From assembly GCA_038248065.1 (NCBI GenBank), contig JBBRUD010000001.1:22594-86593 (forward strand): a DNA stretch of 64,000 nucleotides. The letters are read 5' to 3'. Shown here piece by piece: positions 1 to 64,000 of this stretch. Below the pieces are notes generated by a model, which was not told the DNA's origin, ran no database searches, and saw nothing but the letters and a program-made list of their open reading frames with translations. Position 1 is the first letter of the stretch, and each line of letters opens with the position of its first letter. The translations under genes and the position numbers were made by a program. The DNA comes from Desulfovibrionales bacterium. Lineage in GTDB: Bacteria; Desulfobacterota; Desulfovibrionia; Desulfovibrionales; Desulfovibrionaceae.

Positions 1-2
1 CC

Positions 3-170
3 ACCATGCTCAAGGCTCAGGGCAACCGTGATGCTGCCGAAGCACTGATCAAGGCCCGGCAGATGGACCTGGGCAAGCGGATAGGCCACAAGGTTTGGGA
101 AGCCAGAGTGAAATACGGCGAAAAACGCCGCAAGGAACAACCCGCCGAAGCTCACGAACTGGAAAGTTAA
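3..170 (+). CDS. 3' end of an upstream gene (C-terminal ~55 codons only), function unknown
   Basis: Frame is open from the window edge (..TMLKAQGNRDAAEALIKARQMDLGKRIGHKVWEARVKYGEKRRKEQPAEAHELES) and ends at TAA 168-170. It is absent from the ORF track because it has no in-window start. Confidence 0.3.
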   Translation, partial: TMLKAQGNRDAAEALIKARQMDLGKRIGHKVWEARVKYGEKRRKEQPAEAHELES

Positions 171-360
171 GAGCCAGGAGCAAGGGGCGCTGCCCCTTGA
201 CCCCGCTGGGGGTGCGGGGCACCCCCAGCCCCCCCCAATATTTTGCGCGACCACGCAGCAGACGGGTGACAACGCGAAGCTATAAGGGGGGACCGGGGGG
301 CCATTGGCCCCCCGGCCGCCGGAGGCTCTCCTTCTTCTTCTCTACTCTCCGGTTCTCTGG
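171..360. repeat. Composite GC-hairpin intergenic repeat, long type (copy A1), ending GGCCGCCGGAGGCTC plus a CT-rich tail
   Basis: Perfect hairpins CAAGGGGC-GCTG-CCCCTTG, GCTGGGGGTGC-GGG-GCACCCCCAGC and CCGGGGGGCC-ATT-GGCCCCCCGG. It is the reverse-complement match of 32977-33126 and 30966-31152. Confidence 0.85.
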
Positions 361-361
361 C

Positions 362-1528
362 CTACTCTGAAATGATCTTATCCTGGGCTTCGGTGAGGGT
401 GAACTCGCCTTTTTCCAGTTTGGCCTTGAGATCCTGGGCTATTTCCAGGGACAGGGCGTAGCTGGTCAGGGGCACGGTCTGCACTTTTTCGCCGTTGACC
501 GTAATCTGGCCGGATTTAAGCTCTTCAAAGCTCACCTGGGCCAGTGTTCTGTTCACACCGTTGGGATAGTCATGGCCGTAGTCACGTACGGGCATGGTGA
601 TGTCTGCGTCGCTGACGCCGGTGAAGAAAGCCATCTCCTCATCCAGGATGGGGATGGGGATGCCCACACCCACGGCCATGGAACAGCCGTAGCCCATGAT
701 GCTCACCCCGCGTATCCATTTGGCCTGCATGCCCTTGAGGTCGCCCTTGAGCATGAGCGTGCCCGCAGCCACTTCGGGAATGCCGCGTTCGTTGCGGGGC
801 GGCTTCGTGTTGTGCTGCGTGCCCGCACCCAATACCCAGCCGGTGCCGCCGCCCAGCCAGATTTTCACTCCGAGCCCGATGGTGCGAAAATAGGGATCGT
901 TGAACAGCGGGGAAAGCTGTCCTGCCGTGGCGTAGTTGGCGTTGCGGCAGTTGGGCTTGAGCGGCCCCATGTATGTATAGATCACCTGGCTGGTGAGGTT
1001 CACGGCCACGTTGTAGCTCTGGTAGCAGTTGCGCGGGTTCAGAAGTTCCGCGTGCTTGAGCTCGGCCAGGGTGAATTCTTTCTCCAACTCGGTGCGGGGG
1101 TAGCAGTCGGTGCCGTAGCCCGTGGCCTTCAAACGCACGGCCTTGCCGCGCAGCAGGTCTTCGATGACGTGGCCACCGCCGTATTTGAAGCGTCCGGGAT
1201 AGACCTTATTCAGGGGATCGTCTGCGCGCGGCTCCGTGCAGCCCAGATAGGCGTCCACAGCGGCCAAGCCCGCGTAGCAGGGAACGTTGTTCAACGACAC
1301 CTGACTGGCCTTCATGGTGGGCGGCTGCTGACCGAAATTGAACAGCAGGCCTGAGGAGCACATGGGCGAGAAGGTGCCCGTGGTCACCACGTCCACTTCC
1401 TTGGCTGCGGCCACCTTGCCCTTGCGACGCACCATATCAACCATCTCTTCAGCGGTGAGGATGACGGCCTGGCCCTTGCGGATGCGCTCATTTATCTCTT
1501 TGACGGTCTTTTGAACCTCTGGACTCAT
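362..1528 (-). CDS. DUF39/COG1900 homocysteine biosynthesis protein (aspartate-semialdehyde sulfur-transfer family)
   Basis: Sequence is typical of the family (MSPEVQKTVKEINERIRKGQAVILTAEEM.., GTFSPMCSSG, YGGGHVIEDLL, GVGIPIPILDEE). Start trimmed to the ATG at 1528, since the longer track ORF runs into the dnaA promoter region. Confidence 0.8.
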   Translation of the reverse strand: MSPEVQKTVKEINERIRKGQAVILTAEEMVDMVRRKGKVAAAKEVDVVTTGTFSPMCSSGLLFNFGQQPPTMKASQVSLNNVPCYAGLAAVDAYLGCTEPRADDPLNKVYPGRFKYGGGHVIEDLLRGKAVRLKATGYGTDCYPRTELEKEFTLAELKHAELLNPRNCYQSYNVAVNLTSQVIYTYMGPLKPNCRNANYATAGQLSPLFNDPYFRTIGLGVKIWLGGGTGWVLGAGTQHNTKPPRNERGIPEVAAGTLMLKGDLKGMQAKWIRGVSIMGYGCSMAVGVGIPIPILDEEMAFFTGVSDADITMPVRDYGHDYPNGVNRTLAQVSFEELKSGQITVNGEKVQTVPLTSYALSLEIAQDLKAKLEKGEFTLTEAQDKIISE

Positions 1529-1685
1529 GGAAAACCTCGTAGAAGCGTCTGAAAAGCGTTGGGACAATGGCCCAAAACCCCCACCTTGGCAAGGCAGCCC
1601 ATCTGGCCTCTGCGGCTGTTTTGCACTCCGCCGGGATTTTGTGTAGGCAGATAGCCTATTCAGAGAACGCACAAGCCGGTATGCC

Positions 1686-3002
1686 GTGCTCAAAGAACAA
1701 CTTCGCCGCCATCTTGCCCAGATCACACCCGAAGCCGACCTGCACCGCTGGTTCGACGCTCTTGAGCTTTTTCCTCTGCCCGATTCCCTGGAGATCGTGG
1801 TGGAATACCCCCACGCCTATTTCGCCCAGTGGTTCGAGAGCGCAGTCAAAGACCACTTCGAGAAGCAGGTCAGCCTCTTCCTGGGGCCAGGGTACACCCT
1901 GCGCTACCGCTACCGCCCCGCCTCCAGAGCCGAGGCGGGGCGGGTCGGCTCCATGCTCCAGGCCAGCAACATCGATTTCCCTTTCGGCCATGAATGTACT
2001 TTTGAACAGTTCTTCACCAACCAAAAGAACCTCTTTCCCCTGGCTTCGGCTAAAGAAATAGCCAAAGCCAAAGAGGTGAAATTCAATCCTTTCGTTGTTC
2101 ACGGTGATCCCGGCACAGGCAAGACCCACCTGCTGCGCTGCATGGCCAACGAAGTGAGCAAACATCAGGACAAGAACTTTATTTTCTTCGGCACTCTGGA
2201 CGACTTGGCCGATCTCTATGCATCGGGCGCTTCTGAGAGCGATGATTCCGCTGTACCCGTACGGGTGCATTTGGCCGCATTCCGGTATTTCTTTCTCGAC
2301 GACCTGCACCGTCTTGACGAATATCCTCATCTTGGCAACGAATTGCTCAGTCTGTTTAATCTTTTCAACGACTCCAAACGTCAGATGGCCTTTTCTTCAG
2401 CTCAAAAGATTTCCGAATGCCAAAGCATCCCCGACCCTTTGAAAAACAGGCTCGAAAGCGGGTTGGTGGTGCAGCTCTCCGCGCCAGATCTCGATGTGCG
2501 GGTTAAATTTGTCCAGGATCACTGCCAGCGCAAAAAAATCTCCCTCACCAAAGCCCAGATGCTCACTCTGGCACAGCGCTATCCCGAGTTGCGCGGCCTC
2601 ACCGGCGTTCTCAACAAATTCCAGGCGTTCCGCGAACTTCTCAAACGCGACATTACCGACGCCATCTTCGAAAACATCCTCGGCCGCGATGAAGAACATC
2701 TGGCCCCCCAAATAACAGCTGAAACCATCATGGAAGCCGTGGCCGACCGCTTCCAGTTGGAAACGCGGGAACTCACCGGCAGCAAACGCCAACAGAACAT
2801 CGTCCAGGCCCGACAGGTGGCCATGCTGCTCTGCCGTGAGGAACTGGGCTTATCCTACCCGGCCCTGGGTCGGCTTTTCGGCGGCAAAGACCACAGTACC
2901 GTGCTGTATTCTATTAATAAAATTCTCTCACTCCAGACGCAGAATAAAGAACTCAAAGAACTGGTGGCCGCACTGCGTAAAACCTGCCGCCAGAGGGAAT
3001 AA
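1686..3002 (+). CDS. dnaA: Chromosomal replication initiator DnaA
   Basis: Walker A GDPGTGKTHLL. C-terminal DNA-binding domain RQQNIVQARQVAMLLCREELGLSYPALGRLFGGKDHSTVLYSINKI. GTG start. Confidence 0.95.
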   Translation: MLKEQLRRHLAQITPEADLHRWFDALELFPLPDSLEIVVEYPHAYFAQWFESAVKDHFEKQVSLFLGPGYTLRYRYRPASRAEAGRVGSMLQASNIDFPFGHECTFEQFFTNQKNLFPLASAKEIAKAKEVKFNPFVVHGDPGTGKTHLLRCMANEVSKHQDKNFIFFGTLDDLADLYASGASESDDSAVPVRVHLAAFRYFFLDDLHRLDEYPHLGNELLSLFNLFNDSKRQMAFSSAQKISECQSIPDPLKNRLESGLVVQLSAPDLDVRVKFVQDHCQRKKISLTKAQMLTLAQRYPELRGLTGVLNKFQAFRELLKRDITDAIFENILGRDEEHLAPQITAETIMEAVADRFQLETRELTGSKRQQNIVQARQVAMLLCREELGLSYPALGRLFGGKDHSTVLYSINKILSLQTQNKELKELVAALRKTCRQRE

Positions 3003-3008
3003 CACCAC

Positions 3009-3728
3009 ATGGAATTGTTCAGCCTAGCCAACGCCATTGCTTTTCTGACGCTGTCCGCACTCGAAATCGTGCTGGGCATCGACAACATCGTGTTCATCGC
3101 CATCATCACCAACCGCCTGCCGGAGGCCGTGCAAAGCCGTGCGCGGCGATTGGGCCTGGTCCTGGCCATGGGCACGCGCATCCTGCTGTTGCTCTCCATC
3201 AGCTGGATCATGCGCCTCACCACGCCCCTGTTCGCTGTTTTCGACTTTTCCTTCAGTGGGCGCGATATCATCCTGCTGGCAGGCGGGTTGTTCCTCATCG
3301 CCAAATCTACCGTGGAGATTCATGAGAAAGTGGAACAGGAACCCCATGAAGACTCACACAGTGCAAAAAAGGTTCTGACCTTCGGGGCGGCAGTGACCCA
3401 GATCGCCATTCTGGACATCATCTTCTCCCTGGATTCCGTGATCACCGCCGTGGGCATGGTCAATGAACTTTCGATCATGGTGGCTGCGGTGGTGGCCGCC
3501 GTGCTGGTGATGATGGTATTCGCCGACGCGGTGAGCCATTTCGTCAACCGACATCCCTCCATTCAGATGCTGGCCCTGTCATTTCTCATACTCATCGGCG
3601 TGTTCCTGGTAGCCGAAAGCCTGGGCAAGCACATTGAGCGCACCTACATCTATTTCGCCATGGCCTTTTCATTGACCGTGGAATTGTTGAATATCCGGTC
3701 ACGCTCCGCGCGAAAAACCGAGGGATAA
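3009..3728 (+). CDS. TerC-family integral membrane protein
   Basis: N-terminus LSALEIVLGIDNIVFIAI and internal ILDIIFSLDSVITAVG are characteristic TerC repeats. Multiple TM segments. Confidence 0.85.
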   Translation: MELFSLANAIAFLTLSALEIVLGIDNIVFIAIITNRLPEAVQSRARRLGLVLAMGTRILLLLSISWIMRLTTPLFAVFDFSFSGRDIILLAGGLFLIAKSTVEIHEKVEQEPHEDSHSAKKVLTFGAAVTQIAILDIIFSLDSVITAVGMVNELSIMVAAVVAAVLVMMVFADAVSHFVNRHPSIQMLALSFLILIGVFLVAESLGKHIERTYIYFAMAFSLTVELLNIRSRSARKTEG

Positions 3729-4378
3729 GCTTTCATGCCCTTTAATGAATTGGATCTGCAGAAGTCTGGGAGCCGGGTCCCTGTCCTTGAGCTTAAGCGG
3801 GAGCTGCGACCATATTCATAGCAATCGTTTGGGCAGCCACACGTGAATTTTACTAAATTATTTTAAATTTTCAGTATGTTAATTATGATACGATCCTTTG
3901 TTGGGCGTCTTGGCGCATTAACTGCCCAACAAGGGGACCGTAAGGAACCGAGGCAAAGTCCTTCCCTTGGAGACCGCTCCTCCGGTTCCTTACGACAGCT
4001 AAACCGATCTCTTAAAATATGCATAAAATTAAGGTGTTAACCATGTTTTGAACTTATCGCCGTGCTCTATAACAACTACAATCTTTAAAAAGCTTTTTTA
4101 TGATTGAAGAGAATACTCTGAAAGAAGCCTTGAAAGGAAAAGCCTCCCTGCCGAATTTTCCGTCTCTTCACGGCAATTATCCCTGTCGCTCTTTGTCCTG
4201 ATTTTCTTCACTTCGTAACACACCTTAATAGTTGATGAATACTTAAGCTCGTCAGAAAATCCAGTAATGGCGCGGGTCCTTGCCCTCTTTTCTTTTTGGC
4301 GTTTTCCGGTATACTCCATTGACCGCGCTGGACCAGAATATCCCATTTATCCCGCATGCCGAGCTCAAGGAGACGTCC
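3729..4378. other. AT-rich 650-bp non-coding gap upstream of dnaN; candidate oriC / DNA-unwinding region
   Basis: Most AT-rich stretch of the window by eye (e.g. TACTAAATTATTTTAAATTTTCAGTATGTTAATTATGATA at about 3851-3890). Only degenerate DnaA-box-like TTATCCC motifs, at 4177-4185 and 4347-4355. Lies between the dnaA-terC and dnaN-gyrB-gyrA blocks. Confidence 0.4.
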
Positions 4379-8100
<3,722 letters not shown>

Positions 8101-8136
8101 CCCCGCTCCAGCGCACCCGCGATCACGAGGGCATAC

Positions 8137-10653
8137 GTGTCAGATACGATCAGCATCGAAGAAGAGCTTAAGAAGTCCTACCTGGAATATTCCATGTCCG
8201 TCATCGTGGGCCGGGCCATCCCGGACGTGCGCGACGGCCTGAAGCCGGTGCATCGGCGGGTGTTGTTCGCCATGCATGAGCTTTCCAACGGCTGGAACCG
8301 CCCGTACAAGAAATCCGCCCGCGTCGTCGGTGACGTCATCGGTAAATACCACCCCCACGGTGACCAGTCGGTCTACGACGCCCTTGTCCGCATGGCCCAG
8401 GAATTTTCCATGCGCGACCCTCTGGTCGACGGCCAAGGTAACTTCGGCTCCATCGACGGCGACGCCGCTGCGGCCATGCGTTACACAGAAGTGCGCATGT
8501 CCCGCCTCACCGGCGAGTTTCTGGCTGATATCGACAAAGAGACCGTCGATTTCAGGCCCAACTACGACAACTCCCTGCAAGAGCCTTCGGTGCTGCCCAC
8601 AAAGGTGCCCAACCTGCTGCTTAATGGCACCACAGGCATCGCCGTTGGCATGGCCACCAATATTCCGCCCCATAACCTGGGCGAGCTGTGTGACGGCATT
8701 CTGCATGTGATTGATAATCCCGCCTGCAGCGTGGACGAGGTGATCGCGCACATTCCCGGCCCGGATTTTCCCACCGGCGCTTCCATCTATTGCGGCCAGG
8801 GGTTGCTTGACGCCTACCGTACCGGTCGCGGCTCCATCAAAATGCGCGGCACCGTGGAGATCGAGCAGCAGAAAAAAGGTCAGGAGCTGGTGGTCATCCG
8901 GGCCATCCCTTACGCGCTGAACAAATCCACACTGGTGGAGAAGATCGCGGCGCTGATTCATGATAAAAAAATTGAAGGCGTCAGCGACCTGCGCGACGAG
9001 TCCGACCGCAAAGGCATCCGGGTGGTGCTGGAGCTCAAGCGCGGCACCATCGCTGATATCGTCATCAACAGCCTGTACAAGTTCACCCCGCTGGAAAGCT
9101 CCTTCGGCATCAATATGCTTGTTGTCGCCAGCAACCGGCCGGTGCTGTGCAATCTGAAGATGGTGCTGGAATATTTCCTGGAACACCGCAAGGATGTCAT
9201 CCTGCGCCGTTCGCGCTTCGACCTGCGCAAAAGCCAGGAGCGGGCGCATATTCTGGAAGGCCTGCGCATCGCTTTGGATCACATCGACGAGGTGGTGAAG
9301 CTTATCCGCGCCTCGAAAAATGGCGCTGAGGCTAAAGAACGGTTGATGGAGCGCTTTGAACTCTCTGATAGGCAGAGCCAGGCCATTCTGGATATGCGCT
9401 TACAGCGTTTGACCAACATGGAGCGCGACAAGCTTATCGAAGAGTACGAAGGGCTGCTCAAGTTCATCGCCTATCTCATGTCCATTCTGGAGAACGAAGA
9501 GGTGCTGCGCGGCGTCATCCGCGACGAAGTTGTGGAGATCAAAGAAAAATTCGCTACCCCGCGTAAAACTGAGATTCTGGCCAGCATTGAAGGCATCGAC
9601 ATCGAAGACCTGATCCCGGATGAGAACGTTGTCATCACCCTGTCGCGCCGTGGCTATATCAAGCGCACGCCGCTGGATACCTACCAGCAGCAGCGCCGTG
9701 GCGGAAAGGGCATAGCGGGCGTGCACACTTCGGGCGAAGATTTCATCCAGAGTTTCTGCATCACCTCCAATCACCAGCATCTGCTGCTGTTCACCAACCT
9801 GGGCAAGATGTACCAGCTCAAGGTGCACCAGATTCCCGAGGGATCGCGCACTGCCAAGGGCATGCACATCGCCAACCTGCTGCCCATGGAGAAGGACGAG
9901 TTCGTAGCCACGGCTCTTACCATCCGCGAGTTCTCCGAAGACCGGTACTTCCTGTTCGTCACCCGCAAGGGCATGATCAAGCGCACCGCCATCATCCTGT
10001 ACAAGAACTGTCGTTCCGGTGGTATCCGGGCCGTCAATTTGAACGATGGCGACGAGCTTCTGGATGTGAAGGAAATTCTCGCCGAAGCCGAAGTGGTGCT
10101 GGTGACTGAACTGGGCCTGGCTATCCGCTTCGCAGTGGGCGATGTGCGCCCCATGGGCCGCACAGCAACGGGTGTGCGCGGCATCGCCCTTCGCGGCAAG
10201 GACCGCGTGGCCTCGGGCGTGGTGGTTGGCAGCACCGAGCGCGACCAGATTCTTACTGTCGCGGCCAATGGCTTCGGCAAGCGCACCGATGTTGAGCATT
10301 ATCGCCTGCAAAGCCGTGGCGGCAAGGGCGTGATCAATATGAAGGTCACCCAGAAGACCGGCCACGTCATCGGGGCGACCATGGTTGCCAACGAAGACGA
10401 AGTGTTGCTCCTGACCTCTGCCAACAAGATCATCCGTATTCCTGTCGGCGGCGTTCGCAACGTCGGACGGGCCTCACAGGGCGTCACCTTGGTGGCCATG
10501 GACGATGGCATACAGGTCATGGGCTTTGATCTGGTTGAACCCAGCATAGAAGCTCTGGACGCCCCGGCGGTCGATGCTGCGGTCACTCCTTCAGCACAGC
10601 CTTCCGCTGTCTCCGGCTCCGGTGCAACCGAAGAGTCAGGTTCGGATTCATGA
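8137..10653 (+). CDS. gyrA: DNA gyrase subunit A
   Basis: [48 protein letters not shown]-terminal beta-pinwheel repeats. GTG start. Confidence 0.98.
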
Positions 10654-11033
10654 GCCTGGCCGGCAAGATTCTGGCCCTGGCCCTAGCCGGGGCTCTGGGC
10701 AGCCTGGCGCGGTACTTCATGTCCGCCTGGGTTCAGAATCTTACCGGACCGGATTTTCCCTGGAGCACCTGGACCGTTAACATCCTGGGCAGTTTTCTTT
10801 TCGGGCTCGTGTGGATGCTGTGTGAGGAACGGGCCTATTTTTCCTCTGAGGTCCGCTTCATCATCCTGGTGGGTTTCATGGGAGCCTTTACCACGTTTTC
10901 CACCTACATCTTTGAAACGGCCCAACTTGCCCGAGACGCCGAATGGCTGCGTTTGGCTGGAAATCTGGCTGGCCAGAACATCCTGGGTTTTGTGGCCTTG
11001 ACCCTTGGCATGGCCCTGGGCAGGGGAGTGTAG
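10650..11033 (+). CDS. crcB: Fluoride ion channel CrcB/FluC
   Basis: GALGSLARY.., GFMGAFTTFSTY motif, four TM segments. Its ATG overlaps the gyrA stop (ATGA). Confidence 0.9.
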   Translation: MSLAGKILALALAGALGSLARYFMSAWVQNLTGPDFPWSTWTVNILGSFLFGLVWMLCEERAYFSSEVRFIILVGFMGAFTTFSTYIFETAQLARDAEWLRLAGNLAGQNILGFVALTLGMALGRGV

Positions 11034-11034
11034 C

Positions 11035-11394
11035 ATGGAATTTACGCCGCTGGAGCGTTTGCGCGTCTATCTGGGCGATGCTCAACGTCTGCATGGCAAG
11101 CCTGTTTATGAGTGTGTCGTACAACTGGCTCTGGAACACTGCATGGCCGGAACTACCGTCAGCAAGGGTTTCATGGGCTACGGCGGACACCATCATATTC
11201 ACACTGCGAAAATCCTTCAGCTCTCAGAGGATTTGCCCATCATCGTTGAAATTCTTGACTCGGCTGAGAAGATAGACGCTTTTGTGCCCTTGCTTGCTGA
11301 TATTGTCAGCCAAGGGCTTGTGACCCGCGAGTCCGTCGCAGGGGCTTTCTTTCGGCCAAACGCGCCAGCTTGCGGAACCAAAGGCGGCCTTTAG
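11035..11394 (+). CDS. DUF190 domain protein (commonly partnered with crcB)
   Basis: MEFTPLERLRVYLGDAQRLHGKPVYECVV..GTTVSKGFMGYG..PIIVEILDSAEKIDAFVP matches the DUF190 pattern. ATG lies 1 nt after the crcB stop. Confidence 0.75.
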   Translation: MEFTPLERLRVYLGDAQRLHGKPVYECVVQLALEHCMAGTTVSKGFMGYGGHHHIHTAKILQLSEDLPIIVEILDSAEKIDAFVPLLADIVSQGLVTRESVAGAFFRPNAPACGTKGGL

Positions 11395-11488
11395 CCGAGC
11401 TCTCTTGAAAGTTATGAACAATTTTTCAATAACAAAATTCAGGTGTTTGGTTTGTTGCGAACAGAAGTTCACCCAATGACGTGGGGCC

Positions 11489-11770
11489 CTAGGTCCGGTT
11501 TGGGGCGCGGCGGCTGTAGGCCATCTTCATGGCCAGTATGCAGGCTGTCAGGCAGAAACTCACGCTGTTGGCCGCAATGACTGCTACGGAGTCAATGAGC
11601 ACGCCGTAAGCGATCCAGGTGGCGATGCCTGCGCACAGCAGCAGGTACATCCTCAGTGATATATCCACCACGGAACGCGTTCTGTAGGTTTTTACCACCT
11701 GTGGCAGAAACGAGGCTGTTGTCATGCATCCCGCTATGATGCCGACGGCTTCCACCATCCAGTGTTCCAT
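11489..11770 (-). CDS. SemiSWEET / PQ-loop small sugar-transporter-like membrane protein
   Basis: 93 aa, three TM helices, PQ motif (FLPQVVKTYRTRS). Confidence 0.7.
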   Translation of the reverse strand: MEHWMVEAVGIIAGCMTTASFLPQVVKTYRTRSVVDISLRMYLLLCAGIATWIAYGVLIDSVAVIAANSVSFCLTACILAMKMAYSRRAPNRT

Positions 11771-11826
11771 GCCGGAAGCTCCTATTAACCTTTGACACCC
11801 GCCGGGGGTGTGGGCACAATTTCCTC

Positions 11827-13053
11827 ATGCTGCCACAACATCTTGCCTTTGCCGTCAACAGCGGCACTCGCGTCCAACTGGGCGTAACCGGAAGCATAGC
11901 CGCCTACAAGGCCCTTGAACTTCTGCGCGACCTGCAACAGCTCGACCTGCTTGTGGGAGTTACAGTAACAGAAGCCGCTGCCAGGTTTGTGACGCCTCTT
12001 TCTTTTGAAGCTCTGGGCGCGCAACCCGTGTACACCTCCCTTTGGGATGGACCCGAGAGCGCGTTTGGGCATCTGGAGCCCTCCCAGGAAGCCGCCTGCC
12101 TGGTTATCGCTCCGGCTACGGCCAACACACTTGCCCGACTTGCCTATGGCCTGGCCGACGAAATACTGAGCGCCCAGGCCTTGGCCTTTCCAGGTCCGGT
12201 GCTTGTTGCTCCGGCCATGAACCCCAGGTTGTTCGCGGCAGCAGCCACCCAGGAAAATCTTGAGATTTTGCGCCGCCGGGGCGTGACAGTGATCGAACCA
12301 CTGAGCGGTCGCATGGCTTGCGGCGAAACTGGCCAGGGTCGTCTGGCTGAATTACCCGCCATTGCTGCCGAGGTCCTCCGCGCTCTGGCGCCCAAAGACC
12401 TCACTGGGCGCAAGGTGCTGGTGACCTTGGGGCCGACCCGCGAATATTTCGATCCGGCCCGCTACTGGTCCAACCCGTCCACTGGGCTCATGGGCGCGTG
12501 TCTGGCCATGTCCTGTTGGCTGCGCGGGGCTGAAGTTTCCGTGGTTCACGGGCCTGTCGACCTCTGGTTTCCCGATTCCATCAGCAGCACTTCGGTCACT
12601 ACGGCCCGCGAGATGTTTGAAGCCGCAACAACGCTGTGGCCTGCTCATGATGTAGGCATCATGACTGCTGCGGTATCCGATTTTTCACCTGTCCCTCACG
12701 GTTCCCAGAAATTTAAGAAGAGCAGCCTTTCCAGCAATGCGTTTTCGCTGCCTTTTGCCGCTAATCCTGACATCCTTCGCACCCTTGGCGACAGCAAGGC
12801 CCCTCACCAGCGCCTGGTTGGCTTTTGCGCCGAAACCGGCAATCTGGCCGGGTACGCTGCTCAAAAGCTCCAGGAGAAGCACTGTGATCTCATGGTGGCG
12901 AATTCCATTGCATCCCCTGGGTCCGGTTTTGCCAGTTCCACCAACGCTGTGGTGGTCACTGATGCTCTGGGACGCACGGAAACCTGGCCGGTCCTGGCCA
13001 AAACTGAGGTCGCCTGGAGAATCGTGGAGTGGATGACCTATCTTTTGGGCTGA
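11827..13053 (+). CDS. coaBC: Bifunctional phosphopantothenoylcysteine decarboxylase / phosphopantothenate-cysteine ligase
   Basis: GVTGSIAAYKALELLRDL flavoprotein N-domain. C-terminal DFP domain (AAVSDF, MVANS). Confidence 0.92.
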   Translation: MLPQHLAFAVNSGTRVQLGVTGSIAAYKALELLRDLQQLDLLVGVTVTEAAARFVTPLSFEALGAQPVYTSLWDGPESAFGHLEPSQEAACLVIAPATANTLARLAYGLADEILSAQALAFPGPVLVAPAMNPRLFAAAATQENLEILRRRGVTVIEPLSGRMACGETGQGRLAELPAIAAEVLRALAPKDLTGRKVLVTLGPTREYFDPARYWSNPSTGLMGACLAMSCWLRGAEVSVVHGPVDLWFPDSISSTSVTTAREMFEAATTLWPAHDVGIMTAAVSDFSPVPHGSQKFKKSSLSSNAFSLPFAANPDILRTLGDSKAPHQRLVGFCAETGNLAGYAAQKLQEKHCDLMVANSIASPGSGFASSTNAVVVTDALGRTETWPVLAKTEVAWRIVEWMTYLLG

Positions 13054-13640
13054 GCGAGCCCGCCCGTATCCTCCGCGCTACGGGAGTGCGCCACCTCTTC
13101 CCCGTCAATCCCAGTACGCCCGGTGACAACGCTAACCCTGGCGTGAGCGCTCTTGCCTCTCAGCCAGTCGATTGTGCCTCCCTGTTGCTTGAAGATCCCT
13201 GGCCGGGTTTTCTGGCCAAGGTTCCCCCGAATCCACGCTCTTTGTGGACGTATTGGGATCTTGGCGCTGATTTCAGCGGCGCTTCCGATCCCCGCCGGGC
13301 CAACATGCTGCGTCGGCTTTTGGGAGCGCTCGAATTGCCCAAGGGCTTCGTGGGCTTTTGGCCGTGCACGGTCTTGGAACAGAGCGGTCTTGGCGGGCGG
13401 CCCCAAGCTTTTTTGGCGGGCTTGCATCGCATTCGCCCTGTATCTCTGGTGGTTTTCGGCCCTGACTGTTTTGCGCGCCTGTTTGCCTCCACTCCCACTG
13501 CCCTCGCTGATGTTTCTCGCGAAGTAGCACTCTATGACGCTCCCGATATTATGGCTGTGCTGGATTTCGATGATGGCCAAATGGACATGTTCTTGAGAGA
13601 TCTTTCGAATTTTTATGCTTCGTTATTATCCAGAGCGTAA
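13029..13640 (+). CDS. Hypothetical protein
   Basis: Long ORF with a GTG start overlapping the coaBC 3' end by 25 nt. No motif recognised and the start is uncertain. Confidence 0.45.
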   Translation: MDDLSFGLSEPARILRATGVRHLFPVNPSTPGDNANPGVSALASQPVDCASLLLEDPWPGFLAKVPPNPRSLWTYWDLGADFSGASDPRRANMLRRLLGALELPKGFVGFWPCTVLEQSGLGGRPQAFLAGLHRIRPVSLVVFGPDCFARLFASTPTALADVSREVALYDAPDIMAVLDFDDGQMDMFLRDLSNFYASLLSRA

Positions 13641-13783
13641 AAGTCCAGGGCGCGCTGAACCGACTTGGCTTGACAAGGAGGCTTTGCACTCTGTACCTCA
13701 CCTCAAAACTCTCGACAGTGCATGCTGAAAACCGTACCTGGCCGTGATTGCCAAGCAGAGGGTTTTCCACGAAAGGACTGTTC

Positions 13784-14791
13784 ATGAAATTCTTGATCAC
13801 CGGTGCGGCTGGCTTCATCGGCTTTCATCTCAGCAAGCGGCTCCTGGAGATGGGCCATGATGTAGTCGGCTTGGATAACCTCAACGATTATTACAGCGTT
13901 GCTCTGAAAAATGATCGACTCGACATTTTGCGCGCTTATGATCTTTTTACTTTCGTAAAGCTTGACCTAGCCGATACTGCAGGAATGTCCGCCCTCTTCA
14001 CTGAACAGAAGTTCTCCCATGTGGTCAATCTGGCGGCACAGGCCGGAGTCCGATATAGTCTGGAAAATCCCATGGCGTATGTGCAGTCCAACATTGTTGG
14101 TTTCACCAATATTTTGGAAGGCTGCCGGCACAACAAGGTATCCCATCTCATTTTCGCCTCATCGAGCTCTGTGTACGGCTTGAACACCAACATGCCGTTC
14201 TCCGTGCACGACAACGTGGATCATCCTATCAGCCTTTACGCGGCTTCCAAGAAGTCCAACGAGTTGATGGCCCACTCCTACAGCTATCTGTACGGGCTGC
14301 CCTCCACCGGTTTACGGTTCTTCACGGTCTATGGCCCCTGGGGCCGCCCTGACATGGCCTTGTTTCTCTTTGCCAAGGCCATCATTGAAGATCGGCCCAT
14401 TGAGGTATTCAACCACGGCAAGATGCTGCGAGATTTCACGTATATCGACGATATCGTCGAAGGCGTGGTGCGCGTTAGTCTGCGTACGCCCCAGGCCAAT
14501 CCCCAATGGTCCAGCAGTGCGCCTGACCCTGGCTCTAGCCTGTGTCCGTACAAACTCTACAACATCGGCAACAACAACGTGGTGGAGCTGTCTCAGTTCA
14601 TAGAGGCTATTGAAAACGCCTTGGGCAAAAAGGCTGAAAAGATCCTTTTGCCCATACAGCCCGGGGATGTTCCGGCCACGTATGCCAATGTCGACGACCT
14701 GATCAATGATGTTGGTTTCAGGCCTTCCACTTCCATCGAATATGGCATAGAACAGTTCATCAAATGGTATCGGTCCTATTACAAGGTGTGA
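13784..14791 (+). CDS. NAD-dependent nucleotide-sugar epimerase (UDP-glucuronate 4-epimerase-like, SDR family)
   Basis: [16 protein letters not shown] Rossmann motif, SSSSVYG, YAASK catalytic YxxxK. Start trimmed to the ATG at 13784. Confidence 0.85.
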
Positions 14792-14867
14792 CGGCTTGAC
14801 AGGGTCAATGTACTTCAGTAGTGCCGCATTGATCCGATCCACAACCGCAGAACGTATATAAGGGTAA

Positions 14868-15164
14868 ATGGCGATGGACTTCCGTGCCTTGAAAGCTTCC
14901 CTGGAGCAGTCGTTTCAAGCTATTCTTGATTCCACCCAAGATGCATTGCTTCCCGACGAAGCACTCGTCAATAAATTTTCCCGCCAGTGCACGCAATTGC
15001 ACATGCAGGCCCAAGAACCCTGGGTTGGTGAGGCGGAGGATTTCGCCCATCTGGCCAACCAGCTTCTTCAAACCGTCAAGAAGGGCAAGCGCGAAGATGC
15101 TATTCGCCTGGTAGATTCCCTTCAGGACGCCCTTGATTTCTGCCACCGGACATTCAAACCCTAG
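14868..15164 (+). CDS. Small helical hypothetical protein (98 aa) with C-terminal ..LDFCHRTFKP
   Basis: ORF with coding-like composition. Its stop codon overlaps the outer arm of the extended palindrome around parS. Confidence 0.5.
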   Translation: MAMDFRALKASLEQSFQAILDSTQDALLPDEALVNKFSRQCTQLHMQAQEPWVGEAEDFAHLANQLLQTVKKGKREDAIRLVDSLQDALDFCHRTFKP

Positions 15165-15166
15165 AC

Positions 15167-15182
15167 TGTTTCACGTGAAACA
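15167..15182. promoter_or_regulatory. parS: parS centromere-like site (perfect TGTTTCACGTGAAACA)
   Basis: Exact 16-bp palindrome matching the widely conserved ParB-binding consensus. Extended to a 22-bp perfect palindrome GACTGTTTCACGTGAAACAGTC at 15164-15185. Lies 27 bp upstream of the parA ATG. Confidence 0.85.
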
Positions 15183-15208
15183 GTCCGTCCCCCCGGAGGA
15201 CGCTGCCC

Positions 15209-15976
15209 ATGGCCCGTTGCCTTGTTATCGCCAACCAGAAAGGCGGGGTGGGTAAAACCACCACGGCCGTGAATTTGGCCGCCGCTCTGGCGGTGATGGA
15301 AAAGAAGACCCTGCTGATCGATTGCGATCCGCAGGCCAATGCTTCCAGCGGGCTTGGCGTCTACCCCGAGAATGTCACGGTCAATCTCTACAATGTGCTC
15401 TACGAGCCCGAGAGGGCGCAGGAGGCGGTCCATGAGACCAGCATGCCCTTCCTGCACGTCTTGCCCTCCTGTTCAGACCTGGTGGCCGCTGATATCGAAC
15501 TGGTTGATAAGGCCGGACGGGAGAACTACCTGCGCGAGGTGGTCAATGTCCTGGCGGACCAGTACGACTTTATTCTGCTCGATTGTCCTCCTTCTCTGGG
15601 CCTGGTGACCCTGAACGCCTTGTGCGCCGCCACGGAGTTGCTGGTGCCCCTGCAATGCGAATATTACGCCCTTGAAGGCGTGGCCCAGCTGCTGAAAACC
15701 TACGAGTTGGTGCGCAAACGCTTCAACACCCGGCTGCAACTGTTGGGCGTGGTCATGACCATGTACGACGGCCGCAACAAGCTCAACCGCCACGTCAAGC
15801 GTGAGATTCGCAAGTGTTTTCCAAAACACCATTTTGAGACCCTTATCCCGCGCAACGTGCGGGTGTCCGAAGCGCCCAGTTATGGGCAATCGGTCATCAC
15901 CTACGATGTGAAGTCCAAGGGTGCGGAATCGTATATCGCCCTGGCCAAGGAAGTCGTCTGCCGCTTGCCGTTTTAA
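15209..15976 (+). CDS. parA: Chromosome partitioning ATPase ParA/Soj
   Basis: Deviant Walker A IANQKGGVGKTTTAVNLA, DCPPSLG, VPRNVRVSEAPSYG-type C-terminal region. Confidence 0.93.
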   Translation: MARCLVIANQKGGVGKTTTAVNLAAALAVMEKKTLLIDCDPQANASSGLGVYPENVTVNLYNVLYEPERAQEAVHETSMPFLHVLPSCSDLVAADIELVDKAGRENYLREVVNVLADQYDFILLDCPPSLGLVTLNALCAATELLVPLQCEYYALEGVAQLLKTYELVRKRFNTRLQLLGVVMTMYDGRNKLNRHVKREIRKCFPKHHFETLIPRNVRVSEAPSYGQSVITYDVKSKGAESYIALAKEVVCRLPF

Positions 15977-15997
15977 GGGGCAGAAATTTTGACCAAT

Positions 15998-16033
15998 AAA
16001 AAGGCGGCGATCTTATGGGATCGCCGCCTTTTT
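15998..16033. terminator. Bidirectional rho-independent terminator between the convergent parA and 16093-16509 genes
   Basis: AAAAA-GGCGGCGATC-TTATGG-GATCGCCGCC-TTTTT: 10-bp perfect GC-rich stem flanked by an A-run and a T-run. Confidence 0.8.
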
Positions 16034-16092
16034 GCGTGTGGTGGGGGCCGCCAAGTCAAGCTCGCCCCTGCCACACGCCGGGTATACCGTTG

Positions 16093-16509
16093 TTAGGCTA
16101 CGTAGGGGCGGCACTCCACATCAACATGCTTCTTGAAGTGCTTTTTGAGGATGCGCGCCTTGCACTGCTGGCACTCGAAGTTTAAAAGGCCGGACAGTGT
16201 GGCCGAGCGCAGGCGGAATTTGCGGGGTTCGTCTTCCTTCCAGTTCTCCGTAGTGCTGCTGCAATTGGAGCACAGCACGTCGTAAGGCATGGGATACTGG
16301 AAATCCCAGTATTTCAACAGGGTCTCCAAGGCCTCCATGGGTTCGGGAAGCTCGACCACGCGCGCAGGGTCCAGCTCTTCCAAGGCCACATCGATGATTG
16401 GTGAGATGGCCTTTTCGGTTTTGGCCCAAAGCTCCGGGCTCATGAGGATGCCGATGACTTTGCGGTCATGGTCGTACAGGAAAGTGAAATGCTCGGGAAA
16501 TACGGACAC
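16093..16509 (-). CDS. Hypothetical protein with an antitoxin-like N-terminus and a C-terminal Cys4 zinc-ribbon-like motif
   Basis: GGAGG RBS followed by a GTG at 16509. Product VSVFPEHFTFLYDHDRKVIGILMSPELW.. then CSNC..(27 aa)..CQQC. The track ORF (16093-17280) over-extends antisense into parB. Confidence 0.6.
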   Translation of the reverse strand: MSVFPEHFTFLYDHDRKVIGILMSPELWAKTEKAISPIIDVALEELDPARVVELPEPMEALETLLKYWDFQYPMPYDVLCSNCSSTTENWKEDEPRKFRLRSATLSGLLNFECQQCKARILKKHFKKHVDVECRPYVA

Positions 16510-16608
16510 GTTCTGCCTCCGGGGAATCGGTTGCCATAGCTGAGGGCTTAAGGGTAAGGGGTTGAGGGATGAAGTCAAGCGGTGATCGCCGCACCTGGGG
16601 AGGATGAC

Positions 16609-17514
16609 ATGGCTGGAGCCAGAGGTTTGGGAAGAGGGCTGGATGTGTTGCTCAAGGGAATGACTGTTGACCGTGACAGTCATGAGGTGCTCATGCTGAA
16701 GCTGGATGACGTGCGCCCCAATCCCAGGCAGCCGCGTCTGGAGTTTTCCCAGGAAGCGTTGGACGATCTGGCCAGTTCCATCCGGGAGCAGGGGGTTATT
16801 CAGCCCATTCTGGTGCGCAATGCCGGATCGTTGCACGGCTACGAACTGGTGGCTGGCGAACGGCGATTGCGGGCCAGCAAGTTGGCAGGGCTGACCGAAA
16901 TACCGGCCATCGTTCGCGAAGTCACCGACGAGCAGAGCCTGGCGCTGGCTCTGATCGAGAATCTGCAACGCGAGAATCTTAATGCCCTGGAAGAAGCCAA
17001 GGGCATGGACCAGTTGCTGCACTCCTTTGGCCTCAGCCAGGAGGCCCTGGCCAAACGGGTTGGCAAAAGCCGCTCCGCTGTGGCCAACAGCCTGCGCCTG
17101 CTCCAGCTGTCCGCAGAGATTCAGGAAAGCCTGTCCTCGGAGGCCATCAGCGCTGGCCACGCCAGATCCTTGCTGGCCGTGGCCGACGAAGGCGCGCGTA
17201 CCGAATTGTGGCGGCGCATTGTGAACTTTGGCATGTCTGTGCGCGACGCCGAAGCTCAAGCCGGGTATTTCAAGGAGCACGGCGCGTTGCCCGAAACGGG
17301 GCAGCCCTCGCTGCCGTCAGTTGCGCCGGGCCGGAGAAAGTCCGCCCTGCCTCAAGAACTTGCCACCTTGCAGGAACGCCTGCGTGGCCATTTCGGCTTG
17401 AAAGTCAGTGTGGGGGGCGACCTGGGGCGAGGCAAAGTGACCATCAGTTTCGGCTCATCCGAGGAACTCAAAGAGTTGCTGGCCAAGTGGGGGTTGGACG
17501 ATGGCCCCATCTAG
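16609..17514 (+). CDS. parB: Chromosome partitioning protein ParB/Spo0J
   Basis: RGLGRGLDVLL, NPRQPRLEFSQEALDDLASSIREQGVIQPILVR, GERRLRASKLAGL, HTH region. GGAGGA RBS before the ATG at 16609. Confidence 0.93.
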   Translation: MAGARGLGRGLDVLLKGMTVDRDSHEVLMLKLDDVRPNPRQPRLEFSQEALDDLASSIREQGVIQPILVRNAGSLHGYELVAGERRLRASKLAGLTEIPAIVREVTDEQSLALALIENLQRENLNALEEAKGMDQLLHSFGLSQEALAKRVGKSRSAVANSLRLLQLSAEIQESLSSEAISAGHARSLLAVADEGARTELWRRIVNFGMSVRDAEAQAGYFKEHGALPETGQPSLPSVAPGRRKSALPQELATLQERLRGHFGLKVSVGGDLGRGKVTISFGSSEELKELLAKWGLDDGPI

Positions 17515-18562
17515 TTCCGCCCTGGCCGGGGCGCGGCCGGGCCTGGAACCCCAGGCGCTGGTGACAGCCGTGCGCAACATGGCCGGCACCCCGGTGCTGG
17601 TGCTGGGCGACGTGATGCTGGACCATTATCTGGCAGGCGAGGTGGAGCGCATATCTCCCGAAGCCCCGGTGCCGGTTCTTCAAGTGGAAAGCGAGCGCCA
17701 CTTGTTGGGCGGCGCAGGCAACGTGGCGCGCAATATTGCCGCACTGGGAGGCAAGCCGGTGCTGGTCTCAGTGGTGGGGGACGACGATCCGGGCCGGGCC
17801 ATTGGCGGCCTGTTGGCCAAGGAGGACATCCCCAGCCACCTGCTGGTGGAGCCCAAACGCCAGACTACCATCAAAACCCGTATCATCGCCCGCAATCAGC
17901 AGCTCGTCCGGGTTGACCGGGAGCAGATTCGCCCTGTGGAGGGCGGCAGCCTGGAGGGTTTGCGGGCCATACTGGCGGAATTGCTGCCCAGGTTCGCCAT
18001 GGTGGTGGTTTCGGATTATGGCAAGGGCGTGGTGAACCAGGCAGTCATGGACGCATTGCGTCAGACCATGGCGGGCATGCCCTCGCCTCCCAAAGTGCTG
18101 GTGGACCCCAAAGTGGTCAATACCGCCGTGTATGCCGGGGTGGACGTGCTGACCCCCAACGCCAAGGAAGCTGGCGAAATGGCTGGGTTCAAGGTGCAAG
18201 GGCAGGCCGGGGTCATCAAGGCCGGGCTGGCTCTTTTCAAGCGGCTGCGGTGCAAGCAGCTGTGCATCACTTTGGGGCCGGAGGGTCTGGCCCTGTTTGA
18301 AGCTCCGGGACTGGTGGTCCATGTGCCCACTGTGGCCAGAAAGGTATTTGATGTCACGGGTGCAGGTGATACCGTCATAGCGTCGCTGGCTTTGGGTCTG
18401 GCTTCAGGGCTTGATCTGACGCAGGCGGGGGTGGTGGCCAATTTCGCAGCTGGCATAGTCGTGGGCCAGGTGGGCACGGCAACGGCTTCCCCAGAAGAAG
18501 TATCAGCAGCCATTCTCGCTCAACCGGCTGCGGAAGTGGAAACTTGGCTCAATATCGCATGA
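17501..18562 (+). CDS. D-glycero-beta-D-manno-heptose-7-phosphate kinase (RfaE domain I / PfkB-family carbohydrate kinase)
   Basis: VLVLGDVMLDHYLAGEVERISPEAPVPVL, GGAGNVARNIAALGG, C-terminal DVTGAGDT. Overlaps the parB stop. Confidence 0.85.
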   Translation: MAPSSSALAGARPGLEPQALVTAVRNMAGTPVLVLGDVMLDHYLAGEVERISPEAPVPVLQVESERHLLGGAGNVARNIAALGGKPVLVSVVGDDDPGRAIGGLLAKEDIPSHLLVEPKRQTTIKTRIIARNQQLVRVDREQIRPVEGGSLEGLRAILAELLPRFAMVVVSDYGKGVVNQAVMDALRQTMAGMPSPPKVLVDPKVVNTAVYAGVDVLTPNAKEAGEMAGFKVQGQAGVIKAGLALFKRLRCKQLCITLGPEGLALFEAPGLVVHVPTVARKVFDVTGAGDTVIASLALGLASGLDLTQAGVVANFAAGIVVGQVGTATASPEEVSAAILAQPAAEVETWLNIA

Positions 18563-18574
18563 GGTGCGCAATTT

Positions 18575-18895
18575 ATGTCCACTGATGACGAAAGTTCACT
18601 CTGGCAAGCAACGATTGATCCCACCACTGGGATGGCAGTGCTCAACGGCGAGTTCGATTTTTCCAATTCAACGCAGATTCGTGCGTGGCTGCATGATTTC
18701 TGCCAGACCCGCAGCGGAAATATTGATCTTGATCTGGCCAAAGTCAGCTACATCGACAGTTCCGGTCTGGCTGTGCTCATCGAATTGCGCAAGCACCTGC
18801 GGACCCAAAATCGTACCATTCGCATCAGCTCGGCGTCTGAGCAGGTTCGCAAACTGTTCAGCCTGACCCAGATCGGCGATCTTTTCGGCATCTAG
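18575..18895 (+). CDS. STAS-domain protein (MlaB / anti-sigma-antagonist-like)
   Basis: LDLAKVSYIDSSGLAVLIELRKHL..IRISSASEQVRKLFSLTQIGDLF is a canonical STAS pattern. Confidence 0.8.
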   Translation: MSTDDESSLWQATIDPTTGMAVLNGEFDFSNSTQIRAWLHDFCQTRSGNIDLDLAKVSYIDSSGLAVLIELRKHLRTQNRTIRISSASEQVRKLFSLTQIGDLFGI

Positions 18896-18904
18896 GCGGG
18901 GCAT

Positions 18905-19654
18905 GTGGCAGGCGACTGGGAACAACTGACCTGGCTGATCAACCGCCTGCTGGGCTGCGCAGCCCACCCTTTTTCCAAAAGACCCTATCTGCGGTGGCAG
19001 AGCGTGCGCCACTTCGCCTGGATAGGGGCCGGGTCGCTGCCTATCGTCACCGTCATCGCGGCCTGCACGGGCATCATCCTGGCCCTGCAATCGGCTCAAC
19101 AGCTTGAAAAGGTTGGAGCGCTCTCCTACGTTGCCAATCTGGTCGGGGTCAGCATCATCAATGCTCTGGGGCCGCTGCTGACCGCCTTGATTCTGGCAGG
19201 CCGGGCCGGAGCGGCCTTCACCGCAGAAATAGCCACCATGAAGATTTCCGACGAGATCGACGCCCTGGAAGTTATGGGCATCGATGCGGTGCGCTTTCTT
19301 GTCTGGCCCAAATTTCTGGCCATGCTGGTCATGGCCCCTATGCTAACGGTCTGGGCCGATTTTGTGGGCATTTTGTCCGGCGGTATTTTCTCCTGCACGG
19401 CACTGGGCCTTTCCGGCCTGGGCTACTACGAGCAGACCGTGAGCTTCCTGCAACTGCGCGGTCTGTTTTTCGGACTGGTCAAAAGCGTGGGCTTCGGCAT
19501 GGTCATCACCATCATCGGTTGCTGGCAAGGCCTTCTGGCCAAGGAGGGGGCCTCGGATGTGGGCAACAGAACCACACGCTCCGTGGTGCAGTCGATTTTC
19601 ATGATTGTGCTGCTCGATCTGTTCTTTACCGCCCTCATTTACCTGGTGCGCTGA
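18905..19654 (+). CDS. mlaE: MlaE-family ABC transporter permease
   Basis: Typical MlaE/Ttg2B sequence (GAGSLPIV, RAGAAFTAEIATMKISDEIDALEVMGID). Confidence 0.88.
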   Translation: MAGDWEQLTWLINRLLGCAAHPFSKRPYLRWQSVRHFAWIGAGSLPIVTVIAACTGIILALQSAQQLEKVGALSYVANLVGVSIINALGPLLTALILAGRAGAAFTAEIATMKISDEIDALEVMGIDAVRFLVWPKFLAMLVMAPMLTVWADFVGILSGGIFSCTALGLSGLGYYEQTVSFLQLRGLFFGLVKSVGFGMVITIIGCWQGLLAKEGASDVGNRTTRSVVQSIFMIVLLDLFFTALIYLVR

Positions 19655-19655
19655 C

Positions 19656-20456
19656 ATGACTTCCTCCTGGACTACCTCCCACGAATCTCCATCCATCACT
19701 CTGGAGGGTGTGGGTCTGAGTTACGGTCGCCACGCAGTCTTGCAGGATGTCAACGCGGTTTTGCCTGCGGGGAAAATTTCCGTTATATTGGGTGGTTCCG
19801 GGGGAGGAAAATCCACGCTCCTCAGGTCCATCCTGGGGTTGTTGAAGCCCACAAGCGGACAAGTGCTCATCGGCGGGGCAAATATCTACACGCAGGACCA
19901 GGCTCAGTTGCGTCGCATCCGCAAACGCATGGGGGTGCTTTTCCAGGACGGCGCGTTGTTGGGTTCGCTGCCCTTGTGCGAGAACATCGCCTTGCCCATG
20001 CGCGAGCATACCACCCTTGACGAGCAGCTCATTGAAACCATGGTCAGGATGAAACTCAGTATGGTGGGGTTGGAAGGATTCATGGACTATTTCCCCAACC
20101 AGCTCTCGGGTGGCATGCGCAAGCGGGGCGGACTGGCTCGGGCTCTGGCTCTGGATCCCCGCGTTCTCTTGTGTGACGAGCCCACCTCCGGGCTCGACCC
20201 CATTACGGCGGCGGATCTGGACCAACTTATCCTTGAACTGCGCGAGGCCTTCGGCATGACCATCGTGGTGGTTTCCCACGATCTGGCCAGCATGTTCGCC
20301 ATTGCAGACCACGTGGTAGTGCTCAACAAGGGACGCATGATCTTTCAGGGCGATACCAAGGCACTGATGGCCAGCGGGGACGAGTTTTTGCAACAGTTTC
20401 TGGAACGCAGGCCCAATTTACACCGGCAGATGAACGCGAACAATTTCGCTACATAG
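19656..20456 (+). CDS. mlaF: MlaF-family ABC transporter ATP-binding protein
   Basis: Walker A GGSGGGKST, signature LSGGMRKRGGLARAL, Walker B LLCDEPTSGLD. Start trimmed to the ATG at 19656. Confidence 0.9.
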   Translation: MTSSWTTSHESPSITLEGVGLSYGRHAVLQDVNAVLPAGKISVILGGSGGGKSTLLRSILGLLKPTSGQVLIGGANIYTQDQAQLRRIRKRMGVLFQDGALLGSLPLCENIALPMREHTTLDEQLIETMVRMKLSMVGLEGFMDYFPNQLSGGMRKRGGLARALALDPRVLLCDEPTSGLDPITAADLDQLILELREAFGMTIVVVSHDLASMFAIADHVVVLNKGRMIFQGDTKALMASGDEFLQQFLERRPNLHRQMNANNFAT

Positions 20457-20578
20457 TCGGCAAGTACCGTTGGTGCCATGGTCTTTTGACTACGCCGGAA
20501 AAATGTTTGAATTTATGTGCACATGCCCTAGTCTTGGACGTCACTGACGCGTTTGAGCCCACAAGGAGGAGAGCAAGC

Positions 20579-21520
20579 ATGTTTTCCAAGTCGGCACACT
20601 TCAAGGATACCTTCCGGGCCAGCCTGGCACTGGCCGCGTGTGTGCTGATACTGGGCGTATTCGTGATCATCCTGGGCGGGTTCAGGTTCTGGGAGACACT
20701 TGATCTCTACACCCTGCGTTTTCAAAGCGTGAAGGATCTCTCCACGGGCCGTCCGGTGAAATACGGCGGCCTGGATGTTGGGCGCATTCTGGCCATCGGC
20801 GTCGATCCCGACGACCCTCGAATGATCCGCGTGACCATCGGTCTGCGCGAACGCATCCACCTGCATCAGGGGGTTGTGGCCAGAATTGCGCAGAAAGGGC
20901 TCGTAGGCGATTATTACGTGTTTCTGGACCCTCAGGGTCAACCGGGGCACGTTATTCCCCCTGGATCGATCCTTCCCACGGCCGAATCCGTGGACATGTC
21001 ACAACTTGCAGGACTGGCCGGTGAATTCCTTCGAGACCTGCGCCCTCGCCTGGAACACATCACCCAAAACATCGAGGCCCTGCTCAACCAGGAAAACACC
21101 CAACGCATTTCCGACCTGCTGATCAAAACTCCGGTGTTGGTTGATGAGCTGCGGAAAACGGCTGCACAGGTGCAGAAGGATTTTTCAACCCTGGCTGGCA
21201 GCGGCAAGGGAGCGGCCGAAGCGGCTCGTCAGACTCTGAACGCCTTGAATGCCTCGACGGGCAAACTTACCGGCGAGCTGGAACGCACCCTGGCCGATGT
21301 GCGGGCAGAAGTGCACCAGGTGGGCGTGCTCACTGGCGATATGCACAAAGCCGTGCGCTACGATCAGGCCCAGTTGGAGGACATATTGGAAAATGTGGAA
21401 CGGGTAAGCACGGATCTCAAGCATCTGGCCGCCAAATTGCGCGATAGACCCTGGGAAGCCATCAGCCCGCCCAAGGAACGTTTGCCCCGGCCATCCCAGC
21501 CCACAAGGGGGACGCCATGA
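20579..21520 (+). CDS. mlaD: MlaD/MCE-family substrate-binding protein
   Basis: N-terminal TM, then an MCE domain (YTLRFQSVKDLSTGRPVKYGGLDVGRI), then a helical C-terminal extension. GGAGGAG RBS before the ATG at 20579. Confidence 0.85.
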   Translation: MFSKSAHFKDTFRASLALAACVLILGVFVIILGGFRFWETLDLYTLRFQSVKDLSTGRPVKYGGLDVGRILAIGVDPDDPRMIRVTIGLRERIHLHQGVVARIAQKGLVGDYYVFLDPQGQPGHVIPPGSILPTAESVDMSQLAGLAGEFLRDLRPRLEHITQNIEALLNQENTQRISDLLIKTPVLVDELRKTAAQVQKDFSTLAGSGKGAAEAARQTLNALNASTGKLTGELERTLADVRAEVHQVGVLTGDMHKAVRYDQAQLEDILENVERVSTDLKHLAAKLRDRPWEAISPPKERLPRPSQPTRGTP

Positions 21521-22173
21521 GCGGTATCGGGCGGACGGGCTATGGGCTTGTTGCGCTGGCCGCTTTTGCCTGTCTGGCTTTGGGCGGGTGCCTTGGCAAG
21601 CCTTCTCCTGTCGAGGAGTACCTGCGGGTGCTCGGGCAGGGCGGGGGATGCGCCGCTTCGGCCAATGTGCAGCCAGGTGCAGCCTCCGGGCAAAACCGCG
21701 AGATCGTGGCCGTAAAGACGTTCAAGGCTTCCGAATCCCTCGACAGGCAGGCGGTTATGCTGGCTGCCGGGCGTGTGCTCACGCCGAGCCTGCGTTGGTA
21801 CTGGGAAGCCTCGCCTGGGCCTTTGTCGAGCCAGGCCATCGCCGGGGAACTCAACTGCTCCAGTCGTCTGGCTGCGGTGTGGCCTATGCGTTCGGGAACC
21901 AAAGCGGCCAAGGTGCTGGCCGGTCAGGTCACCGCCTTCGAGGTGCAGACCCAGGGCATGCAGGTGCGCATCGCGGTGCGCTGCCAGCTTTGGGACGGCG
22001 AGGAGACCAAAGTGCTGGCTGTGCGCGATTTTGAGGCCGTTGCGCCCGTAGCAGAGCTTACTTCCCAAGCCGTTGCCGGGAGCGGAGCATCTGCCTTGGC
22101 GACGCTTTCCGGCCAGATCAGGGCCTGGGTGGAACTGATTGGGGTTCCGGCAGGCACCGCCTCTGTGCAATAA
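21517..22173 (+). CDS. Lipoprotein, ABC-transport auxiliary component-like
   Basis: Lipobox LALGGC. Position immediately after mlaD, overlapping by 4 nt, is typical of the auxiliary lipoprotein of MCE systems. Confidence 0.6.
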   Translation: MSGIGRTGYGLVALAAFACLALGGCLGKPSPVEEYLRVLGQGGGCAASANVQPGAASGQNREIVAVKTFKASESLDRQAVMLAAGRVLTPSLRWYWEASPGPLSSQAIAGELNCSSRLAAVWPMRSGTKAAKVLAGQVTAFEVQTQGMQVRIAVRCQLWDGEETKVLAVRDFEAVAPVAELTSQAVAGSGASALATLSGQIRAWVELIGVPAGTASVQ

Positions 22174-22179
22174 GGACAT

Positions 22180-22569
22180 GTGATGTTCAGGGCCATTGGA
22201 ATAATCGCTGAGCAGCGCATCTGCGAGGCCATGGAGAAGGGCGAGTTCGACAATCTTGAGGGGAGCGGCAAGCCGCTTGATCTTGCCAGCGACGCCAATA
22301 TCCCTGAAGAACTGCGCATGGCCTGGAAGCTTCTCAAGAACGCGGGATACGCTCAGGCGGAACCAGCCGCCGGGCAGCCGTTCTCGGTTGAGGATTTTCT
22401 TTCAGGCAACCCGGACGAGCAACGGCAGGTGTTGGCTATGCGCAAATGCGGGGTTCTCCTTTCGCGCATGGGCTTGGACGAAAGCCGCCGGAAGCAGCTT
22501 GAGGACCAGCCGGAATATTTTTCCAGAATAGTGTCCCGGGTTCCCGTGGCCCGCAAGGAGGAGCGTTGA
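22180..22569 (+). CDS. DUF1992 (DnaJC28-like) protein
   Basis: IAEQRICEAMEKGEFDNLEGSGKPLDL..IPEELRMAWKLLKNAGY is the conserved DUF1992 signature. Confidence 0.7.
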   Translation: MMFRAIGIIAEQRICEAMEKGEFDNLEGSGKPLDLASDANIPEELRMAWKLLKNAGYAQAEPAAGQPFSVEDFLSGNPDEQRQVLAMRKCGVLLSRMGLDESRRKQLEDQPEYFSRIVSRVPVARKEER

Positions 22570-22805
22570 TGGCTAAGTGCGCGTGCAAACCCGATGAGGC
22601 CTGCGATGTTTGGGAGATGCTGATCAAGAAGCAATTTCCTTACATAATTCTTACAATGGAAGGCGAGTTGATCATTCCCAGGGACAAGGTTGACGACTTC
22701 GTGCAGCGCTATTCCGAGATGAGCGATACCGAGGATCATCTGCTGCATCTGCGCATGTACCGCAATAGTGGAGAGCGCAAATCGGTAACGGATTCTGATG
22801 ATTAG
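22566..22805 (+). CDS. Hypothetical 79-aa protein
   Basis: ORF overlapping both neighbours by 4 and 8 nt, which suggests translational coupling. No motif recognised. Confidence 0.45.
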   Translation: MMAKCACKPDEACDVWEMLIKKQFPYIILTMEGELIIPRDKVDDFVQRYSEMSDTEDHLLHLRMYRNSGERKSVTDSDD

Positions 22806-23175
22806 ACCGCTTCTGAGCGGCATAATGGCTGTCTGGTTCACCCTGGCCTTGATTGTGCCGGGTGTGGCCCTGAGTCAGCCACTCGACTGCGACCGTCCCC
22901 AGACGGACTCCCAGGCGATGGAATGCGCAAATTTGCGACTGCGGGCCGCCGAGCGGGAAATGGCTCCACTGGTGAGCGAATTGATGAAGAGCGACGATCA
23001 GGACTTCAAGGCCGCATTGGCCGCGGCGCAGGATGCCTGGATGCAATGGCGGGAGGCCGAGGGGAAGCTGGCGGAAACGGCCACTACTGACCGTACCCAG
23101 GCTCCGGCCGCCCGGTTGAAGGCGCAGGCTCAGATGACCGAAGACAGGGTGAAGGATTTGCGCTCAATGCAGTAG
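22798..23175 (+). CDS. Secreted DUF1311 (LprI-like) protein
   Basis: Signal peptide, then ..DSQAMECANLRLRAAEREM..AQDAWMQWREAE.., a helical DUF1311-like pattern. Confidence 0.55.
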   Translation: MIRPLLSGIMAVWFTLALIVPGVALSQPLDCDRPQTDSQAMECANLRLRAAEREMAPLVSELMKSDDQDFKAALAAAQDAWMQWREAEGKLAETATTDRTQAPAARLKAQAQMTEDRVKDLRSMQ

Positions 23176-23235
23176 TTCTTCCTTGTGCGGGATGGCGGCG
23201 GGGCAGGGGGGCGTTGCATACCCTTCCTGCCAGCT

Positions 23236-23365
23236 TATTACCAAACGTCAGGTTGAAAAAGCGCGTAAAATATACGGGATTCAAAAGGGGCATTGCCCCT
23301 TTTGCCGCCGGAGGCCTCATTACTTCTCCGCCCTTCCGCCTCTCCGCTCTCTCTGCCTCTAGCCC
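23236..23365. repeat. Composite GC-hairpin repeat, short type, truncated copy (B3) plus CT-rich tail
   Basis: ..CGCGTAAAATATACGGGATTCAAAAGGGGC-ATT-GCCCCTTTTGCCGCCGGAGGCCTC followed by TTCTCCGCCCTTCCGCCTCTCCGCTCTCTCTGCCTC. Confidence 0.8.
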
Positions 23366-24688
23366 CTAGCCCTTCTTCCAAACTCCACCCCAGAACCATT
23401 CCCTAAGCCCGGAGTCCGCGTTCACGGGGGCCAGGCGTTCCTGCTTCAGCCCTTGAGCTTCCAGGAATTCCCCCTGCCTCTCGTTTTCTTCAGGGTTGGC
23501 CGTGCAGGTCATGTACACGATCCTTCCGCCTGAGGGCAGGGCCTCCACGGCAGCTGTGAGCATGCGCCGTTGCATGCCGGCCAGCACGGTGAGGTCGTGC
23601 AGGTTGCGCTTCCATTTGGTGTCAGGCCTGCGGCTGATGACTCCCAGGCCGCTACAGGGCGCGTCTAAAAGAATGGTGGCGGGCCTAGCCTTCAAGGGCC
23701 AGTTGGCCGCATCGGCACGGAAGACAGGAATGGCGGGCAGGTCCAGGCGGAAAAGTTCGCGCCGGAGTCCGGCCAGGCGGCGCCGGTTGGGGTCCGAGGC
23801 CCAGAGCGCGGTATGTCCTTGCTCGAGAAGGGCAGTCGTCTTGCCTCCACGGCCACAGCAGGCGTCCCAGATGGGCCCGGTCCAGTCGCGGCTGCCCAGT
23901 TCGGCCAGCAGGGCGTGGACGCCGTAGGATTGCCGCGAGAGCTCCCCCTGGCTTTCCAGCAAGTTGGTGGCAGTCTGTTCAGGCGAGGCGTTGGCCTTGA
24001 AGGCCACGCAGGGATAGTCGGCAAAGGCCACGCCTTGCAGGCCGGCCAGACGGTCGAACAAGGGCACCGCGCCGGGCCGCAGCTGGTTCACACGCAGGCC
24101 GTGCAGAGGGGCCGAAGCCTGCTGGACAAGCATTTTGGAGGCGGTCTCGGGGCCGTAACTCTCGCGCCATAAGCGCACTATCCACTCGGGACAGGCATGC
24201 CAGCGAGAGAGAAATATCTCCTCAGAGCAGTTGTCCTGGCGGTAGAAATCCGGGACGCGGGGGGCGTCTCGCAGGTCGATGCAGCGGCGCAGCACGGCGT
24301 TCACCAGCCCGGCCATGCGTTCGCCCATGGGATTTTTTACCGCGTCTACGGCCCAGGTCAGGGTCGCATGGTGGGGCACGGAATCCAGGAACAGCAGCTC
24401 GTAGATGGACAGGCAGAGCACACGGCGGATGAAAGGGGCGGTACGCGCCCGTTTGTCCATGAGGTGGTCGGCTACGAAGGTGAGGCGCGAGCGGAAGCGG
24501 CAGTAGCCGTAGACAAGCTCGGCGGCAAGGCGCTTGTCCCTAGGGTCGGGACACTGGGTGGACAGGACGCTGTCGAGGGCGGCTTGCACGTCGGTGCCTT
24601 GCCGCCCGGAGAGGGGAAGAGTGATTTCCAGGGCCTGGAGGGCAGCCTGGCGGGCAGCTGGCAGCATGGTGGGCGGACGCTTGATCAT
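23366..24688 (-). CDS. rsmB: 16S rRNA (cytosine967-C5)-methyltransferase RsmB/Sun
   Basis: NusB-like N-domain plus a SAM MTase core (DACCGRGGKT, LLDAPCSGLGV, VYMTCT). Confidence 0.92.
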   Translation of the reverse strand: MIKRPPTMLPAARQAALQALEITLPLSGRQGTDVQAALDSVLSTQCPDPRDKRLAAELVYGYCRFRSRLTFVADHLMDKRARTAPFIRRVLCLSIYELLFLDSVPHHATLTWAVDAVKNPMGERMAGLVNAVLRRCIDLRDAPRVPDFYRQDNCSEEIFLSRWHACPEWIVRLWRESYGPETASKMLVQQASAPLHGLRVNQLRPGAVPLFDRLAGLQGVAFADYPCVAFKANASPEQTATNLLESQGELSRQSYGVHALLAELGSRDWTGPIWDACCGRGGKTTALLEQGHTALWASDPNRRRLAGLRRELFRLDLPAIPVFRADAANWPLKARPATILLDAPCSGLGVISRRPDTKWKRNLHDLTVLAGMQRRMLTAAVEALPSGGRIVYMTCTANPEENERQGEFLEAQGLKQERLAPVNADSGLREWFWGGVWKKG

Positions 24689-25536
24689 TTGGCTCCGGTG
24701 CGGATAGGCCGCAGCGTGGGGATAACTCCCTTAGGCTGGGCGCTCAGATTGAGAAAATGGCACAAGGCGTGCTCCATTTGATCCAAGGGGACCAGTGTAT
24801 CCAGGCAGGGGCCGAGGGGGCGTTGGTTCAGCACACCGAACACCGGTACGGGGTAGGTGTCCTGAATGCCACTGGCCAGGTCGCGCTCGCAAGCCACGGC
24901 CAAAATGAGCTTGGGTCGCTTCTGCACCACGATGCGCCGTGCGATGGTACCGCCGGTGGCTATGGCCATGTGCACCCCGTAAGCCTCAGAGAGGGCCAGC
25001 AAGCCGTTTACAGGGCACTGGCCGCAACGTTTGCAGTTTTGGATGTCGTAGGTCAGCCGCTGGGCGCAGGCGCTGGCTTGGAGGCAGTGGGGCAGCAGCA
25101 GCAGTATATCCTTTGGCTGGTACTCTTTGGCCTCGCCCAGCACCAGCTGGTTATTGACCTTGATGAAGGAGTTGCGCACCCGTTCTTTGGAGATGCCAAG
25201 CAGTCGGGCGAAGAGGATCATGAGGGGCAGAAAAAGTTTGATGCTCACCCCGCGCATCTTGCGGGCCATGGGCAGTGAGCGCCCGGCAACGATGGAAAGC
25301 ACCAGCCCGAGAGAAGCCCAAAGCACCACCAGGATGTAGACGGCCATAATTGCGCCCCAGACAGCGGAGGCGTGGGCATGGATGTTGTCCAGCCCGATGC
25401 TGGGGACGATCCACAGCAGGGCCAGCAGGGTGCAGACGATTCCGGCTGTTCCGGCTATGAGACCGATGAACAGCCGTTTGCGTGAAGACTCAACAATTTC
25501 CATAGACACAAAGGACCTCAAGTACGTGTGGCGCAA
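24685..25536 (-). CDS. DUF116 membrane protein
   Basis: N-terminal TM helices and a Cys-rich C-domain (LLPHCLQ..C..CKRCGQCPV). Sits between fmt and rsmB. Confidence 0.7.
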   Translation of the reverse strand: MRHTYLRSFVSMEIVESSRKRLFIGLIAGTAGIVCTLLALLWIVPSIGLDNIHAHASAVWGAIMAVYILVVLWASLGLVLSIVAGRSLPMARKMRGVSIKLFLPLMILFARLLGISKERVRNSFIKVNNQLVLGEAKEYQPKDILLLLPHCLQASACAQRLTYDIQNCKRCGQCPVNGLLALSEAYGVHMAIATGGTIARRIVVQKRPKLILAVACERDLASGIQDTYPVPVFGVLNQRPLGPCLDTLVPLDQMEHALCHFLNLSAQPKGVIPTLRPIRTGAK

Positions 25537-25557
25537 CCTGCAAGAAGGTCGGAAAAA

Positions 25558-26568
25558 TCAACCACCCAGAAAATCAGCGGGCGGTTGGCAGACCAGGGGC
25601 GCATGGGGATTGAGTTTGCTCAGATAGCCGCAATAAAACGACTTGGCATCCATGGCTTTCTTGCCGGAAGGTTGTACCGAAGAAAGTAAATAGGTGTTAT
25701 CGGCACAAGCAATGGAAAGGCGACCTTCAGAAAGCCCCAGGACGCATCCTGGAGGGGTATCTTGAGGTTTGGGCTGTCCAACGGCACCCGGTTGCGCCAG
25801 CAGGCGAATAGGGGCATTTGCGCCGGTATCGAGGGCAAGGAACGCTCCGGGCTTGGGTGACATGGCCCGAATGCGGTCATGGACCTCGTGGGCAGGCATA
25901 TCCCAGCGAATAAGAGCGTCGTCCTTAGAAATTTTTGGGGCGTAGGTTGCCAGGTTGTTGTCCTGAATGGTTCCTGAAAGCAGCCCATCCTGTAATTGCG
26001 GCAAAGCCGCAACAAGGAGCTGCCCGCCAAGAGCGGCCAGCCGGTCGTGCAACTGTCCGGCGGTTTCGTCAGGCCCGATGGGTATGGCCTCGCGAAGAAG
26101 CATGGGGCCGGTGTCGAGACCGGCTTCCATGCGCATGATGGTGATGCCGGTTTCCGTCTCGCCGTTCATGATGGCCCACTGTATGGGGGCAGCGCCGCGG
26201 TACTTGGGCAGCAGCGAGGCATGGACGTTCAAGGGTCCAAGTGTAGGGATGTCCAACACCCGCTGGGGCAGGATAAGGCCGTACGCGGCAACAAGGAGCA
26301 CATCCGGTGCGAAAGCCGCGAGCTGGGCGACATCGGCGTCTTCCTTGAAGTTGACCGGCTGGAGTATGGGCAGGCCTTGCTCCAAGGCCAGGCGTTTCAC
26401 GGCAGAGGGCAGGCACTTGTGCCCGCGTCCGCAAGGGCGGTCGGGCTGCGTGTAGACGGCGCGCACATCGGCCACGCCCGATCGCAGCACGGCTTCAAGC
26501 ACCGTGGCGGCGAAATCGGGCGTGCCCATGAACACGGCGTTCAGCCGCTTTTTTTGGCCTTCATCCAT
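25558..26568 (-). CDS. fmt: Methionyl-tRNA formyltransferase
   Basis: FMGTPDFAATVLEAV, QPDRPCGRG, NVHASLLPKYRGAAPIQWAI. Confidence 0.95.
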   Translation of the reverse strand: MDEGQKKRLNAVFMGTPDFAATVLEAVLRSGVADVRAVYTQPDRPCGRGHKCLPSAVKRLALEQGLPILQPVNFKEDADVAQLAAFAPDVLLVAAYGLILPQRVLDIPTLGPLNVHASLLPKYRGAAPIQWAIMNGETETGITIMRMEAGLDTGPMLLREAIPIGPDETAGQLHDRLAALGGQLLVAALPQLQDGLLSGTIQDNNLATYAPKISKDDALIRWDMPAHEVHDRIRAMSPKPGAFLALDTGANAPIRLLAQPGAVGQPKPQDTPPGCVLGLSEGRLSIACADNTYLLSSVQPSGKKAMDAKSFYCGYLSKLNPHAPLVCQPPADFLGG

Positions 26569-27053
26569 TTTTTGACCTTAGAATCGTACAGGGCGCGTTT
26601 AAGACGGCTCACACGGTCGATGAAAAGTTTGCCGTCCAGATGGTCGATCTCGTGTTGCAAACAGACAGCCAAAAGTCCTTCGGCAGGGATTTCCACATCC
26701 TTGCCTTCAAGATTCTTGGCCTTGACCAGAACTTTCTCGGATCTGGTCACATTGCTGCGGAAGTTCACCACCGAAAGGCAGCCCTCCTCGTCGGTGATCG
26801 AGCCCTCTTGAGAGACAATGACCGGGTTGACCAAGTACATGAGGTCAGTGCGCTCGTCTGGGCCTGAGATGTCCACGGCGATCAGGCGGCAGCATTCGCC
26901 CACCTGGTTGGCAGCCAAACCCACGCCGCGCTTGGCGTACATGAGTTCAGCCATCTCTTCAGCCAACACCCTGATTTCAGCGGTGATTTCAGAAATCTCA
27001 TCGGAAACCCGGCTCAGGGCGGGATGAGGGTATTTAAGAATTTCTCGTGCCAT
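26541..27053 (-). CDS. def: Peptide deformylase
   Basis: GVGLAANQVG, EGCLS, QHEIDHLDG metal-binding motifs. Confidence 0.95.
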   Translation of the reverse strand: MAREILKYPHPALSRVSDEISEITAEIRVLAEEMAELMYAKRGVGLAANQVGECCRLIAVDISGPDERTDLMYLVNPVIVSQEGSITDEEGCLSVVNFRSNVTRSEKVLVKAKNLEGKDVEIPAEGLLAVCLQHEIDHLDGKLFIDRVSRLKRALYDSKVKKWMKAKKSG

Positions 27054-27056
27054 GGC

Positions 27057-28886
<1,830 letters not shown>

Positions 28887-28911
28887 GGGGTGCTGTCTCC
28901 GAAATATCGTA

Positions 28912-30168
28912 TTATTGGTTGTCGCTGTTGCGTAAAAAAGTTGCCAATCCAGACCGGACAACGGTTTCCTGGGTTCCCAGCCCGAGGTTTTTCACCACCA
29001 CGGTGCCGGAAGCCAGCTCGGATTCGCCCAGTATCAAGCAATACCGGGGTTTCAGGCGGTCTGCCAGGCGCATCTGGCTTTTAGCGCTGCGGGCGGTCAG
29101 GGCGCATTCGCCGCCAAGCCCGGCGGCGCGCAGTTCCTGGGCGAGCAGCAGGCCAGCCGGAAGGGCTTCGGCTCCCAGGGCCACCAGGTGGAAATCGGGC
29201 CGGACAGGTTCGGGTTCGCCCAGCAGCAGGGCCAGGCGTTCCATGCCGCAGGCAAAGCCAACGCCGGGGAGGTCCGGCCCGCCCAGGCTGCTGATGAGGC
29301 CGTCGTAGCGTCCGCCGCCGGCCACGGAGGATTGCGCGCCGATCTTGCCGGAAGTTACCTCGAAGGTGGTGCGCACGTAGTAATCCAGGCCGCGCACCAG
29401 CCGGGGGGCCAGCACGTAAGGCATTTTCCGGGCATCAAGTGCGGCCAGCACGGCCTGAAAGTGTTCGCGGCAGGCCGGGCACTGGTAGTCGGCGATGAGG
29501 GGCGCGGTTTTGGTGAGCTCCTTGCACGCGGGCACTTTGCAGTCGAGCACGCGCAAGGGGTTGGTCAGCTTGCGGCGCAGACAGTCATCGCACAGGGTGC
29601 CGGTGTCGAAACCCCGAAAGTACTCATGCAGGGCTTCATGGTAGCTTGGGCGGCAGTCGGGGCAGCCCAGGGAGTTGACCTCGATATTGAGGTCCGGGAT
29701 GCCCAGCTCTTGAAGAAAATGGGCCAGCATGAACAAAATTTCCGCATCCAGCAGAGGGGAGGGCGAGCCAACGGCCTCCACATTGATCTGGTGGAACTGG
29801 CGCATGCGGCCTTTCTGGGGCCTTTCGTAACGGAACATGGGCCCGGCTGTGTAGAGTTTGGTCAGCTCTTCCTGGGCTTGCAGGTTGTTCTCGATGTAGG
29901 CCCGCATGACCCCGGCTGTTGCCTCGGGACGCATGGTCAGGGAGCGGCCTTTGCGGTCCGGGAAGGTGTACATCTCTTTCTGCACCACGTCGGTCTCTTC
30001 GCCGATGGAGCGGCAGAAGAGTTCCGTGCGCTCCAGGATGGGCAGGCGCACCTCACGGTAGCCGTAAAGGGCGAAAATCCCCTTAGCCGTGCGCTCCATG
30101 TGGTCGTACACCTGGGACAAAGGCGGTAGAATGTCGGCGAAGCCTTTGATTTTCTGTATTTTTTCCAT
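28912..30168 (-). CDS. hisS: Histidyl-tRNA synthetase
   Basis: KGFADILPP, LRPEATAGV, FRYERPQKGRMRQFHQ, GGGRYDGL. Start trimmed to the ATG at 30168. Confidence 0.97.
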   Translation of the reverse strand: MEKIQKIKGFADILPPLSQVYDHMERTAKGIFALYGYREVRLPILERTELFCRSIGEETDVVQKEMYTFPDRKGRSLTMRPEATAGVMRAYIENNLQAQEELTKLYTAGPMFRYERPQKGRMRQFHQINVEAVGSPSPLLDAEILFMLAHFLQELGIPDLNIEVNSLGCPDCRPSYHEALHEYFRGFDTGTLCDDCLRRKLTNPLRVLDCKVPACKELTKTAPLIADYQCPACREHFQAVLAALDARKMPYVLAPRLVRGLDYYVRTTFEVTSGKIGAQSSVAGGGRYDGLISSLGGPDLPGVGFACGMERLALLLGEPEPVRPDFHLVALGAEALPAGLLLAQELRAAGLGGECALTARSAKSQMRLADRLKPRYCLILGESELASGTVVVKNLGLGTQETVVRSGLATFLRNSDNQ

Positions 30169-30231
30169 AAGTATATCCTGGGCGGATACCGCCCTGCAAA
30201 AGGGTGCTGTTAGTACCAAGCAGCCCTGATG

Positions 30232-30960
30232 TCAAAAGGACTTTGTAGGCTGGGCATTGGCGGTCCAGCCCGGCAGGGGCGTGAGCAGCGCTTCGGCGTC
30301 AAGATCGACGCTCAGGACGCAGAAGGCCCCGACTGGAATGGGCAAAATGAGTCTGCCCATCCCCCACAACGGAAAGCCTTCCCGCCAGGAGCAGGGCGGA
30401 CCTGCCAGGACGCTGGCCTCGCGTACCGGTGCGTCACAGGCGACGCTTCGCACCAGCGAGCGCATGCCCCACGGGGTGAACCAGCGGGCCTTGCCGAGCA
30501 GTTTGTGCTTGTGCGCCTCCAGCCGGTAGAGGGATATGCCATTGAGATAGCCCACCAGCAAGGCGTGCTTGGCGACCCTGGCCGCCTCGGCCAGTACGGC
30601 CTGAGGCTGGGAAACGAATTCCAGCACGTTGAGCAGGGCTACGTAATCGAATTCATTATCATCGTAGGGCAGATTTACGGCGTCGCCCAGGTGGAGTTCG
30701 GCCCGGTTGGCCAGGCGCTCGCGGCTGGCCGCCAGCATTACCGGCGCATTGTCAAAGCCGGTGACGTCGAAACCTGCGGTATGGAAGAACTCCAGAAAGA
30801 CGCCCGGCCCACAGCCCACGTCCAGCAAGGTCCGCCCACGGCGGGGCCAGCCCGCAGTCAGCCGCTCCAGCAAATGGCACTCCTGGGTCAGAGCGTAAGA
30901 CCCTGCCCGGCTGGCGCGCCAGCGTTCAAAGCGGGTGAGGTCGTCTCTGTCCCAGATCAT
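30232..30960 (-). CDS. Class I SAM-dependent methyltransferase (type 11)
   Basis: LLDVGCGPGVF motif I. Start trimmed to the ATG at 30960, because the track extension translates the adjacent repeat. Confidence 0.8.
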   Translation of the reverse strand: MIWDRDDLTRFERWRASRAGSYALTQECHLLERLTAGWPRRGRTLLDVGCGPGVFLEFFHTAGFDVTGFDNAPVMLAASRERLANRAELHLGDAVNLPYDDNEFDYVALLNVLEFVSQPQAVLAEAARVAKHALLVGYLNGISLYRLEAHKHKLLGKARWFTPWGMRSLVRSVACDAPVREASVLAGPPCSWREGFPLWGMGRLILPIPVGAFCVLSVDLDAEALLTPLPGWTANAQPTKSF

Positions 30961-30965
30961 GTGGT

Positions 30966-31152
30966 GTGCCTCCGGCGGCCAGAGGGGGCGCTGCCCCCTC
31001 TGGACACCCCTGCCGGGGGGCCATTTGCCCCCCGGACCCCCCATTGAGCTTCGCGTCGCCAGTCGTATACAAGTGTCGTCGTGCAAAATAATGGGGGGGT
31101 CTGGGGGTGCCCTGCACCCCCAGCGGGGTCCAGGGGCAGCGCCCCTGGCTCC
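30966..31152. repeat. Composite GC-hairpin repeat, long type (copy A2)
   Basis: GCCTCCGGCGGCC + CAGAGGGGGC-GCT-GCCCCCTCTG + CCGGGGGGCC-ATTT-GCCCCCCGG + ..TGCAAAATAATGGGGGGG.. + GGGGGTGCC-CT-GCACCCCC + CCAGGGGC-AGC-GCCCCTGG. Confidence 0.85.
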
Positions 31153-31164
31153 TGTTGCGCTAGC

Positions 31165-32856
31165 CTAGCCTTTCTTCTCCTGCCGGGCCCAGGAATCCCT
31201 GAGGCCGACGCTGCGGTTGAAAACCAGCTTGCCGGGCGCATGGTCGCGGCGGTCGGCGCAGAAGTAGCCCAGCCGCTCGAACTGTACCACTGTCTCTGGC
31301 GCAAGGGTAGCAAGGCTTGGTTCCACCGGGCAGGCGGGCAGCGTCTCCAGAGCGGCGGGGTTGATGTAGTCCTTGAAATCCTTGCCTTCTTCGGCGTCCA
31401 TGGGATCGGCTTTGGTAAACAGCCGGTCGTACAGGCGAATTTCAGCTGTGGCCGCGTGCTTGGCGGATACCCAGTGCAGGGTGCCCTTGATCTTGCGGCC
31501 GTCCTGGGACCAGCCGCCTTTGGTGGCCGGGTCGTACTCGCAGATGATCTCGGTCACCGCTCCGGTGGCCGGGTCTTTCACCACGTCCACGCAGGTGATG
31601 TAATAGGCATGGCGCAGGCGCACTTCCTTGCCCGGAGACAGTCGATGGTAGCCCTTGGGCGGAACCTCCCGGAAGTCGTCCTGTTCGATCCACAGCTCGT
31701 GGCTGAAGGGGATGGAACGCGTGCCCTGTTCGGGCTTTTCCGGGTGGTTGGGGCACTCGAAGATCTCTTCCTGATTCTCCGGGTAGTTGCGAATGACCAC
31801 CTTGATGGGGCGCAGCACCGCGAAGGCTCTTGGCGCGCTGTCGTTTAAGGTTTCGCGCAGACAGGCTTCGAGCATCTCGATTTCCACGGTGTTGGCGGCA
31901 CGCGAGACGCCGATGCGCTCGGCGAACAGGCGCAGGGACTCGGGGGTGAATCCGCGGCGGCGCAGCCCCTGGAGGGTGGGCATGCGCGGGTCGTCCCAGC
32001 AGGAGACATGGCCTTCGGTGACCAGTTGGATGAGGCGGCGCTTGCTCATGACCATATAAGTGATGTTCAGGCGGGCGAACTCGTACTGCCGGGGGCGGGA
32101 GGGCACGGGCAGGGTGTCCAGCACCCAATCGTAGAGTTCCCGGTTGTTCTCGAATTCCAGGGTGCAGATGGAGTGGGTGATGTGCTCCATGGAATCCGAG
32201 AGGCAGTGGGTGAAATCGTACATGGGATAGATGCACCAGGTGTCGCCGGTGCGATGGTGATGGGCATGGCGGATGCGGTAGATGGTGGGATCGCGCATGA
32301 CCATATTGGGAGAGGCCATGTCGATCTTGGCCCGCAACACCCGCGTGCCGTCGGGGAACTCGCCCGCCCGCATGCGCCGGAAGAGATCCATGTTTTCGTC
32401 AACAGTGCGGCTACGGAAGGGGCTGTCCGTGCCGGGGGTGGTCAGTGTGCCTCTGTTGGCGCGGATCTCGTCGGCGGTCTGGTCGTCCACGTAAGCCTTG
32501 CCCATTTCGATAAGCTTTTCGGCGAATCCGTAGAGCTTCTCAAAGTAGTCCGAGGCGAAATAGAGCCGGTCATCCCAGGAGAAGCCCAGCCAGCGGACGT
32601 CTTCCTGGATGGAATCGACGTACTCCTGCTCTTCCTTGGTGGGGTTGGTGTCGTCGAAGCGCAGGTTGCAGGTGCCTTTGAATTCGTTGGCAATGCCGAA
32701 ATTCAGACAGATGGACTTGGCATGGCCGATATGCAGGTAGCCGTTGGGCTCCGGGGGGAACCGGGTGGCCGGTGCGGCATGCTTGCCGGTGCGGATGTCC
32801 TCGGCGACGATGGTGCGGATGAAATCCAGGCGGGGGGCGTCGGCTGTATCGCTCAT
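31165..32856 (-). CDS. glnS: Glutaminyl-tRNA synthetase
   Basis: [17 protein letters not shown] (HIGH), VMSKR (KMSKS-like), long GlnRS-type C-terminal anticodon-binding domain. Start trimmed to the ATG at 32856. Confidence 0.95.
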
Positions 32857-32976
32857 GGTGCGTCCTTTACTGCGGGTGGATGGCGGCAGGTGCGGCAGGG
32901 CCATGCGCACGGCGTCGCTCATGGCAGAGATAGGGAAAAACACACGGCGGGTCAACGCGGAGGGTTAGGAAGGGGT

Positions 32977-33126
32977 GCCTCCGGCGGCCGGGGGGACAAT
33001 CTCCCCCCGGACCCCCCATATAGCTTTGCGTCGCCAACAGCTACGAGTGTCGCCGCGCAAAATATTGGGGGGGGACTGGGGGTGCCCAGCACCCCCAGCG
33101 GGGTCAAGGGGCGGAGCCCCTTGCTC
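32977..33126. repeat. Composite GC-hairpin repeat, long type (copy A3)
   Basis: Same module order and orientation as 30966-31152. It is the reverse complement of 171-328. Confidence 0.85.
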
Positions 33127-33336
33127 TTAATTTTCAGCGTAGGGCAAGGCGTCGGTGCCGTGTTCTTCGTAGACGGCCTTTTGGGCTTGTTTGAAGTCGT
33201 CGACGGTGAAATCGTACCCGTTTTCACGCAGGAAAGCCCAGTTTGCAGCGGGGTCCACCGCCTCATTCACGGTTTTTCTGAAGACGGCATCGTCGCGCAT
33301 TCGCTGCATATAGGCCGTGGCGCTTTCAATTGACAT
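33127..33336 (-). CDS. Nif11-domain small protein (69 aa)
   Basis: MSIESATAYMQRMRDDAVFRKTVNEAVDPAANWAFLRENGYDFTVDDFKQAQ matches the Nif11 N-terminal domain pattern. AGGAGG RBS before the ATG at 33336. Confidence 0.65.
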   Translation of the reverse strand: MSIESATAYMQRMRDDAVFRKTVNEAVDPAANWAFLRENGYDFTVDDFKQAQKAVYEEHGTDALPYAEN

Positions 33337-33467
33337 GGTGTTTTCCTCCTGGCTGTGTGCGTCCTTAAGATAGACATTTTCGTGAAATTGGCAAGAAGAG
33401 GAGGGCAGCCGCAGGCTAAGGCATCGAAAAACTTGATCGAAGATCGGCAATCGGATAGAATTTATCT

Positions 33468-34205
33468 ATGGAAATGACACCAAGTGAGAAAGAACGCATC
33501 CGTCTGGACATCCAGAAGAAATACCAGCGTGTGGCCGCCAGCCCGGAGGGGAACTTCCGTTTTTCCACTGGCCGTGCGGGCCTGGAAGGGTTGGGGTACG
33601 ACCGGCTGCTTCTCAAGCGGTTGCCGGACGCGGTTGCGCAATTCTATTGCGGGGTGGGCAATCCCTTCGCCATTGGGGCGGCGCAGCCTGGCGATCACGT
33701 TTTGGACGTAGGCTGCGGGGCCGGGGTGGATACCATCCTGGCCGGATATATGGTCGGCCCTGAGGGGCTGGCCTTCGGGGTGGACGGCTCCCCCTCAATG
33801 CTCGCCCGTGCTCAGGACAACGCGACCCTGGCCGGTATGGGCACCGTCGGCTTCAAACAGGCCGACGCCGAAAGCCTGCCCTTTAGCGATGCCACCTTCG
33901 ACCTGCTTATCTCCAACGGTGTCTACAATCTGGTGCTCGACAAGCCCAAAGCCCTGGCCGAGGCCTTCCGGGTGCTCAAACCCGGCGGGCGGTTGCAGAT
34001 AGCCGACCAGATGCTTCTGGGGGCGCCGCCGGACCCGGCTGAGGCAGCGCTCAACTGGTTCAAGTGACAAGGCGGCGCCACACCGGGAACGGCGTTCCTG
34101 GCACTGCTCAACGAGATAGGATTCACAGAGGCCGCATCCCACGGCGAAACCGGCGTGCAAAGCTCGCCCGTTACCATGGGCATGCTCTTTAGCGCCCGGA
34201 GATGA
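33468..34205 (+). CDS. ArsM/UbiE-like SAM-dependent methyltransferase, candidate selenoprotein (in-frame TGA at 34065-34067 read as Sec)
   Basis: Track ORF ends at the TGA (..EAALNWFK*). The same frame continues QGGATPGTAFLALLNEIGFTEAASHGETGVQSSPVTMGMLFSARR to a TGA at 34203-34205. The W-x-x-[C/U]-x-x-G-A .. AGF segment is the family-typical C-terminus. A hairpin lies downstream of the TGA. Confidence 0.6.
34083..34101 (+). promoter_or_regulatory. Candidate bacterial SECIS-like stem-loop
   Basis: CCGGGAAC-GGC-GTTCCTGG: 8 pairs including one G-U. Begins 16 nt after the in-frame UGA and has a G-rich apical loop. Confidence 0.35.
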
Positions 34206-34227
34206 GACTGAGACAGAGATGGCTGGA

Positions 34228-34431
34228 GACGCCGCCGGCGGCCAGGGAGGGCGCTGCCCTCCCTGGACCCTCCTGCTAGAGGGCCACTGGCCCTCTGGAC
34301 TCCCGTATATGGGGGCCGTAATCCAGCGGCTGGTTGCGACGACGAACCAACGCGTAAATATAAGGGATTCAAAAGGGGCATTGCCCCTTTTGCCGCCGGA
34401 GGCTCATCACCCTTCCCCCTCCTCATCTCCG
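34228..34431. repeat. Composite GC-hairpin repeat, short type (copy B2) plus CT-rich tail
   Basis: GCCGCCGGCGGCC + CAGGGAGGGC-GCT-GCCCTCCCTG + AGAGGGCC-ACT-GGCCCTCT + ..AACGCGTAAATATAAGGGATTCAAAAGGGGC-ATT-GCCCCTTTTGCCGCCGGAGGCTC + CT-rich tail. Confidence 0.85.
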
Positions 34432-35058
34432 CTATCTTTCAGCGCGAATCAAAAAAATGCCGTGTGTGGCCAGGAGGTTGGGCAGGTGTTTGACCACCAG
34501 TCCGGTGGTTTGGGTAAGTGAGCGTTTGATGGCCACGGTGTCTTCGATGGCGATGGTGTTTTTCAGGCAGAACTGCGTAAAATCATGGAGCGTCACCACC
34601 CGGATGTTGGGCGTGTCGTGCCAGTCGAAGGGCAGTTCCGGGGTGACGGGTGCCTGGCCTTGGCAGAGCAGCTGGCAGCGGTTGCGCCAGTGGGCGAAGT
34701 TGGGGAAGCTGACGATGCCGCGCTTGCCCACCCGCAGCATCTCGCGGATGAGTGTCAAGGGTGTGGGCACCTGCTGCAGGGTCTGGGAGAGCACCACGAA
34801 GTCGAAGGATCCGTCGGGATAATCGGTAATCTCGCGAATCAGGTCACCTTGCAGGATGGAAACGCCCCGAGCGATGCCTTCGGCGGCTTTTTCCTCGTCC
34901 TGCTCCACGCCAAAGCCCCGCACCTGCTTGAAAGCCAGCAGATATTCCAGCAGTTCCCCCTGCCCGCAGCCCAGATCGAGTACTTTGGAGCCGGGGGTGA
35001 TCCATCCTGCGATGATGGAAAGGTCGTAGCGGACTTGGGCCAGTGGATGGCGGATCAT
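34432..35058 (-). CDS. metW: Methionine biosynthesis protein MetW
   Basis: YDLSIIAGWITPGSKVLDLGCGQGELLEYL.. is typical MetW. Its ATG overlaps the metX stop. Start trimmed to 35058. Confidence 0.9.
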   Translation of the reverse strand: MIRHPLAQVRYDLSIIAGWITPGSKVLDLGCGQGELLEYLLAFKQVRGFGVEQDEEKAAEGIARGVSILQGDLIREITDYPDGSFDFVVLSQTLQQVPTPLTLIREMLRVGKRGIVSFPNFAHWRNRCQLLCQGQAPVTPELPFDWHDTPNIRVVTLHDFTQFCLKNTIAIEDTVAIKRSLTQTTGLVVKHLPNLLATHGIFLIRAER

Positions 35059-36239
35059 AGGCCTATCCGGGATTCGAGCAGGTCGTGGTAGGTGCGTTCC
35101 AGGTGGCCCGCCACCAGTGCCGTGAGCTTGGGGATATCCAGCAGAAAGGCGTCGTGGCCCCATTTGGCGTCTATTTCGCAGAAGCTGACGTCCAGGCCGT
35201 TCTTCTTGATGGCCCGCACCAGCTCGCGGGATTGATAGGTGGGGTAGAGCCAGTCCGAGGTGAAGGATACCACCAGGAACCGGGCTTTGGCCTTGGAGAA
35301 TGCCTGGGTGAGGGAGCCATTGCCGTGGATTCCTCCCAGGTCGAAGTAATCAGCCGCACGGGTGATGTAGAGAAAGCTGTTGGCGTCGAAGCGTTCCACG
35401 AACTTGCGCCCTTGGTAACGCAGGTAGGATTCCACCTGGAAATCGGCGTCGAAGCTGAAGGAGAAATCGGCCCGGTCCTGCAGGCCGCGCCCGAATTTGT
35501 GGCGCATGGATTCGTCGGAAAGATAGGTGATGTGGCCGATCATACGGGCCACGGCCAGCCCGTGGACGGGCTTGGCGTCCTGGGAGTAGTTGCCGCCGTC
35601 CCAGTCGGGGTCGGCGATGATAGCCTGGCGGGCCACCTCGTGAAAGGCGATGTGCAGGGCCGTGTGCTGGGCCGCCGTGGCCAGGGCGATGGCGGAGCGG
35701 ACCATCTCCGGGTAGCGCACGGACCACTCCAGCACCTGCATGCCGCCCATGGACCCGCCGATGACCGCCAGCAGATGCTGGACGCCTAGATGCTCCATCA
35801 GGGCCCGTTGGGCGCGCACCATGTCTCCGATGGTCACCACCGGGAAATTGAGGCCCCAGGGTTTGCCTGTGGCGGGGTCGTCGCAGGCCGGGCCGGTGGA
35901 GCCCATGCAGCCCCCCAGCACGTTGGAGCAGATCACAAAATATTTGTCGGTGTCGATGCCCTTTCCCGGCCCCACCATCACTTCCCACCAGCCGGGTTTG
36001 GGGTCGGCCGGGTCGTATATTCCGGCCGCGTGGCTGTCGCCGGTTAAGGCGTGGCAGAGCAGGATGGCGTTGTCGGCGTCGGCGTTCAGGGTGCCGTAGG
36101 TTTCATAGGCCAGGGTGACAGGGCTTAAGGTAGCGCCGCATTCCAGGGGGAAGGGGTTGTCCTGGGCGAACCGCAGCAGGCGTTTTTCCACCTGGCCCAC
36201 ACTGGCCTGGCCGGGCGCGTGTTCGACGTATTCGCTCAT
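35055..36239 (-). CDS. metX: Homoserine O-acetyltransferase
   Basis: NAILLCHALTGDSH, GGSMGGMQ (nucleophile elbow), SDWLYP, HDAFL. Confidence 0.95.
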   Translation of the reverse strand: MSEYVEHAPGQASVGQVEKRLLRFAQDNPFPLECGATLSPVTLAYETYGTLNADADNAILLCHALTGDSHAAGIYDPADPKPGWWEVMVGPGKGIDTDKYFVICSNVLGGCMGSTGPACDDPATGKPWGLNFPVVTIGDMVRAQRALMEHLGVQHLLAVIGGSMGGMQVLEWSVRYPEMVRSAIALATAAQHTALHIAFHEVARQAIIADPDWDGGNYSQDAKPVHGLAVARMIGHITYLSDESMRHKFGRGLQDRADFSFSFDADFQVESYLRYQGRKFVERFDANSFLYITRAADYFDLGGIHGNGSLTQAFSKAKARFLVVSFTSDWLYPTYQSRELVRAIKKNGLDVSFCEIDAKWGHDAFLLDIPKLTALVAGHLERTYHDLLESRIGL

Positions 36240-38443
36240 TGCGGCGGCAGTATGGTGTTGATGTGTTCAACGGCCTGGCGGACCAGGATGTCGAGAAGAT
36301 CCGTAAGGCGTTGCGCTTCACCCACGTTGTTTGCCTTAGCGGCCACTTCCAGGTCCGAGGCGGACTGAAGGATGGCTGAAGCCGCAACCACTGAGGACAT
36401 CCCCTTGAGGGTGTGCCCTATCCTGGCCAGTTCCTTGCTGTCGCCCTGGAGCAACGCCTTGCGGGCGTTGGCTACAGCGGTTGCGGCGTTCTTGCGGTAC
36501 AGAGCCAGGAGTTCAGGCAGAAAATCCATCATGCCTGCGAAGCGTTCGGCCAGCTGCTTCTCGTCAAATACCCCGGAGCCGTCTGGTACGCAGAGTGTGG
36601 CAGGCGGCTTGGAGCGGGAGCAGCAGAAGGTCTGGTGGAGCACGCGTTCGAATTCTTCCATGTCCAGGGGCTTGGCGATGTAAGCGTTCATGCCTGCGGC
36701 CAGGAAGCGTTCCTTGTCGCCTTTAACCGCGTGGGCGGTGACGGCAATGATGGGTATGGCCGGATTGAAGCCCTCGCCGTTGGAGCTTCGGATGGCTTTG
36801 GTAGCCTCCAGGCCGTCCATTACCGGCATGGAAATATCCATGAGCACGATGTCGTATTGCTCGCACGCCAGGGCCTCCAGGGCTTGTTGCCCATCATCCA
36901 CTGCCGTGACCGTATGTCCGCGCGATTCCAGAAATTTCACAGCGAAGCGCTGGTTGAGGGGGTTGTCTTCGGCCAGCAGGATGCGCAGGTGCCGGGTGGG
37001 GTCAGTCTCCTGTGTGGCCGTATGGTCCGCTGTGGCGGCGCTGTCGGCGGCGGACGGGCCAGGGGCGGAGCCGCAGGCCTGCGTTCGCGCGCCGACCGGG
37101 TGTGCCTCAGGGCAGGGGGCCGTCGGTGTGGGCTTGGACGGAACAACGGCCATGGGCAGGTGGAAGCTTACGGTTGTGCCCAGGCCCACGGCGCTCTCGG
37201 CTGTGATGGAGCCGCCCATGAGGTCAACCAGACCGGCGCAGATGGCCAGTCCGAGGCCTGTGCCGCCGTAGCGTCTGGTAGGGCTGAAGTCGGCCTGCAT
37301 GAAGGGGTCGAAGATGGATTGAAGCATGTTTTCGGGGATGCCAGCGCCGGTATCGGTCACCGAGAAGTTGATTGTGGCCGTGGTGGCGGGGATTCCCTCC
37401 TGGCCGCATTGGCCGCGGCAGGACGGCCCGGACTGGCCATTACCGCAGTTGGAGGCCGGTTGATCCTGCCCCGGGGTTTGCCACACGCGAAGTTCCACGC
37501 GTCCGCTGGGTGTGTACGTAATGGCGTTGTTCAGTAAATTCATGAGCACCTGGCGCAGGTGCCGGGTATCACCCTGTAGGGCGCAGGGAACATCCGGCGC
37601 GACGGTGAGCGAAAGCTCCAGGCCCATACGGGAGGCCGCAGGGCGGGCAGCGGCTATGATCTGCTCCAGATACTGCCTCAGAGCGATGGTTTCAAATTTC
37701 AGGCGTTCCTGGGCGGTGTCTATGCGCGAAAAATTGAGCAGTTGGTTTATGGTGCCCAGCAACGACCGGGCGGCGTGGTTCACGTCGGAGAGCAGGGTGC
37801 GCTGCTGGGGGCTGAGCGTACCGTCGGACAGCAGTTGGGACATGCCCAGTATGACGTTCATGGGGGTACGCAGTTCATGGCTTATGTTAGCCAGGAATGT
37901 CTTTTTGCCGAGGTTGGCCTGCTCTGCGTCCTGTCTTGCCTGGGCCAGTTCCTGTTCCAGGCGGCGGAAGGGAGTGCGGTCGCATACGGCAAGCAGGCAG
38001 GCGGCATCCTTCCCGTTCTCAGGTTGGTCTGGTAGGGCCTTATCGTGGAGAGGTTCAACTGTGTCGAGGGAGATCGTGTGGAGCAGCATGGACACGCGCG
38101 CATTCTTGCAACCGGGGGTGGTCAGGTCCAATTCGCATTTCTGCGGTTCCCCCTGGTCGAATGCTGCGGTCAGACACCTGGTGAAGATTTCGCGCTCTGC
38201 CGGGGACAGGAAATTTGAAAATGGGCTGCCTGCAAGCGTCGGGAGTTCCACATCAACCAGGCGGGCCGCAGCCGGGTTGGCGTCCTGAATATGCCCCTGG
38301 GCATTAACGAGGAAACAGCCTGTGGGCGAAAGATCGTAAAAGCGCAGGAGGACATCCTGCGCAGGGAGGGCACTTCCTCGAGGCCCATCTGTCTCTGGAG
38401 TTTGCTGATGTCCCAATGAACAGTACTGCATGTAAATATCCAT
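36236..38443 (-). CDS. Hybrid sensor histidine kinase / response regulator (PAS-HisKA-HATPase-REC-HPt)
   Basis: FLANISHELRTPMN (H-box), GGTGLGLAIC (G2), REC ILLAEDNPLNQ..DIVLMDISMPVMDG, C-terminal HPt (GHTLKG). Stop overlaps the metX start. Confidence 0.9.
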   Translation of the reverse strand: MDIYMQYCSLGHQQTPETDGPRGSALPAQDVLLRFYDLSPTGCFLVNAQGHIQDANPAAARLVDVELPTLAGSPFSNFLSPAEREIFTRCLTAAFDQGEPQKCELDLTTPGCKNARVSMLLHTISLDTVEPLHDKALPDQPENGKDAACLLAVCDRTPFRRLEQELAQARQDAEQANLGKKTFLANISHELRTPMNVILGMSQLLSDGTLSPQQRTLLSDVNHAARSLLGTINQLLNFSRIDTAQERLKFETIALRQYLEQIIAAARPAASRMGLELSLTVAPDVPCALQGDTRHLRQVLMNLLNNAITYTPSGRVELRVWQTPGQDQPASNCGNGQSGPSCRGQCGQEGIPATTATINFSVTDTGAGIPENMLQSIFDPFMQADFSPTRRYGGTGLGLAICAGLVDLMGGSITAESAVGLGTTVSFHLPMAVVPSKPTPTAPCPEAHPVGARTQACGSAPGPSAADSAATADHTATQETDPTRHLRILLAEDNPLNQRFAVKFLESRGHTVTAVDDGQQALEALACEQYDIVLMDISMPVMDGLEATKAIRSSNGEGFNPAIPIIAVTAHAVKGDKERFLAAGMNAYIAKPLDMEEFERVLHQTFCCSRSKPPATLCVPDGSGVFDEKQLAERFAGMMDFLPELLALYRKNAATAVANARKALLQGDSKELARIGHTLKGMSSVVAASAILQSASDLEVAAKANNVGEAQRLTDLLDILVRQAVEHINTILPPQ

Positions 38444-38643
38444 CTGGCTTGACCCCGCAGCCGGGAAGCAAGCGAAAGCAGAATGAAATGCACTGTAGAA
38501 GATGTATCCTACTAACTCCGCTCAACAAGCGTCAAGACTGAATCCTACTTCCGAGGAAGGAAACACTGACAGCGCCAGGCCGGAGGTGACAATCCCGGGC
38601 TTTGGGGCTATCTGGCTGCCTTATTCCACCTCAAGGAGCCCCC

Positions 38644-40308
38644 ATGCGCAGCAAACTGATGACCGGCGGCGTGGAAAAAGCCCCCCACAGATCCCTGCTC
38701 TACGCACTTGGCCTCACCCGCCAGGAAATCGACCGCCCCCTCGTGGGCGTGGTCAACTCCCATAACGAAATCGTCCCCGGCCACATCCACCTGGATACCA
38801 TCGCCACCGCCGTCAAGGCGGGGGTGCGCATGTCCGGCGGCACGCCGCTGGAGTTCCCGGTTATCGGCGTGTGCGACGGCCTGGCCATGAACCACGCGGG
38901 CATGCGCTTTTCCCTGCCCAGCCGCGAGATCATCGCCGATTCCATCGAGATTATGGCCACGGCGCATCCCTTCGACGCCCTGGTGTTCATCCCCAACTGC
39001 GATAAATCCGTGCCTGGCATGCTCATGGCCATGCTGCGCCTGAACATCCCCTCCATCATGGTCTCCGGCGGCCCCATGCTGGCCGGGCGCACCGTGGGCG
39101 GAGCCGTGGACCTCATCAACGTTTTCGAGGCAGTGGGACGCGTCACGCGCGGCGAAATGGACGAAGCCGAACTGGAAGACCTGGAGCGCAAGGCCTGCCC
39201 CGGCTGCGGCTCCTGCGCGGGCATGTTCACGGCCAACTCCATGAACTGCCTCTCGGAATCCATCGGCCTGGCCCTGCCCGGCAACGGCACCATCCCCGCC
39301 GTCACCGCCGACCGCATCCGCCTGGCCAAGACCGCAGGCATGAAGGTCATGGAGCTTTTGGCCAAGGACCTCAAACCCCACGACATCGTCACTGAGAGGG
39401 CCGTGGCCAACGCCGTGACCATGGACATGGCGCTGGGCTGCTCCACCAACACCGTGCTCCACCTGCCCGCCATTTTCGCCGAAGCGGGCATCGACCTCAC
39501 CCTGGATATCTTCGACACCGTCAGCCGCAGGACGCCCAACCTCTGCAAGCTCTCCCCAGCCGGGCACCACCACATCGAGGACCTGCACCGCGCAGGCGGC
39601 ATTCCGGCGGTCATGAACGCCCTGGCCGAACAAGGCCTCATCGACCGTTCGGTCATGACCGTCACCGGCTATACCGTGGGTGAAAACCTGGAAGCCCTGA
39701 AGGCCAAGATCCTCGACGACGACGTCATCCGGGCCGCCAATCCCTACGGCACGGAAGGCGGCATCGCCGTGCTCAAGGGCAATCTGGCCCCGGACGGCGC
39801 GGTGGTCAAACAGTCCGCCGTGGCCCCGGAGATGATGCGCCGCACCTGCACAGCCAAGGTCTACAACTCCGAGGAAGAAGCCTACCAGGCCATCCTCACC
39901 GGCCAGATCGTCAAGGGCGACGCCGTAGTCATCCGCTACGAAGGGCCCCAGGGCGGGCCGGGCATGCGCGAAATGCTCTCGCCCACCGCCTCCATCATGG
40001 GCATGGGACTGGGCGCCGACGTGGCCCTGATCACCGACGGACGCTTCTCCGGCGGCACGCGCGGCGCGGCCATCGGACACGTCTCCCCCGAGGCGGCCGA
40101 AGGCGGGCCCATCGGGCTGGTGGAAAACGGTGATAGTATCGAAATAGACATCCCCGCCAGGAAGATGAACCTGCTGGTCTCCGAAGAAGTGCTGGAGGCC
40201 CGGAGGAAGGCGTTTATACCGGTGGAAAAACCCCTGCCTTCCAAGATGCTCAGGCGCTACGCCAAGTCAGTGAAGTCGGCGGCCCACGGGGCGGCGTATA
40301 AAGATTAG
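38644..40308 (+). CDS. ilvD: Dihydroxy-acid dehydratase
   Basis: [59 protein letters not shown] before the ATG at 38644. Confidence 0.97.
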
Positions 40309-40316
40309 AAGAATAT

Positions 40317-40358
40317 TGGGGGAGCACCCTTTTTGTGAACAAAAAGGGTGCTCCCCCA
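40317..40358. terminator. Perfect 18-bp stem-loop just after the ilvD stop (terminator-like, no T-run)
   Basis: TGGGGGAGCACCCTTTTT-GTGAAC-AAAAAGGGTGCTCCCCCA. Preceded by GAATATTGGGGG, which resembles the AATATTGGGGGGG module of the repeat family. Confidence 0.55.
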
Positions 40359-40422
40359 AACCCCCTCTCCCCAAAAAACTTTTTAGCGGCTTCGCGGGGA
40401 TGGGCGGGAAGATTGGCACGTA

Positions 40423-40998
40423 TTGGGCAATGCCGACGGTATGGATATGCGCAAACAGGTTGAAGCCACCTGGCGGGAAAGGGTGCTCCTGGCCGTTACG
40501 GGCAGGTATGGCGTCATCGGCATCAATGTCTTGATTGTGCTGGTGAGTGGGTTGTCCCTGCGGGTCATGCTGCCGCTGATCCTCAACACCGTGGATAACG
40601 TCAAGGAACTCGAGGATATCGCCGAATGCCTTGGCGTTATTCTCATCGGCTACGGCGTGGCCGTGGAGGAGCGCCAGGCCTTCATGCGCATCTTCAGGCT
40701 CTACCCGGCCTTCGAGTCTCCGCTTCAGAGCCATGTGGATCATTTCTGCCACGAATACGGCCTGTGCTACCTGCTGCTGGGCCTGTTCATGGAAGTCTGC
40801 GTGGCCTGCATCAAGATCCCCAACGCCATCATCGACACCGAGAACATTGAAGACATTGTTTTCGCTATCAGTGCTTTTTTTCTGGTCTGGAACGCCATTC
40901 TCATGCTCCGCCATATCTGGTTTCTGGCCCGGCTGGGTCGGCGTTCGCCTCAAAACCATGAAACGTCAGAAGCGGCCTGCTCCATATCAGAGCGCTGA
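40423..40998 (+). CDS. Hypothetical membrane protein
   Basis: ORF with about 4 hydrophobic segments. No motif recognised and the start is uncertain. Confidence 0.5.
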   Translation: MGNADGMDMRKQVEATWRERVLLAVTGRYGVIGINVLIVLVSGLSLRVMLPLILNTVDNVKELEDIAECLGVILIGYGVAVEERQAFMRIFRLYPAFESPLQSHVDHFCHEYGLCYLLLGLFMEVCVACIKIPNAIIDTENIEDIVFAISAFFLVWNAILMLRHIWFLARLGRRSPQNHETSEAACSISER

Positions 40999-41013
40999 AG
41001 GAAGGAATTACCG

Positions 41014-42255
41014 GTGCTCATGAATGGCTACGTAATGGCGGCTCTGGCTGCGCTGGTGTTTTCATATGCAGTGACGGCCCTGGCTCGCGGGCTCAATGTC
41101 CGGTCGCTCCAGAACGCTCTTCCCGCCGAATTTTCCGGGGTTTACGACGCTACGGATTACGCCAATTCCCAGGCCTATGTCCGGGCAGGGGCCGGGCTTG
41201 CCGCGATTGAGGAAACAGCCGGGCTGCTGCTTACGGCTGGGTTTATCGTTTGCGGGGGGTTCGGCTGGCTTGATGGCTGGACCAGAAGCCTGGGCTATTC
41301 CGAACTGTCTACGGGCCTGATCTTTATCGGCTCTTTGACCCTGGTCCAGGCGGTTTTCGGCCTGCCTTTCGAAGTGTGGAACACCTTCGTGCTGGAGGCC
41401 CGTTTCGGGTTCAACACCACCACCGTCAAGGTGTTCATCACCGACAGGCTCAAGGGGATGGCCCTTGGCCTGGTGCTGGGCGGCGTACTGCTGACTGCCG
41501 TGCTCGTGCTGTTCCAGCAACTCGGTGATTGGGCCTGGCTTGCGGCCTGGGGCACGGTGACCCTCTTTACCGTGGTGATGCTCCTGGTGGCCCCGGTGTG
41601 GATTCTTCCGCTCTTCAATACCTTCAAACCGTTGGAGCCCGGCCCCCTACGCCAGGCCATCGAGGCCTACGCAACCGGGCAGGGGTTTTCCCTCTCGGGC
41701 ATCTTCGTCATGGATGGCTCCAAACGCTCCACCAAGGCCAATGCCTTCTTTACCGGTTTTGGTAAACGAAAACGCATCAGTTTGTATGACACTTTGATCA
41801 ACAGACTGACGACGGAAGAGCTGGTGGCCGTGCTTGCCCACGAGGTTGGCCACTCCAAGCATCATCATCTGGTGAAGGGGCTGCTGCTGGCCGTGGCCAA
41901 GATGGGGGCGCTGCTCTTTGTCTTGCAGTTGTTTTTGAGCGGCGGGGAGTTCCAGCGCGGCTTCGGTGTTTCCGTGCCTTCAGTCCATGCGGGGCTGATG
42001 CTTTTTGGACTGGTGTATCAGCCGGTGGCCCTGGCGCTTTCCGTTCTGGCCAACGCCTTTTCTCGGCGCTGGGAGTACCAGGCCGACGCCTTTGCCGCAG
42101 CAGGGCAGGGCGGGCCGCAGGCCATGGTGGACGCCTTGAAGGCCCTCTCCGTGGCCAACCTCTCCAACCTGACGCCGCATCCGCTGATGGTCTGGCTGAA
42201 CTACAGCCACCCTCCGGTGCTAGCGCGCATCCGGGCCATTACTGGCCAGGCTTGA
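41014..42255 (+). CDS. M48-family (Ste24/HtpX-like) zinc metallopeptidase
   Basis: HEVGH zinc motif (LAHEVGHSKHHH), multiple N-terminal TM helices, C-terminal SHPPVLARI. Confidence 0.88.
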   Translation: MLMNGYVMAALAALVFSYAVTALARGLNVRSLQNALPAEFSGVYDATDYANSQAYVRAGAGLAAIEETAGLLLTAGFIVCGGFGWLDGWTRSLGYSELSTGLIFIGSLTLVQAVFGLPFEVWNTFVLEARFGFNTTTVKVFITDRLKGMALGLVLGGVLLTAVLVLFQQLGDWAWLAAWGTVTLFTVVMLLVAPVWILPLFNTFKPLEPGPLRQAIEAYATGQGFSLSGIFVMDGSKRSTKANAFFTGFGKRKRISLYDTLINRLTTEELVAVLAHEVGHSKHHHLVKGLLLAVAKMGALLFVLQLFLSGGEFQRGFGVSVPSVHAGLMLFGLVYQPVALALSVLANAFSRRWEYQADAFAAAGQGGPQAMVDALKALSVANLSNLTPHPLMVWLNYSHPPVLARIRAITGQA

Positions 42256-43489
42256 TGACTTCCGCAGCAAAGGTCATGGCCTGGGCGTAACTTTCGGCGG
42301 CCAGTTCCGGGCTGATCGTCAGGCTTCCAAGCAGTGTGTTCAGGCCGTCCCAATCGCCTTGCTCGAAACAGTGGGCCATGGCCGTCCAGGCCGAAAGCGG
42401 CCCATCCGGCCCCAGAAGCGAGAGTCGTACGGGCTCTTCCAGGGGCAATCCGGCCAGGATCTCGTCCATGGGGGTGCGCATCAGCACGTCCAGCAGGGAA
42501 AAAAGACCCAAAGTAAACAGCTGTTCGGCTTGCTGGTCGTCTCTGTGCAGCCCCTTGGCCACAAGTTCGAAGAATTTGGCGCGGGTGAGGCACAGGAAGG
42601 AGATCTCCCCGGCCTTGCCCGTGGGGCTGCTATCCGTCAGGGCGATCACCCGCAGCCAGGTGCGCAGCCGTTGCCAGCCCAGCACCATAACGGCCCGCTC
42701 CACCGAGAGGTTGTTCAAGTGCTGGTTGTGCAGAGGGGAGTTGAGATAGGCCAGCAGCCGGTAGCTCAGGGACACGTCGGAGCGGATGGCCTCGGAGAGG
42801 GCCGGTAGGTCGGGCAGGTCGCTGCGGGTTAAGCGCAGAAGCTTCAGCCTTGCCAGTTCGTTGGAGGCCAGCCGTTTGCCCGGCACCATCTGGGGCTGGC
42901 GGAAAAAATACCCCTGGAAAAGCGAGAATCCCAGCTGTTTGGCCATGGCGAAGGCGTCCTGGTCCTCCACGCGCTTGGCCATGGGGAGCGTCTTACCCAG
43001 TCCGGCCAGCAAGGCGGCCAGCTCTTCACGCTTGCGGCCCAGCACGTCGATGATGGCCAGATCGGCCAGGGCCAGCAGCGGCGCGGCCTGGGGCCTGCCC
43101 TGGTAGCCGTCCACGGCCAGGGTGTAGCCGTCGGCCTTGAGGGCGGCCAGGGCCGCCAACAGGGGGTCGCCGATCACGGCGGCCTCGTCCACCTGGATCA
43201 CGGTGCGTTCGGCAGGCAGGGCGTAAGGTGCCTTGTCCAGGATGGTTCTGGGGCTGAAGTTCACCAGGATCTTCTGATTGGCGGGCATGTCCTGCGGTTG
43301 CCAAAGAAACGCGCCTGCCACGACGGTGAGGGTGGCGGCGTCCAGGTCGGCGAATTGGGCTTGCGTCGAGGCCAGACCGTGGCGGTAGAGCAGTTCAAAG
43401 CCCCACACGTTGAGACCGGCGTCGAAGACGGGCTGGCGGGCGAAAAGGGGGGGCACGGAATGCATGGCCTTCCCTATCTCCGCTTGCAA
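42239..43489 (-). CDS. EAL-like plus HDOD domain signalling protein (COG3434 type)
   Basis: ARQPVFDAGLNVWGFELLYR EAL-family N-terminus, KADGYTLAVD.., FQGYFF, then an HDOD-like helical C-domain. Exact start uncertain. Confidence 0.78.
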   Translation of the reverse strand: MQAEIGKAMHSVPPLFARQPVFDAGLNVWGFELLYRHGLASTQAQFADLDAATLTVVAGAFLWQPQDMPANQKILVNFSPRTILDKAPYALPAERTVIQVDEAAVIGDPLLAALAALKADGYTLAVDGYQGRPQAAPLLALADLAIIDVLGRKREELAALLAGLGKTLPMAKRVEDQDAFAMAKQLGFSLFQGYFFRQPQMVPGKRLASNELARLKLLRLTRSDLPDLPALSEAIRSDVSLSYRLLAYLNSPLHNQHLNNLSVERAVMVLGWQRLRTWLRVIALTDSSPTGKAGEISFLCLTRAKFFELVAKGLHRDDQQAEQLFTLGLFSLLDVLMRTPMDEILAGLPLEEPVRLSLLGPDGPLSAWTAMAHCFEQGDWDGLNTLLGSLTISPELAAESYAQAMTFAAEVIKPGQ

Positions 43490-43559
43490 GGCGTTGCAAG
43501 CCTGTCCTGGAAAGACATTGAAAATCCCCTACTCGCAGCCGGTAGCATGCCCCAAGATG

Positions 43560-45347
43560 CTAGCCGGGCGGCTCCACCAGGCAATAACCGTAGGGCAGGT
43601 TGCGGCATTCGGCGAATACCCGCGCCTCGCAACAGGCGCAGACATTGTCGTCAAGGTTCTTGAGCACTCCACGAAGAGCCTCGGGTTTTTTGCGGAACAC
43701 CACATCTTTGCCCAGCCCGCCCATGCAGCCGCAACGGCGCAGGGTGTCGAGCACCTCTTCTTTGAGGGAACACAGGTACAGCTTGCGTCCTTCCTTGGCC
43801 AGGATGGTCTCCTCCTGGAAGACCATCTGGCAGCCGGTCACATCGATAAAGTTCACGCCGCTGGCAACCAGCAGGATGTGTTTCTTCTCCGGCTCGTGGG
43901 AGAGAATCTGGTGGAGCTCCACAGTGATGTTGTTCACCGCGCCAAAGAATATGGAGCCGTCCAAACGAAGGATCTTGATCTGCGGGCATTCGGCCAGGCC
44001 CTTGCGCTTGACATTGCTCCAGGGGCGGCGGGGCAGGGAGGGGTCTGGAGCCAGGGTGATGAAATGGGGGTGTGCGGTGCGGTTGAGGTAGAACAGCAGG
44101 GAGAGCATCACCCCGGAGAACAGGGCGAATTCCAGGTTCACCAGCACGCAGGAGACTGCGGTGATGCCCATGATGATGGATTCTACCCGGCTGGTGCGCA
44201 TGATGCGATGGATTTCGCGCACATGGATGAGCCCGAACGCCACCACCAGGAGCACCCCGGCCACGGCGGCCATGGGCAGGTAGGCCGTGAGCGGGGCCAC
44301 CAGCAGGAGTACCGCCCCCACGGCGGCGGCGGAGACCAGGGCCGCCACCGGAGTCTTGGCCCCGGCCGCCAGGTTGACCCCGGTGCGGGTGAAGGAGCCC
44401 GAAGAAGCGTAAGATGAGGTGAAGCTTCCGGCGATATTGGCCAGCCCTTGGCCGATGAACTCCTGATTGTTGTCCAGGGCCTGGCCCGTGCGGCTGGCCA
44501 CGGACCGCGCAATGGACACGGCTTCGGCCAGCCCCAGCATGGCCACAGCCACGGCTCCGGGCATGAGGGCGGCAAGCTCTATCGGGTTCACCAGAGGCAG
44601 GGAGAGCGGCGGCAGCTGGCTGGGCAGCGCCCCTACCATGGCCAGATCGCCGCCCAGGAGCGCCGCCAGGGTGCTGGCCGCCAGCATGGCCAGCAGCAGG
44701 CCGGGCAGGCGCGGATACCGTGCCCTGAAGAAGGCCGCAGTCGCAACGGCGCACGCGCCTACGGCCAGGGCGTTGAGGTTGGTGTGGGGCAGTTGCTCCC
44801 ACACGGTCTGGCCGAATTTCCAGAAGGATTGCCTGGGCAGGTGGAGCCCCAGCAGGTGTCCGATCTGCCCCAGGGCGATGATCAGGGCCGCGCCCACGGT
44901 GAACCCGGTCATCACCGCCTGGGACACGAAGTTGATCAGCCCGCCCATCTTGGCCATTCCAAGGCCCAGTTGCACCAGCCCGGCCAGAAAGGTCAGTGCC
45001 AGGGCCAGTTGTATGTAATGGGGCGTGAAGGGCTGGGCCAGCACGGCCAGGTTGGTGAAGATGACCACCGAGATGGCCGTTGTCGGCCCAGAGATCAGAT
45101 GGTGGGAAGAACCGAAAAGCGCGGCCATGGCCGTGGGCACGATGGCCGTATACAGCCCGTATTCCGCCGGAAGCCCGGCAATGAGGGCGAAGGCCACGCC
45201 CTGGGGCAGCACGATGATGGCCCCGGTAAGGCCTGCCAGGAAGTCGGCCTTCAGATTGACCGTGGTTACCCGGCCCTTCCAGGGGCAGCAGGCCGGGAGA
45301 TGGACGACCTGCCGCAAACGGGCAAGGGAGTCGTGGAGCATGGACAT
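43560..45347 (-). CDS. SulP-family anion (sulfate) permease with C-terminal STAS domain
   Basis: DFLAGLTGAIIVLPQGVAFALIAGLP, many TM helices, STAS (ILRLDGSIFFGAV..). Confidence 0.92.
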   Translation of the reverse strand: MSMLHDSLARLRQVVHLPACCPWKGRVTTVNLKADFLAGLTGAIIVLPQGVAFALIAGLPAEYGLYTAIVPTAMAALFGSSHHLISGPTTAISVVIFTNLAVLAQPFTPHYIQLALALTFLAGLVQLGLGMAKMGGLINFVSQAVMTGFTVGAALIIALGQIGHLLGLHLPRQSFWKFGQTVWEQLPHTNLNALAVGACAVATAAFFRARYPRLPGLLLAMLAASTLAALLGGDLAMVGALPSQLPPLSLPLVNPIELAALMPGAVAVAMLGLAEAVSIARSVASRTGQALDNNQEFIGQGLANIAGSFTSSYASSGSFTRTGVNLAAGAKTPVAALVSAAAVGAVLLLVAPLTAYLPMAAVAGVLLVVAFGLIHVREIHRIMRTSRVESIIMGITAVSCVLVNLEFALFSGVMLSLLFYLNRTAHPHFITLAPDPSLPRRPWSNVKRKGLAECPQIKILRLDGSIFFGAVNNITVELHQILSHEPEKKHILLVASGVNFIDVTGCQMVFQEETILAKEGRKLYLCSLKEEVLDTLRRCGCMGGLGKDVVFRKKPEALRGVLKNLDDNVCACCEARVFAECRNLPYGYCLVEPPG

Positions 45348-45520
45348 AGGCGTCTCCGGTTGGATCCATGCTACCCCGGCTTGGGGGTTTTGCCAATCAG
45401 CGGCGGTGAGAATAGGCAGACTAAGCGCCCAAGTTGGGTCGCCTCTGGATTACCGGAGATGGGCCGCCAACGGGTTCGGCTGACCGCTCCGAAATAGCGG
45501 GCGTAAGGTATCACCACCTC

Positions 45521-46219
45521 TTACGCAGGCAGCATGCCCGCTTCTTCCAGCGCGGCTCGGGCGCCTTCAAGGCGGGCGATGAAGTGGGCCAGGGGCTTGG
45601 CGAAATCTTCTCCAGAGAAGCTCAGTCCCAAGGCGTTGTGGCGCTTCAAGGGGGTGTTGTTCACCACCACGGCCTGCACGGGCTCTGGCTTCAAGGGGTC
45701 GAAGGGCAGATGCAGCCCGACAACGTCTCCGGCATGGGCCGTAAATTTTTCCAACTGCCCGCGACCGTCCACCACCATGCGGCAGCCTCCGGCGCTGACG
45801 TCGGTAACCAGCCCGGAGACCGTCATGTCGGCGTTGTGCAGCACAGCGGGCAGCATGCACCGGGTGCGCTTGTGCTGGCGGAGGTGGATGCACTCCACCT
45901 TTTGCGGATAGGCGAACACCAGCATGGGGTTGGGCTTGTTCATGGAGGTGACCACCTCTGTGTGAAAGCCGTACACCGCGCCGTTGTGTTCCAGCCGGAT
46001 GGTCAGGGTGGAGCCGGGTTGCAGCTTGCTCTGGATGCCGGGCACCATGGGCAGCCGAGTGATGACGTATTCGTAGGGTTCAAGGCCTACGATGGTGGAA
46101 CGGTATTTCTGGCCGCCGATATCAAATTGCAACAGGCAGCGCTGGCCTATGGAAAAATCGAGGCTGTAGCCGGATTCGAGGCTCCGGCGCTGGCTGTGCG
46201 ACGAGGAGGGGGCGTTCAT
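45521..46219 (-). CDS. PilZ-domain protein (YcgR-like, PilZN + PilZ)
   Basis: RxxxR motif (LRQHKRTR) and D/NxSxxG motif (DVSAGGCRM) at the spacing expected for c-di-GMP binding. Confidence 0.8.
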   Translation of the reverse strand: MNAPSSSHSQRRSLESGYSLDFSIGQRCLLQFDIGGQKYRSTIVGLEPYEYVITRLPMVPGIQSKLQPGSTLTIRLEHNGAVYGFHTEVVTSMNKPNPMLVFAYPQKVECIHLRQHKRTRCMLPAVLHNADMTVSGLVTDVSAGGCRMVVDGRGQLEKFTAHAGDVVGLHLPFDPLKPEPVQAVVVNNTPLKRHNALGLSFSGEDFAKPLAHFIARLEGARAALEEAGMLPA

Positions 46220-46237
46220 TATTAACCTGGGGTTATC

Positions 46238-47557
46238 TTATATCCATTCTACAACGGCGGGTGCCGACATTTCCGATGGTTCAACACAGCGGACGATTTC
46301 GTATCCGTTGGAACCAATTTCCCGACAAAGGCGCCCGGTGTCAATACGTTTCCGGGTGATAGGTTGTGTGTGACGGTTGCCGAAAATCATAACTTCGGGG
46401 AAAAGCGGTCGTTCTCTGTTCTGCCGGGTGACCACGGCGTACAAGCCGTTACGAAGCTGAACCACGCTGGAAGGCGGATACAGGCCCACGCACTGGATGA
46501 AATGTTCCAGTAAGGGTTTGCTGAAATGGCTGCCACGTGATTCGTACAGGGTTTTAAGCGCCATATGGGGGGACATGCGCTTGCGGTACACCCGATCGCT
46601 GGTCAGCGCGTCAAAGACGTCGAAGATGCCGAGCATGGCCGAGAGGTTGCCAATGGCCTTCCCTTTCAGGCCGTGGGGATAGCCGCTGCCGTCATGGCGC
46701 TCGTGGTGTTCCAGCACTGCGCGAACAACCCGTCGTGGAACACCGGGCAGGTTTTCGGCGTACTGCCAGCCCAGCACGGGATGGCGCTGGATGGCCTGGA
46801 ATTCGTTTTCGTCCAGAGGACCGGGCTTGTTGATGATGGCCTTGGGCAATAAGCACTTGCCCACGTCGTGCAGCAACCCAGCCAGGCCCAGGGTCTCTAT
46901 TTCCGATTGCCCAAGGCCCAGATGCTTGCCCATGAGCACGCCGAGGGCGGCCACGTTCAGGCAGTGGGTGTAGGTGTAATCGTCAAAGGCTTTGAGCACG
47001 GAGAGCAGTTGGATGACACTGCCGTTGGCGTTGACCGTGGCCGCCAGCTTGCTGATAAGCCCCTTGGCCTCGTCGACGTCGAGCATCTGGCCGCTGGCCG
47101 CCGCGTCGAGAAGCTTCCTGGTGCAGGCGATGGCCTGGGTGAACAGAGCCTTGGCGAAACGCAATGTGCCTTGGCCGTCTTCAGGCAGGGGCACCAGCGG
47201 TGAGGAGGGCGCATCTAAAGGCGTGCTTTTCTGGATGGGCTCAGGGGGCGCGGCGGACTCGTGCTCGCCCAGAGCGGCTTCAGGCGGCTCAAAGTCCGGC
47301 GGCGGTTGGCCGTTTTCGTCCAGCCCCTTGGAGGTGTCGATGGAGACGTGGAGAACCCCCAGTTGCTCCAACTCGCGGATGACAGCGGGGGTATGGTTCA
47401 GGCCAAGCTGAGAGGTGAGGAATGGGTGTTTGAACCAGGAGATGTCCATGGAGTGCACAAACATCCCCGTCCGCAGCACGTCGAGAGGGATGCGCACGAT
47501 GCGTCGCGTCGCGGGCGGCCTGACTGTTTCTGTCGAAGTGGCCATATCGCGCGTCAT
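46238..47557 (-). CDS. HD-GYP domain phosphodiesterase
   Basis: LLHDVGK, HHERHDGSGYPHGL (HD..GYP), with an N-terminal DUF3391-like region. Confidence 0.88.
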   Translation of the reverse strand: MTRDMATSTETVRPPATRRIVRIPLDVLRTGMFVHSMDISWFKHPFLTSQLGLNHTPAVIRELEQLGVLHVSIDTSKGLDENGQPPPDFEPPEAALGEHESAAPPEPIQKSTPLDAPSSPLVPLPEDGQGTLRFAKALFTQAIACTRKLLDAAASGQMLDVDEAKGLISKLAATVNANGSVIQLLSVLKAFDDYTYTHCLNVAALGVLMGKHLGLGQSEIETLGLAGLLHDVGKCLLPKAIINKPGPLDENEFQAIQRHPVLGWQYAENLPGVPRRVVRAVLEHHERHDGSGYPHGLKGKAIGNLSAMLGIFDVFDALTSDRVYRKRMSPHMALKTLYESRGSHFSKPLLEHFIQCVGLYPPSSVVQLRNGLYAVVTRQNRERPLFPEVMIFGNRHTQPITRKRIDTGRLCREIGSNGYEIVRCVEPSEMSAPAVVEWI

Positions 47558-47744
47558 GCCGGGCTTCCAGGTTGGGCGGCAGCCGTGGCGGTCTTGAGTT
47601 TGGCGAACCGGTTTAAGGAAAAACCCTGAATCATGGCTGAGCGCCGCTGCCTTCCAGAGCCCCTTTTTTACGGAAGGGCCTTCTCGGAAGGATACCTATT
47701 ACAGAAATCAAGTCATTCCAGCAATACTCGTTTCCCGCATTTTG

Positions 47745-47842
47745 CACGAGGAATAGGGGGGGGCGTGGGTGCAGTTCGCTCGCATCGTTTGACAAAGCGA
47801 AGCCAAGGGGGGCGTTGCCCCCCGGTCGCCGGAGGCGGTTCT
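47745..47842. repeat. Degenerate copy of the composite GC-hairpin repeat (copy C)
   Basis: GGAATAGGGGGGGGCGTGGGTGC.. and GCGAAGCCAAGGGGGGC-GTT-GCCCCCCGGTCGCCGGAGGCGG align to modules of the long-type copies. Confidence 0.6.
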
Positions 47843-47930
47843 CGCCGCTCCCGGGATATGGTGAAACAAGGCGCGAACAGTCCGTAGAAAAGCCGATACC
47901 TGCTACCGGCAAGGATTTTTCAATAGGCTG

Positions 47931-49265
47931 CTAGGGCGCGGCAGGGCCGCCTTTGAGGTAATGGGATATGCTCATGATGGTGTTCACGTACACGTCGGAG
48001 TGATTGTAGCGGAACAGCGAGTCGCGCAGGGTGGCCTCGTCGTCCATGTTGCCGGTGAAGCCGTGGGCGCGCAGGTAGTTGCCCATGGAGTGCACCGCGT
48101 CGGTGACCTCGAAGATATCCACCTTGCCGTCGTTGTTGCCGTCTACGCCGAAGCGCAGCAGGCTGGAGGGCATGAACTGGCTGATGCCGATGGCTCCGTA
48201 GATGGAGCCGGGCATGGCCACGGGGTCCAGGCCGTTCTGGCGGGCGTAGGTGAACAGGGCCTTGAGTTCGGTCAAGGCCCAGGCGGCCTGGCTCTGGGCT
48301 TTCTCGTCGAGCCATGCCCGGTGTTTGGCAGAGACGGTTTCCCCGGCAAACACCTGGGCAACTTTGTCGTAGCTGGTGCTGGCGGCCATGCTGGCCAGGT
48401 TGTTGATGGCCAGGTCGTTGCCCAGGAACTTGCCCGCCCGCGTCTCTACGGTCAAAAGACCAACGGTAGCTGTGGGCGGCACGCCGTAGCGGTCCTGCAC
48501 CTGTTTGAGCAGGGGGCCGTTGGCGTCGTAAAAGGCCTTGGCCTCGCCCAGTCGCTCCGGGGTCAGCAGGGCCTCGTACACCTGGGCCGGACCGGCATCG
48601 GCCTGGGCCTTCAGCGCGGCGCGCACTTCCGGGGAGGCTTTGCGGCGCTCCTGGCGGGCCAGGGTGAGCAGCTCCAGGCTGTAGCGGCCGTCAACAGGCA
48701 GGCCGTGGTCACGCTGGAAGGCCCGTACGCCGTTGCGGAACTGGCTGCTCAGGCGACCGCTGGCCGTTCCGAAGTAGTAGTCCAGACCGGTCAAAAGGGT
48801 CTGGAGCTGGCGCACCACGTCGGAGCCGTACTTGGCGGTGTATCTTTCCAGCAGCTTCGTGCCCATGGGGGCGGTGCTGAAGCGTACCTCGGGCCGGGCG
48901 AAAACCTTTTGCACATCGGCGGCGGGCACGCCTCCAGCGATCAACAGGGCCTTCACGCCGTCGAAATCCCCGGCCAGCGCGGCAGTGGGCGTTGCAGCCC
49001 AAGTCAGCACGGCCAGCAGCAGGAGCAGGGTGCGGCAACACCCCTGTTGCCGCGCCAGGACCACGGGCCGCGTCAAGGCCAGGGGGGGGGCCGGGGCTGC
49101 GTCTCGGGCCACGGCAGAGGGCTGAGCCGAGGCTGGAACTGCGGCCAGCTCTGGGGCCAGAGGCTGTGCCGGGGTCTTCAGTTGGGTTTCGGCTGACGAC
49201 AGGCCCGGAATCTGAGCAGTTACGCGAGGAGTAGCGGCATGTCGGGGGGTAGGCTGAGTATACAA
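47931..49265 (-). CDS. Lytic murein transglycosylase (MltB-like) with a peptidoglycan-binding domain
   Basis: GVRAFQRDHGLPVDG (PG-binding), TVETRAGKFLG, GAIGISQFMPSS, DGNNDGKVDIF. N-terminal start uncertain. Confidence 0.85.
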   Translation of the reverse strand: MYTQPTPRHAATPRVTAQIPGLSSAETQLKTPAQPLAPELAAVPASAQPSAVARDAAPAPPLALTRPVVLARQQGCCRTLLLLLAVLTWAATPTAALAGDFDGVKALLIAGGVPAADVQKVFARPEVRFSTAPMGTKLLERYTAKYGSDVVRQLQTLLTGLDYYFGTASGRLSSQFRNGVRAFQRDHGLPVDGRYSLELLTLARQERRKASPEVRAALKAQADAGPAQVYEALLTPERLGEAKAFYDANGPLLKQVQDRYGVPPTATVGLLTVETRAGKFLGNDLAINNLASMAASTSYDKVAQVFAGETVSAKHRAWLDEKAQSQAAWALTELKALFTYARQNGLDPVAMPGSIYGAIGISQFMPSSLLRFGVDGNNDGKVDIFEVTDAVHSMGNYLRAHGFTGNMDDEATLRDSLFRYNHSDVYVNTIMSISHYLKGGPAAP

Positions 49266-49279
49266 GATGTGCCTCCTGG

Positions 49280-50314
49280 TTACGCGCCGCCGAGCATGGC
49301 GCCCAGATCCAGCAGCAGGCCGCGACCGTCTTCCAGGCCGCAGGCAAGGTGCATGCCGTTTCCGCCCCAGGCCAGGGTGGAGACCGGGCTTCCCGGCGTG
49401 TGGTCCAGGGGGAAGGCCGCAAAACGGTTGAGTTCCGTCAGCAGGATGCGTCCGTCGTCAAAGCCCACGGCTGCGAAGGGGATATGGGCGTTGGCCGCCA
49501 CGGCGCAGGCGTTGGCCTCCTCTTGCACGGCAAAGGCGATGGGGGTGGGGGTTTCATTGAAGCAGCCGGGCACGGGCCAGCACAGCACGGCCCTGGCGCC
49601 GGTGGTCATCAGGTGGCGGCTGTCGTGGGTCCAGGCCAGCTGGGAGGATTTCCCCGGCAGCCCGGTAATGGCGAACACCGTCTGGGCCGCCAGATCCAGG
49701 ACATGCACCGCGTTTTCCTGGTGGGAACAGGCCAGGTATTTGCCGTCCGGCGAGAAGGCCAGGGCCAGGTTGCCGCCTTTCCACGCGATGGTCACCGGGG
49801 TTTTGGGCTCGTCCAGGTCCCACAGGGTCAGGCCGCCGATGTGGGAGGCGGCCAGTATGCCCCCGGCAGGACTGATGGCCAGACCGGTGACGGTGGAAGC
49901 ATGGGGGCCGAACTGGCAATGGCTGCCTGTGGTGAGGTCGAGCACCAGGGCTTCCAGGCCTGCGCCGATGGCCATGATTGAATGGTCGGGGCTCAGGGCG
50001 GCCGGTTCCAGCCATTTGCCGGGAAATTGCATGATTTCGGTAACTTCTCCCTGGCCGTCCACATGGCACAGGCGACCGTCGTCTCCGCCGGTAATGAAGC
50101 CCGAGGCCGGATGCGCCCCGATGCTCAGGGTGGAGCCGTCATGGACCTCGGCGAACTCGGCAAAGCCGTCGGGCAGGCTGATAAGGGCTACCCGACCGTC
50201 GCCCAGCGCGAAGGCCAGTTGTTGGCCGTCGGGGGTGAAACAGGCTTTTTCGGGGTAGGCCCCCAGGTTCCATTGCCACAGGCCCTGCGAGACGAGGGTG
50301 GGTGTGATGGTCAT
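49280..50314 (-). CDS. WD40-like beta-propeller repeat protein
   Basis: Repeated ..SPDG..LA.. / ..G.V..WD.. blades ([32 protein letters not shown]). Overlaps the upstream gene by 4 nt. Confidence 0.7.
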
Positions 50315-51279
50315 TTGCTCACCAGACAGTCCCGGAAGGCGATCTGCAACGCCAGCCGGTCCAGGTTGCGGCCTATGAAAACGGCCTTGTTCGTGGGGGT
50401 TTCGTCGTCGCGCCAGGGCTGGGTCCAGCCCATTTCCACCAGCATGTGCACGCCTTGGAACACGAAGCGCTGGCTGGAGCCTTCCGGGGCCAGAATGCCC
50501 TTGCAGCGGTAGATGTCCTGGCCTTTTCCGTTAAGGTATTCGCCCAGCCAGTTCTTGAACTTTTCCAGATTCAAGGGGCGGTCGCTCACCAGGGAGACCG
50601 AATCCACGCCCTGGACATGGCTGTGCCCGCCTTCGTGGTCCGAAAGCAGCTCCGGGTCCAGCACCAGCACCCGGTTGAGGTCGAAGGCTTTGCGCTCCAG
50701 CACCTTGTCCAAGGGGATAAGGCAGCGGGTGGTGGGGATGATTTCTGCGTGGGCGTTCAGGGAGCGCACCCGCTCCAGTACGGCGTCGCGCTGTGTTTCG
50801 TCCACCAGATCCATCTTGTTGAGCAGGATGACGTCGGCGAAGATCACCTGTTCCATTGCTTCGTGGCCGTTTTGCATCTGGCCGTCGAAGTGGCGGGCGT
50901 CCACCACGGTGATCACCGCGTCCAGGGTCGCACGGGCGCGGGTCTCCTGGTCCAGGAAGAAGGTCTGGATCACCGGGGCAGGGTCGGCCAGCCCGGTGGT
51001 TTCGATGAGGATGCCGTCGAGCTTGCCCTTGCGGCGCACCAGCGCGCTGACCATGCGGATGAGGTCGCCGCGCACGGTGCAGCAGATGCAGCCGTTGTTC
51101 ATCTCGAAAATTTCTTCGCCGGTATGGGACACCAGCTCGTTGTCGATGCCTACTTCACCGAATTCGTTGACGATGACGGCGTAGCGCTTCCCGTGGTTCT
51201 CGGTGAGGATGCGGTTCAAGAGGGTGGTTTTGCCGGCACCGAGATAGCCGGTCAAAATGGTAACCGGAATAGGAATCAT
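50311..51279 (-). CDS. COG0523 (CobW/YjiA/ZigA-type) G3E metallochaperone GTPase
   Basis: [19 protein letters not shown]-loop, [10 protein letters not shown] (CxCC metal motif), ETTGLADP, His-rich linker DHEGGHSH, CobW C-terminal domain. Confidence 0.9.
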
Positions 51280-51313
51280 GAAGCCTCCGGGAAGTGTATT
51301 GGGCCAACCGGAG

Positions 51314-53494
51314 CTAGACCGGCAAAGCGCCGGTGTCAACCGCGCTCAGCGCGGCCCGGGCTTCGTAGTAGGGCGTGCCGTTGCCCAGGGCGCTGACGGC
51401 GTCGGGGATCAGCCGGTTCAGCCCGTGGCCGGCCTTGGCCCAGCCTCCCCGGCGGCACAGGCAGACGTCGGGGCGCTGGCGGGGGTCCAGGCGGAGGGTC
51501 ACCAGTATCCGCCCGAGGCTGGTTGCGAGCCAGGCTGTGTCTCCGTCGCCCATGCCGGGCGCGGCTTCGGGGTGGACCACGGCTACGGGGCGGGGAGAGT
51601 GCTCCTCCAGGGTGAGTTCCGAGCACAGATGCTCCGGGCTGCCGGTGGTCAGGAGGGTCAGGGGGTAGGCCGGGTCGTAAGCGGCAGTCGGGGCAAGGCT
51701 ATGCGTTGGACCATGGGCCGGGGTGCGCCCCTGCGGGGCCGGTGCGGTAACGTCTTGGGGCGTACCGGTCTCGCCGGAAGCGGTCAGCCCACCCAGAAAT
51801 TCGAAGCGCCCCGAGGGGGTGGCGAAGGCCTTGTCCGTCCAGGCCGCCATGGGAGCTTCAGGATGGCGCACCGGCCCGGCCCGCAGTGCCTCCAGGGGAA
51901 TGCCCAGGTCCAGCAGGGGGCGGCAGATGCGCTCAAGCCACTGGGCTTCCGGGGCGCAATACTGCTTGGCAAAGGGGAAGCGCCCGGCCAGGTCCTGGTA
52001 GATGGCGAACTGGGAGCGGCACTCCCCCACCGGCTCGATGGCCTGGTTCACCGGCCCGACCCAGTTGTGGCCGTAGGAGGCCACGATGTCGTTTTCCTCC
52101 AGAAATGTGGTGCAGGGCAGGAACAGGCTGGCCGTATCGGCAGTGTCGTCCAGGAAGTGGCCCATGTGCACCACGAATTCGGTGCGCCGGAAGGCCTCCT
52201 CCACCAGTTTGGCGTTGGGAGCCATGCACACCGGGTTGGCCGCGCTGGAGACGATCATGCGGATGGCCGGATGTTCTGCTGCCAGAATCTCCCGCCCTAT
52301 GCGGGGCATGAGCAGGGTACGCCGGGGGGGATGCAGGTCCTGCCCCCACAGGGATTGCTCGTAGGGGCCGTACTCCTCGAAGCCCTGGCTCACCCCGCCG
52401 CCGGGCAGGCCGATGTTGCCGGTGATGGCCGACAGGGCGTCGATGGCCCGCACGCCCAGATGGGCGTCCACATGGCGGTGCATGCCCCAGCCCAACAGGA
52501 TGGCCGTGGGACCGCCGGTTGCGCCTGTCACGCCGGACGGCCCGGTCGTGCCAGCCTCGCCGGACGCGCCGGGTTCGCCCAAGAGGCCCGCCACGCCGGA
52601 CGGTCCATCCCCCTCAATCAGGCCCGGTTGGCTTTGGGAGGTCTGGCGGCCCTGTACCATGGCCCGCGCCAGATCCAGGCAATCGGCAACGGAAACCCCG
52701 GCCAGGGCGGCCAGTTCCTCCAGGGAACGTTGCTCCACCAGGGCTTGAAAGGCTGCGAAGTTGTTGGTGTGGCTGGCGATGAAGTCCCGGTCCTCCCAGC
52801 CGTTTGTAAGCACGACCTTGGCCGCGCCAAGGGCCAGATACAGGTCCCCGCCGGGGCGCAGCTGGATATGGCGGTCGCACACGGAAAGGCTTTCGGTGGC
52901 TGCCGGGTCCACCAGCCAGACTCGGCCGCCCTTCTTGCGCACCTGGGCCAGCACCGGCAGCAGGGCGAACTGGGTTGCAGCCGGATTGCGCCCCCACAGG
53001 ATCACCATGCCGCTGTTGCAGTGGTCCAGGGGGTCATGGGACTGCCGAGTGCCGAAATCCTGGCACATGGCGGCGTAGGCCGTGCCGCTGCACAGGGTGC
53101 CCTCCGGGGTGGTGACGCCGCCCAGGTGGGCGAAAAAGCGGGCGTTGAGCAGCTTGAGGGCAGTGCGCTCTCCGTAGCCCTGGTAGTGCAGGATGGCCTC
53201 AGGGCCGGAGGCGGCCACTATGTCCTGCATGCGGTCGGCCCATTCGTCCAGGGCGTCTTGCCAACTGATGCGTTGCCAGCTTGAGCCGTTGCGGCGCAGG
53301 GGATGGGTCGCGCGCTCCGGGCTGTACACCCGCGCCGGGTAGCCCTGCATCTTGGCGCAACGCCCGCCCCGGTTGAGGGGATGGGCAGGGTTGCCGGTAA
53401 GGGCCGTCAGACGGCCGTTTTCCACGCGGGCTGTTAGGCCGCAGCAACTGGGGCAATCGCGGGTGCAGGTGGTAATGACGGTGGTTGAGGGCAT
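51314..53494 (-). CDS. Cytoplasmic molybdopterin (MopB-family) oxidoreductase with an N-terminal Fe-S Cys cluster
   Basis: N-terminal [11 protein letters not shown]..(27 aa)..C. Molybdopterin oxidoreductase core ([18 protein letters not shown]) and a C-terminal molydopterin-binding barrel ([15 protein letters not shown]). No Tat signal. Confidence 0.82.
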
Positions 53495-53530
53495 CGCGGA
53501 CTCCGGGAATGGGCGGGTGGAGCCTTATAG

Positions 53531-53561
53531 AAAAAAACGCCGTGGTGCGCCACCCTGCGGC
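53531..53561 (-). terminator. Terminator-like hairpin plus U7 inside the 5' leader of the molybdopterin oxidoreductase gene
   Basis: Minus strand reads GCCGCAGGGTGGCGCACCACGGCG-TTTTTTT, about 35 nt upstream of the ATG at 53494. Confidence 0.4.
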
Positions 53562-53728
53562 TTCTCAGGCTGCCGACCAGCCGTGCAGGCGTGGCGACCA
53601 TGCAGTGCGGCTTCCCAGGATGTCGACCCGCCCGACTTGGGCTGCAACCTGGCGGCGTGCGTTGCGACCGTGTCGAAAGCGCCCAAACCCTTGACCAAAG
53701 GCTGTGGCTGAAGGTAGCCGTTGGCAAC

Positions 53729-54418
53729 ATGCCACAGCGCCATCGTGAGGAAGCTTCAGCCTTCAGCCAGGCCCTGCCCGTCATTCTGGGCTATCTGCCC
53801 GTGGGGTTTGCCTACGGGGTGCTGGCCGTCAAAGCCGGGCTGTGTCTGGCCAACACCGGGCTGATGTCCCTGCTTGTGTATGCCGGGTCGGCCCAGCTCA
53901 TCGGCGTGGAGATGCTTGGAGCGGGCGCGTCTCCGGCAGCGGTAATCATCACCACCCTGGTGGTCAATCTGCGCCACGTGCTCTTTTCAGCGGCCCTGTC
54001 GCCCTACCTGCGGGGATGGCCCAAGAGCCGGGTAGCCCTGATGGCCTTTGAGCTCACCGACGAAACCTTCGCCGTGCACGCCACCAGATTCCATAATAAC
54101 CGGCTAAGCCAGTCGAAAACGCTGGCCATCAATGCGCTTATTCACAGCGCCTGGGTGGTCGGGGGGCTGGCCGGAGCGGTGGCTGGCGGCTATGTGCCCG
54201 ACGTGCGTCCGCTGGGGCTCGATTTCGCCCTTCCGGCCATGTTCGCCGTGCTGTTGGTGGGGCAACTGGCCTCCACGGCCCACAAAGTGGCCGCCGTCGT
54301 GGGCGCGGCCCTGGCCCTGGTGTTGGCGCAGACCCCGGCTGCGCCCTACGCCGTTATCGTCGCCACCGTAGCCGCCGCCACCATCGCCCTGCCCTGGACG
54401 GACAAACCTTCATCCTGA
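53729..54418 (+). CDS. azlC: AzlC-family branched-chain amino acid transport protein
   Basis: ALPVILGYLPVGFAYGVLAVKAGL.., SLLVYAGSAQ. Start trimmed to the ATG at 53729. Confidence 0.85.
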   Translation: MPQRHREEASAFSQALPVILGYLPVGFAYGVLAVKAGLCLANTGLMSLLVYAGSAQLIGVEMLGAGASPAAVIITTLVVNLRHVLFSAALSPYLRGWPKSRVALMAFELTDETFAVHATRFHNNRLSQSKTLAINALIHSAWVVGGLAGAVAGGYVPDVRPLGLDFALPAMFAVLLVGQLASTAHKVAAVVGAALALVLAQTPAAPYAVIVATVAAATIALPWTDKPSS

Positions 54419-54475
54419 ACTTTCGCCATGCCTTGGACGAGTATACTTTCATCCTGAACCTTTAACGAGGCAACC

Positions 54476-54799
54476 ATGGACCAGCAGACCCTCTTTCTGA
54501 CCATCCTTGGCATGGCCGGGGTAACGTCCCTGCCCCGAATGCTGCCTGCCGTGCTGTTTGCCTCTCGGCCTTTGCCGGTGTGGCTTAGGCGTTGGCTTTC
54601 GGTGGTGCCTCCGGCTGTGCTGGCCGCGCTTCTGGCCCAGTCCGTGCTGCTGCGCCAGGGGGCCTTGGACGCCCGGCCGGAGAATCCCTTCCTGTGGGGG
54701 GCGCTGCTCACCGCCGTGCTTACCTGGCGCACCAGGGGGTTTTTCGGCCCGGTGTTGGCCGGGATGGCCCTGGTGGCCCTGTGGCGCTGGCTGTTGTGA
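54476..54799 (+). CDS. azlD: AzlD-family membrane protein
   Basis: 107 aa, hydrophobic, directly downstream of azlC (LTILGMAGVTSLPRMLP). Confidence 0.8.
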   Translation: MDQQTLFLTILGMAGVTSLPRMLPAVLFASRPLPVWLRRWLSVVPPAVLAALLAQSVLLRQGALDARPENPFLWGALLTAVLTWRTRGFFGPVLAGMALVALWRWLL

Positions 54800-54857
54800 T
54801 ATTGCCAACCACGCCACTGGCGGCTATGAGAGATAAAATCCGGTAAGGAGGTCACCC

Positions 54858-55055
54858 ATGAGCATGGACGAATTTTCCGAGACGGTCATGATCGCCGGAG
54901 AAGAATGCCTGTACAATCCCGTGGCCAAGCTGGCCCTTATCCAGTGCGAGAACTGCGGGCACATGAACCAGGTGGAAGTGGAGATGGAAAACGGCCAACC
55001 TGTCTTCATGGGCTTTTCCTGTGATAACTGTGGCTATTGGAATGGAGCGCAGTAG
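54858..55055 (+). CDS. Small zinc-ribbon-like protein (65 aa)
   Basis: Two CxxC pairs (CENC ..(22 aa).. CDNC). GGAGG RBS upstream. Confidence 0.5.
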   Translation: MSMDEFSETVMIAGEECLYNPVAKLALIQCENCGHMNQVEVEMENGQPVFMGFSCDNCGYWNGAQ

Positions 55056-55599
55056 CGCCGGGCGGTGGTGCCTCCTCACGGTTTTGGGGATGCTGCTGGC
55101 CGGGCTGCCCGGTTGCGGGCCGGACCCTGTCACCCGGCTCCAGCGGGTGCAGCCGGGTTTTGCCCAGGGACGCTCCCTGGACGCGGTCATGGCGGGATAC
55201 CGCTGTTTCAGCCGGGTGAGCTGGTCCTCCCGTGGTGATCCGGCTGCGCTTCCTTCGGCCCGGGTCACGGGTATTTTTAAACTGGACTGCCTGGTGGGAG
55301 CCCAGAGCGGCGACAGGCTGTTCACCGCGCGTGAGAAGAAGGCCCTGGACAAGGCCGGGGCCAACCTGTGCTACGTGCTGGAATACGTTTTTCCTCAGGA
55401 CCAGCCGGATGGGGTGCCGACGCTTCAGAGCATGATGATCGTCACCATGGATTGGAACCAGACGGCCATCCTGCAAGACGACGCCCTGAGCCGGGAGATC
55501 GCGGAAAACCGTCTGGGGGAGCATACCGTCAAGGCCGCCCTGGACGCGGCTGATTACGCCCGCCTGCGCTCTCAGTTGCCGCCGGGAGCGGCCCAGTAG
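55042..55599 (+). CDS. Putative lipoprotein
   Basis: Signal peptide with lipobox LAGLPGC. ATG overlaps the preceding ORF by 14 nt. Confidence 0.55.
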   Translation: MERSSAGRWCLLTVLGMLLAGLPGCGPDPVTRLQRVQPGFAQGRSLDAVMAGYRCFSRVSWSSRGDPAALPSARVTGIFKLDCLVGAQSGDRLFTAREKKALDKAGANLCYVLEYVFPQDQPDGVPTLQSMMIVTMDWNQTAILQDDALSREIAENRLGEHTVKAALDAADYARLRSQLPPGAAQ

Positions 55600-56540
55600 G
55601 GCACGGGAACTAGGATGTCGTCAGCGGTGCCCAGGCGTCCGTCCGGCCCGGCTGAGCGCACTGTGGGCGGGTTGGCCGCGCTCTCCACCACATAGGGGCC
55701 GCCCCAGGGGTCGAAGAATATTTCGCTTGGCGCGTTCCAGACGGCTGAAGGCGCGGGGATGGCCGCGTGGAAGATGGCTTGGCGCACGGTGGCCCAGGCT
55801 ATGCGGCAGGGGTGGTTGGGCAGGGTGGCCTGGACGTTCAGGACCGCGCAGTCGGCGGACATATCCGGGGCCAGGGCTGCCAGGGGTTTGTTTTGGACGC
55901 GGGTGGCCTGCCAGGCGGCCTGGCTCAGCAGGAGCAGCGCCTGGCGGGCTGTTTCCGCCTTAACCTTGTTCACCTGCGCCGTCAGGGTGGCCTGCCGCTG
56001 GTGCTGCCAGCCCCATATCCCGGCCAGGGCCACGGCTGCGCCAAGCAGCCAGGCTCCCAGGCGCAGGGCCAGGCGGCGGCTCTCCAGGCAACGCTTTGCG
56101 TCTGAGGCCGAACGCCACTGGGTGGCGGCCAGTCCGGTCAGTTGCCCTTCGAGGGTCTCCCTGTCGCGCAGGGCCGCTCGCCGGAAGGCCTGCAGGGCCT
56201 CCAGACCCGGCCCGGTCAGAGCCGCTGTGCATGCATTCCCGGCCCGGCGTGTGGTTTTCGGACATCCGGCCAGGGGCAACTCTTCCAAAAGTGCTGCCGG
56301 TGCGAGGCTTTCCAGCGGCGCGCCGTGTCCCGTCAGCCGGGCAAGCTCTTCCAGATCCGCCTGCACCCTGGCGCACAGGGCCTCTGCAACCGTCGCGTGG
56401 CCGGTGGAAGAGGCTTGGGACGGTCCATCCTCCCCGTCATCTTCCAGCGCGTTGCGCAGGGCCGTGAGGGCCGCCTCCAAAGAGGCTTTGAGGCATTCGC
56501 CCCGGTATTGACGGAGATCTTTTTGCGCGTCAGTCACCAA
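55572..56540 (-). CDS. Single-pass membrane protein with a GspG-like (type II secretion pseudopilin C-terminal-like) periplasmic tail
   Basis: Central TM LALRLGAWLLGAAVALAGIWGW. C-terminal FFDPWGGPYVVES..GPDGRLGTADDILVP resembles the DPWG..Y....G.DG..G..DDI motif of GspG-family proteins. Confidence 0.55.
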   Translation of the reverse strand: MVTDAQKDLRQYRGECLKASLEAALTALRNALEDDGEDGPSQASSTGHATVAEALCARVQADLEELARLTGHGAPLESLAPAALLEELPLAGCPKTTRRAGNACTAALTGPGLEALQAFRRAALRDRETLEGQLTGLAATQWRSASDAKRCLESRRLALRLGAWLLGAAVALAGIWGWQHQRQATLTAQVNKVKAETARQALLLLSQAAWQATRVQNKPLAALAPDMSADCAVLNVQATLPNHPCRIAWATVRQAIFHAAIPAPSAVWNAPSEIFFDPWGGPYVVESAANPPTVRSAGPDGRLGTADDILVPVPYWAAPGGN

Positions 56541-58158
56541 GGGACTCCTTCACCTGGCGCAGGAAGGATTGCAGCGAAGTTTCGGAGACCGCTTTGCCCC
56601 CCACAGTGAGGGAGGCGAACAGGGCCACGGTGTTGCCTTTGGGCGTGGTGGCCTTGTGGAAATGGTGGGCGTGCACCTGGCTTTGGCCGAAGAGTTCCAG
56701 CACCCAATCCGGGCCTTCGCGTCGCCAGGCGGCCTTGAAGCTGCCCAGGCCCTCGGCGCGGCGCAGCAGGTAGCTTTCAAACTGGCCCAGATCGAAGGGC
56801 CGCCCGTTTTTGCCCGTCACTCCCAGGAATTCCCCCCGTTCCGACTGGACCACCACGGTAAGCCCCAGGAAATCTGCTCCTGGCCTCGCCGCGTTTCCGG
56901 TATGGGCGTCAGGCGCGGCTGCGTGCTGGGAAGAACCGGTGGAAAGCGTCCCTGCCGGAGCGGCTCCATGTGCGGCGGGCTGTGCGGCGGGCATGCCGTG
57001 GCGGCCAGCCTCAAGCGTGCCCGCGCCCTCCGAAATGGTTCGGCCCGAGGGTGTTCCGGCAGGAGCCGCACCCTCCGGCGCTGTCCCGGCGGTTGCGGCG
57101 GTGCGTGACGGGCTTGTACTGCCGTATGCGGGAGAGCCTGGAGTTTGCCGACTGGAGGAAGATGCAGGGTCGTGTGTGGTCGCGGCGCGGGAAGATTCCG
57201 TACTGTTGGTGGCGAGCCTGGCGGACAGGCCGGAACCGGGCTGGGGCGCGGCCCCGGACTTTCGGGCGGAGACTCCCGTCCCAGACGGTGCGGCCCAAGG
57301 TTCGCCCGGCCCAGCGGACATGCCAGCCCTGTGCTGGCCGCGCGCGCCTGTAAGGTCACGGTCGGTTGTGCCGGTCGAGGCGGAGCGCGTTTGGGTCTGG
57401 CTACCGGACTTTGCGGGTTCCCTGCGGGCTGCTGTCCCGAATGTGGCGGACACAGCGGTTTCGTCAGAATCCACTGCTGCGGCGAAGGACGACCCCGTGT
57501 CGCTTGAGGTCGCCCTGACGCCGGACACTCCGAGCCGGTGCTCGACCATGGCCGCGCCGGGCAGGGAAGCCGCAAGTTGCCCGGTGAGGGTGTCGAGCTT
57601 GGACACCAGCTCGGCCATGAGGGAGTGGGTGCGGTTTTGCAGGCTGAAGAGGTCGCCCATCAAGGCTTCGATACGGGCCAGTGGTTCGGGCTGGGCGGGC
57701 AGGCGATCCATGAATGGGGCGGCTGGATGCCCTGCGGCATCGCTGTGGCCAAATTCCGGTGTGTGCCCCACGCCGCCATGATCGTAGCCTTCCGGCCCGA
57801 AAGCAGTCCCCTGTTTCTTCTCGTGTGTTGTGCTGTAATACCGATCGAAGTCTGTACCGTGTCCCGGTGCGTAATCCGACCCGCCCGAAGGAGTGGAGAG
57901 CGTCTCACTGGCCGCCTGGGCCAGGGCGGGAAACTCTGTGGCCAGGCGCTTGCGGGTTTCAACAACGCTTAAACCCCGGTGGAAATGGTGGTGGATGCGC
58001 TTGCACACAGCCAGGGCTTCACCGGCCAGACGCAGGGGCTTGCCCTGGCTTTCAACAGGCAGAAAAGCAGGAAATTTTCGGCGGTAGCTCTTGATGGTGG
58101 TGACGGTGACCCCCACGGCCTTGGCCAGGTCGCGGTGGGTGTAGTTGGCCCCGGTCAT
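56530..58158 (-). CDS. MerR-like HTH protein with a long low-complexity linker and a conserved-looking C-terminal domain
   Basis: N-terminus YTHRDLAKAVGVTVTTIKSYRRKF (HTH). Roughly 300 aa rich in Ser/Thr/Ala/Gly/Pro. C-terminal roughly 110-aa ordered segment (FLGLTVVVQSERGEFLGVTGKNGRPFDL..). Confidence 0.6.
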   Translation of the reverse strand: MTGANYTHRDLAKAVGVTVTTIKSYRRKFPAFLPVESQGKPLRLAGEALAVCKRIHHHFHRGLSVVETRKRLATEFPALAQAASETLSTPSGGSDYAPGHGTDFDRYYSTTHEKKQGTAFGPEGYDHGGVGHTPEFGHSDAAGHPAAPFMDRLPAQPEPLARIEALMGDLFSLQNRTHSLMAELVSKLDTLTGQLAASLPGAAMVEHRLGVSGVRATSSDTGSSFAAAVDSDETAVSATFGTAARREPAKSGSQTQTRSASTGTTDRDLTGARGQHRAGMSAGPGEPWAAPSGTGVSARKSGAAPQPGSGLSARLATNSTESSRAATTHDPASSSSRQTPGSPAYGSTSPSRTAATAGTAPEGAAPAGTPSGRTISEGAGTLEAGRHGMPAAQPAAHGAAPAGTLSTGSSQHAAAPDAHTGNAARPGADFLGLTVVVQSERGEFLGVTGKNGRPFDLGQFESYLLRRAEGLGSFKAAWRREGPDWVLELFGQSQVHAHHFHKATTPKGNTVALFASLTVGGKAVSETSLQSFLRQVKESLGD

Positions 58159-58164
58159 GGCGGG

Positions 58165-58671
58165 TTACCGCTTGCCCTGGAGCAGCAGGGCCAGGGCCGT
58201 TGTCAGCTTGACCACCTCGCTGTTGGAGGTGCGCACCATGGCTGCCAGGCGCATGCCTACCGCTGTCAGGAGCTTGCAGCCAAGCTCCGGCTGGGCTGCG
58301 GCAAGAGCGAAGAAGTCGGGCCGGGTGGTGCGCAGGAAGATGCACGGCTCCAGGGTCTCCACCGTGGCCGAACGGGGGGCGTCGTCGATGAGGGCCATCT
58401 CGCCGAACACCGGATAGGCGTCGCCACTCAGGGTGGCCAATACCTTTCGGGGTTCGTGCCCCATGAGGTCCAACCCCTTGAGGAGCATGGATTTGACCAC
58501 GCGCACCCGACCGGAGGTGAGAACGTACAGGTCTTCTCCGTCGTCGCCTTCGTTGAGCACAGTGTTTCCGGCCTCGAAGCGTATCTGCTCGAAAATGGGG
58601 CGCACCAAGTCGAGTTCGGCGACAGAGAGGCCTTTGAAAAGGGCGATCTTTTCCCAATGTATGGTGTTCAT
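58165..58671 (-). CDS. Stand-alone cyclic-nucleotide-binding domain protein
   Basis: LFKGLSVAELDLV.., GDDGEDLYVLTSGRVRV, phosphate-binding cassette FGEMALIDDAPRSATV. Confidence 0.85.
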   Translation of the reverse strand: MNTIHWEKIALFKGLSVAELDLVRPIFEQIRFEAGNTVLNEGDDGEDLYVLTSGRVRVVKSMLLKGLDLMGHEPRKVLATLSGDAYPVFGEMALIDDAPRSATVETLEPCIFLRTTRPDFFALAAAQPELGCKLLTAVGMRLAAMVRTSNSEVVKLTTALALLLQGKR

Positions 58672-59810
58672 GGCCGCGCTGAGAGAAAGAGGATGCCGTC
58701 GAATTCCGCCAGATTCTCGCGGTTGCCGGGGTTGAGCACTACGCGGGCGCCTTGATTGCCCAGGCCGGTATGGCGTCCGGCGTTTTTGAAGAGTTCCAGG
58801 ATGTAGTTGTCCAGGGCCTGGGTGGTGTCGAGCACGTCGCTCAAGGACAGCGAGCTGGGCAGGCGGCAGGCGGCCAAGGGAACCTTGCCGTCTAGTGCCA
58901 CGACGTTGCGGACCAGATCGTTCCAGACCATGTTCTTTTCATCCGGGGTCATGGGGCGGTAGCTCAGCGAGCCCGGAGCGCCGCCGTCCAGCAGGGCCAG
59001 CAGGAACTCGTACATCACCGGGTGGGTGGCCACGAATCCCAGGGCTTTCACCACAAGTTCGTCGCGGCTCAGGCATTTGGTCACCCCGGCCCGCAGCAGG
59101 TGTTCCCGGTTGGGGGCCTGGAGAGCCTCGGCGTACAGGGGCAAGTTCGGGGCCAGGCCTCGCAGGGTGAGGGTGGCCAGCACATTGGCGTTGTCGGCTT
59201 CGGCAGGGGGGATGTCTTCGTCGGCAAGCAGGAAGGCTATAGACGCCCCCGACGGGTTGGCGCGCTCCAGCACGGTTTTGGAACTGGCCGCGCCGCGCAC
59301 GAAGAGCAGCCTATCGCCAAGGCCAGAAGCGTCGGCCACTTCCTCGAAGCGGGCCGGATCGAGGCCGGCCACCAGAATTATCTGGGCCTGGGCCAGGGAC
59401 GCCTGCTTGCGCAAGCCCTCAAGGAGGGTGAGACCGTGGGCGTTCCAGCCCAGGATAAGTATGTGTCCGCTGGTCATGACGGCGCGTTTTCCCCGCTGTT
59501 TTTCCAACCGGCGCTCCACGAGCCAGGAGGCCATGATGCCGGTGACGGCCGAAACCAGGCCGATGCCCGAGGCCATCACGCCGATGCCCAGTAACCGGCC
59601 CGGCCAGGTTTTGGGCACGAAATCGCCGTAGCCCACGGTGAACAGGGTAACTACGGCCCACCACAAGCCTTCGAAGAATCCGACATGCTCACCCTGGGTG
59701 GCCGCCTCAAAATAGGCGAAGCCCAGTGCGGCCAGGACCAGAATGGCCCCCACCCCGGTCAGGGCCGGGATGAGGGGGTTCTCAGTCCAGAGCGTCCAGA
59801 TTTTTTTCAT
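58668..59810 (-). CDS. 2-TM potassium channel with a cytoplasmic RCK/TrkA-N-like domain
   Basis: Selectivity filter TVGYGD (LFTVGYGDFVP) between two TM helices. Rossmann-like GHILILGWN downstream. Confidence 0.88.
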   Translation of the reverse strand: MKKIWTLWTENPLIPALTGVGAILVLAALGFAYFEAATQGEHVGFFEGLWWAVVTLFTVGYGDFVPKTWPGRLLGIGVMASGIGLVSAVTGIMASWLVERRLEKQRGKRAVMTSGHILILGWNAHGLTLLEGLRKQASLAQAQIILVAGLDPARFEEVADASGLGDRLLFVRGAASSKTVLERANPSGASIAFLLADEDIPPAEADNANVLATLTLRGLAPNLPLYAEALQAPNREHLLRAGVTKCLSRDELVVKALGFVATHPVMYEFLLALLDGGAPGSLSYRPMTPDEKNMVWNDLVRNVVALDGKVPLAACRLPSSLSLSDVLDTTQALDNYILELFKNAGRHTGLGNQGARVVLNPGNRENLAEFDGILFLSARP

Positions 59811-61611
59811 AGTCCAGGTCGCCCTGGCGCTTCAGGAGTTCCTCGAAGCGGATGTCCGCGCCCAGGACGCCGGTGATTTCGTCGCGATCGTTGCTCACGG
59901 GCACCGACACCGTGAGGCAGAGCTTGCCGGTGAAGGTGGACTTGTAGAAATCAGTAATGTGCAACCGGCCGTCGCTCATGGGATGCAGGAACCATTCGCG
60001 GTCGGAGAGGTCTCGGCCTTCGGTCATGGAGGCGAACTTGGGGCGGTCTTCCAGGTTGGCCACGTGGCTGGTGATCAGCTTGCCCTTGGTGTCGGTGAGG
60101 TAGAGCCACTGGATGAAGGGGTATTCGCCCAGGAACTGGGCCATGCACTCTTCGGCGTCTTCGCTGCCCAGATCGCGGATGCAGGTTTCTCCCGCCAGTT
60201 TGCAGATAAGCTGCGAGGCCAGGGAATGAGCCACCTTCTTGAGGTGGTCGAATTCCGAGGCGAACAGCTCCGGCATGTAGCGCTTCACCAGCACCTTCAT
60301 CTCGTCGTTGGAGAAGGAGGTGTTGCGGCCCGATTCGTAGTCTTCCATGATGCGGTTGTAGATCTTGTCCACGGCTGGGTGGCGTTTGTCCACCTGGTGC
60401 TCGCCGACCAGCTTAAGGGAAGTGTTGATCCAGTAGCTCACCCCGGCCTTGCCGGATTTGTCGGTGATGATGATGGGCACGGGCCGATCGAGAATCTTGC
60501 GGGTGTCGAAGATGTTGTAGATCTCTTCGTTCTTGGCCAGGCCGTCCACATGGATGCCTGCGCTGGTGGCGTTGAAGTCGCGGCCTGCGAAGGGATAGTT
60601 GGCCGGGATGGGGTAACCCAGTTCCTCTTCGAAGTAGCTGGCGATTTCGGAAATCACACGGGTGTTGGCCGCGTCGTCCTCGCCGGTGAAGGAGATATAC
60701 TCGATGACCATGGCTTCCAGCGGCGCGTTGCCCGTGCGCTCGCCAAAGCCCATGAGGGTGCAGTTGGCCCCGGAGCAGCCCGAAAGCCAGGCCGTGGAGG
60801 CGTTGACCAGCACCTTGTGGAAGTCGTTGTGGCCGTGCCACTCCAGCCATTCGCCGGGCACCATGGCCTCGTCGGTGAAGGCGCGCACCACGCGGGCTAC
60901 GCTGCGGGGCAGGGCCGCGCCGGGAAAGGGCACGCCGTAGCCCATGGTGTCGCACAGCCGGATCTTCACCGGCATGCCCGCCTCTTTGGAAAGCTCCATG
61001 AGCTTCTGGGCAAAAGGCAGGCAGAAACCGTAGATGTCGGCACGGGTCACGTCTTCAAAGTGGCAACGGGGGATGATGCCCCAGTCGAGTGCCTGGGCCA
61101 CCACGTCAAGGTAGTCGGCCATGGCGGTTTTGCGGTCTTTTCCCAGCTTCATGTAGATGTGGTAGTCGGAAACCGAGGTGAGCATGCCGGTTTCTTTGAG
61201 ACCCATGGACTTGACCAGCTTCAGGTCGGTCTTGTTGGCCCGAATCCAGCCGGTGATCTCAGGAAAGCGGTAATCAAGGGCCTTGCAGGCTTCCACGGCC
61301 CGGCGGTCCTTGTCGGAATACAGGAAGAACTCGCTGGCCCGGATGAGCCCGGAGTGGCCGCCCAGTTTGTGGAGCAGCGAGAAGATGTGGGCGATCTGCT
61401 TGACGGTGTAGGGCGGGCGGGCCTGCTGGCCGTCCCGGAAGGTGGTGTCGGTGATGAACATGGTCTTGGCCGGGCGGGGCATGACGATGGTGTCGTCAAA
61501 ACCCACGCGGCTGATCTTGCTATAGGGAAAAATTTCGCGGTAGAGTTCGGGTTTGGACCGGTTCTCCAGGCGCAAACGGGGCGTGGTGCGGTTGAGATGC
61601 ATAAGGCTCAT
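59782..61611 (-). CDS. Homocitrate/isopropylmalate-synthase-family enzyme (Re-citrate-synthase-like) fused to a C-terminal Cache/PDC-like domain
   Basis: DRE-TIM core (ITDTTFRDGQQ, HGHNDFH, MGFGERTGNAPLE). C-terminal ..DLSDREWFLHPMSDGRLHITDFYKSTFTGKLCLTVSVPV..GVLGADIRFEEL is a Cache-type signature. AAGGAGG RBS before the ATG at 61611. Confidence 0.78.
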   Translation of the reverse strand: MSLMHLNRTTPRLRLENRSKPELYREIFPYSKISRVGFDDTIVMPRPAKTMFITDTTFRDGQQARPPYTVKQIAHIFSLLHKLGGHSGLIRASEFFLYSDKDRRAVEACKALDYRFPEITGWIRANKTDLKLVKSMGLKETGMLTSVSDYHIYMKLGKDRKTAMADYLDVVAQALDWGIIPRCHFEDVTRADIYGFCLPFAQKLMELSKEAGMPVKIRLCDTMGYGVPFPGAALPRSVARVVRAFTDEAMVPGEWLEWHGHNDFHKVLVNASTAWLSGCSGANCTLMGFGERTGNAPLEAMVIEYISFTGEDDAANTRVISEIASYFEEELGYPIPANYPFAGRDFNATSAGIHVDGLAKNEEIYNIFDTRKILDRPVPIIITDKSGKAGVSYWINTSLKLVGEHQVDKRHPAVDKIYNRIMEDYESGRNTSFSNDEMKVLVKRYMPELFASEFDHLKKVAHSLASQLICKLAGETCIRDLGSEDAEECMAQFLGEYPFIQWLYLTDTKGKLITSHVANLEDRPKFASMTEGRDLSDREWFLHPMSDGRLHITDFYKSTFTGKLCLTVSVPVSNDRDEITGVLGADIRFEELLKRQGDLDYEKNLDALD

Positions 61612-61664
61612 GGCCGGTTCGTCCTCCTTGGGGAATCGTCGGTGCGGCGGGCGGGGATGCGGCG

Positions 61665-62435
61665 TCAGGCTTTGATTCGTTCCCGCCACGTATCAACGAT
61701 TTGTTTTTCCCGCAACACGCGGGGGTTGGCGGGGTTGATACGGTAGGCCCGTTCCGCCGCCACGGCCGCGTGGTCCATCCAGCCCCCCTGCCGCAGGCTC
61801 TGGGAGGCCATGACAAAGAGCATCTCCGGGGCGTCCCCGAAGATGGAGGCCAGGAGAGTTTCAAACTGGGTGGCGAAAATTTTGCACACCAGCGCATGCT
61901 GCTCGAACAGCAGCCGGGCCAGCAAGGTGTTCTCGCCCTGGTTGCCCAGGTAGACGATGAGCAACCGCTTGCATTGGGCGAAGAAAAACCGCACCCGCGC
62001 CACCTCGCGCCGGATGGATTCGTTGGTCTGGAGCACCACCTGGAACAGCTCGCGGGAGACGATGTGCTCCTCCGGCGGCAGTTCCTTGTCCAGGAGCTCG
62101 CGGAACCACGGTCCGTAGGTCTGCTGCTGGTAGGCGTCTTCCTTGAGCTTTACGGTCTCGTGGAAGATGTAGCCGATGCACCAGTCCAGAAACTGCCCCG
62201 AGAGCCCCTCGTGGCCGTCGTTGCGGAACAGGTGGTGGGCGGTGTCTTTCAAACGCCACAGCGGCCCTTTGTTCATCTCTTCGCCCACCAGATCGCGCAG
62301 CACCTCGAAGGACACCTGTGCGGTCTGGTCGAACACGGTGAACTGGCTCTCCAGGATGTCGGCGGCCAGACAGAAGTCGCGCAGCATGTCGCGGGCGAAC
62401 ACGGGCAGTTTTTCAATGATCCAGGCTTTGGACAT
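61665..62435 (-). CDS. Hypothetical helical protein (256 aa)
   Basis: Long ORF with coding-like composition between the Lon-like protease and the synthase gene. No motif recognised. Confidence 0.6.
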   Translation of the reverse strand: MSKAWIIEKLPVFARDMLRDFCLAADILESQFTVFDQTAQVSFEVLRDLVGEEMNKGPLWRLKDTAHHLFRNDGHEGLSGQFLDWCIGYIFHETVKLKEDAYQQQTYGPWFRELLDKELPPEEHIVSRELFQVVLQTNESIRREVARVRFFFAQCKRLLIVYLGNQGENTLLARLLFEQHALVCKIFATQFETLLASIFGDAPEMLFVMASQSLRQGGWMDHAAVAAERAYRINPANPRVLREKQIVDTWRERIKA

Positions 62436-62441
62436 GGCGGT

Positions 62442-64000
62442 CTAGGCCTCGTAGTTGAAACGGTGCATGCCGGTCCACTTGGCGGCCAGGCTGGCCAGGG
62501 TGAGCAGGCGCTCGTCCACCAGCTTGAACAGGCTGCCATCCGGGTAGGTTCCTTCCGCCCCGCGCTCTCCGGCGGGCAGGCCGGTCAAAATTTCCATGGC
62601 CTCTTCGATGGAGCGCAGCGGGTAGATGTGGAATTCCCCAGCCTCCACGGCCTTGAGCACTTCCTCTTTGAGCATGAGATTGACCACGTTGTCCCAGGGG
62701 ATGAGCACGCCCTGGCTGCCGGTCAATCCCCGGCGGCGGCAGACCTCGAAGAAGCCCTCGATCTTCTGGTTCACCCCGCCAACGGCCAGGATGGCCCCGG
62801 AGGAGCTCACCGCGCCGGTGAAGGCGTAGCCCAGGTTGATGGGGCGGCCAGACAGCGCCGAGAGCAGGGCCGCAAGCTCGGCCCCGGAGGCGGAATCGCC
62901 TTCCACTTCGGCGTAGCTCTGCTCGAAGCACAGGCTGCCGGTGAGCACCACGGGTTTGTCCTGGGCGAACTGGCTGACCAGATAGCTTTTCAGGATCATC
63001 ATGCCCTTGGTGTGGATGGGCCCGGCCAGTTCGGCCTCGCGCTCAAGGTCCAGGATGCCGCCGTGGCCAACGCCCACGGTGCAGGCGATCTGGTGGGGCA
63101 GGCCAAAGGCGAAGTCGCCGTACATGCGCACGGAAAGGCCGTTGGCCCGGCCAACGGTGAAGCCCGAGGTGGCCACCTTGATCATCTCCCGGTCGTATTC
63201 TGCCAGGAATTCCTCTTCCAGCAGGTTGGCCCGGAAGAAGCGGGCGTCGCGGGCGCTGCGCAGCACCTCGCCGTCCACCATGGTTTTGCTGCGCAGTCCG
63301 GCCAGGGCCGAGGCCTCCACCATAAGTTCCCGCAGCAGCGGCAGGCGTAGGGACAGGCGCTCCTGGTCGTCGCACAGGGCCGAGGCCTGTTCCACCAGTC
63401 CGGCCAGGGCTTCGCGGTCAAAGGGCCGCAGCTGGCCTTCCAGAATGATGCGGCCCAAGAGGCGCAGGAAGAATGCTACGTTTTCCGGGGTGCGGGGCAC
63501 GTGCTCCTGGAGGTGGGCCTTCAGCTTGAAGATCTTCTGAAAACGCTCGTCGCCGTAGAGCAGGGCCTCGTAGGCCTCGTCGGAGCCCACCAGAATCACC
63601 TTGGCGGTAAGGGGGATGGGCTGGGGTTCGATGGTGCGGGTGCGGGTCTGCTCGCCCTCGGAGGGGTCTTCGATCTTGGAGAGCCCGGAGCGGAGCGCCC
63701 GCAGCAGGCCTTCCCAAGCCAGGCCGCCGTGGGCCAGATCGTCGATGCGCAGCACCAGAAACCCGCCGTAGGCCTTGTGCAGGGAGCCGGCCTTGATGAG
63801 GGTATGGTCGGTGAAGAGCGCGCCGAAATCGGATTCGCGCTCAATGCAGCCCAGAAGATTGTGGTGGATGGGGTGGTCTTCGATGACCACGGGCGCTCCC
63901 ACGGTGCGGGAGTTGTCCACCAGCAGGTTCACCTCGTAGCGCACGGACAGGTCTTCGGCCGTAAGACCCTGGTCCGGTGCGGGGTGCGCACCTGGCGGGG
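62442..64000 (-). CDS. Lon-like ATP-dependent protease (COG1067 type), 5' end outside the window
   Basis: C-terminal S16 protease domain (EGDSASGAELAALLSAL, GAVSSSGAILAVGGVNQKIEG). The frame stays open upstream of the track start (63944) to the window edge. Confidence 0.85.
   Translation of the reverse strand, partial: PPGAHPAPDQGLTAEDLSVRYEVNLLVDNSRTVGAPVVIEDHPIHHNLLGCIERESDFGALFTDHTLIKAGSLHKAYGGFLVLRIDDLAHGGLAWEGLLRALRSGLSKIEDPSEGEQTRTRTIEPQPIPLTAKVILVGSDEAYEALLYGDERFQKIFKLKAHLQEHVPRTPENVAFFLRLLGRIILEGQLRPFDREALAGLVEQASALCDDQERLSLRLPLLRELMVEASALAGLRSKTMVDGEVLRSARDARFFRANLLEEEFLAEYDREMIKVATSGFTVGRANGLSVRMYGDFAFGLPHQIACTVGVGHGGILDLEREAELAGPIHTKGMMILKSYLVSQFAQDKPVVLTGSLCFEQSYAEVEGDSASGAELAALLSALSGRPINLGYAFTGAVSSSGAILAVGGVNQKIEGFFEVCRRRGLTGSQGVLIPWDNVVNLMLKEEVLKAVEAGEFHIYPLRSIEEAMEILTGLPAGERGAEGTYPDGSLFKLVDERLLTLASLAAKWTGMHRFNYEA

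Follow-up and report, generated by a model that had tools for sequence, protein, structure and literature searches.

A Stand-Alone ArsM-like Methyltransferase of Desulfovibrionaceae with a Probable In-Frame Selenocysteine Codon

A gene on the forward strand of the 64-kb window (the whole stretch of DNA analysed here), at 33468-34205, is best read as encoding one 245-residue, stand-alone, single-domain selenoprotein of the Sec arsenite-methyltransferase-like (UxxG) family, a reading to which we assign a probability of about 0.88. The coding sequence comprises 245 codons plus a stop and specifies an ArsM-like class I SAM methyltransferase with selenocysteine (Sec) at codon 200. Given what is found at this position in homologues, the UGA at 34065-34067 almost certainly encodes selenocysteine. 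The finding owes its significance to the comparison with related sequences and not to the sequence of the window alone, in which a 45-codon open extension would arise by chance with p ~0.24 at this base composition. The selenoprotein family is already known, and the gene is a further member of it rather than a new kind of system. The original prediction had spoken of a missed candidate selenoenzyme; its Sec reading is supported, and what was missed, by automatic annotation only, is one gene of a known family.

Results

The Reading Frame and Its Parts

The frame opens with an ATG at 33468, a start that is backed by homologues beginning MNMTP and MDLTP, and runs for 199 codons to ...AEAALNWFK, where it meets the TGA at 34065-34067. 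Past this codon, 45 further codons are open in that frame (QGGATPGTAFLALLNEIGFTEAASHGETGVQSSPVTMGMLFSARR) before a second TGA is reached at 34203-34205. The 199-residue ORF, its TGA and the open frame beyond had all been predicted, and each lies at the predicted coordinates. The stretch that follows the UGA includes QGGATPGTAFLALLNEIGFTEAASHGETGVQSSPVTMGMLFSAR, and the junction reads NWFK-U-QGG, which makes U-Q-G-G an instance of the UxxG motif.

The read-through product matches the Pfam families Methyltransf_31, Methyltransf_25 and Methyltransf_11 over residues 71-182, as expected of a class I SAM methyltransferase. Its SAM-binding motif, VLDVGCGAG (residues 78-86, 33699-33725), occupies columns that are invariant in the alignment and pairs with VLDLGAGSG of Chlamydomonas ArsM (CrArsM). 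Two further positions bear on the question of substrate. Cys61, encoded by TGC at 33648-33650 within YCGVGNP, is the sole cysteine conserved within the sub-clade of this gene, and Gly151, encoded at 33918-33920 within ISNGVYNL, stands in the column where canonical ArsM has its As(III)-binding Cys (ISNCVINL) when aligned to 5evj with HMMER.

Between 33433 and 33467 lies a sigma-70-like promoter match (TTGATC, a 17-nt spacer and TAGAAT), which ends 6 nt 5' of the ATG. No Shine-Dalgarno sequence is found upstream of the ATG, and the transcript of the selenoprotein gene may have little or no leader.

The UGA Codon Alternates with Cysteine

An in-frame TGA stands at the aligned codon in at least 26 related loci from GTDB species representatives and from metagenome and Logan contigs, and among these Sec-type loci neither TAA nor TAG occurs there; the true terminal stops of the TGA-type loci are a mixture of TGA, TAA and TAG. 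The loci span several phyla, Desulfobacterota among them; their MAGs bear the labels delta proteobacteria, Nitrospirota/Thermodesulfovibrionia, Actinomycetota, Acidobacteriota-type, Planctomycetota, Rokuibacteriota and others. In the metagenome part of the search, where a single protein served as the query and the peptide patterns were too specific, the yield was only three useful Sec-type loci (L085-L087). At least 11 more distant homologues, canonical ArsM-type genes among them, have a Cys codon (TGC or TGT) at the same position, and residue 200 pairs with the Cys of 'ECLAGA' in the solved ArsM 5evj. The proposal that the UGA occupies the site of a conserved cysteine is borne out by this pattern, with Cys in the Cys-type homologues and in the ArsM structures and TGA exactly there in the orthologues.

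Database records render the family differently. Of the 120 database homologues that rank best, 119 have calls of ~198-238 residues, cover only ~80% of the query and share the same end point. The single long call (P0004) has W at the codon and then continues EGGAIPGKVFLALLEQAGF...SSPATKGMLF, which matches the tail of the present gene.

The Sequence Past the UGA Is Coding and Completes the Fold

We compared the tail (residues 201-245, 34068-34202) with that of L082, a relative that is 69% identical. Amino-acid identity in this part is 80%, dN/dS is 0.275 (pS 0.42, pN 0.15), and there are 6 nucleotide differences at first, 7 at second and 17 at third codon positions; the other two frames are interrupted by stops. 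Judged by this substitution pattern, the tail evolves as coding sequence under purifying selection. Conservation in the homologue alignments likewise upholds the earlier suggestion that the downstream text is the C-terminus of the family. Similarity to L082 ceases at the second TGA, which marks 34203-34205 as the true stop codon; beyond it lies an intergenic repeat with a non-coding GC pattern. A second Sec at this terminal TGA (GAC TGA follows) was considered and rejected, as conservation with L082 does not extend past it and the sequence there belongs to the repeat.

The tail is predicted to form a helix (206-217) and two strands (220-227 and 236-244). An AlphaFold model of the 245-residue product reaches a pTM of 0.85, with the tail helix and both strands at high pLDDT, and its nearest folds in the PDB are CrArsM (5evj), CmArsM (6cx6 and 4fs8) and human AS3MT (8xt7), with query-normalised TM scores of 0.63-0.68. 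In terms of this model, the 199-residue termination product would be deprived of the last helix and the two final strands of the sheet and would probably be inactive.

A Covarying Hairpin Follows the UGA in Sec-Type Genes

A hairpin at 34083-34101, with an 8-bp stem (34083-34090 and 34094-34101; arms CCGGGAAC and GTTCCTGG) and an apical GGC loop (34091-34093), starts at the 16th nucleotide past the UGA, leaving 15 nt in between. Its local fold has an energy of -11.3 kcal/mol. The 71-nt region 34060-34130 folds no better than shuffled sequences (z = -0.54), and folding of a single sequence is uninformative in DNA this rich in GC.

Comparison across loci is more telling. All Sec-type loci listed have a stable hairpin 13-19 nt past the UGA, with an apical loop that is GGN or contains GU. 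Stem sequence and register vary between clades, and the hairpin is therefore not a mere by-product of the conserved peptide. In the clade of the present gene (seven sequences), 100% of the cells are paired and the closing pair appears as A-U, C-G or G-C, the one pair with changes on both sides. A second clade (eight sequences) has 97.9% of cells paired and three pairs with both-sided changes, and a third (seven sequences) 100% and two such pairs. When the 3' partner was moved by 1-3 columns as a slid-register control, pairing went down to 20-68% in all three clades. Folding of nucleotides 10-42 past the codon gave a mean energy of -11.7 kcal/mol for 27 Sec-type genes (26 loci and the present gene) versus -6.0 kcal/mol for 12 Cys-type loci (Mann-Whitney p ~2e-5), and in this region the Cys-type loci have no equivalent hairpin.

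Rfam, searched at gathering threshold across the entire window, yields no match, and at E<=10 over 33900-34450 only noise; to our knowledge, it holds no general bacterial SECIS model. An 8-bp stem with a 3-nt loop that opens with GG ~23 nt past the UGA fits the bacterial SECIS criteria of bSECISearch. Bacterial SECIS elements of the E. coli fdhF type share with the present hairpin a location inside the coding region directly 3' of the UGA, an upper stem of 8 bp and a small loop at the apex with G residues at its start. The hairpin differs from fdhF in that it has no sequence similarity to it and no evident bulged U, and its recognition by SelB is putative. The SECIS-compatible stem-loop that had been predicted is thus present where it was placed, and it is conserved, covarying and SECIS-like.

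Relation to Known Selenoprotein Families

With Cys written at position 200, the best NCBIfam matches of the read-through product are three curated selenoprotein models: ArsM/AhpD (NF041537, 305 bits), ArsM/DUF2284 (NF041536, 303 bits) and methyltransferase/UXPK-star (NF047649, 288 bits). All three match over positions 4-247, that is over the whole methyltransferase domain including the tail and Sec. The scores lie under the cutoffs of the three models (510, 575 and 460) because these models describe two-domain fusions and the present product ends at residue 245, without a second domain or a second Sec. Among the loci listed, the two GTDB relatives nearest to the gene, L002 and L003, themselves belong to these fusion types, and L003, taken as a positive control, passes with 599 against 510. 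The stand-alone forms L004, L006 and L014 fall under every curated cutoff, as does the present protein, and it is because all curated cutoffs are missed that the records store the stand-alone forms truncated.

The family has been described. The entry in a 2026 review on the selenoproteome of prokaryotes gives an arsenite methyltransferase (NF008823, motif UxxG, one Sec, WP_011987699.1) as experimentally verified, cited to Fomenko et al. 2007 (PMC13188914), and the same review lists the three fusion families, credited to Haft & Tolstoy 2025 (PMC13188914). A 2022 review carries the same arsenite methyltransferase entry (PMC9312934). At the level of that table entry, the present protein shares the ArsM-type domain, the UxxG motif and a single Sec with the reviewed family, but it scores below the cutoff of NF008823, the general ArsM model (162.6 versus 263).

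Resemblance to Canonical ArsM Is Partial

The best sequence match in the PDB is Chlamydomonas ArsM (5evj, E 1.7e-21), and identity to canonical ArsM and AS3MT proteins (5evj, 4fs8, 6cx6 and 8xt7) is 25-30%, with a matching fold and SAM motif. Sec200 stands at the column equivalent to Cys224 of CmArsM. The other signature cysteines are a different matter. In the 5evj alignment, 'ISNGVYNL' faces 'ISNCVINL' and 'YCGVGNP' faces 'WGCGNP', and the equivalents of canonical C44, C72 and C174 are Gly35, Val63 and Gly151; Cys61 is offset, lying two residues upstream of the 'GCGNP' cysteine column, and residues 1-60 contain no Cys. Canonical chains have 300-387 residues with a C-terminal domain of ~100 residues, whereas the present product has 245 residues and lacks this domain. 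'ArsM-like', the term used in the original prediction, suits the fold, the SAM motif and the placement of Sec at a ligand column but should not be taken to mean canonical ArsM, since the protein lacks the C-terminal domain and has only one of the four signature positions, that of Sec, occupied by a chalcogen residue.

This divergence extends to the whole Sec-type group. In a motif comparison of 36 aligned genes (the present gene and 35 loci), canonical forms carry the GCGNP, SNC and CxxG cysteines, whereas every Sec form shows Val (GVGNP) and Gly (SNG) in place of the first two. At the Cys61 column, Ala or Ser is found in the other Sec sub-clades, which leaves Sec as their only conserved chalcogen residue. 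A divergent sub-clade of four loci (L024, L025, L027 and L034, each match beginning at 3001) reads NWFA-U-IAGAKEGG, INGIFNLNP and FAGVSNV; it has no conserved cysteine besides Sec, and its hairpin has its own register and a GGU-type loop. Binding of a metalloid by these four in the manner of ArsM is unlikely.

Gene Neighbourhood

The gene is flanked by glnS, metW, metX and a divergent 69-residue Nif11-domain gene (33127-33336, reverse strand; Pfam PF07862, E 2.3e-12). No ars genes lie near it, and NCBIfam scans of 40 ORFs detected none in the window. The divergent Nif11 arrangement recurs in L001 and L082 (310-516 on the reverse strand of the latter) and was not seen in more distant loci; we know of no functional link between a Nif11 gene and a Sec methyltransferase. 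In the closest relative (P0002, 78% identity), a MetW-domain gene is directly downstream on the contig. A Thermodesulfovibrionales MAG (L011, 666-3740) provides the only clear arsenic-resistance context among the loci inspected in detail: its stand-alone Sec-type gene adjoins arsR, a metallophosphoesterase and an ACR3 arsenite pump, the last of which is bona fide (465.6 bits against a cutoff of 282.8). The Sec-type gene of L002 comes after a gene of the ArsR family and one for a SHOCT protein.

Host and Sec Machinery

GyrB places the host in the Desulfovibrionaceae, in line with the earlier assumption of a sulfate reducer, with Fundidesulfovibrio spp. as its closest named relatives (75-76% identity). 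Use of Sec is common in the Desulfovibrionaceae. Within the window, ARAGORN finds no tRNA or tRNA-Sec, and NCBIfam scans of 40 ORFs find no selA, selB or selD.

Discussion

How might the UGA be decoded? We envision that SelB and Sec-tRNA(Sec), recruited via the in-frame hairpin at 34083-34101, would insert Sec at 34065-34067, and that translation would run on for 45 codons to add the helix and the pair of beta-strands that complete the Rossmann-type fold of the SAM methyltransferase. Termination at 199 residues might then be confined to conditions of limiting selenium or limiting Sec machinery. Actual insertion of Sec in this organism is, in our view, very likely. Sec200 would occupy the substrate-ligating Cys site of ArsM (Cys224 of CmArsM) and could serve as a ligand to a soft metalloid, with As(III) the likeliest, beside the methyl group of SAM, with Cys61 as a possible second ligand or selenenyl-sulfide partner.

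The identity of the substrate is the part of this scenario on which the evidence divides, and arsenite itself has, in our estimate, somewhat less than an even chance. A tentative alternative is that the protein is a genuine Sec enzyme whose substrate is not arsenite: a distinct subfamily in which Sec, as the single essential chalcogen residue, ligates Se, Te, Sb or Hg as an alternative soft element, or acts as a methyl-accepting nucleophile. The cysteines equivalent to C72 and C174 are missing from all Sec-type loci listed, and several sub-clades lack any conserved Cys besides Sec; yet Sec itself sits exactly at the arsenic-ligand column of ArsM. The C-terminal domain of ArsM is absent and the NF008823 score is under its cutoff; yet ArsM and AS3MT are the closest solved relatives in sequence and in fold, and both the NCBI curators and the review call the family arsenite methyltransferase. 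Genomic context is similarly divided, with no ars genes near the present gene or most other loci and with related forms fused to redox-type domains (AhpD CxxU, DUF2284) instead of ars functions, as against the arsR-acr3 neighbourhood in L011. Taken for itself, a soft-element substrate other than arsenite, or some other role for Sec, is conceivable, if doubtful. That the Sec clade (SNG, GVGNP and UxxG in a stand-alone protein of ~245 residues) forms a separate enzyme class and is not an arsenite methyltransferase at all seems unlikely to us. Were it such a class, one Sec might replace the three- or four-cysteine metalloid site of ArsM, either as a nucleophile that relays the methyl group covalently or for methylation of a different soft element (Se, Te, Sb, Hg).

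Could the codon be something other than Sec? Translation might terminate normally at the UGA, or it might read through with a near-cognate Trp or Cys or under a reassigned code, the hairpin then serving another role such as mRNA stability. TGA terminates 23 of the 55 other predicted ORFs in the window, however, and is therefore not reassigned in this genome. A gene call that renders the codon as Trp (P0004) is set against an alternation that is specifically with Cys, which is the signature of Sec. Normal termination would yield a 199-residue product without two core beta-strands, and the hairpin combines a position and a G-rich loop that fit a bacterial SECIS with absence from the Cys forms. 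The Sec machinery is not seen within the window, but the host belongs to a family known to use Sec widely. In sum, we consider normal termination or decoding without Sec very improbable. Even less can be said for a pseudogene or truncated gene, in which a nonsense mutation made the TGA and the open frame beyond is a decaying remnant: the modest length of the extension and the 199-residue database call would suit it, but with TGA kept at one codon in at least 26 loci across phyla, purifying selection on the tail and a covarying hairpin that accompanies TGA forms only, this notion is effectively refuted by the comparative data.

On the reading as a Sec-containing methyltransferase, a 199-residue "methyltransferase domain-containing protein" would be corrected to a 245-residue selenoenzyme. 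Truncated records include the NCBI protein of the present gene and RefSeq WP_243310841.1 from Fundidesulfovibrio agrisoli. Counts of arsM and surveys of the selenoproteome in anoxic sediments and soils can be expected to miss or mis-size the stand-alone single-Sec forms, because these lie below every NCBIfam cutoff and are stored truncated. Our analysis flags an under-counted stand-alone subfamily, which will not surprise selenoprotein specialists. The loss of three ArsM cysteines in this clade would mean either that a single Sec is able to stand in for a metalloid site of several Cys or that the substrate is another one.

Other Features of the Window

A composition scan revealed no other convincing UGA read-through gene in the window. 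The most suggestive case, 40387-42255 on the forward strand with a frame shared across the TGA at 40996, was rejected as two adjacent genes in the same frame, a small membrane protein followed by an HExxH (M48-type) peptidase that has an RBS of its own and starts at an ATG at 41020.

Between hisS and glnS, the reverse strand carries another ORF for a SAM methyltransferase (30232-31086), which is MetW-like, with weak similarity to the DVU_1556 family. As listed, its 5' part enters a REP-like repeat, and its true start is therefore probably further downstream. Such GC-rich intergenic repeats, REP- or MITE-like in character, are found at 7934-8100, 23262-23346, 30961-31151, 32972-33126 and 34206-34431, the last copy beginning directly past the true stop of the selenoprotein gene. 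Their modules are perfect hairpins, for example CCAGGGAGGGC-GCT-GCCCTCCCTGG, and spurious ORFs in the mechanical list run across them.

An ORF at 362-1726 (reverse strand) resembles 'methanogenesis marker 16 metalloprotein' (TIGR03287, 127.6 bits, under the cutoff), which is unexpected in Desulfovibrionaceae. The genes dnaA, dnaN, gyrB and gyrA are clustered at 1686-10653, and the window therefore probably adjoins the chromosomal replication origin.
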